A DNA stretch of 64,000 nucleotides, from contig NC_135804.1 in NCBI RefSeq assembly GCF_964213995.1, positions 26,102,001 to 26,166,000 of the forward strand, in the 5' to 3' direction. Position 1 is the first letter of the stretch, and each line of letters starts with the position of its first letter. Positions 1-64,000 of the stretch are shown here, one piece after another. This DNA comes from Mustelus asterias (Eukaryota). A model generated the notes under the pieces. That model made no database searches. It saw nothing but the letters and a program-made list of their open reading frames with translations, and had not been told where the DNA came from. Made by a program: the position numbers and the translations under genes.

Positions 1-140
1 GTTGATTATTGAGGGGGATTAGCAGGGTAAATGTTTGGGGTTATGGGGATAGGGCCTGGGTGGGATTGTGGTCGGTGCAGGCTCGATGGGCCGAACGGCC
101 TCCTTCTGCACTGCAGTGTTTCTAGGATTCTATGATTCTA
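1..140 (+). mobile_element. HE1/V-type SINE 3' part
   Basis: Family tail ggtgcaggctcgatgggccgaacggcctccttctgcactg...tctatga. Confidence 0.85.
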
Positions 141-165
141 TTATAATTACGTTTTCTTCCATCAG

Positions 166-285
166 GCCACACGGGTCGTTTAATCAAAGCGCTGCTGGGA
201 ACCAGTATTCTCTTTCTCTGCGCACATGGAGGCTTTCAGATTGCTCTATATGTTTTGGCAGATGAAGATTTATTGGGCAATAACT
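166..285 (+). CDS. PIEZO1: PIEZO1 coding exon (equivalent to human exon 3)
   Basis: ttttcttccatcag|GC...AACT|gtaagt; encodes (G)HTGRLIKALLGTSILFLCAHGGFQIALYVLADEDLLGNN(C), matching recalled human GHTGRLLRALLGLSLLFLVAHLALQICL; phase joins the next exon. Confidence 0.93.
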
Positions 286-752
286 GTAAGTACAAATGAA
301 TATTCATTTTCTTTCACCCATCAGTAATGGTGTGTACTTTAGGTACTGACAGACTGATGCTTTCGTGTGACTCTTTTTAAAAAAGAATTCTTGTTGTGGA
401 GAGCCGGGCGTATTTTTTAAAAATGTTCGGAGAATTTCCAGCTCTCCTTTTCTCCTGGTGATTTTCTAAAATGAAAAAGCAGCGGCCTTTTGGCCCACAA
501 TAGGCTTTTAAAACAACTTGATTTGATCCTGACTCTATCTGGAGTAGAGTTTGCTATCCAGTATTGTGTCCAAGTAACTATTCATGATTGGGAGCCAAAA
601 CGGCATTGTGGGTAGGCCTTTCACCATGGAGATCTTCACCGCTGAGCCACAGTGACTGGGAAGCGCAAACCCAGGTAATTGCTCCCTCATTTCTCCAGCT
701 AAAGAGCCCTGTCGCCCTGATTAATGTGCAGGCTGAGGATCAGGTAACAATA

Positions 753-1350
753 GGGCGGCACGGTAGCACAGTGGTTAGCACTGCTGCTTCACAGCTCCAG
801 GGACCTTTTTTTTAAACAGGGGGTGAATGTGGTAAACCACTGTTATGTCCTGATAACCACTGTTATGTTCTGATGACTGGACACACCCCTACTGGTGCTG
901 CCTGAGGCTCCTCCCCTGTTCACTGGGGTATAAAGGTGGCTGCTCCTCCCCTTCGCCTCATTCTGGTCCGGTCCCTCGGTTAGAGTTTACTGTAGAGTTA
1001 GTTCCCTTTTATAGTTAATAAAAGCCTATTATTCCAGATTCCATCTCTGGGTGTTGATAGTGCATCACTGGGTTCGATTCCCGGCTCGGGTCACTGTCTG
1101 TGTGGAGTTTGCACATTCTCCTCGTGTCTGCATGGGTTTCCTCCAGGTGCTCCGGTTTCCTCCCACAGTCCAAAGATGTTGATTGGCCATGCTAAAATTG
1201 CCCCTTAGAGTCCTGAGATGCGTAGGTTAGAGGGATTAGTGGGTAAATATGTAGGGATATGGGGGTAGGGCCTGGGTGGGATTGTGGTCGGTGCAGACTC
1301 GATGGGTCGAATGGCCTCTTTCTGTGCTGTAGGGTTTCTATGATTCTATA
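753..1350 (+). mobile_element. tRNA-derived HE1/V-type SINE, split by the LTR insertion
   Basis: Head gggcggcacggtagcacagtggttagcactg, B-box ggttcgattcc, core gtttgcacattctcc...cctccggg. Confidence 0.9.
828..1067 (+). mobile_element. Gypsy-type LTR with its PPT (806-827) inserted in a SINE
   Basis: TGTGG...TATAAA...AATAAAAGCC...TGATAGTGCATCA, similar to the termini of the 16.5-21 kb element; SINE sequence resumes at 1068. Confidence 0.85.
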
Positions 1351-1356
1351 AACAGA

Positions 1357-1685
1357 GAATCATAGAAACCCTACAGTGCAGAAGGAGGCCATTCGGCCCA
1401 TCGAGCCTGCTCTGGCAGCAATCCCATACAGGCCCCATCCCTGTAACCCCACGTATTTACCCTTCTAATCCCCCTGACACTAAGGGGCAATTTAGCATGG
1501 CCAATCAACCTAACCAGCACATCTTTGGAGTGTGGAAGGAAACTGGAGAACCCGGAGGAAACCCACGCAGACATGGGGAGAATGTGCAAACTCCGCACAG
1601 ACAGTGAGTGACCCGAGACCGGAATTGAACCCGGGTCCCTGGCACTGAGGCAGCAGTGCTAATCACTGTGCCACCTGGCCGCCCT
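1357..1685 (-). mobile_element. HE1/V-type SINE
   Basis: Reverse complement of the same consensus, tail-to-tail with the previous copy. Confidence 0.9.
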
Positions 1686-2892
1686 AACTTCACCCATTCA
1701 AATCTGGCATCCTCTCCTCTTGCACTGTAATATGATACCTGGTGGTTTTGATACCTATCAAAAGTATTTTTCTTTAGTTTTATTTACTAGACTTCCCTGT
1801 GGCACTTGGTGTTGCCCATTTTAATTAAGTTGACGCACAGACTGAGAATAACGTTGTGAAGTACATACACTTGCTTGTAAACAATAGAAACAGTCTGCCA
1901 GAGAAGGTCATGTGCTATTTCTTCCTTCCCACTTCTTGCAGCTGCTGCTGACAATTTGCTATTAATAAATTGGGATTATTTTGAAATAATGAATTATGGA
2001 AATAATGTGGCCAATTGTTGGCTAAAGTTCCTTTTGGACTAAGTTTTGCAATGAAATTAGGGACGCCCGCTAATTAAATTAAATCTTGCGAATTAATTTG
2101 CAAATCTTTGCAGCGGTTAGTTTAATGCATGTTGACTGTGGAAGCCATGGAGAAAAGAGGAAGAAAGGCATGGGAAGGAATGGGGATGTGTGAGGCCAAG
2201 TCTGAGAGAGGAGGCAGCAGGAGGAGGGAGAAAATGGGAAAGCTTGGACCATTTTGAAGCAGATTTCGGGGTCAAACGGGACACCTTCCATTCAATTACA
2301 TCCACAGGAGCTCATTCCCTTTCCCAAGGGAATACCTGGGAATGATTTGAATATTACATTTATTTTTTCTTTAATTTCCAGGTAAGATTTTGTTCAGACA
2401 TTTGAGTGCCTCTTGACTGTCTCGGTATAATGCTGTTTATTCTAACACTGTACAACCACCAGTGCTCCTCAATGCATCCATTTTATGAGTAACTATTTTC
2501 CTTGTGACTATCAATGCTTAGCAATGCTGGCAGCAACGCGGTTCAAATTAACCGTGCAATTAAAACCAAGAATTAACTCAAATTCCTTTTCAACCCAGAG
2601 ATTAATCATGATTAATTATTATAACACAAAACTTTTAAATTTGTCAAACTTGTATTGCGTTATAATAAAAGTTTCAGTAAGTTTATCCAGTGATTAGGTT
2701 GAACCATTTGCTCCCGGAGGCTTGTCTCTAAAATTCTGGTCTTTACTGAGACAGTGAGTGGTGGGGGTGGGAATGATATTCTGACTGGGCGAGGGAGAGG
2801 AAAAAAAGTCTTGATCGCTGTTGGTGACTCCTACTGCTTACAAAGCTGTAGATAGATGGCAGTGGCTTCTGTGGTTAAATATCTTGCTGAAA

Positions 2893-3200
2893 TCGTAGAA
2901 TCCTACAGTGCAGAAGGAGGCCATCTGGCCCATCGAGTCTGCATCGACCATGATCCCACCCAGGTCCTCTCCCCATTACCCCATGCATTTACCCTTGCTA
3001 GTCCCCCTGGTACTAAGGGGCAATTTAGCATGGCCAATTCACCTAACCTGCACATCTTTGGACTGTGGGAGGAAACCAGAGCACCCGGAGGAAACTCACG
3101 CAGACATGGGGAGAATGTGCAACCACCACACAGACAGTGACCCAAGCCGGGAATCGAACCCAGGTGTTGTGAGGCAGCAGTGCTAACCACCGTGCTGCCC
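2893..3200 (-). mobile_element. HE1/V-type SINE
   Basis: Same consensus. Confidence 0.9.
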
Positions 3201-3573
3201 TGTGCTATTATCCTTCAGACGTGAAAAACAAACTGGAGTTGCCTGTCACCCAGGAATGCTTTCCAACAATAATTTAATGCCCTCGGAATGGGAGAAATTA
3301 AAAGCTAACAAATGAATCCTATCTAATCATAAATCATACGTAACTACTTTGGTAAAGACCTTCATGGAAATTATGATCTGCAAAAGACACTTCTTGTTTT
3401 TCCTCTGCATCTGGCATATTCACGTGCTGTCCCACATAATAAGCCTATTTACACAAGAACGTTGTATAGCAATAAACTATGCTGACTTGGTCAATAATTC
3501 CTTTCTAACATTATGCTTCAGTTACATCATTTGAATTCTGTAATGTTGAAACAACCTTATTTATCCTGAGCAA

Positions 3574-3667
3574 TAGATTCACTGTGCAGTAGATTCACTG
3601 TGCAGTAGATTCACTGTGCAGTAGATTCACTGTGCAGTAGATTCACTGTGCAGTAGATTCACTGTGC
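3574..3667. repeat. 16-bp tandem repeat, ~5.9 copies
   Basis: (TAGATTCACTGTGCAG)n, perfect. Confidence 0.95.
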
Positions 3668-6094
3668 GCACATTTGGACAACTGTACATTTAGCATGATT
3701 TGTGCATGCGGAGATGCTCTGCCATCAATTAAGAATCTGTACATCAGCGTGACTCAGTGGCAGCTCTCTTTCCTCTGAATCAACTGATCGTGAGATCATG
3801 CCACCCCATTCTACAGACTTGGGCACACAATTTAGGCTGACAGTGCAATGCTTATTGAAAGAGTGTGACATTGCCTGAGATGCTGTCTTTCAGATGAGAC
3901 ATGCATGATCTGCTCTCGCTAGGGGGTGTAAAAGTTTCGATGGCAGTTTTGTAAAAAAGCGTTGGCTTTTTATTTTCTGTACATTTTCCCCTATTGTCCA
4001 CATAGTGATGCCCCCCCCCCCCAGATAACAAGTTGGGTTGCTTGGAGAGTTCTTTTTTTGGACACACAAAATCTCCATTAATAATGCTGAAAGGTCATAA
4101 ATCTGGTGCTTTGTGTGCACTTCCTGTAAGTGCCATAAATATTTCCTTTAACACTTTCCTGTCCATACTTTTCTGATTCGCCAGGAGTGAACCCAGGGGA
4201 GATCACTGTGAGGGAACCCGTAGTGTAACACTTGCAGGAAGTGTGCGCAATGTGCGAGTTTTGATCTGTTAGCAGCATCAGCTGAGGTTTTCAGACAAGC
4301 TCAACTCTCGAAAGGATGTCAGGCAACCTGCTCTCTTTGGAAGTATGGTTTTGTTGAGCACTCGGAAAACTTTGTATTATTCGAGCTTTTTGTAATGTGC
4401 TGGTTTAGTTTTGTTAAGTTTCATTCATAAATCACAATATCATGTGACTTGAAAGAGAATTCTTTGAGATGTGGGCATTGCTGGCAAGGCCAGCATTTAT
4501 TGATAAAGGCAAAATACCGCGGATGCTGGAATCTGAAACAAAAGCAGAAGATGCTGGAAAATCACAGCAGGCCTGACAGCATCTGTGGAGAGAGAATAGA
4601 GCCAACGTTTCGAGTCTGGATGCCCCTCCAATGGCATTTATTGCCCATCCACAGCCTCCTTGATAGGGCAGCCTTTTAAATTACTGCAGCCTATGTGGTG
4701 AAGTGCTGGCAAGGTTCGGGGGAGTAAATAGTTAGGAGATTTTAACCCAGCAATGATGGCTGTATATGTCTAAGATGGGATGGGATGTAGAGGCAACCTG
4801 GAGGTGATGGTGTTCCCGTACATACAGCCATTGGATGTTTCGGCTGGTTTAGCAATAATTGCCTTTACACCAATCCATGTCTGTGTCACAAAACAATGCT
4901 GCTGCTTTTACGTCATGTGTACTTTATTTACACAACTTATCTGTATCTTATTACTTTGGAAAATCAAACTGTGCCACCTATCCAGATGTGTGGAACTGTT
5001 TTGGCCCATTTTAACTAAAATCGCCATGTCTGGCTTTGCCCAAGTGCTTTTTGCTGTTTCGGGAGTTGGTTCTATAATTTGTATTTTACTCTATCTTCGG
5101 TAATTTGCTGCATAACTTTGCCGTAGCTTCTGATGGAATGGCGATTGAGTTGGATTGCCTTGTTGCTCCAAACCACATACCTGGAAATCCAGGTGATCCT
5201 ATCTGGCCCAACCTTTCGATGCAGGCCGGGTGAGATCTATGAACCCCCGGAGCCTGTGGTCAAGGGGAGCTCAGGAAAGTAAGCCTTGCCCCCTTTATTT
5301 TTTACCCCACTAGCTGCTGCAAACCAGATAGGTTTAAAGACCTGGCTAAGTATATAGGTCGTTGACATGCCAGGGAGAAGGTAAGTTTTTAAGACAAGGC
5401 AGTAAGATTTAACATGGGTGAGAGAGGGTGGTGGTGGGTGAGAGAGGATGATGGTGGGGGGAGAGGGAGGGGGGGAGCCAGTTGTCAGGTCAGGCTGTGC
5501 TGGGGCGGGATTTGGAAGTCAGACCTGGGGGTGGAGTAGTCGGACCGGAATGGAGGTGAGTGTCGAGAGTCAATTGGGACAGGGTGAGGGGTAGGAAGTC
5601 TCGTGGGGAATGGTGAGGCGGTGCTGGTCATGGGGAGTGGGGGTAATTATTGTGGGAGGTCAGAACAATAGATACCAGGAGGCCTTGTGACTTTAATCCT
5701 TTTCACTTTTTCTGGGTAACTATTGCTTTAACACATTTGGAACCATCACATTTTTGGATGGTTCCCAATGCAGGGCAGTTATCCAAAGGAAGTTTCAATT
5801 TCCTGGGCAGTTACTGTGCAATCCTTACCTGGGGCCGCCCAGGATGGGATGGTGTCCCCTAGTACATTTTTGGGATGCCCCCCAATCTACTGCCCCGAAG
5901 CTCAGAGTAAGGGCCCAGTTGCAGAAATCATCACCAATGATGATGATCAGATAGAATGTTTTTAACATTGTAAAGGTTTCATTCATAAAAGATTTTTTGA
6001 AAACTTGAGGGGGGAAGATTTTAACAATCATTTGAAGGAGAGTAAATTAGACAAGTTAGTACAAACCCCACGAACAGGAAGAGTAAAGAGGTCA

Positions 6095-6375
6095 CCAAAA
6101 GAGAAAGTGCTGGAAAATCTCTGCAGGTCTGGCAGCATCTGTAAGGAGAGAAAAGAGCTGACATTTCGAGTCCAGATGGCCCTTTGTCAAAGGCAGAGAA
6201 AGTGGGAGATATTTATACTGTAGGTTGAGGGAATGAAAGATGAGTCATAGCCACAGAAATAAGGGGAAAGGCTGCTAATGGCAGTCCATAGAGAGAATAG
6301 AAGGTGTGAATGGCCAAATGGCAGAGAAGCTGAAATCAGAGGGTAAACTGGGACTGATGAAGATGTCATCTGTCA
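6095..6375 (-). mobile_element. Penelope-like terminal repeat fragment; others at 4505-4628, 40615-40722, 62625-62770
   Basis: Shared tgctggaaaa...cagcatctgt(g/a)gagaga motif with decayed hammerhead halves on the - strand. Confidence 0.55.
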
Positions 6376-7396
6376 CAGATTTGTTTTACCGAGTAAAGAT
6401 GTCATTTTGCTTAGTTAGATTGGAAATTATGACATTTGGGTAAAATGTGAAAAAATTGGCTTAGGAATTGGAAATCTGGACTCCAAATGTGTTTGACCTG
6501 CGGTTATTTATCATCTAAAAACAGTCATGCTCCAGAGTCTTGAAAGCTATTTGATCTGATTGTTGTCACCTTTGCCTTAATTTCAGAATTCCTTTCATTA
6601 TCCATAATTTATTCTCCAATCAGCTGTTTAGCTTATGAAACAATATTTTCTTTGTCACTCATAGAATCCAGTAAAAACATGTTTGAGTAATCAGATCCTG
6701 AATGGATGACATGATGTTGACTGGGGCCAAATCCCAATTTGGAACTCACTATTTTCCCCATTTTGAGAATTCAGAAATTTCAGAAAACATCGCTAATTTG
6801 TCATCCAATGAAAGCCTCAATTTCCATTGAAGTTGGATATGAACTTTACCACAATTCCAACCTTGTCCGAGTTTCGTGATTAACACTAAAATGTAGTTAC
6901 ATTTGTTTATTTGTGATCCTGAGGTGCGAGTGATAGAACGATGGGTGATAACTTTGCATTGTATGCCTGTAAGCTGGTAAGCAAAGATTTATCAAACGAC
7001 CCCTGTGAAGGTGGTGTCCTTTCAAGCTGATTCGTAACTGAAACTTAAGAAAACGATTTTGCTTTTGGTATTCACCCTTTACTGAGTGGAAGATTCAGGT
7101 TAATATAGAAAGAGGATCTTTTTATTTGCGTTGTGGTGATGGAATTTGTGGCACCTTTACTTATTTTTTCCTTGATGGTGGTGTGAAAAAAAGGACAAAG
7201 TCTTAAAAGGTAAGTTGGAGATTGGGCCCTCGGAGTTCAGGGACTACAGTTCCCAAGAGGCTCTGGTGGGGGTCTCTGCGCACGCACCTGTCTTAGAATG
7301 GCCATGTTAACAAGAACACAAGAAATAGAAGCATGGATTAGCCACTGGGCCCTTCAAGCCTGCCCCACCATTGAATATGATCATGGCCGATCTTTA

Positions 7397-7713
7397 CATA
7401 GAATCCCTACAGTACAGGAGGAGGCCATTTGACCCATCGAGCCTACACCAACAACAGTTCCACCCAGGCCCTATCCCTGTAACCCCACGTATTTACCCTG
7501 CTAATCTCAGGGATGCTCAGGGACAATTTAGCATGGCCAATCAACCTAACCCGCACATCTTCAGACTGTTTGAGGAAACCGGAGCAACCGAAGGAAACCC
7601 ATGCAGACATGGGGAGAACATGCAAACTCCGCACAAACAGAGACCCAAGCCGGGAATCAAACCCAGGTCCTGGCGCTGTAAGGCAGCAGTGCTAACCGCT
7701 GTGCCACCATGCT
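7397..7713 (-). mobile_element. HE1/V-type SINE nested in a CR1 3' tail
   Basis: Same consensus; CR1 tail on both sides (7312-7395, 7714-7790). Confidence 0.85.
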
Positions 7714-8444
7714 GCCAACAGTCTATGCTGGCCTCCGCTTTTTCCCCATAGCCCTTTATTCTTTGATCTATCAAATAATTATCCACTTCCACAGTTGGTT
7801 CCTTTTCCCCTCGGTTCCCCGGCTCTGCATGTGTGCCGGCTGGAGAATGGCCACATGCGCACGGTTCGGGCATGTTCTGGTCTTCAGCCTGGGAAATGGG
7901 TCTGCGCACATGCATGGTTTGTTTTCTGATCTTTTCTCAGGTTGGGAGCCACTTCTGTACCTGCGCAGAAAGAGCAGCAAAAGTAAAACAAGGAAGAAAG
8001 AAAAACAACCCGGATAGAAAATCCGGTGATCTTCTACATCTCCACAGCAGAACACCATTCTGCAGAAAGTGCCAGAAGCAGCGGGATGGGAGCCGCAGGG
8101 AGCAGATCCCAAAGAAAGCTAGGAAGTCCCAAAACCAAGGAGTGGGACGGAAAGCGGTCCCAGGACATCAGAAGGCCCCAGGAAGACAGTCTGGTCAAGG
8201 ATCAAGGACAGGAATCTGTTACAGCTCCTGTTAAATGAAGCTAAAAGTAAGGAGCAGAAGACAGGACTCTGAACCAAAGAGACAGGAAGCAGACTTAAAA
8301 CAAAATGGGCTAGAGAGAAGCCAGAAGATTCAAGGGGACAGTTGAAGTTTGGTGACTGCTTACTGTGGGCTTTCGGAGCAGTGGTGTGCTGCTTAGCCTG
8401 GCTGAAATCTGAGAGAGTGCATGTGAAAGGTGAAGCTTGAATGT

Positions 8445-8971
8445 ATCGCGTGCATTTCTGATGTCCTTATCTGAGAAAGGATGTTCTTGCTATAGAGGGA
8501 AGGTTTACCAGGCTGATTCCTGGAAAGGCAGGTCTGTCAGATGAGGATTATATTCACTGGAGTTTAGAAGAGTGAGAGGAGATCTCATAGAAACTTATAA
8601 AATTCTAACAGGGTTAGATAGAGTAGATTCAGAAAGAATGTCCCCGGTGGTGGGGGGAGTCCAGAACTAGGGGTCATGGTTTGAGGATAAGGGGTAAACC
8701 TTTGAAAACCGAGGTGAGGAGGAATTTCTTCACCCAGAGGGTGGTGAATGTGTGGAATTCACTACCACAGAAAGTAGTTGAGGCCAAAACGTTTTGTGAT
8801 TTCAAGAAGATGTTAGATATGGTTCTAGAGGTTAAAGGGATCAAGGGATATGGGGGGGGAAGGCAGGATCAGGATATTGAATTTGATGATCAACCATGAT
8901 CAAAATGAATGGCAGAGCAGGCTCAAAGGGCTGAAGGGCCTACTCCTGCTTCTGTTTTCTATGTTTCTATG
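8445..8971 (+). mobile_element. CR1 LINE 3' fragment
   Basis: RRNFFTQRVVNVWNSLP; (ttctatgt)n tail. Confidence 0.88.
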
Positions 8972-8974
8972 AGT

Positions 8975-9940
8975 AGAATCCCAACCTGTTTAACCTTTCC
9001 TCATAAGACAATCTCTCCATATCGGGGATCACCCTAGTGAACCTTCTCTCAACTGCTTCCAATTAAATAATATCTTTCCTTAAAAAGGGAGACCCAAACT
9101 GCTCACAGTACTCCAGATGTGATCTCATTAATACCTGGTACAGTTGCAGCAAGACTTCCTTATTCTTATACTCCAACCCCCTTGAAATAAAGGCCAACAT
9201 TCCATTAGCCTTCTTGATTACCTGCTGCATCTGTGTGCTAGCTTTCTGTGTTTCGTGCACACGTACCCCTAAGTCCCTTTGTGTTACAACTTTCTGCAGT
9301 TTTTCTCCTTTTAATTATTCTGTTCTTTTGTTCTCCCTTCCAAAAGGAACAACTTCACATCTGCCCACTTTATACTCCATTTGTCAACGTTTTGCCCATT
9401 TACTTGACCTATCCATATCGCTTTGTAAACTGTATGAGGTACCCTTATCAAATGCTTCCTGGAAGTCCAAATACAGCACATCTACTAGTTCCCCTCTATC
9501 CACTCTGGTTGAGACTTCCTCGAAAAACTCTAATAAATTAGTCAGACACAATTCCCCTTTCATGAAACCAGGCTGATTCTGATTAGATTCTGATTTTCCA
9601 AATGTGTTGCTATTACTTCCTTAACAATTGATTCCAACATTTTTCCAACAATAGATGTTATCCATCTAATTGGCTTATAATTATCCGCTTTTTGCCAAAC
9701 CCCCCTCTCTTTTTAAATAGGGGTGTCACGTTGGCAGTTTTCCAATCCTCCAGTATTTCTCGAGAATCCAAGGATTTTGGGGAAAATTACAACCAATGCA
9801 TCCACTATCTCTGTAGCTACTTCTTTTATGATCCTAGAATGCAAGCCATCAGGGCTAGGGGACTTATCTGCCTTTAGCCCCATTAGTTTGTCTAATACTA
9901 CTTCTCTAATGATGGTACTTAGTTCCTCCTCCGTATTCCC
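8975..9940 (-). mobile_element. CR1 LINE RT fragment, internally deleted
   Basis: KADKSPSPDGLHSRIIKE and KKANGMLAFI...HLEYC motifs. Confidence 0.85.
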
Positions 9941-10302
9941 CATGAACCTAAGAGATGGTGAAAGAGGAAATTAAGATGAATTTGTGTTTATATCAGCATC
10001 TTTCCTGATCTCAGAATGTCAAAGAGTGTTTAGCAAGCAATGGAGTACTTTTGAAGGTAGTCTTATTGCAATGAGGGGGAAGCAGCAAACTTGTACACAG
10101 CATAGAGTTCACCAAAGATGCCATCTGGTTAGAGTGCCATGTTAGTAAACACCCAGGAATGTCTCCAAGCAGCATTGGCAATTCTGTTCCTTTTGGAAAG
10201 AATGATCAAACACTCCTGTGCTAACAGGACTCTCCATCAATATAGCCTTGAAGTTCTCACGAAGTATCACATTCTCCTCTCTGGTTCTCACAAAGGGTAA
10301 CA

Positions 10303-10680
10303 ATCCAAAACCTTAGCATTTCTTTCTGTTTTACAATGAATGTGCTGGGCCATCCCTTCGTGTTAGCTTTCTACTCTTTAGGTATGTTTCTTTTCGGAAA
10401 CAATATATAACACAAACGCCCTGACAACACGCAAATCCTCGGTTCAAAACATTGCGTCACGACCATAAATGTGATGAATATACAAAGGTCGGTACATTTC
10501 AAAAGTAATTCAATGTGTGAAGCGGTTTCAGATGTTCCAAACAAGGATGTACGTGTTGTCAGGGCGTTTGTGTTATATATTTTCTCCAAAAAGAAACACA
10601 TCTAAAGAGTAGAAAGATAACACGAGGGGACGACCCGGCGCATTCTTTGTAAAACAGAAAGCAAGGCTAAGCTTTTGAAT
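10303..10680. repeat. Long imperfect inverted repeat (fold-back/MITE-like)
   Basis: Arms 10303-10440 and 10543-10680 are reverse complements, ~80% identical by eye. Confidence 0.88.
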
Positions 10681-11060
10681 AAGAGGCCATACAAGGGTGA
10701 GTATTATATTATTAGAATTAAAAACCGCCATTATTGTTCAATTCGGTTCTCACCCTTTCATGAATAATTTCTCAATAGTTACAGGAGAGGCTACGGTGAG
10801 AATTTCTGAAACTTTGACCTTAAACTCAAATGTAACTCCCACTGTCCAAACATAACATCATCAAACGTTATGGGATATCATTGACATTAATAGTAGGGAA
10901 GACAACAGCTTAGGCTGCCACTCCCTCCTAACTGCTGAAGACAAAAGATGGTCAAAAGCAGTGATCATTGCATTCTTAGTCTATCTATTTTTCTTGAAAT
11001 TGTGCTGGTGTTGCTAAATATTTGCATAAACATTTGACATGAGCACGTTTTTCACATGGA

Positions 11061-11373
11061 ATAGAATCATAGAATCCCGATGCAGATGGAGGCCATTCGG
11101 CCCATCGAGCCTGCACCGTCAACATTCCCACCCAGGCCCTATCTCCCCTAACCCCACGCATTTACCCTGCTAATTCCCCTGACACTAAGGGGCAATTTAG
11201 CATGGCCAATCAACCTAACCTGCAGTGTGGGTGGAAACCGGAGCATCCGGAGGAAACCCATGCAGACACGGGGAGAACGTGCAAACTCCACACAGACAGT
11301 TACCCCAGGCCGGAATTGAACCCGGGTCGCTGGCAGCAGTGCTAACCACTGTACTCTAACCACCGTGCTGCCC
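11061..11373 (-). mobile_element. HE1/V-type SINE
   Basis: Same consensus with a small duplication in the head. Confidence 0.88.
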
Positions 11374-11499
11374 TTGCAGTGTTCATAGAGCCTCTGTAAT
11401 GTACTCAATTGCATAGGCCTGCTCGGTGCATAGGTACAAAAAGCCAGATATGGTCAAAGGTCCTGTCAATTGATGCTTGATACTTAAGGCCTCTTGCCT

Positions 11500-11790
11500 T
11501 CAAGTATATTCATTTCAGTTAAGTGATGCTTTCACTTCTGAGGCAGAAGATCAGGGATTCAAGCCTCACCTCAGAGACTTGAGCATGTAAGCCAAGTATC
11601 AGAGGCACAGTTATTCTGATGAAGCATTAAACTGAACCCCCACCCACCCCCGGCCCACTCGGGTGAATGTAAAATATCCCATGGCACTATTTGAAGCAAA
11701 GCAGGGGAGGCTTTCCAAATGTCTTAGCCAACACTTATCCAAATTAGCACCATCTGAAACAGAATGGCATGACATTTATCTTGTTACTTC
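11500..11790 (+). mobile_element. Old Deu-domain SINE (SacSINE1-like); second copy ~3745-4030
   Basis: taaaatatcccatggcactatttgaagcaaagcagggg and gctgtctttcagatgagac resemble the recalled Deu domain. Confidence 0.6.
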
Positions 11791-12174
11791 TCTGCGGTGG
11801 CTCCATGAGGTGAGCGGGGATGCTGCTACAGCTGGGAATTTTAGTGTCTGAAAACCTCGCAGACCACGAGAACCCGAGAGAATTCTGGGAATTGCAGGAG
11901 TGACAAACAGAAACATTGCTAGAAAGAATGTAACCATTCTGAATAAACGTCCATTACTTATCTGATCTGGGCTGGTGGTCAACATATACAACTGCCCTCA
12001 ATGAGGGGGAAATTCCTTTAAGCATGTTTTGGGAACTGAAATGGGTATGCAGGGAGTTTACCCCCCCCCCCCCCACCCCTCCTCCCTCGTCCGGGGTGCC
12101 TGTGGACAGTCCAAAGCTGGATCTTTGCTTTCAGTAGCATTTGGCTGTTGCCTACCAAGCTTCTGCTGCATTAC

Positions 12175-12445
12175 AAAGTTTATTTTTTATTGTCACAAGT
12201 AGGCTTACATTCACACTGCAATTCACACTGCACACTCCGGTGCCTGTTCGGGTACACTGAGGGAGAAGTTAGCTTGGCCAATGCACCTAACCAGCACGTC
12301 TTTCAGACTGTGGGAGGAAACCGGAGCACCTGGAGGAAACCCACGCAGACACGGGGAGAACGTGCAAACTCCACACAGACAGTGACCCAAGCCGGGAATC
12401 GAACCCGGGTCCCTGGCGCTGTGAGGCAGCAATGCTAACCACTCT
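12175..12445 (-). mobile_element. SINE variant with the same head/core and a different 3' tail
   Basis: Tail related to acaagtaggcttacattaacactgca, shared with 32380-32680 and 63597-63875. Confidence 0.8.
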
Positions 12446-13276
12446 GCCCAGATGGATGTGCGACTGTTTGCCTTTTCAGAAGCAATGGTAAGGCTCAATG
12501 TTTGAGAATTTGAGAACTGAAAAAAGACCGATCCTGGTATGGGAATGGCCTTTGGGGGCGCTGTGGAGCTGGCTGCACGTCAAGCTTTTACATTAAACTT
12601 ACCCATATGTAGCTGCAATGTGCCCCCACTGAGAAAAGCTGAGTACAACACACCCAATGCCTACTCGAAGATGGGGTAGTCACCCGTGGAGGTTCTAAAA
12701 CAGGTGTCAGTCCACTCATTTACTCATGAAGGGAGCCTGAAAACTGCTTCCTTGTGTGGGTTATTGGTCCTTGGAATTAGTCCTTAATGAGCCAGTTTTA
12801 TGTCTATGGAACGCATCCAAACAGGTCCAACTTTAGTCTCGGTATCAACCATTCTTTCCAATGCAATCAATATGCGGTGACCCAAGATTGAACTTTGGGG
12901 TAATTGGGTAAGATCCAAAGGGCTTCAGAATCTTTTCCACCGTATCCAGGAAGCGTCACCACTTTCAGGAGAGGAGAACAAAGAATCGGAAAATATCACC
13001 AAATTGGAAGCGGAAGTGAAGGTGATTGAGTTAAAAGTAATGTTTTGAAATTTGCTGATTTTCTATCATACTCCCAAGTAAATAAAGACTAAAATAAGTC
13101 ACGTGCACAAATATAAGATTTGCTAAAATTAGATTTTGACTTTAAGATAAATTTTCAATAATGTATATTCTCATGCAATCTTTTTCTTCACAGAATCCAT
13201 GTTACACAAGTTTCCTTTATCATATAAATTGGGTGAAGAAATAACAGTATTAATTTAGGCCCATGTCTTACTCAGA

Positions 13277-13871
13277 AATAGTGAAGATGGGAATGTACTT
13301 CTGAGGCTGTATAAGACCACATTTGGAGTATTGTGAGCAGTTTTGGGCCCCATATCTAAGGAAGGATGTGCTGGCCTTGGAAAGGGTCCAGAGGAGGTTC
13401 ACAAGAATGATCCCTGGAATGTAGAGCTTGTCGTATGAGGAACGGTTGAGGATTCTGGGTCTGTACTCATTGGAGTTTAGAAAGATGAGGGGGGATCTTA
13501 TTGAAACTTACAGGATATTGCGAGGCCTGGATAGAGTGGACATGGAGAGGATGTTTCCACTAGTAGAAAAAACTCAAACCAGAGGGCACAACCTCAGGCT
13601 AAAGGGATGATCCTTTAAAACAGAGATGAGGAAGAATTTCTATAGCCAGAGAGTGGTGAATCTGTGGAACTTTTTCCCACAGAAGGCTGTGGAGGCCAGG
13701 TCATTGAGTGTCTTGAAGACAGAGATAGGTTCTTGGTTAATAAGGGGTTCAGGGGTTATGGGGAGACGGCAGGAGAATGGGAATGAGAAAAATATCAGCC
13801 ATGATTGAATGGCGGAGCAGACTCGATGTGCTGAATGGCTTAATTCTACTCCTATGTCTTATAGTCTTATG
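13277..13871 (+). mobile_element. CR1 LINE 3' fragment
   Basis: YEERLRILGLYSLEFRKMRGDLIE; 3' tail. Confidence 0.88.
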
Positions 13872-13899
13872 GAGACACAGATATTGCATGGCACTAATG

Positions 13900-14198
13900 G
13901 GGAGGCGATGGCCTAGTGGTGTTATCCATGGACTATTAATCCAAAAGCTCAGCTAATGTTCTGGGGACCCAGGTTCGAATCCTGCCTTGGCAGATGGTGG
14001 AATTTAAATGCAATTAAAAAAGATATCTGGAATTGGAAATCTACTGATGACCATGAAACCACTGTCAGATAAACCCACCTGGTTCACTAATGTCCTTTAG
14101 GAAAGGAAATCTGCTGTCCTTGCCTGGTCTGGGCAACTAGGGATGACCAATAAATGCTGGCCAGCCAGCAACCCCCATGTCCCATGAATGAATAAAAA
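13900..14198 (+). mobile_element. Second tRNA-derived SINE family (L2-like tail); other copies at 21718-22030 (+), 26140-26240 (+), 27700-28040 (-)
   Basis: ggcgatggcctagtgg...ggttcgaatcc...ctggttcactaatgtcctttagg...caataaatgctggcc recurs in the window. Confidence 0.8.
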
Positions 14199-15218
14199 AT
14201 CTAATTTCAGAAGTAATCAGTCTTGTTTTCTTACTCATGTCATCTTCATTTCAGGATGTTTCCATTCTTGTCTCTAAGCACACAGTTTGATAGTGACAGC
14301 ATATTCCTAGGTGTGTACTTCACTTGATCTAAAGCCAATTCAATATTTTTCTTGGTCCAGAAATTAGACTGTTGGTTTAGAGAAGGAAAATGTCTTGTTT
14401 GTTGCAAATGTTGGAAAAAGTGATCGGACTCTGAGTCAGATGTGGAAGAAAATGTTAAGCCTGAGGTGGTGAGCTCTAGTGTGGGATAACAGCAGTGACC
14501 AATTCCCCTGAATATACTCTTGCAATGTTTTCTCATGAATAAAACACGTTTTGGTGCACCAGATGACAGTTCAGTTCTCAGCACATTTGGTCGAATGTCA
14601 TTGAGACTGCTGAACGATAAGTTATTTTGTGCTGTAGTTTCCATTTCGCTGAATAGAAATGATATTCATGAAATCAGGATAGTCATTGAGTGATCACAAG
14701 GGATTTGATTCTACAAAGTCAGCGTCAGGACTTAATCCACCTGCAATACATCACCGTCAACAGACAATACCTGCCAGTAACTTGCGATGGTTAGGATGTC
14801 CTTCTTTGTCTTTAATATTGAGCCATTTTGTATAGCTTCCTCATTAAGTTGCTCATTTGAGCAGGGCACCAACAGGAAGGAAGCTGGATCCCAATTTTAA
14901 AAATGCTGATTGGCCCTGATGGTGTCAGGATCTGCAATATCAGCCAGAAGGGTCATGTGGGTGAGGGCCTAGATGTGGGTGAGAGTGAGGATGGGATGTG
15001 GGTGAGGGTGGGGGACTGGTTGGGCATTGGGCTGGGGGGGGTCATATTTGGCTTCCCAGGAGCTGGATCCTGGACCAGAAAGAGGCCCAGCAGATAAACT
15101 CCAAACAATATTTCTCAGGTTTTCTTGTGGGGCAGGAATAGCCTCCAGGACTCCAAAGGAAGCTTTAGGCCTCCCACGGATCTGACTAACCCCTTCCTGC
15201 AATTGTGAAAATATCCCT

Positions 15219-15660
15219 CCCCAGCTCCAATCGCCCCTGCATCTCCTCTTCTTCTCCCCCACACACAATTCACCTCCCCCCCTTCCCCTAAACCCACCAC
15301 CCTCCAATCACTCATCTATCCCCAGCTCTGTCCTCCAATCGCCCCTGCCTCTTCCCCCCCCCCTTCTCCACACCCAATTCACCTCCACCCCTTCCCCCAA
15401 ACCCACCACCCTCCAATCACTCATCTATCCCCAGCTCTGTCCTCCAATCGCCCCTGCCTCTCCCCCGCTCCCCCTCCACACCCAATTCAACTCTCCCCCC
15501 CCCTCCCCTAAACCCACCACTCTCCAATCACTCATCAACCCCCAGCTCTGTCCTCCAATCGCCCCTGCCTCTTCCCTCCCCCCTTCTCCACACCCAATTC
15601 ACCTCCCCCCCCCCCCTTCCCCTAAACCCACCACCCTCCAATCACTCATCTACCTCCAGC
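15219..15660. repeat. C-rich minisatellite, ~110-bp unit, ~4 copies
   Basis: Repeated ctccaatcgcccctgc...aaacccaccaccctccaatcactcatc. Confidence 0.88.
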
Positions 15661-15947
15661 ATTGACCTCCAGCCCTCCCTTCCTGGTTGTAAGGCTGGAG
15701 CTGATGCTCCCTTTCTAAAGCTGGGGACAATCCACTTGAGTTCCTCGATGCAGTTTCTGCCACCGGTAGTTTATCTTTTCCTCCCCCCCGCTGCTGTCTA
15801 TTTGCCACCCATTTGACAGGCTGCCCGTTTGACAGGCCACCAGACAGGAGCGATCCCACCATCATTGTAACGAGGTTTTATCATTAACATTGTAGGGGGT
15901 TTATGTACACAGCACTGCAGCTGCTTTTGAAAATTATGCAGTTTTAC

Positions 15948-16082
15948 CACCTCCACCCCCCGCCCCCCCCCCACCGCCTCCCCTGCCACCCTCCCCCGCC
16001 TCCCCCACCACCCTCCCCCGCCTCCCCCACCGCCTCCCCCACCGCCTCCCCCACCACCCTCCCCCGCCTCCCCCACCGCCCC
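15948..16082. repeat. C-rich low-complexity repeat
   Basis: (cctccccca/gcc)n. Confidence 0.85.
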
Positions 16083-16532
16083 AGCTCCCTGTTTATGAAT
16101 TCTAACACCAAGATGGATGAAAAGGAAATCAAGTTTAACATGTGGCAAGAAACAAAATGTGTTGGGATCAGAATAATACTAAATCTTCATTGCAAGTCGC
16201 AGCTTAAAGTCAGCAAGTTTCCATGGCTTTGCATTGCCCTGTAGCTCACCTCAGTTACCTCATCTCTAACCTATTTCTTTTTGGGAATCTCTCTGCGGAT
16301 CAGTGGTGTTTTGCACGTGTCTTTTTATTTTGAGCCGGTCCACATCTTTCCAGCCTGATTTTTAAGCAGCTATTTAGAACTGCCACAAAAGTGATTTCTC
16401 ACTTTTGAATGTTTTTTTCGGCGCTGTTCTTCAAGTTGTGTCACCACCTGTATTCGTCATCTTGGTGTGTGTGCTGAGTTAGTCAAACTGAGCGGGGGGG
16501 GAGGGCAATCACGTTACTACAACTGAACCTGA

Positions 16533-16777
16533 TGATGCGCTATCAATAAGGCGAAAGACTACCGATATGCCAATATAAGTGTAGGCTTTTATTCACAACA
16601 GAATCAGGAGCAGATCCCAACAAATAACCGACCTAGACTGAACAAGGGGGAGGAGACAGCCACCTTTATACTAGGTGCTGAGGGGAGGAACCAAACTGGA
16701 AGAGGATGTGTCCAGGTATGACAAACACACACAACGGTGGTCCATATAGGACAAAGGCACAACTAAGGTCCACCACA
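16533..16777 (-). repeat. 3' LTR of the Gypsy element
   Basis: Direct repeat of 20824-21068, preceded on the - strand by the PPT AAAAGGAAGGGGTGAA (16778-16793). Confidence 0.95.
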
Positions 16778-16828
16778 TTCACCCCTTCCTTTTAAAAAAA
16801 ACAACACGGGGGTGAAGCGGAAACAATA

Positions 16829-19391
16829 TCACAAGTCCAGACGAACCGGTGGCTTGATCCGTCGTCGCGATCGTCGTAGTGCAGGTCGCAGAGTCGTCCG
16901 AGCAGGGAGCGATGTCGGCCCAGGCTCCGTACAGTGAGCGTCGAGAGAAGGCGCTCGGTGGTGTGAAGTGGACCGATCCGTCGTCCCGTCCAGTCGTCGG
17001 GTACTGCGTGGCGACGGCTCCGGCGACTCAAGCGAGCTGTACATAGGGGCGAGAGGAATGAGCTGTGGCCCTGGTGGCGTATGGGGAACAGTGGGAACCG
17101 GAGCTGGGGGGTGGGGGGCTGCAACAGGCTCTGGGCACACTACATTGGGGACAGGGACTGAGGGAGGAAGAGGCGTAGCAGTCTCCGAATGGACGACACC
17201 AGGGAACGTGGGGCGGAAGGACGTGGTGACCTCCGGGGCACCCGCGGGTGCCAAGTCACGGACAGAAACCGTGTCCTCCCGCCCATCAGGGTACGCTACA
17301 TAAGCATATTGGGGATTAGCATGGAGCAGTTGGACCTCCTCGACCAAGGGATCTGCCTTATGGGTCCGGACATGCTTCCGAAGCAGGACGGGTCCCGGGG
17401 ACATCAGCCAATCCGGGAGCGAAGTACCCGAGGAGGACTTCCTGGGAAATGAAAACATCCGCTCGTGAGGGGTCGTATTGGTCGCTGTGCACAAGAGTGA
17501 CCTAATGGAATGTAATGCGTCCGGAAGGACGTCTTGCCAACGGCTGACTGGAAGGCCCCTAGACCGTAACGCTAATAGAACGGCCTTCCAGACGGTTGCG
17601 TTCTCCCGCTCTACTTGACCATTGCCCCTGGGGTTATAGCTAGTGGTGCGGCTGGAGGCAACGCCTTTGGCGAGCAGGTACTGCCTCAGCTCGTCACTCA
17701 TGAAAGAGGACCCACGGTCGCTATGAATATAGGCTGGGAAGCCAAACAGGGTGAAGAGCTTGTTCAGGGTCCGAATCACTGTAGCCGTGGTCATGTCCGA
17801 GCAGGGGAAGGCAAAAGGGAAACGTGAGTATTCGTCAATGATATTCAGGAAATAAACATTGCGGTTAGAGGAGGGGAGGGGGCCTTTAAAATCAACGCTA
17901 AGGCGCTCGAATGCGCGAGTGGTCTTTACAAGGTGCGCCCTACCTGGCCGGTAGAACTGCGGTTTGCACTCAGCGCAGACCCTGCATTGCCTGGTAATCG
18001 TCCGGACTTCCTCAAGGGAGAAGGGCAGGTTACGGGACTTGACAAAATGGAAAAATCTGGTGACACCCGGGTGACAGAGGTCGTTATGGAGGGACTGTAG
18101 CTGGTCTAGTTGGGCACTGGCACATGATCCACGGGACAGGGCGTCTGGAGGCTCATTGAGCTTCCCAGGCCGGTACATGATGTCATATCTGTAGGTGGAG
18201 AGCTCAATCCTCCACCGCAAGATCTTGTCATTCTTAATCTTGCCCTTTTGCCTGGTGTTAAACAGGAAGGCAACTGACCGCTGGTCCGTAATTAAGGTGA
18301 ATCGTTGGCCCGCGAGATAATGGCGCCAGTGCCGGACGGCTTCCACGATGGCCTGGGCCTCCTTCTCAACCGAGGAGTGTCGAATCTCAGGGCCTTGTAA
18401 GGTCCGGGAAAAGAAGGCCACCGGACGGCCCCTCTGGTTAAGGGTGGCAGCTAGGGCAAAGTCAGACGCATCACTTTCCACTTGGAATGGGATGGATTCG
18501 TCCACAGCGTGCATCGCGGCCTTCGCGATGTCCGCTTTGATGTCATCGAAGGCCCGACAGGCCTCCTCCGCCAGGGGAAAAGAGGTCGATTTTAGGAGCG
18601 GACGGGCTTTATCTGCGTAACGGGGAACCCACTGGGCATAATAGGAGAAGAAGCCCAGGCATCTCCTCAGTGCTTTGAGGGTAGTAGGGAGGGGAAGCTG
18701 CATAAGGGGACGCATACGGGCTGGGTCGGGGCCAAGGACACCATTTTCTATCACGTACCCAAGGATGGCGAGGCGGCGTGTCCGGAAAACACACTTCGCC
18801 TCATTGTATGTGAGGTTCAGGAGAGTGGCCGTACGAAGGAATTTTTGTAGGTTGGCATCATGGTCCTGCAGGTCATGGCCGCAGATGGTGACGTTATCCA
18901 GATACGGGAAAGTGGCCCGTAGTCCATGCTGGTCCACCATTTGATCCATGGCCCGTTGGAAGACTGAGACCCCATTGGTGACACCAAAGGGGACTCGGAG
19001 GAACTGGTAGAGGCGGCCATCCGCCTCAAAGGCAGTGTATGGGCGATCCTCCGAGCGGATAGGGAGCTGGTGGTAAGCCGATTTCAAATCGATCGTTGAA
19101 AAAACCCTATAGTGCGCGATGCGGTTGACTATGTCCGCGATACGGGGAAGAGGATATGCATCTAGTTGGGTATACCTGTTTATGGTCTGGCTGTAGTCAA
19201 TCACCATGCGGTGTTTCTCCCCCGATTTAACTACGACCACTTGCGCCCTCCAGGGGCTGGTGCTGGCCTGGATAATCCCTTCCTGGAGCAAACGTTGTAC
19301 CTCGGACCGAATGAAGGCCCGGTCATCCGCACTATAGCGCCTACTCTTGGTGGCTATAGGCCTACAATCCGGGGTGAGGTTATCAAATAAC
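16829..19391 (-). CDS. Gypsy Pol (RT-RNase H-integrase) reading frame
   Basis: RT IDLKSAYHQ, PFG, YLDN; RNase H SDASD/EKEA/TDQ/DALSR; integrase HHCC and D-D-E (VDFKGP, SDRG, ERE); frame stays open upstream of the called start (LFDNLTPDCRPIATKSRRYS). Confidence 0.93.
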
Positions 19392-20799
19392 GGGGGGGGG
19401 GGGGGGTGATCTTGAGGGTCAAGAGACTGCAGGTGGTGTGCGAGGGGCGCTGCCGTGACAGCGCCTTGCAGACGGAGAGTGGGGGATAAGGGCCATCATA
19501 CTGCAGGATGACGCTTCTATGATGGGTGAGGAAATCTAACCCCAGCAGTACAGCTGCGCAGAGTCGCGGCAGCACGAGGAGCCGAAAACGCTCGTAGACT
19601 GTGCCCTGTACCGTCAGCGTCACCAAGCAGCACCCGAGGACCTCCACTGAGTGAGAATTCGAGGCCATGGAGATGGTCTGGCTCCAGGGTCGCATGGGAA
19701 GGGCATATTGACGCACTGTGCGAGGGTGTATAAAACTTTCCGTGCTCCCACAGTCAAACAGGCAGTTTTCTGCATAACCATTTACCTTGATCTCCATTAT
19801 GGACTTGGAGAGTTGATGTGGCTGCGACTGGTCCAGGCAAATCGATGCCACTGTTGAATTAAAGGAGAATCCATCTTCGTCGCCGTCTGATGACGTCACG
19901 GATGAAGCTTCCTGCTCAGCTTGCCTTGATGCCAGTCTCAAAGATGGCGACTCCCGCACTTCCGGTGACCGCATCAAAGATGGCGACTCCTGCACTTCCG
20001 GTGACCGCATCAAAGATGGCGATTCGCGCGCAGCCGCCGCCTGCATCAAAGATGGCCGTGCCCTCGGAGCACACATGGCTCCACGAGTCTTCAGAAGCGG
20101 CTTTGCTCGGCAGACTTTAACAAAGTGGCCTAGCTTACCGCATCCGGAGCAAATCGCGTCCTTTGCCGGGCAGTGACGCCGAGGGTGCTTAGGGAGGCCA
20201 CAAAAGTAACATTTGGGCCCTGCTGGAGCAGCCGTCGCAGTGGAGCCGTCGGTGGAACGGGATCCAAGGTAAGACCCGAGATTATGGGAGGCTGCTTCTA
20301 ACGTTTCAGCCATCGTGGCCGTTTTCCGGAGGTCTAGGTCATCTTGTTCCAGCAGACGCTGCTGGATGTATGTAGACTCAATGCCCGCAACGTAGGCGTC
20401 GCGGATCAGATCCTCCGTGTTCTGAGCTGCTGAAACAGCCTTACAGTCGCATGCTCGGGCGAGGACTCGCAGGGCGCGCAGAAATTGGGCGCACGATTCT
20501 CCTGGCTGCTGTTTGCGGGTAGTTAGGAGGTGTCTGGCGTAAACCACGTTAGGGCTCTTTCGGAACTGCCCTTTTAGGAGTTCGATAGCGTCCGCGTAAG
20601 TAGCAGCGTCCCGGAAGATTCCATAGACAGTTTCGCTTACCCGGGCGCGGAGCACGTGGAGTTTAGCAGCGTCGGTGTCGATGGCCGTAGCGGTGTCGAC
20701 GAATGCTTCGAAGCAGTCCAACCAATGATCAAATTTATCAGAGGCTCCAACCTCTTGAGGGTCTAATGCTAACTTGTCGGGTTTTAGAAACTGCTCCAT
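19354..20799 (-). CDS. Gypsy Gag-protease ORF
   Basis: Two CCHC knuckles (CYFCGLPKHPRRHC, CSGCGKLGHFVKVC) and aspartic protease motif LFDCGS; goes out of frame with pol at the C15 tract (19392-19406). Confidence 0.92.
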   Translation of the reverse strand: MEQFLKPDKLALDPQEVGASDKFDHWLDCFEAFVDTATAIDTDAAKLHVLRARVSETVYGIFRDAATYADAIELLKGQFRKSPNVVYARHLLTTRKQQPGESCAQFLRALRVLARACDCKAVSAAQNTEDLIRDAYVAGIESTYIQQRLLEQDDLDLRKTATMAETLEAASHNLGSYLGSRSTDGSTATAAPAGPKCYFCGLPKHPRRHCPAKDAICSGCGKLGHFVKVCRAKPLLKTRGAMCAPRARPSLMQAAAARESPSLMRSPEVQESPSLMRSPEVRESPSLRLASRQAEQEASSVTSSDGDEDGFSFNSTVASICLDQSQPHQLSKSIMEIKVNGYAENCLFDCGSTESFIHPRTVRQYALPMRPWSQTISMASNSHSVEVLGCCLVTLTVQGTVYERFRLLVLPRLCAAVLLGLDFLTHHRSVILQYDGPYPPLSVCKALSRQRPSHTTCSLLTLKITPPPPRYLITSPRIVGL

Positions 20800-20823
20800 A
20801 CTAGTAACTGTTGTGAATAAAAT

Positions 20824-21068
20824 TGATGCGCTATCAATAAGGCGAAAGACTACCGATATGCCAATATAAGTGTAGGCTTTTATTCACAACAGAATCAGGA
20901 GCAGATCCCAACAATTAACCGACCTGGACTGAACAAGGGGGAGGAGACAGCCACCTTTATACTAGGTGCTGAGGGGAGGAACCAAACTGGAAGGGGATGT
21001 GTCCAGGTATGACAAACACACACAACGGTGGTCCATATAGGACAAAGGCACAACTAAGGTCCACCACA
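20824..21068 (-). repeat. 5' LTR of the Gypsy element
   Basis: On the - strand TGTGG...GCATCA; TATAAA (20956-20961), Inr-like TCAGT ~31 nt downstream, AATAAA. Confidence 0.95.
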
Positions 21069-21563
21069 CCTGACAACTCTGAATTTGAAATAGGGTTAAA
21101 TGTTCATGGTTCCTGCACTTAATTACTATTCGATGACTTGCATTGCACATATGGGTATCCGATGAACACGTTGTGAAATCGTTCAGTTCATATATAAATA
21201 GGGGCCACCAGGGCACATATAGCTGTCAATGAGCAAAATATTGATGCCTTCAAGAGAAAGAGAGCAGAATTTATCTTGGGAGAAGCAGTACCAGGTAAAT
21301 GAAGCAGCTTTGAGTAATGTTGCCTCATTTGTACACGGTGTGTGTACACATTTGTGCACCAAACTTCCAAAATATGAAGTGTAATTTTGTGTAAACACGA
21401 GTTCCCAAGATGCACTGCTGTAATTACATTGTAGAATTTATCTGGAATTGAGACATTCAATCTGTGCTCGCTTTATCCAACTGACTCCCATCTCATTATT
21501 GCAGTAATCCTGTTTGCTCCTTTACCTTATTTTCTCTCTTCTCCTTTTCTTCTATCCTTAAGT

Positions 21564-21716
21564 TCCTGTGGTAACTTTTCTGATGCCTGTTTAAAGGTCA
21601 GAAGGATGGTGGTGTTCCGCTTTCACACACTATCATTTGCTGAAAATCAGGACCAAGCGAGCTTTTGCCCTTCGGCTCCACGGGAGGTTTCTGTCCTCCC
21701 TGAGCTCATCTTCGGA
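21564..21716 (-). pseudogene. Degraded 28S rRNA fragment
   Basis: cctgtggtaacttttctga...caagcgagcttttgcccttc.gctccacgggaggtttctgtcctccctgagctc matches the recalled reverse complement of the vertebrate 28S 3' region. Confidence 0.85.
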
Positions 21717-23738
21717 TGAAGCGGTGGTGTAGTGGTGTTGTCACAGGACTGGTAATCCAGAGACCCAGGGTGATCCGCTGGGGATCCAGGTTCAAATCCC
21801 ACCACGGCAGATGGTGAAATATGAATTCAATAAGAATAAAATCTGGAATTAACGGTTAGTTGTTGTAAAAACCAACCTGGTTCACTAATGTCCTGCTGTC
21901 CTCACCTGGCTCCAGGCCCACAGCAACGACTCTCAAATGCTCTTTGAAACGGCCTTGCAAGGCTTTCAGTTCAAGGCCAGTTAGAGATGGACAATAAATG
22001 TGGCCCAGCCTGTGACTTCCCTGAAAGAATGAAAGTTCCTAGACATGGCTGGGATGAGACAAGATGGACAATGTCACCAATCTGACACTTGGTCCAAGTG
22101 ACTGTTCTTCACGAATAAGGCTAGACAGTGAGAGGGAAATGGCCAGCATTTTGTCACGGGGCTATAGAAAATCGAATTAACTTCCTAAACACTGGCTTCT
22201 GGAATCTAAATCTAAAGTACGATATAACAGCAGCTAAAAATGAGTCAAGCCTGAAAGCATCATTTGACTTAGTGAAGAATGGAATAGAAACTGTACATCT
22301 GTTTCTGAGTTCAAATGAGTGAGGGATGAATTGCTTTGTTCGGATATTCGAATCTTTGGTTATCTGAAAAGAGCTGATATTCTTCTGTGAATTGTTAATT
22401 AGATTATTAGAGCAATTATTCAAAAATATTTAGGTAGGCAGAGGAAATGTAAAATGTGCATTGCCATTTATGCTCTCAATTTATATAATGACAATGTTTA
22501 GAAGACTCTCACTAACTTGGAAGATGTTTACCAGGATTTCACAGTCCACTCTTGGCTGTGTTTAATAAATAGTGCGAGTATCTGTAACAGCTTCCCAGAC
22601 ATGTATTTATAAATTAACAGAAAGCTGAACTAATTTATAGATAACTTAGTGCTGGAGTTTTCTACCTAATGCCCGAAAGCATCAAGTACAGAGAGTAAAA
22701 TGCAGCCTATTAAATAACCAGAGCTCCTGTCCTTACTGAACATTGAAAGTGAGCTAATGCCAACAAGAATGCAAATTTAATGAAGAAACTAGGGCGGGAT
22801 TTCCCAGCACTTCCCACCACTGGGATTTACCGGTCCCATTGAAGGCGACCCCCTCATGGTGGGTTCCCCAGCGGCAGGACAGGCAAGCCATGCAAAATGC
22901 TGTAGATATCGGGGGGTCAGGAAGATCCCACTGGCGGCCATTGGTGGGTCACTTCCACTGTCAGAGATCCTAGGTACCAGCAACCTGAGGCACTCTTAGT
23001 CCTCGTGAGTACATGCATGGCACCATGCATAATCCAATGTGAGGCCCTTAATGACTTGCGCACAAGGAGAACCACCTTGCAGCTGTCCTGCAAGGGTCTC
23101 TGAAGTTATAGAAAAAACAACTTAGCAATTATAGTCAATTACAGCAAATCAGAAACAAGCAATTTTTCTAATCCTTTATTTGCATACATATTCACCAATT
23201 AAATCCTGGCTTTTCGTCCTTTTCTTATTTTAAGAAAAACTGACTTCTGCTAATCTTTCGTTTGCATAGCATATCCCCATATCTTGCCTTTGGTATTTAT
23301 TATGGAAAAATCTGACCTTGCTCACCCTCTGGTGAAGGCCGAAAAACAGAATGTTATGGGGCCTACACAGATGAAGATTTGCCTGTTCATGCTGAATAGC
23401 AGACACTGACTCTTTTGAATGTCTGCAAGCTGGTAAGCATTTTAAAAACTGCACAGAGAAGGCATAAAATTTTAATTTGAACACTTTAGCTTCCAAACTA
23501 TGAAACTTCAATCTGAGCATTTTAACTTCCACACCACCACCAGAAAACACATCACGGGGGGGTTCGAAATCTTGCCCTATATTTGTCATTGAACAAATGA
23601 CCATCTGTCTCTGAGAAGTCTCCAAAAGTGGCACAGAGGTCAATGATGATATCATTGTGAATGCATCCTGTAGGTATTGTCTAAAATTATGGATGTGCTG
23701 GGCTACTGATTGTAACAACCTTACCTTTTCTGTTGCAG

Positions 23739-23781
23739 GCAGCACATGGGAAACCCTATCCAGGCACATTGGAGTTACCAG
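23739..23781 (+). CDS. PIEZO1: PIEZO1 43-bp coding exon (equivalent to exon 4)
   Basis: ttttctgttgcag|...|gtacaa; encodes (C)STWETLSRHIGVT(R), vs recalled human CSRWETLSRHIGVTR; phases fit both neighbours. Confidence 0.93.
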
Positions 23782-24985
23782 GTACAACAATTTCCATAAG
23801 AAATAACAAGATAATTTAAAATATATTTCATTATAATTTTACACTTTTCAATGTAGAGATTGTTACAAATGAATCTCAAAGTAAACAGCAACTTCTTTAT
23901 CTGGTACTCTATGACCATATAGATCTGTACATCATAGGATCCCTACAGTATAGAAGGAGACCATTCAGCCCATCGAGTCTGACCGACAACAATCCCATCC
24001 AGGCCCCACCCCACATAATCTCCCCTGACACTAAGGGGCAATCCTACCCAGACCTGTTCCTCGTAACCCCAAGTATTTACCTCACTATTTCCTCTAGCCT
24101 ACACATCTTGGGATAGTAAGGGGCAATTTAGCATGGCCAATCCACCTAACCTATATATTAAATGTAATGTAATATATTCAATCATTCACAAAAAATGCGT
24201 AGGTTTTTTGAATCAATTAATTAAAAAAGAGATTGACTACATTTGGTCTATAACTGTGATATTTTGATGTTATACATTTCCTTACAGGGTACAAATACTT
24301 TTTTTAAATTCTGAATAACTGTAGCAGGCAGGTTGCTATTGTTTTAATATATTTTTATAGCAGGTACCTGAAGGCTTAAAGCCACAGCTGTAATGTTTGT
24401 GTCTGTATGCTTAAGCTCACCCAGAACTCAATTGGGTGTATCCTACCTTGCACCAAGTCCCATTCACATTTCACCCACGCCCACTGAGTGGCTCCCAGTC
24501 TGGCAATGGTTTAATCTCAACACTTTCATCTGCTGTTTACAAATCGCACCTTAGCCTTGTCATTGCCCCCACACCCCTTGGAGGGGGGGAATTTTCCTCT
24601 CCTGCCTGCCACGAGAATGGTAGGGGGCGGGGGGGGGGGGGGGGGGGGGGGGGCGGCTGGTGGGGGGGTTGGTGGTGGTGGGGGGGGGGCTGGTGGGGTG
24701 GGGGGGGGGCTGGTGGTGGGGGGGGGGGTGCGCACCATGCAAAGGTACATTGACCTCGGGTGGGATTTTCCGGTTAAGGGTTAAGGGAGCGAGCACAGCC
24801 GGAAAACCCCGCCCCTTATCTTGGTTTCCTCTTCCAGACTTGCAACCCTGTAAGGTCACTGCACACCTTCTGCATATTCTTGATTTTCATTGCTCTACAA
24901 TTGGCAACTGTGCCTTCAGCCACTTGAGGTCTTAAGCTCTGGAATTCCTTTTGTAAACTCATCGACTCTTTGGTCATATGGTCAT

Positions 24986-25330
24986 AGGGCGGCACGGTAA
25001 CACGGTAGTTAGCACTGCTGCTTCACAGCTCCAGGGACCTGGGTTCGATTCCCGGCTTGGGTCACTGTCTGTGTGGAGTTTGCACATTCTCCCCGTGTCT
25101 GCGTGGGTTTCCTCCGGGTGCTCCGGTTTCCTCCCACAGTCCAAAGATGTGCGGGTTAGGTTGATTGGCCATGCTAAAATTGCCCTTAGTGTCCTGAGAT
25201 GCGTAGGTTAGAGGGATTAGTGGGTAAATCTGTAGGGATATGGGGGTAGGGCCTGGGTGGGATTGTGGTCGGTGCAGACTCGATGGGCCGAATGGCCTCT
25301 TTCTGTACTGTAGGGGTTCTATGATTCTAT
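24986..25330 (+). mobile_element. HE1/V-type SINE (young, full length)
   Basis: Same consensus. Confidence 0.92.
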
Positions 25331-26244
25331 AACTCTTTACCTCCTGCTCCTCCTTTAAGATGCTCATAAAAAACCTTTCACTTCTACCAGTTGCATTCAA
25401 CTTAGATGTGATAACATTCCTGTAAAATATCTCAGAATAGTTTACTATTTTAATGATGCCATTTAAATTCAAGTTGTTGTTTATAGCACATTAAGGCTCA
25501 GTACCTCGCTGCATGAAGAAATGTAGTGAGGATCCAATCTAGTTTCTGCAAAGCGCTGTTGATTGAACAGAATGTGGAAAAACAGAAGAATGGTCCGTTT
25601 GTCATGCTTAGACTGGGCCAGAAGTGAGATCTAGCTTTGCAGTTTGTCCATAATTCTAATGGTTTATTGGAAAATCTGGGTTAAGGAGAAGATAAATCCC
25701 CAAGCATTATATTTTATTGGCGTTAAATCCAGAACTGGGCAGTGTACAAAACTGGCCTAAAGTTTTATTGGGATTAAGTTCACTTTGTACAGGGGGATTG
25801 TGCTTTGTTTAATTGTCTGCAGGCACAGTCATATTTCCACAGTGTGTGGGCAGCAGCGTATGGTGTTCAATCATCTTTTCCTCCTGCATGATTGTGCCAA
25901 AGTGCAGCTTTAGTGACAAGATACAGCTGCTGGCTACTGCCCAGTAAATCGGATGCTTCAGCCGCAGTTTCTCAGCAGTCATCCAACTTGTTAGAATGAT
26001 GGGATTTGTGGTTGACTGCTTCATCAGTGCTGTTCGGCTAAACATGTCCGTTTATTTGGAAGGATTCACTCACTGAAATGGTGGAGCTTTACGCTTCAGT
26101 ATGGGAACAATGGCATTGATGTTTTCAGGGTTTAAGGGGGAGATGGCGGCACGCGGTAATATCATTGGAGCGGTAATCTAGCAGCCCAGACGAAGACTCT
26201 GGGGACATGGGTTCAAATCCCCGCATAGCAGCTGGAATTTAAAA

Positions 26245-26700
26245 GGACGGCACGGTGGTTAGCACTGCAGCCTCAGAGCGCCAGGGACTCGGGCTCAATT
26301 CCGGCCTCGGCTCACTGTCTGTGTGGACTTTTGGCCATATCTGGCATTCTGCACCTGTGCACCAAGCAGGCCTATGCAATTGAGCACATTACAGTGGCTC
26401 TGTGAACACTATTAGGGTGGCATGATGGTTAGAGTATAGTGGTTAACAGAGCTGTCAGGGACCTGGGTTCAATTCCGGCCTCAGGTGACTGTCTGAGGGG
26501 AGTTTGCACATTCTCCCCATGTCTGCATGGGTTTCCTCCGGGTGCTCCGGTTTCCTCCCACAGTCCAAAGATGTGCGGGTTAGGTTGATTGGCCATGCTA
26601 AATTGACGTTAGTGTCAGGAGGATTAGCAGAGTAAATGTGTGTGGTTACGGGTATATGGTCTGGGTGGGATTGTGGTTAGTACAGACTCGATGGGCCAAA
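26245..26700 (+). mobile_element. SINE head + ~85-nt spacer + second SINE
   Basis: Truncated head 26245-26330, spacer, SINE 26415-26700. Confidence 0.8.
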
Positions 26701-28313
26701 GAGGGGGGTGGGGGAGGGGTGTGGGGTGTTGGGTGGGGGTGGTGTGGGGGATGGGGAGGGGTGCTGAGCCCACTGAAGGGAACACTGGCTGCCCTGTAGC
26801 TATTGGCTGGAGGTGGGATTTCCACCCTGCGGAACAGCCAATCCTGCCTCAGAGAGGTGTCAGCCAATGGGAGGCAGGCAGTTCTGTGGAACTCTGGGAC
26901 AGGCGTGCAGCATAGAATTGGGATTTGGATGAGTAAATGGCGGCGGTCTTTCCGGATGCCCAGCCAGCAGGCTACAATGAAGGGGGCAAGAATGGGGTTT
27001 GAGAGATGAATGGCGGCAGAGGGGGTCAAATCTCTGGAGGTCCTCCAATAGGGTCAAAGGGCACAGTAAAGAGGGAGCCTCTTGTCTGCCACCAGCCTGT
27101 GCAGGGAAAGCTGCCAGGCTGGTCACTTGGCATGGAATTGACACTTGCTGGTTAATTCCCACGCAACAACAGGATGAGGCCCTTAAATGGGAATTAATTG
27201 CTGACTGTGGGTTCACGGCACCTTCCATGGTGTTCACTGATGTCTCGGACCTGCTTCAGGACCTCAGGGTGTGCGCCAAAGGCTGGTAAGGATACAGCAA
27301 AGGGGGTGATGGAAGAAGATTTAGGTGTTACTGAGAGAGGACGGTTTAGGTGTGAGTGGGAGATGAAGGTTTAAGTGGGGATGAAGCTATTGGGGGTGAA
27401 GCTGGCACCTCTCTGACCCAAGCCTGTGGTCATCTAACCTAAGGGCCGGAATTCTCTGGCCATTCATGACCCACCGCTGCCGCCAGCAGAGAATTTAGCA
27501 CTCAGCCAAATCTCCATTCACTGCAGCGGGATCAGGCAAATGCCTGCATCAAGTGAACGGAAAGCCATAGGAACATATAAAGGTTTATTTACTAATGTTA
27601 TCTGTAGATTTGTATTTATCAAATTGTTCTCCATCTGGTAAGAAAAATATCAATATCTTACCATTTATTTGATCTGTTGGACCAGAAGTAGAGTTTTTTT
27701 TTAAATTTATTCATGGGACATGGGCGTCACTGGCTGGCCAGCATTTATTGCCCATCCCTGAGGGCAGTTGAGAGTCAACCACATTGCTGTGGCTCTGGAT
27801 TCACATGTAGGCCAGACCGGATAAGGGCGGCAGATTTCCTTCCCTAAAGGACATTAGTGAACCAGAAGGGTCTTTCCAACAATCAACAATGGTTTCATGG
27901 CCATCAGTAGATCAGATATTTCCTTATTGAATTCAAATTCCACCAGCTGCCGTGGTGGGATTCAAACCCGAGTCCCCAGAACATTAGCTGAGTTTCTGGA
28001 TTAATAGCTTAGTGATAATACACTAAGCCATCGCCTCCCTTTGATAATAGTAGGGGTTGACATTGCACACAGGTCTGAGGAGAGGAAACTGGCATTCGGC
28101 CTCTGATATTCGGGTAAGCATTCTCCAAGGCGGCCTTCACAACATACGACAGCGCAGAGTCGCTGAGCAGAGACTGATAGCCAAGTTCTGCACACATGAG
28201 GACGGCCTCAACCGGGATCTTGGGTTCATGTCACACTATCTGTAACTCCCACAACTTGCCTGGACTTGCAAAGTCTCACTGGCTGTCCTGTCTGGAGACA
28301 ATACACATCTCTT

Positions 28314-29371
28314 CATAGGAGACAGAGGGTAGTGGTCGAAGGGTCTTTTTCCGGCTGGAGGTCTGTGACCAGTGGTGTTCCGCAGGGCTCTGTACTGGGA
28401 CCTCTGCTATTTGTGATATATATAAATGATTTGGAAGAAGGTGTAACTGGTGTAATCAGCAAGTTTGCGGATGACACGAAGATGGCTGGACTTGCGGATA
28501 GCGAAGAGCATTGTCGGGCAATACAGCAGGATATAGATAGGCTGGAAAATTGGGCGGAGAGGTGGCAGATGGAGTTTAATCCGGATAAATGCGAAGTGAT
28601 GCATTTTGGAAGAAATAATGTAGGGAGGAGTTATACAATAAATGGCAGAGTCATCAGGAGTATAGAAACACAGAGGGACCTAGGTGTGCAAGTCCACAAA
28701 TCCTTGAAGGTGGCAACACAGGTGGAGAAGGTGGTGAAGAAGGCATATGGTATGCTTGCCTTTATAGGACGGGGTATAGAGTATAAAAGCTGGAGTCTGA
28801 TGATGCAGCTGTATAGAACGCTGGTTAGGCCACATTTGGAGTACTGCGTCCAGTTCTGGTCGCCGCTCTACCAGAAGGACGTGGAGGCGTTAGAGAGAGT
28901 GCAGAGAAGGTTTACCAGGATGTTGCCTGGTATGGAGGGTCTTAGCTATGAGGAGAGATTGGGTAAACTGGGGTTGTTCTCCCTGGAAAGATGGAGAATG
29001 AGGGGAGATCTAATAGAGGTGTACAAGATTATGAAGGGGATAGATAGGGTGAACGGTGGGAAGCTTTTTCCCAGATCAGAAGTGACGTTCACGAGGGGTC
29101 ACAGGCTCAAGGTGAGAGGGGCGAAGTATAACTCAGATATCAGAGGGATGTTTTTTACGCAGAGGGTGGTGGGGGCCTGGAATGCGCTGCCAAGTAGGGT
29201 GGTGGAGGCAGGCACGCTGACATCGTTTAAGACTTACCTGGATAGTCACATGAGCAGCCTGGGAATGGAGGGATACAAACGATTGGTCTAGTTGGACCAA
29301 GGAGCGGCACAGGCTTGGAGGGCCGAAGGGCCTGTTTCCTGTGCTGTACTGTTCTTTGTTCTTTGTTCTTT
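28314..29371 (+). mobile_element. Young 5'-truncated CR1 LINE with open RT C-terminus, inserted in a Penelope remnant
   Basis: [15 protein letters not shown]; (gttcttt)n tail. Confidence 0.93.
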
Positions 29372-29508
29372 AACCTGTGCTAACGCTCTCTCCACTCACA
29401 TTGTCTGTACCTTTAAGACTTGATTAGCTGTAAAGACTCGCATTCCAATCATTATTCATTATTCTGTAAATTGAGTTTGTGTCTTTATATGCCCTGTTTG
29501 TGAACACT

Positions 29509-29543
29509 CACCTGATGAAGGAGCAGCGCTCCGAAAGCTAGTG
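29509..29543 (+). ncRNA. Minimal type I hammerhead ribozyme motif
   Basis: CAC-CUGAUGA-A-GGAGC(AGC)GCUCC-GAAA-GCUA-GUG: core boxes, stem II, palindromic AGCU stem III, CAC/GUG stem I. Confidence 0.75.
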
Positions 29544-32379
29544 GCGTTTGCTACCAAATAAACCTGTTGGACTTTAACCTGGTGTTGTTAGACTCCTTAC
29601 TGAGAGGAAACTGACCAGGGTAGATAGACATTTTGCAATCAGTCAGTGCTACACATTGTATTGTCATTACTCATAACTAGCTTATGGCTCATTTCCAGCT
29701 GACTAGTATACATTTTCCATCTCTGCAACATCACATCATCAGAAACACCACTATTAAATTGCAATTACTATACCCAAAACTGAGAGTACAGTTGGATGCA
29801 TGGATCTGTAGCAGAAAAGTGTGTTCAAATATTTTGAGGGTTTCGTTTCAACTGCAATATTATTGCGATGAATGACGTTTTACCATTTTTGGTTTTAAAT
29901 ATTGAACTCCCGCACACCAATGGGGAAAGTATTATTTGTTGAAACAGGCAAGGTTACAAACCAGCTCCCCCATAGGATTTTTTGCTGGACAACTGAAAGA
30001 TAAAATGCAATGGTAGGATGTTACGAGGATGTGCTTTGAGATTAGAATTTCTAATTTTTCTTTTCCTGGCTGGATTTTAAAAAAAAAACTGGGATCCCTC
30101 TACACACAGTGGGAAAACTTCCCAGACTGCGGCAGTACACACAATTTTGCATTCCACCATGTGGGACATTAAGGACCAGATCCAAAACTTCAAGGTACAT
30201 TATGAAGTTAGCTGAGACCCCAGCTATTTTGATTTTGGCATTAATGTGTGTTCCACTCCAGGTGTGATTCAATTGACCCACTAGGAAGCTTTTATTAAAA
30301 CAAACTTTATTGCACAATACAGTTAAAATATAACAAAAAGAATGAGCGCAACTTTTATCAATTTAAATACTTAAACATGATTAGATATAATTCTTAACGG
30401 CTAACTATCTCTATAGTTCCAATTTAGGCAATATCCCCACAGACATACATCCTTCTTCAGAATCAGTTAGCACAAAAAACAGGCCCATATAGGTGCTAGG
30501 CTTCCTGCTTTTTAACCCCTCTGGACAGCGATACAGAAAGACACCTGTCTTCTGACTCCCAAACAGCAGCCTCCAGTGAAAGATCTATCTCTCATCACCA
30601 GTAAATAGAACTGACTCCTAAAAATGTCCTGCACAAGAAACGTGTGTCTTTAAGAAATACATTTCTTGAAGACACAGTATCATCAAAGGATGAAGATTCA
30701 ACCCCCTGAGAAGCATGAAACACCCACTCCCCTATTGATTCACATCATCCTGAGACTTTACAAATGTTTCTGAGTTGAGACAGTAAAATGCAATTACTTG
30801 CTCTGAAACAATAACTGCAGCAGACACGAACTAATAGAATTTATCTGGAATATGCACCCAGCTTCAAGGACTAAACAGGAGCGAGAACAGAAGACAGTAC
30901 TATACTGAACACAGGCTGTCAAAGCTGTGTACCTCTTTCTCTCTGTCTCACTCTGTCTCTGTCTCCGTCTCTCTCTCTCCTTCTCTCTCAAAAGTGCTGT
31001 GCTCAATTTACAAAATAACAATCCTGAGAAGAGAAACCAACCGTGAACCAAGATCTTTTCTGAAAAAGTAAATGGAGGTCTGCTCGACACAACTATACCC
31101 AGGAAGAGAACTGAACAAAATGGCCGCAACGTGGCACCACTGCAAGGAGACCATCCAAGGAACATCTAACCTCTTTTTAAAATTTTCCCTGAACTGTAAA
31201 TAATCCTATAAGCCTATCCTCTTACTCTGCCCATCTATACCAGTGCGTGAGTGTAGGTCCAGACAAATGCATGTGGCCATAGGGAATGCTGGTTGCGATT
31301 TACTTTGTTTTTTTTTAGTTCAGGAAATAGTTTCAATAAATGTGCTCTTTATTTAACCTAAAAAAAACTTGTCTGCATAATTTTTTACAATCTCAAAGCA
31401 TTAATAGTGGGACTCTTACAGAATCGGCGAAGCATATTCTCTCTAAATTCAATAAAAATCCTCTTGCGGTTTGGAGTGGTATAACAGTGAAGCCACTTTA
31501 CTCCTCCTCACCTGGTCATAGCATACTGTCAAACGAATTGGCTAACCTTCATGTAAAATTGGATACTTTATGGCCATTGATGTACGCCAGAATTCTACCG
31601 CCCCGTCCGCCACGGAATCCGGGCAGGCACAGAACAGACAACGGAAATGTACATTGATCTCGGGTGGGATTTTCCAGTCTCGCTCACGCGAGGCCATAAA
31701 ATCCCACCTTTAAGAAAGAAGAATCATGGACTCACGCATTAGTACATTAACAGATCTACTGAGTGTTGATATTTGGAATACCTTAGCCATTTGCTAAAAG
31801 TTGCTAACACTGTTCACACTGCCAGTGACTGGTTTTTAGCCATTCCCTGCAGATTTGCTGAACTAGCTGTACACATTTCTTATTATTTATATTTTTATGT
31901 TACTGCAGTCTGAGCAGCTTGACATTCCCCACAACTCACTTTTTTATAACACCATTGCAGATGAATGTTACTGCGTGTGGAACATAAATTTCTTGCTGCT
32001 GCAAGGACTGTCAGGTCCACCACACAATATTTTACTGTTTGGAACTTTCCTGCTGAATACATCAAGTACCTCAGCGATAATTGAATCAGATGAGTTCACC
32101 CCAAAAATCTGTCAATGTTTCAAAAGCCCCCCTCATTTCTGAAATCCTTGACCAATCATGGTGCTAATCAAATCTCAAGAAATGTTAGAGATGCTGTTCA
32201 AACAGTGTGGGACATCAGTGATAACATTTCCATTTTGTACATCCACTCTGTATCCCGGAGGTGAGACTTGCGGCTGGTTTAATGCTGACTATCAGTGACT
32301 CCCCAAACCCCTTTCACGAAGGAGTCTTTTGATGAAGAAATTTGATTCCACAATCGTGGATTGGGATTCAAGTTACTTG

Positions 32380-32680
32380 TTTAAAGTTTATTTATTATTG
32401 CCACAAGTAGGCTTACATTAACACTGCAGTGAAGTTATTGTGAAAATCCCCTACTCGCCACGTTCTGGCATCTGTTTGGGTACACTGAGGAAGAATTTAG
32501 CATGGCTAACGCACCTAACTCGCACGTCTTTCAGACTGTGGGAGGAAACTGGAGCACCCGGAGGAAACCCACACAGACACGGGGAGAACGTGCAGACTCC
32601 GCACAGACAGTTGCCCAAGCCAGGAATCAAACTTGGGTTCCTGATGCTGTGAGGCAGCAGTGCTAACCAGTGTGCCACCC
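32380..32680 (-). mobile_element. SINE variant (alternative tail)
   Basis: Same as 12175-12445. Confidence 0.82.
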
Positions 32681-32803
32681 CCCACACACTGGTCAAATCC
32701 AACTTGCCACCCAGTTTTCGCTGCCAACTTACAATTTGAATGATTGCTAAAACAATCTACATGATTGGTCATCATGCATTTTTCATTTCTCTTTCTGTTC
32801 TAG

Positions 32804-32960
32804 GCTTGATCTGAATGATATTCCAAATTGCATTCGACTAGTTGCTCCAGATTTGGGAATATTTCTCATTAGCTGCTTTACATTAGCCTTTTGTAATCGT
32901 TTGACAAAGAAGAAGACAACCCCAAACAAAGAAGCAGAGAGCGCTGACGCCAATGAGGAG
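32804..32960 (+). CDS. PIEZO1: PIEZO1 coding exon (equivalent to exon 5)
   Basis: Long pyrimidine tract+tag|...|gtgaga; encodes (R)LDLNDIPNCIRLVAPDLGIFLISCFTLAFCNRLTKKKTTPNKEAESADANEE, vs recalled human RLDLKDIPNAIRLVAPDLGILVVSSVCLGICGRL. Confidence 0.95.
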
Positions 32961-33291
32961 GTGAGAGCCAATGTTTTAGAATTGGCAAAGTATGTTTTTG
33001 TAGAACATTGTTCCTGGTCTCGTATCTCGTATTACTGTTTAATAATGTCAGTATTTAATATTAAAAGGCAATCTTATCAGAACTCCTTTCAGTTTATACA
33101 TTTTGTACCTTATGTGCATTTTTATCCCCTCGTCTTCCATTAACAAAGTATTTTTCTCTTCACTCCGAGCAAAGAGGAGGCAAACATATAACCGGTTCTT
33201 AAATGCTCTATCATACTCTGAACCGACTACTAGAAGACAGAGGTAAGGTTACCAGGAGACCCAACTTTCTCTCTGATTTTGTGACTCTCAT

Positions 33292-33514
33292 TGGTGAGAA
33301 GTGTCTGGAACAAACTGCCAGAGGTAGTAGTAGAGGCGGGTACAATTTTGTCTTTTAAAAAGCATTTAGACAGTTACATGGGTAAAATGGGTATAGAGGG
33401 ATATGGGCCAAATGCAGACAATTAGGATTAGCTTAGGAGTTGAAAAAAAAAAGGGCAGCATGGACAAGTTGGGCCGAAGGGCCTGTTTCCATGCTGTAAA
33501 CCTCTATGACTCTA
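33292..33514 (+). mobile_element. CR1 3' end; same subfamily at 43348-43621
   Basis: Near-identical gtctggaacaa.ctgccagaggtagtagtagaggcgggtacaat...ctctatgactcta. Confidence 0.85.
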
Positions 33515-33872
33515 AGTATCTCACTTTCATTTAGTACCGGGTTAGATGGACCCAACTGCAATCGGGAAATGATTGTTTTAAATGTGGAATATTCAAATCC
33601 CTGATTCAGCATATCTGAATATGGCTATATTATGTGACCAGGTTTTGCTGTAACTTTTATCTTGAATATGTACACAGCTAAACATTTAAGAGCTAGCAAT
33701 TTCTCTATTTAATTATACCAAAGGCAAACTCATGGACCAAATCATAAGGAATACCCAACTTTGCCTGTGGGAAGTATCTATTGCTTGTCTGATAGCTACC
33801 CATAAATTGGCTCTAAGTACTGGAGTGATTAAATGCTTCATTCCTGACCGGAATGTTGCGTGTTTGAAACAT

Positions 33873-33998
33873 AGGCTGAAACTCTACCACCTTGCCCTCC
33901 CCGGAATCGGGGCGGGCGACGTTCCCAGAACGGAAATCTCCGTTGGCCTCGGGCGGGATTTTACGATCTCGCCCGAGCGAAGCTGTAAACTCCCGCCC
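33873..33998. mobile_element. ~125-bp MITE; related copies at 31583-31708, 24583-24815, 22791-22960
   Basis: Shared internal ctcgggYgggatttt motif and aaa.tcccgccc terminus. Confidence 0.6.
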
Positions 33999-36756
33999 AC
34001 AGAAACTATATTAACAAAGCAGTAAAAATGTTGACACGGTAACTTAGCAACCTGGAATATGCCATCTTCTGTCTTAACACGTTTTTCTGAGCTTGTGGCA
34101 AAAGCACCCATCTGAAGCTGAAGGGGTGGTTCTTGAAGTATGAATATTGAACTGAATTATATTAGTCCTAACTGCAGTTTTAAACCTGCCATCTGCTGGA
34201 AAGCTATTGCAGGGTGAAGCCCAGTAAGATGGGAGTCAAGGACCTGAAGAGGAATTTAAAGTTTTTATTTTCCTCATGGGTTCAGGAGAAGCAGGAACCC
34301 TCCCCTCCCCACAATTTACTTGTTTAAACCGGTGAATCTTTCTTTTGTACTGGCTGGTGTCCTTTTGCCCTTTGAACTTCCAGTTATGCCAGCTGGTGCT
34401 GCTGGCTGTGGGCAGCTGACCTGTGACACACAGACGAGGCCTTGCATTAATATCACCCCTGCACCCATACCTGTTCAAATCATGCTGCCAGTTTAAATCA
34501 CCAATATTATTCTTCGCAAACTATTCTGTGATGTTTAGCCAGTGATTGTGTTGCATAGCTCCAATTGTGATTAACTTGGTGACACAGTTTCTCCTTCTGC
34601 AAACCGGATAAAGCTGTCTAAAAAAGTATTGCATGTTATGTAGGGCACAGAAAAAGGCCATTCGGCCCGTTAGAGCCCTGCTGAGTTCGTGCTTCGTGTG
34701 AGCCTCTTCTGCGCTCCTCCTCTTCAAACCTCGTCAATTTATTCAACTCTTTCTTTTGCCTTCATGTTTGTCTTGTTCCCCCTCAGGTGCATTCAAACTA
34801 TTCGTTACTTGAAGCAAGTACATCTATTCTATTTGTTACTTGAAGCAAGTACATTTATGCTATCAGTTTCTTGAGATGCATTTCCACATCTAATCACTCT
34901 GTGGGAAAGGATTTTATTTCTTGAATTCCATGTTGGATTTATTAGTGGCTCTCTTACATTTATGGCCCTAATTCTGGTCTCACTGAAATTGGAAACATCC
35001 TGTCTACATCTATCTTCTCAAACCTTCCATAACCTCACGGGGGAGTCCTCATGGGAGAGGTCGGTGTGTCCAGTCACAGTTAGATATGTACCGTGAATCG
35101 GACAGTGTAGTGGGAAGTCACTTACCTTCTGTTCCTGCGGTCTTTTATCTCAGTTTTTCTGGCAAGTTTCCTGAGACCTGAGAAACTGGATTATCAGAGT
35201 TAATTTTCCAATGGTGAAAATAAAGGCGGCTCACAGCTTCATTATAATGTTTAAAGTGCCACCCTACCTCCTTGAAGTGGGCTGATCAGCCATCCTCTCT
35301 CATCCCACCTCCATTAAAACCGGAAGGTGGTGGATTGAGATCGGGATTCAGACTGGAACACTTTAATCTCACATCCCCTCCAAATACCCCAACAAAACCT
35401 ACTCCGTCTTTTCAGGGATTGAAATTCCCTCCTTTGTTAGAACTCGGGTATCCAGGCAGTGAAAGATGGAAGGTGTCTATACATTTACAGGATTTTATTA
35501 CTGGAAACACACACTGAGTATGACAGACATACAACCATCAATGCTTCTTTCAGACTGTTCATACATATGTTACAGAGAGCAGAGAGTTTAATTTAAAAGA
35601 GCCCTGAATTCTCCTCTCACCGCCTGTCTGTAAACAGAGAGGTGTTTTTTATTTCTTAATTTTGATTTCCCCCTTTATAAGTGATAGCGTATTTTCTCCA
35701 ACCCTTCAGTTTTAGAGTGACTCAAGCCTCCAATAATAACCCCACAGCAAACCCGAGACGGACTAAACTCAGAGGTTTAGTTTATTTTACACACAAACAG
35801 GAAAAGGGTTCACAACTCCCCCTTTGAGGGACTCTAGTTTTGCTGATGGAAGATGTCAGACTGACTCTGTAAGCTTCACATGGTAATGTTACTGCTTCTA
35901 GCAGCTTGTGGGAGGGGGTCCATGTGACATAACTCTTGCCTCTTCCTCTTGGTTTGGACAAAGGACGTACATTCTTGGTCCAGATTTTTGAGATGGTTAA
36001 TGTTTCATCCATTAATAAGTTTACCAGATGTTTCAGGGTCTTTTTGTTCTTGCAGACGGATTGTCTTTGTTGGCCAGGGCTGAGCTCAGAAATGTGAAAG
36101 AGCCTCTGTGCATTTCCTTGGAAGTTGATTTCTGCAGTAACTGGGGGCATTGGTGCATCTTTGGAGATAATGAGGATGCGATGGTTTTCTGAAAGCTAGA
36201 AATTCCTTTTGTGTGAGCCATAGCCAGTCATGGTTTCATCTGTGTAAAGCATTTGTCCATATATAAACATACATATATAATTAATATATATTAAAAATAA
36301 ATAATTTTATAAAGTAGCCAGGATATCACCTTCTTGGCATGTCATATGTACATATGAATCTCCAATTAATACCCATGACCTGAATGCAATTACCATCCAA
36401 CTGATGTACAGTTAACACCCTTTTGTGTCAACTTTTCTCATTATAAATTGTATACCCACATTTATAGTGAAAACAGTCTTTCACAGTATAATTTAACCAC
36501 CAGTTGGAGTTTGTGTTACAATGCTTTGTGGCTTCCAGTTCTTTTGTCCATTCTACAGAGAAACTACATACTGTTATGCTCAAATTAATTTTCCTGTACT
36601 TTGTTTCTCAACTTATTTTCTGTTTTTATTCTTTCGTAAGATGAGTGGGTCACTATCTAGGCCAGCATTTATTGCCCATGCCTAATTGTCCTTGAGAAGG
36701 TGATAGTGATAAGTTTAGCTATTTAGTTAACTATATGAAACATTATGAAATCAAAG

Positions 36757-37328
36757 CGTTATGAACGCTTTGGTGAGGCCAAATTTGGAGTATTGTGTAA
36801 AGTTTTGGTCACCTAGTTACAGGAAGGATGTAAATAAGATTGAAAGAGTGCAGAGAAGGTTCACAAGGATGTTGCCGGGACTTGAGAAGCTGAGTTACAG
36901 AGAGAGATTGAATAGGTTGGGACTTTATTCCCTGGAGCGTAGAAGATTGAGGGGAGATTTGATAGAGGTGTATAAGATTTTGATGGGTATAGATAGAGTG
37001 AATGCAAGCAGGCTTTTTCCGCTGAGGCTAGGGGAGAAAAAAACCAGAGGGCATGGGTTAAGGGTGAAAGGAGAAAAGTTTAGAGGGAATATTAGGGGGG
37101 GCTTCTTCACGCAGAGAGTGGTGGGAGTGTGGAATGAGCTGCCAGATAAAGTGGTAAATGCGGGGTCACTTTTAACATTTAAGAAAAACTTGGACGGGTT
37201 CATGGATGAGAGGGGTGTGGAGGGATATGGTCCAAGTGCAGGTCAGTGGGACTAGGCATAAAATGGTTCGGCACAGACAAGAAGGGCCAAAAGGCCTGTT
37301 TCTGAGCTGTAATTTTCTATGGTTCTAA
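36757..37328 (+). mobile_element. CR1 3' fragment
   Basis: 164-aa RT C-terminal ORF LVRPNLEYC...WNELP. Confidence 0.9.
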
Positions 37329-37386
37329 TAGAAAGTGGGACTTTAACAAATGGACTAAATTATATCTGTGTGGTGTAGTCCATTTA

Positions 37387-37713
37387 GAAACATAGAGACA
37401 TAGAATCCCTACAGTGCAGGAGGAGGCCATTCGGCCCATCGAGTCTGCACCAACCACAATGCCACCCAGGCCTTATTCCCATAACCCCACATATTTACCC
37501 TGCTAATCACCCTGACACCAGGGTCAATTTAGCATAGCTGAATCAACCTAACCCGCACATCTTTGGACTGTGGGAGGAAACCGGAGCACCCGGAAAAAAC
37601 CCACGCAGACATGGGGAGAACATGCAAATTCCACACAGACAGTGACCCGAAGCTGGAATTGGGTCCCTGGCGCTGTGAGGCAACAGTGCTAACCACTGTG
37701 CCGCCGTACCGCC
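37387..37713 (-). mobile_element. HE1/V-type SINE
   Basis: Same consensus. Confidence 0.9.
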
Positions 37714-38340
37714 CTGCACCCTATCCTTGTTCCCTGCACCTTATCCTTGTTTCACTTGAAAGTAGCTCTTGGCATTGAGATCAACTGGTGGTTAAATGAA
37801 AAAAACTGTCTTCACGGTTCACTCCGATCCTATTTATACACCTTGTAATTCCACAAGCTACTTCATTTTCAAAATACCACTTGACATTTGATCACGAAAC
37901 ATTTAGCACTTTCTCATTTAGCAATCACACGTTGAATTAAAAGATCTTAGGCAGCAACCCCAGGAACCTTTTTCCCAAAAAACAAGAAGAGATGTCCCTC
38001 CTGTAACTCAGATATTTTTAGTTGAGAACTGTTGCACAAGCCAAAATCTAACTGCACAGCTGTGACTACACTTAATGTGCGTATAGAATGAGATTTGCCT
38101 AATATAAACAATTTGACCCTCTCAAATTAACAGTGCAACACCTCAATAAATAGAATATTTTTTGGATTATTTATGTGAATCCAGCTGGTGCCTTCAACGT
38201 GTTAGGCATGCAACTTTCAAGCAGTATTCCCAGCTCATGTTATGAAATTATATAACCTTTGGCAAGTGTAATACAACCCTCATTCTCTCATTCCCTCAAG
38301 GTGCTTTCGTCTATGCTTTCCTTACAGTGTCTGACCACTT

Positions 38341-38653
38341 TAGAATCACAGAATCCCTACAGTGCAGAAGGAGGCCATTCGATCCGTTGAGTCTGCCCTG
38401 ACCACAATCCCACCCAGGCCCTATTCCTGTAGTCCCACATATTTATCCTGCTAATCCCCCTGACACTAGGGTCAATTTACCTAACCTGCACATTTTTGGA
38501 CTGTGGGAGGAAACCAGAGCACCCGGAGGAAACCCACGCAGACACGGGGAGAATGTGCAAACCCCACACAGGCAGTGACCCGGGGCCGGAATTGAACCCG
38601 GGTCCCTGGCGCTGTGAAGCAGCAGTGCTAACCACTGTGCCACCCTGCTGCCC
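38341..38653 (-). mobile_element. HE1/V-type SINE
   Basis: Same consensus. Confidence 0.9.
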
Positions 38654-39387
38654 CGGTTTTCACTTTAATCTCTAGATGAAGAAACCGCAGTTTCCAGTTG
38701 ATATGTAATGATGCCTTGATTTGATATTTTTGTTATTTGTAGATATACATGGTCAGCCTCATATATATTGACTGAATAATTCACTGGTTGAATAACTCAT
38801 ATCAAATTTTGCTGATTACACTGGAGCAGAAGTGGCCCAGTAAGCTGAAACTAGAGTCTAAGGAAACTTTTGACTCAACTCAGTCTTTGAAATATATCTA
38901 TAGATACGAGTAAACAACCAGAGACTTGTTTTAATGAATACTACAACTAAAATCCCATCCCTCTGTAACCAGTATCTTAATGTCTAAGTTTTGATTGGGG
39001 TGTTTACTAATAAGAGAAGAATAGGTTTCTGTTACAGCACTCAACAAATCTCAGATTGTTCAATAGGCAACATAGATATAATTCAATTCCTATTTTAAAG
39101 ACAATTTGCATTTGAAATTCTTTATAAACCAAATAATCAACTCTTAATTTATTCAAGTCATTTTTATAAGTACAATAAGAAATCAAGCTTGCATGTAAAT
39201 TTGATTCAAATAAGAAAACAGGGTCAAGGCAGTGTATACATTCGGAATGCAAATATGATTAGTGCTTTACTAAGCTGATGGTATTAAAGTCATATTTTCT
39301 ATGTTGGTATAAATAACCTGAGATCCCACTTTCTCCGCAATTACTTGAATGGGTCGCTACTCAAATGATGAAAAGGAGTTTATCGTA

Positions 39388-39702
39388 AATATTGCTGATA
39401 AAGGAGACGTGCTGTCTCCTCAAGAATGGTTGTGGGGCAGCCATTTCCTGATTCATTCCCCATGCCAATGCCTTGACCAATCAGAGTTAACCTGCTTGGT
39501 TTGAATTTAAACAAAAAGGTTGGCCTTGGTGCATTCTCCATTGCAATCTTTACCAATTAGAGCCCACTTGCCAACCAATCAGCACTCTCTTCTCATGCAG
39601 GATAAATTGTTGTTCCCTTTGAGATTTGGTGTGCTTACAAATCTGTCCTGATGAGTGCAAAACAAAAATCTTTGACAGCATGTCTCTTTTTTTACAGCAA
39701 TA
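39388..39702 (+). mobile_element. Penelope-like terminal repeat remnant with a decayed hammerhead and inverted ends
   Basis: ctgatgagtgcaaaacaaaa at ~39648; 39390-39416 is an imperfect reverse complement of 39674-39701. Confidence 0.5.
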
Positions 39703-39869
39703 CTGTACTATCAACCAACTCTTATTGTAAATAATAAACCTGATGAACCTAAGAGTTGTATAACTGAGGTGTATGGTTGCAGATGCAATTTTACTACAAG
39801 AGTCAGCAACATATGCACAGCTGATGTATTTCAGTTAGCCAAAGTTTAACTGCCCATCATTATAAATAT

Positions 39870-40600
39870 ATATTATTCTGATTTTGGAATCTTAAACTTG
39901 CAGAATGAACTTGAATAGAGATCAATGTGAGGAGATACATTTTGGTAGGAAAAATGGGATCATATACTCCTTGGAAAATAAGTATCTAAATGGGGTAGAC
40001 AAATTTCTGAATACAGATACATAAGTCACTGAAAGAAGCAAAGCAGGTTAATAATATGCCATTAAACCAGCAAACAAAGAATTAGAGTTCACTTTTAGTT
40101 GGATAGAGTTGAAGTTACAATAAACTTGTGTAGAATCTTGTTTAGGCCACACTTGGAGTACTGTGAACAGTTCTGCTCTCCATATTATCAAAAGGGATAC
40201 AGAAGGACAGGAAATGTGGAGAAAGATTGACTAGAATCAGAGCAAATCTGAGCTGTTACTCCTCTTAGGAAAGCTTGATCAGGCTGGGCCTCTGTTCGCT
40301 AGGAAAGAGAAGACTAATCAATGTTTTAAGATTATGAAAGGATTTGTTAAGGTAGCTCTAGAGATGTTTCACTTGAAGAACCACAAAGATAAGATGGTCA
40401 CCAGTTAATCCAATGGGAAATTCTAGAGAAATTCCTTTACTGAGAGACTGGTCAAAATATGAAACTTGCAATTACAAGTTGGCAATTTGAGGTAAATTGT
40501 ACAGATGGAGTTAAGGGGAAACTAGATAAATTCACAGAGAGGAAAGGAATAGAAGAATATGTAGATGAAGAGGAGTGGGAGGATGCTCCTGTAATGGGCA
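39870..40600 (+). mobile_element. Old degraded CR1 fragment
   Basis: ttaggccacacttggagtactgtgaacagttctg and other RT remnants. Confidence 0.65.
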
Positions 40601-40898
40601 TGCTCCTGGTCCACATAAAAGCGAAATACTGCAGATGCTGCAAATCTGAAATAAATACAGACGATGCTGAATTAACACAGCAGGTCTGACAGCATCTGTG
40701 GAGAGAGAAATAGACCTTGACTTCGTATATAGTAGGTCATTGGCCCTTCAAGATTGCTCTGCCATTTGATAAGATCATGGATGACCTTGACCTCAGTTGT
40801 GATCTCAACTCTACTTTCCTGTCTGCCCCCATAACCCAAGGGAGAGAGCCTTGGGGGCCGGAGCCTTGGGAGCCCTTGGCGAGCTTTGAGGAGTTGAT

Positions 40899-41250
40899 TG
40901 GGCGGCACGGTAACACAGTGGTTAGCACTGCTGCTTCACAGCTCCAGGGTCCCGGGTTCGATTCCCGGCTCAGGTCACTGTCTGTGTGGAGTTTGCACAT
41001 TCTCCTCGTATCTGCGTGGGTTTCCTCCGGGTGCTCCGGTTTCCTCCCACACTCCAAAGATGTGCGGGTTAGGTTGATTGGCCAGGTTAAAAATTGCCCC
41101 TTAGAGTCCTGGGATGCGTAGGTTAGAGGGATTAGTGGGTAAATATGTGGGGGTAAGGCCTGGGTGGGATTGTGGTCGGTGCAGACTCGATGGGCCGAAT
41201 GGCCTCCTTCTGCACTGTAGGGTTTCTATGATTTCTATGATTTCTATGAT
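40899..41250 (+). mobile_element. HE1/V-type SINE
   Basis: Same consensus, (ttctatga)n tail. Confidence 0.92.
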
Positions 41251-42294
41251 TTATGTGGGCCAGTACATGTAACATTTAACTCAGTGTAACTATTGCACTA
41301 GTATGCGCTTAAGTTAAAAACTAAACTAATTATTAACAAAACTTTAGATTTACAAACAATCTCTGAGAAATGAATGATTGCCTTTGGGCAAGTTGGATGA
41401 AAAAATGCGAATGGAAAAGTTTTGACGCTAAAAATAAATTGTGTTTGTTCAAAGAAAGTCAAAGGTCCCTTGTCTAGTTTAGAAAAGAATTTTCCTTGGG
41501 GCAAAGGCACCAAGGAAAACTTAAACAACTATTAGCATGTTCACTAAATAGTCATGTTTACAGGAAAGAAGTTTGACTTCCAAAAGGGTGACTTTTAGAT
41601 CTCCCTTTCTCGCTCGCTGTAGATTCTGCTCCATGTGGTCCAGTTGTTCCATTACACACTCCACAATCTCATTGGATTTACTCGAGCTGGTGAACCTCAA
41701 AGTGAGATGTTTCTGAAAAATTGCCTGGTGCACCTGAATGGCCGCCAATGTAAACTTGCCAACATTTAACCAGAAAAAGTTAACCACCCAGGAATTCAAT
41801 TGTACTTTCTGTCCTTTTCTCACTATCCATGCATTTATTCACCAGTTTAATCCCCTTTCATTACCGTTACCCTCTCTGCTATGCTGCAGCTCTTGGTGGA
41901 ATATATTGGCCATCTCCATTGCTGCCATCACTGTTCCCCATCAAACAATGCAACGTGTGCTCTGATGGAGAGATGAGTCTTAACTGATACTTCCTCCCTG
42001 GGAAGTTGAGATGGTGCAGGTCTTAAGGCCATTGTTCTTCCAAAACAAATTTCACACAAAGTTGAGGTAATCCATGGGTGTCGGAACTTCCTAAAATGGC
42101 TCAGTTGGGAAGAAAGAGAGCCAATCTTTATATGGTAGCCAGAATTTGAGACACATTATGGCGTTGAATTGAAGTTTTGATTTGATTTGATTTATTATTG
42201 TCACATGTACTGGGATAGAGTGAAAAGTATTGGGTGCGATTTTCCCAGCCTGCTGAGCTGTAGGTTGGGAGTGAGTCCTTATTCCAGGGATACT

Positions 42295-42627
42295 GGGCGG
42301 CACGGTAGCACAGTGGTTAGCACTGCTGCTTCACAGCTCCAGGGTCCCGGGTTCGATTCCCGGCTCAGGTCACTGTCTGTGTGGAGTTTGTGCATTCTCC
42401 TCGTGTCTGCGTGGGTTTTCTCCGGGTGCTCAGGTTTCCTCCCACAGTCCAAAGATGTGCGGGTTAGGTTGATTGGCCAGGTTAAAAAAAAAATTGCCCC
42501 TTAGAGTCCTGAGATGCATAGGTTAGAGGGATTAGCGGGTAAATATGTGGGGGTAGGGCCTGGGTGGGATTGTGCAGACTCGATGGGCCGAATGGCCTCC
42601 TTCTGCACTGTAGGGTTTCTATGATTT
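42295..42627 (+). mobile_element. HE1/V-type SINE
   Basis: Near-identical to 40899-41250. Confidence 0.92.
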
Positions 42628-43002
42628 ACTGAGGCCAGCTACTGAGGCTAGCTACTGAGGCTAGCTACTGTGCCAGTTAAGATCAAACAGGTCAACACAA
42701 ACTACGGATTGACTGAGGACTTCCAGTTTGTATAGATCAGTTGTACACTGAGCTGATATTAGTGCACAATTCCTGTGACTTAGACTTTTTTATTCATTCA
42801 CAGGATGTGAATGTAAATCTGCCAGACTAACGTTTATTGTCCACCCTTACTTGCAGTTGAAAAGGTGATGGTGAGCTGCCATCTTGAATTGCTGCAGTGT
42901 GTGTGCTGATGGTGGACCCCCAGTGTTTGGGAAGGATTTCAGGATTTTGACCCAGCCACAGAGAAAGATTTACTGAAGTGTGTCAAAACAAAAACAAACT
43001 TA

Positions 43003-43347
43003 AGGGCGGCACGGTAGCACAGTGGTTAGCACTGCTGCTTCACAGCTTCAGGGACCTGGGTTCGATTCCCGGCTTGGGTCACTGTCTGTGTGGAGTTTGC
43101 ACATTCTCCTCGTGTCTGCGTGGGTTTCCTCCGGGTGCTCCGGTTTCCTCCCACAGTCCAACGATGTGCGGGTTAGGTTGATTGGCCATGCTAAATTGCC
43201 CCTTAGTGCCATGGGATGTGTAGGTTAGAGGGATTAGCGGGTAAATATGTGGGGATATGGGGATAGGGCCTGGATGGGATTGTGGTCGGTGCAGACTCAA
43301 TGGGCCGAATGGCCTCTTTCTGTACTGTAGGGTTTCTATGATTCTAT
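43003..43347 (+). mobile_element. HE1/V-type SINE
   Basis: Same consensus. Confidence 0.92.
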
Positions 43348-44546
43348 GAGAGGGGAGAGATACAAAAGTGTCCAGAGGGGCAATTTTTTTCACACAGAGG
43401 GTGGTGAGTGTCTGGAACAAGCTGCCAGAGGTAGTAGTAGAGGCGGGTACAATCTTATCTTTTCAAAAGCATTTAGATAGTTACATGGGTACGATGGGTA
43501 TAGAGGAATATGGGCCAAATGCGGGCAATTGGGATTAGTTTAGGGGTTTAAAAAAAAGGACGGCATGGACAAGTTGGACCGAAGGGCCTGTTTCCATGCT
43601 GTAAACCTCTATGACTCTATGGAATATGCAACCACTGCTCAACAAGTTGCATTCCCAAAGCTGTTGCCTAAGCTTGGTATCTGATTGCATTGCAGTTTTG
43701 TGAGCATTAAATGTATTTCTAATTGCTCATAAAAGTGCCGCCATGCAATTGGCCTACAGCAAGTCAGTGATGAATCAGGAGCCTCTGGGTAAAATCCACC
43801 TGCATGGATTTCCGCATTGACAAGAAAATAGGAAACACGGATTTGATATAAATAAGGTAACAAACGAGAGAGAGGATTGTTGATTCATGGCCAATACATC
43901 TGTGGCTTACACAAAGTAGCAGACCATATGATAGATTAATAGGAAAAAATTCAGTGCTAGAAAGCTGAGGAGATTGTTTTTCAAAAATCATGTTGTGATC
44001 TAGCTGAGCGAATTTTACAATATTGGTAGCTGCGTAAAATTCACATCAGGCTGCAGTTATTAGCAATTACATATGTGATTGTTCATATAAATCGCATATT
44101 CTGGAAAGACAGTCGCATCATTGAAGTTTGAAGGAAGATTCTGAATGAAATTCCTGAATTTCAGTGTTTCTCTAAGCCACGTCTTTTGGTAACAATAAGT
44201 GCTGTTGAAGAGATATTAACACATTAAAGATATAAATTACTTAATTCTTAAGTATTTCTTGATGTCTCTATAAAGCAAATTTGATAAACAGATGAACAGT
44301 AAAGATGGAAGTGCTCTTCCCCGTGTTATTTGCAGAGATTTATTGATATAAATGTGATAATCAAATGGAAGTTTTCATTTGCTAGCTGTTGTTAATAGGG
44401 AATATAAAATTAATTTACTCTTTGGAACTAGTACAAAAGTATTCGCTGCTTTTTTAACTTTTTCAACATCTTTCATCAGTAGGGTGTGGAAATAAAATAT
44501 ATGCCAATAGCATTGCATCTGACTGGAAGATTATAAAAATATAAGG

Positions 44547-44830
44547 GGTGGTTAGCACTGTTACTTCGCCAGGGACTCAGGTTCGATTCTGGCCTTGGGT
44601 GACTGTGTGGGTTTTGCAGATTTTCCCTGTGTCTGCGTGGGTTTCCTCCGGGTGCTCCGGTTTCCTCCCACAGTCCGAAGATGTGTAGGTTAGGTGGATT
44701 AGCCATGTTAAATGCTTGGGGTTACGGGGATAGGGCGAGGGAGTAGGCCTGGGTAAGGTGCTCTTTCGGAGAGTCGGTGCAGACTCAATGGGCCAAATGA
44801 TCTCCTGCTTCACTGAAGGGACTCTGTCAT
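44547..44830 (+). mobile_element. HE1/V-type SINE (older)
   Basis: Same core, diverged. Confidence 0.82.
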
Positions 44831-45710
44831 TCAAGAGACAGCATATGCGTGTGTGGAGGATATCATCTTGAACTTTTAGTGTCATAACAAACCAAGGATA
44901 AGGTACATAATGTAGGAAAGATGAAAAAAAAACATGTACAACAAGATGGTTGTACCTTTCTAACCAGTTGGATTTTTGGTGTTTAAGATTGTTAGCAGGC
45001 TTTTCAGAATCACTGTTATCTTCTGAAGAGGGCCAAACACGTAGTTGGCTGTAACTTTCAGTGTGTGTTGGTGCCTACAACTCCCAGAAATGTGTTTTTT
45101 TATGATCGACAACAGATTGGCTTACTCAGAAATTGCCACCCTATGATCAAGTGTAGTATGGTCGGCAGCCCATGGTCGGCCGCACTTGGTTGAGGTCGTT
45201 GGGTTGCACTGAGGTTTCGTGTGAAGCAATATTTTGGAGCGGCATCTTGGCCTTTTGGCTAGGATGCGGGTGGGCTCGAGTCTTAGAGGAGGAGCCTCCC
45301 CCTTCTCCAATCAGCTTGGCTCGTGTGGATCGGGCCCGGGACAGGGTGGTTTGGTCGCTCGCCCTGTCTTGTCAGCCTGGATCTGAAATGTCTCAACTTG
45401 TTGGGACTCTGAATTGGATTTGATTTGATTGAATTGGAAAAGTATTTAAAAAAAAACACATGGGACATTCTACCAATCGTATATTGTAGCTTAAGATTTC
45501 TTTTTGAAAGCCTTTTGAAAACAATTAAAAACTTGTATAATTCTATAATTTGTATATTATCCTTATATCTGTGAAGGAAGCAAAAGGAATTCGTAGGAAT
45601 AATATTAAACAAGCTATAAACTGGTTTAAAACTGTAAACTCTAACAGCAATTAGACTTTCTGGAATCAAATTTACAAAGTTCCATTTTAACCACAAAATA
45701 ATTTGTTGCG

Positions 45711-45998
45711 TGTGGTAAACCACTGTCGTGCCTTCGGCACGGTTGAGCTGTATATATTGTTGCCACTACTGTTCGTATATGAGACACTCCCTGACACCTT
45801 TAATTCGGCTGCACCTTTAACTGAAGGCTCCGCCCTCAGGGTATAAAGGCTGCAGCCCTCCCCCTCCGGCCTCAGTCGGGAGATCCTCATGCCCAGTATT
45901 GTTCTGTTTATTGTCTGTTCCACATCGTTCCTTTTTAGCGAATAAAAGCCTTCTGTTCCTGGCAACATCAGCCTTGTCTATTTATCAGACGCGCCTCA
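45711..45998 (+). mobile_element. Solo Gypsy-type LTR
   Basis: Starts TGTGGTAAACCACTGT like the 828 LTR; TATAAA, AATAAAAGCC, ends CA; near-perfect 5-bp TSD TTGCG/TTGCA. Confidence 0.88.
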
Positions 45999-46273
45999 TT
46001 GCACATTATACAATGAATATCTCCTGACTTCGTCAAACAATCTTATCTAATTTATTGTGGGCATCCAGTGAGAAATCTCTCTAGTATATATGAACATTAT
46101 TGTTATACCAACTTCACAATAGCGCCAAAGTTAATAATGACAGCGATAATTATTTTGTGCATGCATTTTGTCTTGTGATACGTGACAGACTTTGCTGAGC
46201 TGGCCATTAGCTCGTCAGAAATTGCATTGGATTCTTCTATCCCAGTTGAGCCTGTGTGCTTGCATGTTAACAG

Positions 46274-46451
46274 GATGAAGATGAGGAAGGTATGGAGGTG
46301 GAAGATGCAACAGAGGATGAAGAAGACACAGCTGAACAAGAAAGACGGAGACAAGCCCGTACAGCTGCGCTTCTTCGGCTGCGAGCGACAGCACAGAGAC
46401 TTCTTGAAGCTACGGGGAAAGCTGTGGCCATTCTGTTTTTGGCTTTAGCTG
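46274..46451 (+). CDS. PIEZO1: PIEZO1 coding exon (equivalent to exon 6)
   Basis: aacag|GAT...GCTG|gtaagt; acidic loop DEDEEGMEVEDATEDEEDTAEQE then RLRATAQRLLEATGKAVAILFLALA(G), vs recalled human RFRVTAHWLLVAAGRVLAVTLLALAG. Confidence 0.92.
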
Positions 46452-47059
46452 GTAAGTTTTTACGAATTACTGTATTGGTCGTGACAACAGTTTTCGCATC
46501 ATGCAAGTGTGAGCCAATGACCATCACCCTAAGAGCGAGGATGTGCATTTCCCCTTGACATTTAACAGGATTGACATCATTGAATTCTCCCACTGTTAAT
46601 ATTTGAGTGGGGGCGGCGGGGGGGGATTGTCACCATTATCCATAAATGTAACTGGATCAGCCATTTAAATGCTGTGGCTACACAGTATTTATATTTATCA
46701 CTCACCTTCAGACTCCACAAAGCATTTTCACAGGTGCAAGGCACATCGTGTTGTGATGTTTTCTGCATGCCATTGTAATTTGAAGAGGCTCAGCAGAACA
46801 AGGGTTAATGTGGGACTGGCAAATAGCACCTTCCACAGCATGATGTATAGAATCACATGGTAAGCGACTCAGAGAGAACAGCCTAGAGCAATTCTCTGTA
46901 AGTAAGCAGCCTGGAGACAGCACTATGCTTGACAATATCTGAGATCTGTGAATAATTAACGACTATCAATAAACAGTTCATATTTAAATGTACAGATTTC
47001 AAGATCTTCTCATTGAGACATATAAAAAACCCATTATACAACAAACGGTGTCAGTAAAC

Positions 47060-49030
47060 AGCAAGATATTACAACACCTGGCGCAAGTTAACAATGTAAT
47101 GGAATGCACACCACTTGCCTGAACGAGTGGAGCTCTGACAACACATAAGAAGCTTACATCATCCAGAACAAAGCAGCCCATTTGGTTGCCATCCACCACT
47201 TTAAACATTAATTCCCTCCACCACCAAAGCACAACGGCAGCAGTATGTACCATTTATAAGATGCACCACAACAATACATCAGGACTCCGTCAACAGCACC
47301 TTCCAAACATACAACCTCTACTACTTAGAAAAGCAGCAGATGTTTGGCAACACGACCAGTCGCAAGTTTCCCTCCAAGTCACACACAATATCTTGACTTG
47401 GAGCTATAGTCACTGTCGCTGGGTCAATATCATGGAATGCCCTATCTTACCAGCACTGTGGTGTTCCTACAACATACAGGCTCCAGCGGTTCAAGAAGGC
47501 TGCTCACTGCCATCTTCTCACATTCCAAATGTGACGCCACTGTTTAAAAAAGGAGGTAGACAAAAGGCGGGTAACTATAGGCCGGTTAGCTTAACTTCTG
47601 TAGGAGGGAAAATGCTTTAATCTATCATCAAGGAAGAAATAACGAGACATCTGGATATAAATTGTCCCATTGGTAAGACGCAGCATGGGTTCATGAAGGG
47701 AAGGTCATGTTTGACTAATTTGGTGGAATTCTTTGAGAACATTACATGTGCAGTGGACAATGGGGAACCTGTGGATGTGGTGTATCTGAATTTCCAGAAG
47801 GCATTTGACAAGATGCCGCACCAAAGACTGCTACATAAGATAAAGGGGCATGGTGTTACGGGTAATGGATAGAGGATTGGTTAACTAACAGAAAGCAAAA
47901 AGTAGGGGTAAATGGGTGTTTTTCTGGTTGGCGATCAGTGACTAGTAGTGTGCCTCAGGGATCAGTGTTGGGTCCGCAATTATTTACGATTTACATAGAT
48001 GATTTGGAGTTGGGGACCAAGTGTAGTGTGTCAAAATTCGCAGATGACACTAAGATGGGTGGCAGAGCAAAGTGTGCAGAGGACACTGAAAGTCTGCAAA
48101 GGGACATAAATAGTCTAAGTGAGTGGGCGAAGTCTGGCAGATGGAGTACAATGTTGGTAAATGTGAGGTCATCCATTTTGGTAGGAACAACAGCAAAATG
48201 GACTATTATTTAAATGGTAAAAAATTGCAACATGCTGCTGTGCTGAGAGACCTGGGTGTCCTTGTGCAGGAATCTCAATGAATTGGTTTGCAGGTGCAGC
48301 AGGTAATTAAGAAGGCAAATGGAATTTTGTCCTTCATTGTTAGAGGGATGGAGTTTAAAAACAGTGAGATTATATTGCAGCTGTATAAGGTGCTGGTGAG
48401 GCCACACCTGGAGTACTGTGCACAGTTTTGGTCTCCTTACTTGAGAAAGGATATACTGATACTGGAGGGGGTGCAGAGGAGATTCACTAGGTTGATTCTG
48501 GAGTTGAGAGGGTTGGCTTATGAGGAGAGACTGAGTAGACTGGGGCTATACTCATTGGAATTCAGAAGAATGAGGGGAGACCTTATAGAAACATATACGA
48601 TTATGAAGGGAATAGATAAGATAGAAGCAGGGAAGTTGTTTCCACTGGCAGGTGAAACTAGAACTCGGGGGTATAGCCTCAAAATAAGGGGAAGCAGATT
48701 TAGGACTGTGTTGAGGGGGAACTTCTTCACACAAAGGGTTGTGAATGTGTGGAATTCCCTGCCCAATGAAGCAGTTGAGGCTACCTCATTGAATGTTTTT
48801 AAGGCAAGGATAGATACATTTTTGAACAGTAAAGGAATTAAGGGTTATGGTGAGCTGGCGAGTAAGTGGAGTTGAGTCCACAAAAAGATCAGCCATGATC
48901 TTATTGAATGGCGGAGCAGGCACGAGGGACCAGATGGCCTACTCCTGCTCCGAGTTCTTATGCTCTTATGTTCTCAAGGGTAGTTAGGGGTCAGCAGTAA
49001 ATTACAACAACAACTACATCTCATGAGCAA
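47060..49030 (+). mobile_element. L2-like LINE 3' remnant containing a CR1 insertion (47521-48970)
   Basis: CR1 RT motifs [21 protein letters not shown] with frameshifts; ttctca duplicated at both junctions. Confidence 0.85.
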
Positions 49031-49174
49031 ATATTCATTTTGAAAGTGTTCTGTGAGGAACATTTGCACAGAATCAATTACAACATTTCAATCTACTTTC
49101 CAATTTGCATAATTAGTTTCAGAAATCTTGGTCCCGTTCAAATGTCGAGCATGTCATGACAGAAGCTAATTAAT

Positions 49175-49488
49175 AGAACCATAAAATCCCTACAGTGCAG
49201 AAACAGGCCATTTGGCCCATCAAGTCTACACCAACTCTCTGAAGAGCATCTTATCTAGTCCCAACACCACCCCCCCACCCCCATCTCCCCGCACATTTAG
49301 CATGGTCAATCCACCTAACCTGCACGTCTTTCAGACTGTGGGAGGAAATCAGAGCACCCGGAGGAAACCCACGCAGACATGGGAAGAATGTGCAAACTCC
49401 ACACAGGCAGTGACCTGAGGCCTGAATTGAACCCACGTCCCTGGCGCTGTGAGGCAGCAGTGCTAACCTCTGTGCCACCGTGCCGCCC
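49175..49488 (-). mobile_element. HE1/V-type SINE
   Basis: Same consensus. Confidence 0.88.
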
Positions 49489-49718
49489 TGCGTTTTTGTC
49501 CTGCAAACTCCACTGATCTTTAAGTGTAGGTGTTTTAAACTGTTAAGATGTTTGAAATATACATGCTTGTTCCATCAGCTAAAGGAAAATGGTGTACTGA
49601 TTATTAGCTACTCAATGGGAACAAGGCAATAAAATTTAAACATGTTAAAGGTATAAATGTGTTGCTGCATATTTATATTGGTTAATGTATTACTGACAAT
49701 ATTGTTTTCCTCTTGCAG

Positions 49719-49932
49719 GAATTACAGTTCCATCTGCTTTTTCAGGAGTTTATTATCTGCTTTTCATTGGAATTAGCACATGGTGGGCCTGTCACTTCCC
49801 AATGAGCCATGTTGGATTTAATACAATCTGTGTTATGGTGGCGTTTTATACTGCAGGCCATGTTATCTGCCTATATATCTACCAGACAGCATTTATCCAG
49901 GAGCTATTTCCTCCCAGTGGGCTTTGGTCCAG
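49719..49932 (+). CDS. PIEZO1: PIEZO1 coding exon (equivalent to exon 7)
   Basis: ttttcctcttgcag|...|gtaggg; encodes (G)ITVPSAFSGVYYLLFIGISTWWACHFPMSHVGFNTICVMVAFYTAGHVICLYIYQTAFIQELFPPSGLWS(R), containing the PIEZO1 TWWACHFP motif. Confidence 0.96.
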
Positions 49933-50671
49933 GTAGGGAAATGTATTTATTGAATTATATATGTATAAGTTCACTACGTGTACCATGTGGGCAAAAAGAT
50001 CAGTGCAAATCTCTTTTAAGACCTATTTATGTGGATGGGCCATTTACAAAAAAAAACACCTTAACACCACAGTCTTCTATTCTAAGGCAATGATTTTGTT
50101 TTTAAAGCCATGCATTTGGTATAGTTCTGGGATGTTCCTCTTGGCAGGGTTTCTTGTGCTGGAAAAATGCAACAAACCTACGGAGGTAGTATTTTGCAAC
50201 AGGAATTTATTTTGCCACTTGAAAGGAATAAGAAATACATTTAAGCTTTTTCTTCAAACTCATGAGCAGTTTCTAACACTGCCAACATTTCACAGTGGGG
50301 CTTTAACTTATGTCGAGATTGTGAACAGTTCAGTTCAGCTTAGACAATTGCTGGAGTGGGGGATGGAGTTGGTGGAAGTCTGTGAGGGGCGGGGGGGGGG
50401 GGGGGGGGGTGGGGGTGGTGGGGTGGGGGGGAAGAGAGAGGGGAGAGAGAGGCGGGGGTGTCAAGTGGACAGGAGATGGTGAGGTAGAGCAGAGTGCCAC
50501 CAGTGTACATGTAGAAGCTGATGTTATATCTATGATTGATGTCACCAAGGGATGAGGAAGTGGAGGAGTAGCCAAGATAACAATGTATGACAAGGAAGGA
50601 AAGCCAAGGTAGAAAAGAGAAACCAAGCTCACTGAAGCCTTGGAGAATGTTGAAGAGGGGTAGTGCATTTA

Positions 50672-51045
50672 GGAACATAAAGCTCAGAAAATAGGACCAG
50701 GAGGAGGCTATTTGGCCCTTCGAGCCTGCTCTGCCATTCATTATGATCATGACTGATCATACAAATCAATATTCTGATCCCATCTTCTCCCCATATCCTT
50801 TGCTCCCCTTTGCCTCAAGTGCCAAATCTAACTGCTTCTTGAAAACACTTCATGATTTAACCTCAACTACTTTCTGTGGTCGTGAATTCCACTGGCTCAC
50901 CACATTCTGGGTGAAGAAATTTCTCCTTATCTCAGTCATAAACAGTCTACCCTGTATCTTCAGACTGTCACCTCTGGTTCTGGACACCCCCACCATCAGA
51001 ACATCCTTCTTGCATCTCTCCTGTCTGGTCCTGTTAGAATTTTCA
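50672..51045 (-). mobile_element. CR1 3' fragment
   Basis: RRNFFTQNVVSQWNSRP. Confidence 0.8.
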
Positions 51046-52200
51046 ATCAATGTCACTGAGGATGTCAGCGCAACTTTGGTTCAGGCCATGATTTGGAAAG
51101 GTAGCAAGCTGAATGGACAGATTCAGACTGGGAATTCAGAATGGATGAGGCATGGATCTGGGAGATCGAAGAACTTTAAGGGCACAAAGAAGTTGATAAT
51201 CAGGTGGGGGTTTGCTCTGACAAAGTGATTGAGGGTGGGTTTTTCAAGGAGGCAAGGGATGATAAAACGGAGGGATATGGTGCCTGAGGAGAGGGAGCGA
51301 TTTACAATCTCAGCTAGCATGAAGAAAATAAGTTAGGTGGTGAGCAGGCTAATGGGGCGAAGGGAGTGAGAAGTGACTTGTGAATGAGATGAGATTAGAG
51401 AGGGTATGGGCTGAGATAGGTTCAAGACGAGTTTATTGGAGGGTTGGGTGAGTTAATCTTGGTGAAGCTGCTGACTAGTTGATCTTGGAGGCACCAAAAT
51501 AAATAAGTGTTTGACGTTGGTTTCTGGTTGTAGCTGTGGAAGTGGCTGGGGTGAGGGGTTTTATGGGGTTTTTTTTGGTCCAACCAGTCCATGTCCTCCA
51601 TGTGGACAAATAGCCCTTATCATATTAATTTGCCTCGTTCACATGTCCCTCATTTTAATTGGTGCCATAATTTCTGCATCAACCCCAGACCTTGAAAGTG
51701 AATTCCACAGCTACACTCACATGAACCCAGCATAGGAATGAGCCGCAGAAAGGTCTGATCTCTTCATGTAACATGGAGGCTTGGTCTCCATTATCATCCA
51801 ATTGTATTCTCGGGAATATAATTCAATACCCATCGCTATTGAGGGTGATTTTTAATGACCTGTTTACATTGCGTCTGCCAATTGAACATCATGACGAAGC
51901 ATCTACTTGGTGCCCAGAGCCTGCCTGATGATTTGCTGGTGTCAGTGAGAATCTGGCGGTTATATATGCAAATCAGGATTTGCATATATAATATATATCT
52001 TAATAAAGGCACTTTTGGAAATGAAGTTAAATTACATCGACAGCATTAGTTTTGTTTATTCTCTCAGTTACCACTTCAAAGAATTCATTGCGGTTGGCCA
52101 AGCAAGACTTTCCCTTTTGAAATCTATGGCAATTTTTAAGTCAAAACGTGTGGAGCATGCTCTATTTTTAATAGCGCACTATGATGGTGCAGCTTTCATT

Positions 52201-53926
52201 AAAGAACAAAGAACAATACAGCACAGGAACAGGCCCTTCGGCCCTCCAAGCCCGCGCCGCTCCCCGGTCCAGGATTGAATCCTGAATCCAGGATCCCCGC
52301 CCAATTTTCCAGCCTATCTACATCCTAATATCCTATCCACCGAGCTGTCCCTCACAGCTACGATGCTTTGTTCATCACAACCTATTAACTCACCCCCACC
52401 CCCCCATTCCAGACCATGTGATCTCCAGGGAGAGGCGAAAACCCAGAGTGAAAACTCCAGGGCCAATATGGGGAAAAAAAAAATCTGGGAAATTCCTCTC
52501 CGACCCCCCTGAGGCGATCGAAACGAGTCCAGGAGATCACACTGGCCCCGATCAGAAAATGCTTCCCAACCCTATTCATTTCCACTTCTGCTTTACGAAC
52601 ACCATCTGAATTCCCTGCCCCCGAGACAGGTTCCCAACTATCCGCAGTCTCGCTCTGTACTGGCACCAGCAAGATGATCATAGAATGAAGCCTTGAAACG
52701 AGAAACAAAGAACAATTAGCCCGCACCGCTCCCTGGTCCAAACTAGACCACTCTTTTGTATCCCTCCATTCCCACTCCGTTCATATAGCTGTCGAGATAA
52801 GTCTTAAACGTTCCCAGTGTGTCCGCCTCCACCACCTTGCCCGGCAACACATTCCAGGCCCCCACGACCCTCTGTGTAAAATATGTCCTTCTGATATCTG
52901 TGTTAAACCTCCCCCCCTTCACCTTGAACCTATGACCCCTCGTGAACGTCACCACCGACCCGGGGAAAAGCTTCCCACCGTTCACCCTATCTATGCCTTT
53001 CATAATTTTATACACCTCTATTAAGTCTCCCCTCATCCTCCGTCTTTCCAAGGAGAACAACCCCAGTTTCCCCAATCTCTCCTCATAACCAAGCCCCTCC
53101 ATACCAGGCAACATCCTGGTAAACCTCCTCTGTACTCTCTCCAAAGCCTCCACGTCCTTCTGGTAGTGTGGCGACCAGAACTGGACGCAGTATTCCAAAT
53201 GCGGCCGAACCAACGTTCTATACATCTGCAACATCAGACCCCAACTTTTATACTCTATGCCCCGTCCTATAAAGGCAAGCATGCCATATGCCTTCTTCAC
53301 CACCTTCTCCACCTGTGACGCCACCTTCAAAGATCTGTGGACTTGCACACCCAGGTCCCTCTGCGTCTCTACACCCTTTATGGTTCTTCCATTTATCGTG
53401 TAGCTCCTCCCTACATTATTCCCACCAAAATGCATCACTTCGCATTTATCAGGATTGAACTCCATCTGCCATTTCTTTGCCCAAATTTCCAGCCTATCTA
53501 TATCCTTCTGTAGCCTCTGACAATGTTCCTCACTATCTGCAAGTCTTGCCAGTTTTGTGTCGTCCACAAACTTACTGATCACCCCAGTTACTCCTTCTTC
53601 CAGATCATTTATATAAATCACAAACAGCAGAGGTCCCAATACAGAGCCCTGCGGAACACCACTAGTCACAGGCCTCCAGCCGGAAAAAGACCCTTCCACT
53701 ACCACCCTCTGTCTTCTATGACCAAGCCAGTTCTCCACCCATCTAGCCACCTCCCCCTTTATCCCATGGGATCCAGCCTTTTTCACTAGCCTACCATGAG
53801 GGACTTTGTCAAACGCTTTACTAAAGTCCATATAGACAACGTCCACGGCCCTTCCTTCGTCAACCATTCTGGTCACTTCTTCAAAAAACACCACCAGTTT
53901 AGTGAGGCATGACCTCCCTCTCACAA
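52201..53926 (-). mobile_element. Young 5'-truncated CR1 with a long 3' UTR
   Basis: Open ~390-aa RT ([19 protein letters not shown]) closely related to the 28314 copy. Confidence 0.93.
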
Positions 53927-54429
53927 AAAAGGTAACAAGGCAGAACAAGGCAGCTAGAGTGGAATTTGAAAAGAAAGGGAGAAAATTCAATTATCAGAGT
54001 CCACGTCAGAACAAACAATTTTGGTAGGAACAGGGAGGATGTCTGGCTGAGACTGTATCAGGAGATAGGAACCGAATTTAACAAAAGGCAGGGCCTCCAG
54101 GGAAATAACCCCAGTACTACTGCCAAAGCAAGTGCAGATTGTAATGGAAACTATAGGTCAAGTAAATTAACATGTGGCGAAAGGATTGGTGTGAGAAAGA
54201 GGAGTTTCTTTTCATGGGATAATGACATTAGGAAGAAACTGTACTAGTGTGTTGGCCTTCACCCGGAACAGAATGAGATCAATGTCCGAGCAGGAAGGAT
54301 AAATAGGGAGGTGGCAAAAGCTTTAAACTGGCACAATGTCCAGGTAAAAAGAGACTTGTCAGCTTCACATCAGTGGTGGGAAAAATAGCAGATTAAAGGA
54401 GAATTTTTTAAAAAAATCTAGAAACCAAA

Positions 54430-54905
54430 AATATAGAAACATAGAAAACTACAGCACAAAAAAGGCCCTTCGGCCCCACAAGTTGTGCCGAACATATCCC
54501 CACCTTTTAGGCCTACCTATAACCCTCCATCCTATTAAGTCCCATGTACTCATCCAGGAGTCTCTTAAAAGACCCTATTGAGTTTGCCTCCACCACCACT
54601 GACGGCAGCCGATTCCACTCGCCCACCACCCTCTGTGTGAAAAACTTCCCCCGAACATTTCCCCTGTACCTACCCCCCAGCACCCTAAACCTGTGTCCTC
54701 TCGTAGCAGCCATTTCCACCCTGGGAAAAAGTCTCTGTGAGTCCACCCGATCTATGCACCTCAGCATCTTATATACCTCTATTAGGTCTCCTTTCATCCT
54801 TCGTCTCTCCAAGGAGAAAAGACCGAGCTCCCTCAGCCTATCCTCATAAGGCATGCCACTCAATCCAGGCAACATCCTTGTAAATCTCCTCTGCACCCTT
54901 TCAAT
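54430..54905 (-). mobile_element. CR1 3' fragment
   Basis: ERVQRRFTRMLPG...WNRLP. Confidence 0.9.
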
Positions 54906-55246
54906 ATAATGAATGGTTAGCATGGATTTCAAAAGGGAAGGTCTTGCTTGACCAACCGCAATGAATTCTTTGAAGTGGTAACAGAGAGAATAAACAAAAG
55001 TAATGCAGTCGATGAAATTTAATCTTATTTCCAAAAGTGCCTTTTTTAAGATGCCTCTTGAATAATGCTGAGCATGCAGAATCAGGGGATACGCAGCAGA
55101 GTGGATGCTGCCGGATAGAAAACAGAGCATAAGGGGAAAGGGTTATTATTCAAAATGGTGGAAAGTGAGGTCCCACAAGGACTGCTGGGAATATAATTGT
55201 TCACAGTTTATATCAATGATTTGCACTTTAGAATCAGAAATAAAAG

Positions 55247-56315
55247 GTGGAATGTTCCCAAAAAAATTCTAAGTGTCAAATTTGCGTGAAAACTGGAGTA
55301 ATTCATGTTGTTTTTTCCAGTGGGAGTTCAGAGAAGAATCTCCCGCTCTCTGCACTGCGGAGGCCACCAGCGTGAATATCATTAAATTTCAGGAGCAGGG
55401 CCTATTCCCACTGGAGAGGCTGAATCAACATGCTGAGCGGGCCACTGTGCATACTCTGTCAGTGCCGAGATTGGCCCATTCGCAGTGGCCCTGCATTGCC
55501 AGCCTCCCGATCGCTGCCCAGCCCTGCAGCCCACAACGCCAGCTCTCCACCCTCCATGGCCCAATCGCTGGCCTCCCCAACCATTCCCGGGCCCAGCCCC
55601 GACCCTCTCCCCCCCCCCCCCCCCCACTCCCGGCTCACCGCAGTCTCCACGGCCCCTACGGATTTCCCCCGCAGTCCTGATCCCCCCCCACAGCAGGCTG
55701 ACCCCCCCTCTCCCAGCCCGCCCCAATCACTGGCCTCCCTCCTTCCCCCACCGATCCCAATTGCAGAATGGCAGCGAGACCCCCCTCACACCAGCCGATT
55801 GCTCCTTAGGCTCTGCCCCCTTAGCCACGCCCCCATATGCCACACCCCTTGGCACTGCCTCATGCCCGATGGGCAGTGTCAGGGAGCTCCTGGACATTGG
55901 CACTTTGCCCCTTGGGCAATGCCAGAGGGCACAGGCTGGCACTGCCAGGGTGCCAATGCCCAGGGAACACCTCCCCTGCCACCTGACCCTCCAGCGGAGT
56001 CGGGCCGCTAGTTCCCCATTAATGGGGAGCTACTCTAAACCGCGCTGGAGTGAACCACTCTGGCAGGGGTGAGGGGGATGCTAGTGGACCCGGAGACTTC
56101 AGTCCCGGGCCTGCTAATCTTATCTAAATTATATTCAAATGACCATTTAAATGGTGCGCCTCCCCATCGATTTCCAGCGTGGAGCAGATGCCACCGGAAT
56201 TCAGGTGCTGGGAGAAGCTAAAGGGTGCGAACGCGTGCATGAACCTCGCGAATCGCCTGCCGCAGGATTCTCCCAGCCCGCTGTGCTAAACAATTAGGGA
56301 TGGGAGAATTGCCCC
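55247..56315. mobile_element. Non-autonomous DNA transposon (Harbinger/MITE-like) inserted in an old CR1
   Basis: Imperfect TIRs ggtggaatgttccc / gggagaattgcccc; CR1 sequence runs across the junction (cagaaataaaa|aaaatgtccagatttgtgaatgacacc). Confidence 0.55.
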
Positions 56316-59284
56316 AAAATGTCCAGATTTGTGAATGACACCAAATTGGGGTGTTGTCAATACTGGAGAGGAGTGCAAAAAAAGACGCAGCTTGTAGAAT
56401 TTCAACACCAATAAATTCAAGGTATGAAAAATAAGGAGACCACTTAATCAATAAACTAATCAATAAACTAAACTTAACACTTATTTGGAAAACAAGGATC
56501 CAAATGGAGTACAAATAGACCAAATGGAGGTCTTTAAAATTCTGAAAGGTTTTGATAGCCAAAGTTTTTCAGTTGTAGAGAAGAGCAAAAGCAGAAGCCA
56601 TTAACATTTGATAATTGAAGAATCCTATTACTGCGACTGTAAAGGATCGTGCTCCAGACACAATGAAGCCATACTCATAGTCTTGTATTAATTAATTATG
56701 TAACTATGTGCATATTTACAGTAGAGGGTGCAGGAATGGAACGGACTCCACACTCAGTCGAGAATAATGATATAATGGTGAATCAGCAGATGAATTTGAG
56801 AGAGCAAGTGTTAACATTTTTGGCAGGGCCCATGGGAGCCCTTCTGGGCTCTGCTTGAGTAATGTGTGTTCCTGCAGCTTTGGGCTGCTTCTCCTTCCTG
56901 AACATACCTTCCTGCTGGCAAAGTCTGTCTGGGCCATTTGATATCGCACCAGCCCAGAGCCTTGGCACCAACACCTTGCTTGTGGCATGGTAACAAGGCC
57001 ATGCCTTTGTAATGGAGCGGGCAGGATCGGGCAGCTGGTTGGCATGTATCGTCAGAAGGCTGATTGGGGGTTGTAAAAATCAACTTGCTCAGGGGATAAG
57101 AATTCTACAGTTGATCTTGGTGCTCAGACAAGGAAAGAAAAAGCGGGTTGTTATCATTATCTTTGTTTACTGTTCAGGCTTGGATGTATGTGTTGAGGTG
57201 AGGATAATGTTGGACTTGGCTATGGCAAGTCCCAGTAACCAAATAACCTGCTAACACTCACAGTATAGGCTCACACCTGCAGAACTATCAACTGAGTACA
57301 GGAGGAATTGTACCCAACCATACGTCAACACTTTCAGGAAATGTGAATCCCATTTGCGACTGTTTTAATTGGTATTGTTCACATTACTCTCCCTGAATGT
57401 TTGAATTATTTCTAAACCAATAGAATGAGCAAGATTTGATTTAATTTATCATTCCCACGTGTTAGAAGACAGTAAAAAGTATTGTTCCTTGCGCGCTATA
57501 CAAACAAAGCATACCGTATATAGAGAAGGAAAGGAGAGGACAGAATGTAGTGTTACAGTCATAGCTCGGGTGTAGAGAAAGAGTTCCAGACCACAACCTA
57601 ACTGCTTCTGCTGATTTTTAAAAATAATGTAAAAGCATATTAATGAAGAAAAAATATCAAATTTTAATACTTAAATTTTATTGAGGAATCACTGAGATTT
57701 TCTACCAGTCATTTATGATTGAGTATATGTTATTAACATTGTGTTCATTACAAATTAGTCAAAGTTGCTCAGTAATTAATTCCTTAAAATTGATGTTTTA
57801 GTGATTCAATATTGAAATGAATAACTTAATTCATCACGACAGGAGTTAGCAAAGTTTCTATATTCTGAGGCCTGGGTTCTTTGTACCTCTGTAAATACTG
57901 CTTTAGGAAGTCTCTGATGGCATCCCTGTGAATTTCTCCACCCGTTTCCTTCTTTCGTGAGCAGGATCTGGCCAAAGTGCAGTATTTCCTCATGTTGGAG
58001 TGGTTAATATTTTCAACTCAGCATTGTATGGGGCTATGAGAAGTCAATTACTCTTTAACACTCACAGGGCTGTAACCTGCGAGCTCTGAGGCATTGTCTC
58101 TGTGGGGGGTACCCTGAAAATCCACTGGGGAATCTCCCTCCCCAGAGGTTCCCAGATAAGGATTGCCCAGGTAGTTTAAACTTCCCCTGAGCATTAATTA
58201 CCCTGCACTGGGAACCCATTTAAAATTTTGATTTCAGTCACAAACTTCCATCGGTGCCAACTGTCTTACAGCAATAGTCACCCAGACAAAGTTAGAATTT
58301 AAATCACTTCTTGCTTCTGTGTAACTATTGTGCTGACCCACACCAACCAACCCCCCCCCCCCCCCCCCAACCCGCAAGTGGGATATTCTACATTCCCAAA
58401 CCCGCATGGCATTCCCCACCCCCCCCCACCATGGGAAACCCTGTGCACTACCCCCTCTGCAATGGGTCTTCCCCCAAACTCAGCCTTCTCCCCCAAGCTT
58501 AATCTGACCCAATCACCCCCTTCCCCAAGGCCCGGCACCCAGTCCAACACTTTCCTAGACCCCTAAGGCTCAATCCTACCAGACCCTACCCCACTTCAGG
58601 GCCTGACCAACAAGGCCCAGCGTAACATGACCCTACAAACCCCACCCCCCCCCCCACCCCGCCACCCCTCCTCGGCTGGATTTTCAGTAAGAATTTCCGA
58701 TCGGTGTTATGGCGCATGGTATCTCATTGCTGTGTCATTGCTCCAGTTTGCTGTTGGTGGGATATGTTTTGTGGGGAGAACAGTGTTCTTATTACCATGC
58801 CACCCTGAGTAATTTGTTTTGGTCTCAAATCAATCAACATGTTCACTAGCATCAGTAAAATGATAATATTCATTATCTGAGTAAGAACAACATTATTGCT
58901 CTGGTGTGAGGGTTAAGTGAATACTGTGCTTTTTAAATAATTCATTTACATACCAGTGATAATTGACAGAGGATTTTTTGCGTGTTGTTAATTGTTTGAA
59001 ATACAATGGCCTTTTGGCCATTGGCTACAGAAGTCCATCATTTCTTATACAAAATTTTAGTTGTAAAATGCACCTCAACAAAAAAGCAACAGAATGAAAA
59101 TGGGAAGGGTGAATGACTCAACTTAAGTTGCTGGTGCCCCTCATGACCCTGAGGAAGTCCCAGTGATTGCAAATCCGCAGTATTCACACAGGAAATTTAA
59201 ACTGGTTTCACTTTGCCTGCATTGCTGTGCGATTCCTAATGGCAGTACGATCCGTTGAGCAGAAGCACACAGACTTGGATTGTA

Positions 59285-60495
59285 TTCAACAGGCGGCTAA
59301 ATATAGCACTTGGGGCGAATGGGATCAAAGGTTATGGGGAGAAAGCAGGATTAGAAACATAGAAGCATAAAAGATAGGCCCTTCGAGCTTGCTCCGCCAT
59401 TCATTACGCTCATGGCTGGTTCTCCAACTCAGTAGCCTAATCCTGCTTTTTCTCCATAACCTTTGATCTCATTCACCCCAAGTGCTATATCCGGCCGTCT
59501 CTTGAATGCATTCAATGTTTTGGCATCAACTACTTCCTGTGGTAATGAATTCCACAGGCTCACCACTCTTTGGGTGAAGAACTGTCTCCTCACCTCCGTC
59601 CTAAATGGTATTTAAGAGGCGGCTGGATATTGCACTTGAGGTGAATCCTCAGACCCCTGGTTCTGGACTCCTAACCTGGTCAATCTCTCCTCGTACATCA
59701 GTCCCACATCCCCGGAATCAGCCTGGTAAACCTTTGCTGAACTGCCTCGAGAAAAGGAGACCAAAGCTGCACACAATACTCTAGGTGTGGCCTCACCAAG
59801 GCCCTATATAATTACAACACATCCCGGCTCCTGTACTCGAAACCTCTCGCAATGAAGGCCAACATGCCATTTGCCTTCTTTACCGCCTGCTGCACCTGCA
59901 TGCTTACCTTCAGTGACTGGTGCACAAGGACACCCAGGTCTCGCTGCACTCTCCCCTTGACCAATTTACAGCCATTCAGGTAGTAATCTGCCTTCTTTTC
60001 TTCCAAAGTGAATAACCTCACACTTATCCAAATTATACTGCATCTGCCATTGATTAGCCCACTCACCCAACCTGACCAGATCATTCTGAAGGATCTCTGC
60101 ATCCTCGTCACTGTTCACCCTCCCACCCAACTTGGTATCATCTGCAAACTTTGAGATATTACATTTTATTCCAAATCATTAATGTATATTGTGAATAGCT
60201 GGGGTCCCAGCACCGATCCCTGTGGGACCCCACTAGTTACTGCCTGCCAATTTGAAAAGCACCCATTAATTCCTACTCTTTGTTTCCTCTCTGCCAAGCA
60301 GTTTTCTATCCATCTCAATACACTTTCCCCAATCCCATGCGCTTTAGTCTTGCACGATAATCTATCGTGCGGGACTTTGTCAAACACATTAGGCTATTGA
60401 GTTGGATGATCAGCCATGATCGTAATGAATGGCGGAGCAGGCTCGAAGGGCCAAATGGCCTCCTCCTGCTCCTATCTTCTATGTTTCTATGTTTA
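59285..60495. mobile_element. Nested CR1 fragments in opposite orientations
   Basis: + strand 3' end split at ATTAG by a - strand RT-to-tail fragment (59355-60387). Confidence 0.8.
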
Positions 60496-61121
60496 CATTT
60501 ACAGAGATTTAATTAAAGCTTTTCACAAGGTGTAAAGTCTATGGAGTGGCACTAATTACAATGTTCACCCGCATCCCAACACTCCTCAACATGACCTGGC
60601 AGTATTTACCCCTGTCCCGGCAATTTTAGCCCCACCATGGCTCATCCTTTTTCTCTCCACCCCCAGCAATGTTCACCCCGCCCCTCCCATCCCAGCAACC
60701 TTAACTCCTTCCCTCCATCATGGCAATGTGAATACAGCCACACCCCCGCCTCCAATCCCAGCAATAATCAATCAATGCCACCTCCGCCCCCCTCCCCAAC
60801 CCCCAACCCCCCATCCTGGTAATGATCACCCCCCCACCCCCCCCCCCCCCCCCCCCCCCCAACCCAGCAACATGTCCTGATGATGTTCACTCTCCTCCGA
60901 CATCCTGGCTCCTTGCACGTTCACCTCTGCCCCCCACTTCCTGGCTCACTCTCACCCCCCGACCTTCTTGATAGTGAACCCACCCCCCCACTTCCTGAAT
61001 AACCTTGCAGAAGTTCGAAAGAGTCAGCATTGTCTGGGAGTGCAGGGTGAGCAATGGAGAGAGAGAGTGAGGGAAGATGAGCACTAAACAGGGTGAGGGA
61101 AGGCGAGCACTTCCAAGGATG

Positions 61122-61420
61122 AGCACTGTGGAGGGTGACGGGGGGGGGGGGGGGGGGTTCGGGGTGAGCACTGTGGGGGGGGTGAAGGGGTGGCGGGGTG
61201 AGCACTGTGGAGGGTGTGAGGGGTCGGGGTGAGCACTGTGGAGGGTGAGGGGGGGGAGGTGAGCACTGCACTGTGGAGGCTGAATGGGGGGGGCTGTGAG
61301 CTCTGTGGAGGGTGGGGGGGGGGGAGGTGAGCACTGCACTGTGGAGGGTGAGTGGGGGGGGCTGTGAGCTCTGTGGAGGGTGAGGGGGGGGAGGTGAGCA
61401 CTGCACTGTGGAGGGTGAGT
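61122..61420. repeat. G-rich minisatellite
   Basis: Repeated gtgagcactg(cactg)tggagggtg with G-runs. Confidence 0.85.
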
Positions 61421-61708
61421 GGTGGTAAGAACCAACACTTGAAGGTGCCAAAGCTCCAGTGTAAAAAGGTAAATGGGTAGGCCAATCACAGTTAGTGGCA
61501 GACCCGCTCTCCCCATCACCGGACAGAAGACATGGTTGCGTAAGCATGCAGGTGCAGCAGGCGGTAAAGAAGGCAAATGGCATGTTGGCCTTCATTGCGA
61601 GAGGTTTTGAATACAGGAGCAGGGATGCGTTGTTGCAATTATACAGGGCCTTGGTGAGGCCACACCTAGAGTATTGTGTGCAAAAGCTGGCAATCTGAAA
61701 GGAAAACT

Positions 61709-62023
61709 GGGCAACACGGTGCTTAGAACTACTGCCTCACAGTGCCTGCAATCCGGGTTTGATTGCGGCCTCGGGTCACTGTCTGTGCAGAGTCTGCACG
61801 TTCTCCCCGTGTCTGCGTGGGTTTCCTCTGCATGCTCCTGTCTCCTCCCACACTCCAATGATGTGCCGGTTAGGTGGATTGGCCATTCTAAATGCACGGG
61901 GTTATAAGGGATAGGGCCAAGGGCTGGGTGGTGGACCTGGGTAAGATGATCTTCAGAGAGTTGGTACAGACTCGCTGGGCCAAATGGCCTCCTTCTGCAC
62001 TGTCGGGATTCTATGGCTCTATG
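61709..62023 (+). mobile_element. HE1/V-type SINE (older)
   Basis: Same consensus, diverged. Confidence 0.82.
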
Positions 62024-62271
62024 ATAAAACCAAAGTTCTGCAACGATACACCAGAGTAGTCTTCATCTACGCCCATGTTTTTGGTGTATGATCCTTCAGA
62101 ATTAAAAGCTGAAAAATAATTAAGCCCCTCTGTCTGTCACTCTGAAGGAAAGTGATAGCGACATGGACCAACAGATAGTCCAATCATTTATAAATCACAT
62201 TTGAATTGTTTAAAAAGAAAGCAGGAATCATTGAATGTGTGAAAGATTATTGTGCGGAGGGTGAAGTGTAC

Positions 62272-62502
62272 TGATGCCCGCTCACACACTGTCAGGAACA
62301 CACATGGTATTTATTTACAAGGAAAACCGTACAGAGACTGGCAGACCCCGGTTCACTGGCTGCTCCAGGCTCTACATGTCTTCAGCCTGCCCAAGAGAGG
62401 ACTCCACCCCCTGGGGTGATTACCCACTCTCAATCCCAATTGGTCCCTCCAGCCAGATGGCCCTCTTCTGCTGCGTTGCCCTGAAAAGGGACAATCACCA
62501 CA
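62272..62502 (-). mobile_element. Probable old solo LTR
   Basis: On the - strand TGTGGTG...AATAAA...GCATCA, ~230 bp; no clean TSD. Confidence 0.45.
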
Positions 62503-63596
62503 CAATGAAAAGACACAAAGAGAGCGTGTGAGTCATTCGGATGGTGAAAGAGTGGAGAAAAGGCAGCAGACCCGCCCTCACCAGCCAGCTCTGCATTTTG
62601 TGCTTTGGGACAATTTTACAGGAAAAAAGGCAACAGAAAATGCCTGCGCCACTCAGCAGGCCAGGCAGCATTTGTGAAGAGAGGAAGGTCAGGTTTCTGC
62701 TCCATGACTTTGACCTGTCATCTATGAAAGGTCACTGAGCTGTATTGTTAACCTGCCAAGTGTTATCAGAATGTGAAAATGACACTCCGAGATAGGGAAG
62801 AATAGAGAGGGTATTCAAGTACTCCTGTATTTTATACAAGGCAAGTTATGAAGCTGCAGGAAATAATTCAACCTAAATTTAATGCGGATGACATTTGCAA
62901 TGTGATGGATTGGGATAATGAATAACAAGTGAAGCTAATTATGAATATCTGTTCGAGATTACCAAATCGGAATGACACTAGAGCTTCTGAACTGTGCAGA
63001 ATACGTGTTTGTGTAATAAGCCTTCGGAGGCAGAAGTCCTTCACTAAAATTATTTACATTTCCAATAGCAGTACACAGAGTGCTATCAGTCAGCAGTCTA
63101 CCTTCGGGAGTGCCAGAGGAACTGACATGCCCGGTTCAATGCAAGGAAAACACTCCCTGATTGGCCCATCAATTGACTCCTTAAATCGGGGAGTTCATAT
63201 TCCAATAGGCCAACCTCAGTGGCCTGATTGAAGTCATTCCAGTTTGAATGTGAGATTTTAACTTGCTGAGAATTATTTGGGAGGACTGTACTTGGAGCAC
63301 AAGCAGAGACTGGAGGAAACATTTCGACAGTCCCATTGGGGAACTACTACCTGACATTCGGCCTCCTCATAACTGTTTCCCAGTCCCTTGGACAGCCCAG
63401 TGCTACAATGGGGATGGGGAATCGCAGTGGATGGGGAAACAAAAGAGGTACTTACCTGGCAGGCTACACGGAATCCTGGTCGCACTAGAGGGTGATCAAC
63501 AAGCCAGTCAGACTGAAGATGCATGAGGCACATTAATTTTTCAAAGCTTTGCTGCCATTATAATGTGCCACATAATCCAACAGCAGCTGATTCCTG

Positions 63597-63875
63597 TGAG
63601 GCCCAGTGGTTAGCACTACTGCCTCACGGTGCCAGGGACCCGGGTTCAATCCCCGGCTTGGATCACCATCTGAGTGGAGTCTGTATGTTCTCCCCTGGTC
63701 TGTGTAGGTTTCCTCCGGATGCTCCGGTTTCCTCCCACAGTCTGAAAGATGTGAGGTTAAGGTGCATTGGCCCATGTTAAATTCTCCCTCAGTGTACCCG
63801 AACAGGCGCCGGAGTGTGGCAACTAGGGGATTTTCACAGTAACTTCATTGCAGTGTTAATATAAGCCTACTTGTT
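63597..63875 (+). mobile_element. SINE variant (alternative tail)
   Basis: Head/core plus ttttcacagtaacttcattgcagtgttaat tail. Confidence 0.82.
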
Positions 63876-64000
63876 GCTGTGGAGAAAGGCAGAGCTGTGA
63901 CTGGTGACAGGATTTTTGGGGTAAGAATTAGTTTTAAGTACTTTTCCGCGGGTGTTATTTATTTATTTAATTTAGTTTTAAATTTTGGCGCGCAACCGGC

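Follow-up and report, generated by a model that had tools for sequence, protein, structure and literature searches.

A probable self-primer ending at the poly(A) signal in a shark Gypsy retrotransposon, with fold-back insertions as candidate records of its ends

Introduction

To our knowledge, Tf1 is the one element in which self-primed reverse transcription has been dissected, and the mechanism is regarded as a mark of the Tf1/sushi group. Tf1 and Tf2 of Schizosaccharomyces pombe, Tj1, Tosmo/Tcry and the Tf1/sushi chromoviruses are Ty3/gypsy elements without a tRNA primer binding site (PBS), in which the PBS is instead complementary to RNA of the LTR. The available text on Tf1 describes complementarity between the PBS and LTR-derived upstream RNA, the lack of a tRNA PBS, and the need for a cut 3′ of the pairing arm (PMC7175516, PMC4600332, 10.1101/2022.12.06.519325), and Tf1 cDNA is described, in the portion of the source available, as retaining a primer copy at its 3′ end (PMC11042837). 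Self-priming has also been predicted from sequence in elements of other lineages, namely the plant Tcn1 chromoviruses and the TAR copia elements (Houba, Osr-1), and an R-internal arm at the poly(A) signal is not mentioned in the available text (PMC6317226). As far as the accessible text goes, self-priming in the literature comprises Tf1/sushi, Tcn1 and TAR copia, with Skipper, GalEa and the bivalve TRIMs as unexplained cases (PMC6317226, PMC5006619, PMC5445492, PMC6934838).

Other systems resemble the element described here in single features. In fungal GalEa copia elements the PBS is replaced by an inverted repeat, the “Conserved Hairpin Site”; according to the text available, both of its arms lie downstream of the LTR and their sequence is conserved (PMC5445492), whereas the shark element has one arm in the LTR and its sequence covaries. 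The Saci2/lennie elements of flatworms are likewise animal Gypsy elements, and cestode Saci2 families encode a single Gag-Pol fusion, but the accessible parts of the sources give them a tRNA-Leu PBS and mostly 4-bp target site duplications (TSDs) (PMC4558846, PMC12471100). The 5-bp TSD and the absence of a tRNA-Leu PBS in the shark element rule out this identity. No PBS matches occurred in the supplement text of PMC12471100 that was available, and the supplement of PMC6238403, as far as available, holds names and accessions with no motif matches. Finally, Ty3 of Saccharomyces cerevisiae is primed by tRNAi-Met, and the first plus strong-stop DNA that it makes includes a copy of the primer and, according to the available text, is released as a dead end (PMC5371799); unlike its counterpart in the shark element, this product is not complementary to its own LTR. 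Full-text searches found no description of an internal arm of the present geometry or of fold-back LTR insertions; subscription papers, Repbase, Dfam and GyDB lie outside that scope and may note the PBS.

Anatomy of the element

The window, a 64,000-nt stretch of the Mustelus asterias genome (NC_135804.1, 26,102,001 to 26,166,000), contains a Ty3/gypsy element on its minus strand that defines family A (Table 1). Its domain order, PR-RT-RH-IN, is that of Ty3/gypsy, as are its TG...CA LTRs, polypurine tract (PPT) and TSD, and the best PDB match of the pol protein is Ty3. In this copy the gag-PR and pol frames break near a C run at 19392–19406, and many sister copies have a single open frame of 1349 aa. 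The Cigr-1 clade of Ciona intestinalis, with LTRs of about 245 bp and one ORF of about 1200 aa, is by description of similar dimensions to the family A clade. A genome-wide pattern search found 559 exact, normal 5′ junctions, and family A is young. The gag N-terminus is 99% identical to an NCBI protein labelled Mustelus asterias, with further relatives in rays, Trichuris and a sea anemone. Within gag, short tandem repeats of ESPSLMRSPEV-like units (19870–20060) lie between zinc knuckle region and protease. Two close relatives of pol are NCBI metagenome records labelled bacterial, which are probably animal DNA in bins.

Table 1. Features of the family A element and its predicted priming signals (positions in the window)
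Feature	Position	Strand	Basis
Ty3/gypsy LTR retrotransposon, family A, 4536 bp	16533..21068	-	LTR pair, PR-RT-RH-IN, TSD
5′ LTR, 245 bp, TG...CA	20824..21068	-	LTR pair 99% identical
3′ LTR	16533..16777	-	3 differences from 5′ LTR
Polypurine tract	16782..16793	-	sequence
TSD TCAGG, left	21069..21073	-	
TSD TCAGG, right	16528..16532	-	
gag-protease frame	19354..20799	-	gag ATG at 20799
RT-RNase H-integrase frame, without chromodomain	16829..19495	-	
TATA box TATAAA	20956..20961	-	same position relative to Inr in 4 families
Inr TCAGT, predicted +1 = A20930	20928..20932	-	31 nt after TATA; copied strand ends here in L168, L181, L182
Putative 53-nt self-primer, RNA start to AAUAAAA	20878..20930	-	copy end points; 53-nt copy in L288
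Pairing arm CTGTTGTGAATAAAA	20878..20892	-	complementarity and covariation
AATAAA, likely poly(A) signal in 3′ LTR (predicted)	20879..20884	-	AATAAA/ATTAAA in 15/20 families
Predicted cut	between 20878 and 20877	-	13/17 U5-first by-products turn back here
Loop, 54 nt (rest of R and U5)	20824..20877	-	template of putative minus strong-stop DNA
Spacer, 1 nt	20823..20823	-	1 nt in all paired families
Primer binding site TTTTATTCACAACAG	20808..20822	-	complementarity to LTR arm
Leader and gag start, predicted pairing with R 20893–20927 in family A	20773..20807	-	z -4.2

A primer site complementary to its own LTR

Read in element sense, the LTR ends in ...GCGCATCA at 20824 and is followed by one A (20823), the motif TTTTATTCACAACAG (20822–20808), an 8-nt leader and the gag ATG. 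The original prediction had pointed to this arrangement, namely a 15-mer without the TGG start of a tRNA PBS, exactly complementary to a stretch inside the LTR and lying 8 nt from the ATG, and every coordinate that it gave proved correct. The two arms are 100% complementary over 15 nt and lie 55 nt apart. Shortened to 14 nt, the motif is present in the window at just three places (both LTRs and the PBS), as against 0.04 occurrences expected. The TGG start is also absent from the PBS of five shark families and of the paired distant families, and no Rfam match was found in the LTR-PBS region. The leader after the PBS is still shorter, 1–5 nt, in several other families.

A PBS complementary to LTR-derived RNA is a feature that family A shares with Tf1/sushi elements, but the likeness is incomplete. 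The Tf1 primer consists of the first 11 nt of the RNA, whereas TATA/Inr and copy ends indirectly place the family A arm about 38 nt inside R. Unlike that of Tf1, the family A arm ends in a poly(A) hexamer, and 35–65 nt separate arm and LTR end in its clade. There is also little room for the second, PBS-adjacent “pretzel” duplex of Tf1, as the clade has almost no leader after the PBS. Tf1/sushi elements carry a chromodomain, and none of six proteins from the family A clade gave a Chromo match at E-values up to 1. With a pairing arm that is predicted not to lie at the very start of the RNA and no chromodomain, two features of Tf1/sushi membership are lacking.

Covariation of the two arms across families

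If the two arms pair, relatives should differ in both at once, and the original prediction had named the LTRs at 828 and 45711 of the window for this comparison. These belong to families B and C, respectively, and the arms covary in both: full-length copies of family B carry TTTTATTAACTATA opposite TATAGTTAATAAAA, while those of family C carry TTTTATTCGCTAAAA opposite TTTTAGCGAATAAAA. The arms also covary, subfamily variants included, in families D and E, which were found by protein similarity, and one copy (L126) has a private change that is present on both arms. Within D and E, the own-copy match is barely above the cross-copy match (13.05 versus 12.11 and 12.66, of 14).

The family B LTR in the window (806–1067) lies inside a SINE together with its own polypurine tract and upstream T run, has no clear 5-bp TSD, and looks like an aberrant one-ended insertion. 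Other family B copies of about 1.5 kb (L062 and L075, the latter with a 5-bp TSD) have two LTRs and are internally deleted in a TRIM-like manner. The family C LTR at 45711–45998 is not followed by internal sequence, and full copies of that family exist elsewhere (L102, L106, L115).

More distant relatives were sought in metagenomes. A first scan with the gag N-terminus, together with a viral scan, gave no matches, and an RT alignment yielded 80 metagenome loci of 47–67% identity. A usable gag start was present in 37 of these; in the others the RT lay too near the contig start (23), no gag N-terminus matched (16) or too little upstream DNA was available (4). A perfect inverted repeat of at least 10 nt occupied the primer position in 27 of the 37. 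For a wider comparison, 44 regions from this genome and from distant animal-type contigs were entered, six of them without a usable junction, and 25 families were compared; the junction motif, into which the 1-nt spacer was built, served as the sole definition of the PBS. Pairing of at least 11 nt between a family's PBS and its own LTR was found in 20 of the 25 families (18 if the first rather than the best member is used), as against two of 600 cross pairs, so that the predicted covariation with the sequence ending in the hexamer is borne out; five families fall below 11 nt. Pairing ends after 11–16 nt in all families. The arm end is always TAAA(A), mostly followed by (G/A)CC, and lies 35–65 nt before the LTR end; the hexamer reads AATAAA in nine of the 20 paired families, ATTAAA in six, GTTAAA in three and TTTAAA in two.

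Fold-back insertions containing a copy of the putative primer

An arm that serves as primer makes a testable demand on the genome: some insertions should contain the LTR end, the A and the PBS, and then continue with the complement of the LTR part preceding the arm instead of with gag. The exact junction pattern was found at 14 loci in family A, as against the 559 normal junctions, and a relaxed pattern added five further family A loci. Patterns for the other families detected 13 loci in C, E and F and none in B or D, giving 32 loci in four families. A reversed-pattern control had no matches. The patterns demanded at least 4 nt of complement beyond the arm, and hence bare 15-nt primer copies would have been undetectable. 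Most of the loci are small fold-back insertions with 5-bp TSDs. A perfect 5-bp TSD flanks 21 of the 32 and a TSD with one mismatch four more (that of L168 was read on L175), so these were inserted by integrase. Two loci on small contigs, L187 and L188, have the same flanks and represent one event, duplicated or assembled twice. Fold-back artefacts of the assembly are ruled out by palindrome ends at the LTR termini, TSDs and unique flanks. Generic flipping of inverted repeats was considered as well, and one exact pattern for its reciprocal loop-inversion product gave no matches.

Seven of the insertions are palindromes of 436–437 bp, composed of LTR positions 1–245, an A, and the complement of 191 to 1, and both of their termini are U3 ends. 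Their arms differ at 0–3 positions and have variants in common (six were compared base by base), so a single template gave rise to both arms. One palindromic locus, L162 (G000:C6:7021321-7024346), shows eight clustered A-to-G changes, including the TATA box, on both arms; RNA editing before reverse transcription, followed by fold-back copying, is the likely source.

A second class, of 17 by-products, starts with an inverted U5 end. In 13 of these the inverted stretch reverses direction at the base that follows AATAAAA, with a margin of 1–3 shared T, then re-enters U5 and reaches the primer region; the reversal comes earlier in L163 and L285 and later in L287 and L169. A 54-nt minus strong-stop DNA snapping back on itself would give this structure, and the turn-back point also coincides with an imperfect inverted repeat in U5, so that homology alone could place it. 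A single locus, L289 (G000:C24:20592000-20598000), has integrase-coding sequence fused to the LTR precisely where the cut is predicted (ATAAAAGCC), the outcome expected if minus-strand transfer had landed in the wrong place.

End points of the copied strand

The copied strand reaches the LTR start in 24 of the 32 loci, directly in 21 and in three when an indel or LTR variant is allowed for. The other eight end before it. Four of these have ends at or near the predicted +1: L168 (family A) at 137, with +1 at 139; L181 (family F) at 141, with +1 at 142; L182 (family E) at 153, with +1 at 155; and L283 (family A) between about 147 and 138, within about 9 nt of +1. The remaining four end elsewhere in U3 (L165 at 28, L185 at 18, L180 at 39 and L286 at 62). 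That three of eight ends, from three families, should fall 1–2 nt from an Inr A predicted beforehand has a chance probability of about 0.001–0.003. Microhomology to the acceptor is present where joins end at the Inr, 7 nt of it in L168, and the acceptor sequence can account for the additional one or two bases of L168 and L182. In L181, a mini-element of 618 bp with a TSD, the leader is replaced by a 53-nt copy that extends from arm to Inr; a 53-nt copy of the equivalent stretch likewise takes its place in L288. These ends indirectly suggest an RNA 5′ end at the Inr, copied either from an attached primer or in trans from an intact 5′ end.

Predicted RNA start and folding

A TATA box and Inr with a spacing of 31–32 nt are also present in the LTRs of families C, E and F, and they stand 51–74 nt before the arm end in the four shark families. 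A TATA box at the shark spacing was not found in most of the distant families, and the long primer is thus mapped for shark families only. Folding of the 161 nt that begin at the predicted start gives z -4.9 relative to 200 shuffles. In family A, folding predicts a helix between the gag start and the part of R that precedes the arm, and in C and D a weaker one; a clade-wide version of this helix was rejected, as z falls below -1.65 in just four of 20 families. In a comparison with the three-duplex pretzel around the Tf1 PBS, short helices starting at the base after the arm were commoner than in shuffles, averaging 3.95 bp as against 3.0 bp (15 of 20 families, p 0.002), an effect that is weak in each family. 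Of the two expectations about the poly(A) region, one fared well: an arm some 40 nt inside R with a primer 3′ end at AAUAAAA is well supported by covariation and by-product ends. The other, a masking of the poly(A) signal by the stem that is confined to the 5′ LTR, found no support in folding, since the 15-bp helix does form only in the 5′ context and AAUAAA is fully paired there, but the hexamer is predicted to be mostly paired in the 3′ LTR too, and in five of 20 families it reads GTTAAA or TTTAAA. Any 5′-specific masking is plausibly a side effect of the stem, and the need for an R overlap downstream of the cut may be the simple cause of the arm's position.

A model of self-priming and its alternatives

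The reading preferred here, with a probability of about 0.72, is a Tf1-like self-priming in which the first ~53 nt of the element's own RNA, cut after AAUAAAA, act as primer, with the arm inside R. Transcription would start at the Inr (20930), and the R arm (20892–20878) would anneal to the PBS. The 3′ OH of the primer would be freed by cleavage just after AAUAAAA, a step tentatively assigned to the element's RNase H on the precedent of Tf1 (PMC7175516), and the minus strong-stop DNA would then copy only the 54-nt loop (54 nt plus one) before jumping to the short segment that separates hexamer and poly(A) site at the RNA's 3′ end. Plus strong-stop DNA would sometimes copy the attached 53-nt primer, rendering it self-complementary and able to fold back. 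The folded strand would extend to the U3 end and occasionally be integrated as a palindromic or rearranged mini-insertion. Such a hairpin could become double-stranded, with U3 at either end, if synthesis were primed anew from the PPT, as is described for Ty3; a further fold-back or template step is needed for the 24 of 32 copies that run through U3 to the LTR start.

It is conceivable that the arm copy at the 3′ end does the priming instead, either as the U3-R end of genomic RNA, trimmed or cut back to AAUAAAA, or as a short LTR transcript acting in trans. The ending of the arm in a poly(A) hexamer fits this idea, copying of a U3-R primer would give just the 24 of 32 by-products that continue through U3 exactly to the LTR start, and the identical palindrome arms are also compatible with it. 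The three or four copies that stop at the Inr argue against it, as does the U5-first class, which stops at the arm boundary although an uncut 5′ R would let minus DNA reach the cap; moreover, 191 nt of RNA would need to survive RNase H, and the long copies are explained by DNA fold-back. We consider 3′ priming unlikely. Less likely again is a plain Tf1 geometry, in which the replication RNA starts at the arm and the TATA box and Inr serve another transcript. Pairing limited to 11–16 nt in all families recalls the 11 nt of Tf1, Tf2 has alternative start sites (PMC5341516, in the text available), and no TATA at fixed spacing was seen in distant families; yet TATA and Inr are kept 31–32 nt apart in four shark families, copies end at the Inr, and in A, C and D the gag start has a predicted pairing partner in R upstream of the arm.

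A different kind of explanation leaves priming to another route and treats the helix as a regulatory hairpin only, masking poly(A) or switching translation or packaging, with the by-products arising by template switching at the inverted repeat. The arm does cover the hexamer, which is predicted to be fully paired in the 5′ context, and a nascent plus strand pausing in the PBS could fold back as well. We nevertheless judge this quite improbable, as every paired family has the complement 1 nt past its LTR end, the place at which a primer must bind if it is to define the integrase end, as a leader of 8 nt (1–5 nt in several families) leaves no room for another PBS, and as the reciprocal inversion product was absent. 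Priming by a host tRNA or tRNA fragment can be given hardly any credence: the PBS is without TGG, each of about 20 distinct PBS sequences finds its match in its own LTR, and the LTR-PBS region has no Rfam match. The covariation of PBS and LTR also disfavours an internal tRNA segment (half-tRNA) as primer.

Implications for animal Gypsy elements

Self-priming from the element's own 5′ RNA may extend well beyond family A. We lean, somewhat better than evenly, towards a widespread chromodomain-less clade of animal Gypsy elements that has evolved self-priming independently, using a capped R fragment of about 50–75 nt cut after the poly(A) hexamer. Its folded, dead-end strong-stop DNAs would integrate as TSD-flanked palindromic mini-elements that record both primer ends, and some LTR-only insertions would never have been full-length. 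Such a self-pairing clade will be missed or scored down by detection methods that demand a tRNA PBS. Fold-back insertions, in turn, allow a priming mechanism to be read from genome sequence alone, and the query is transferable to other suspected self-primers. They also give rise to 190-bp inverted repeats and to solo-LTR-like insertions that do not stem from recombination. If the model is true, self-priming arose again in a large animal clade, with a longer, internal primer tied to the poly(A) signal, and this link would preserve a short overlap for strand transfer.
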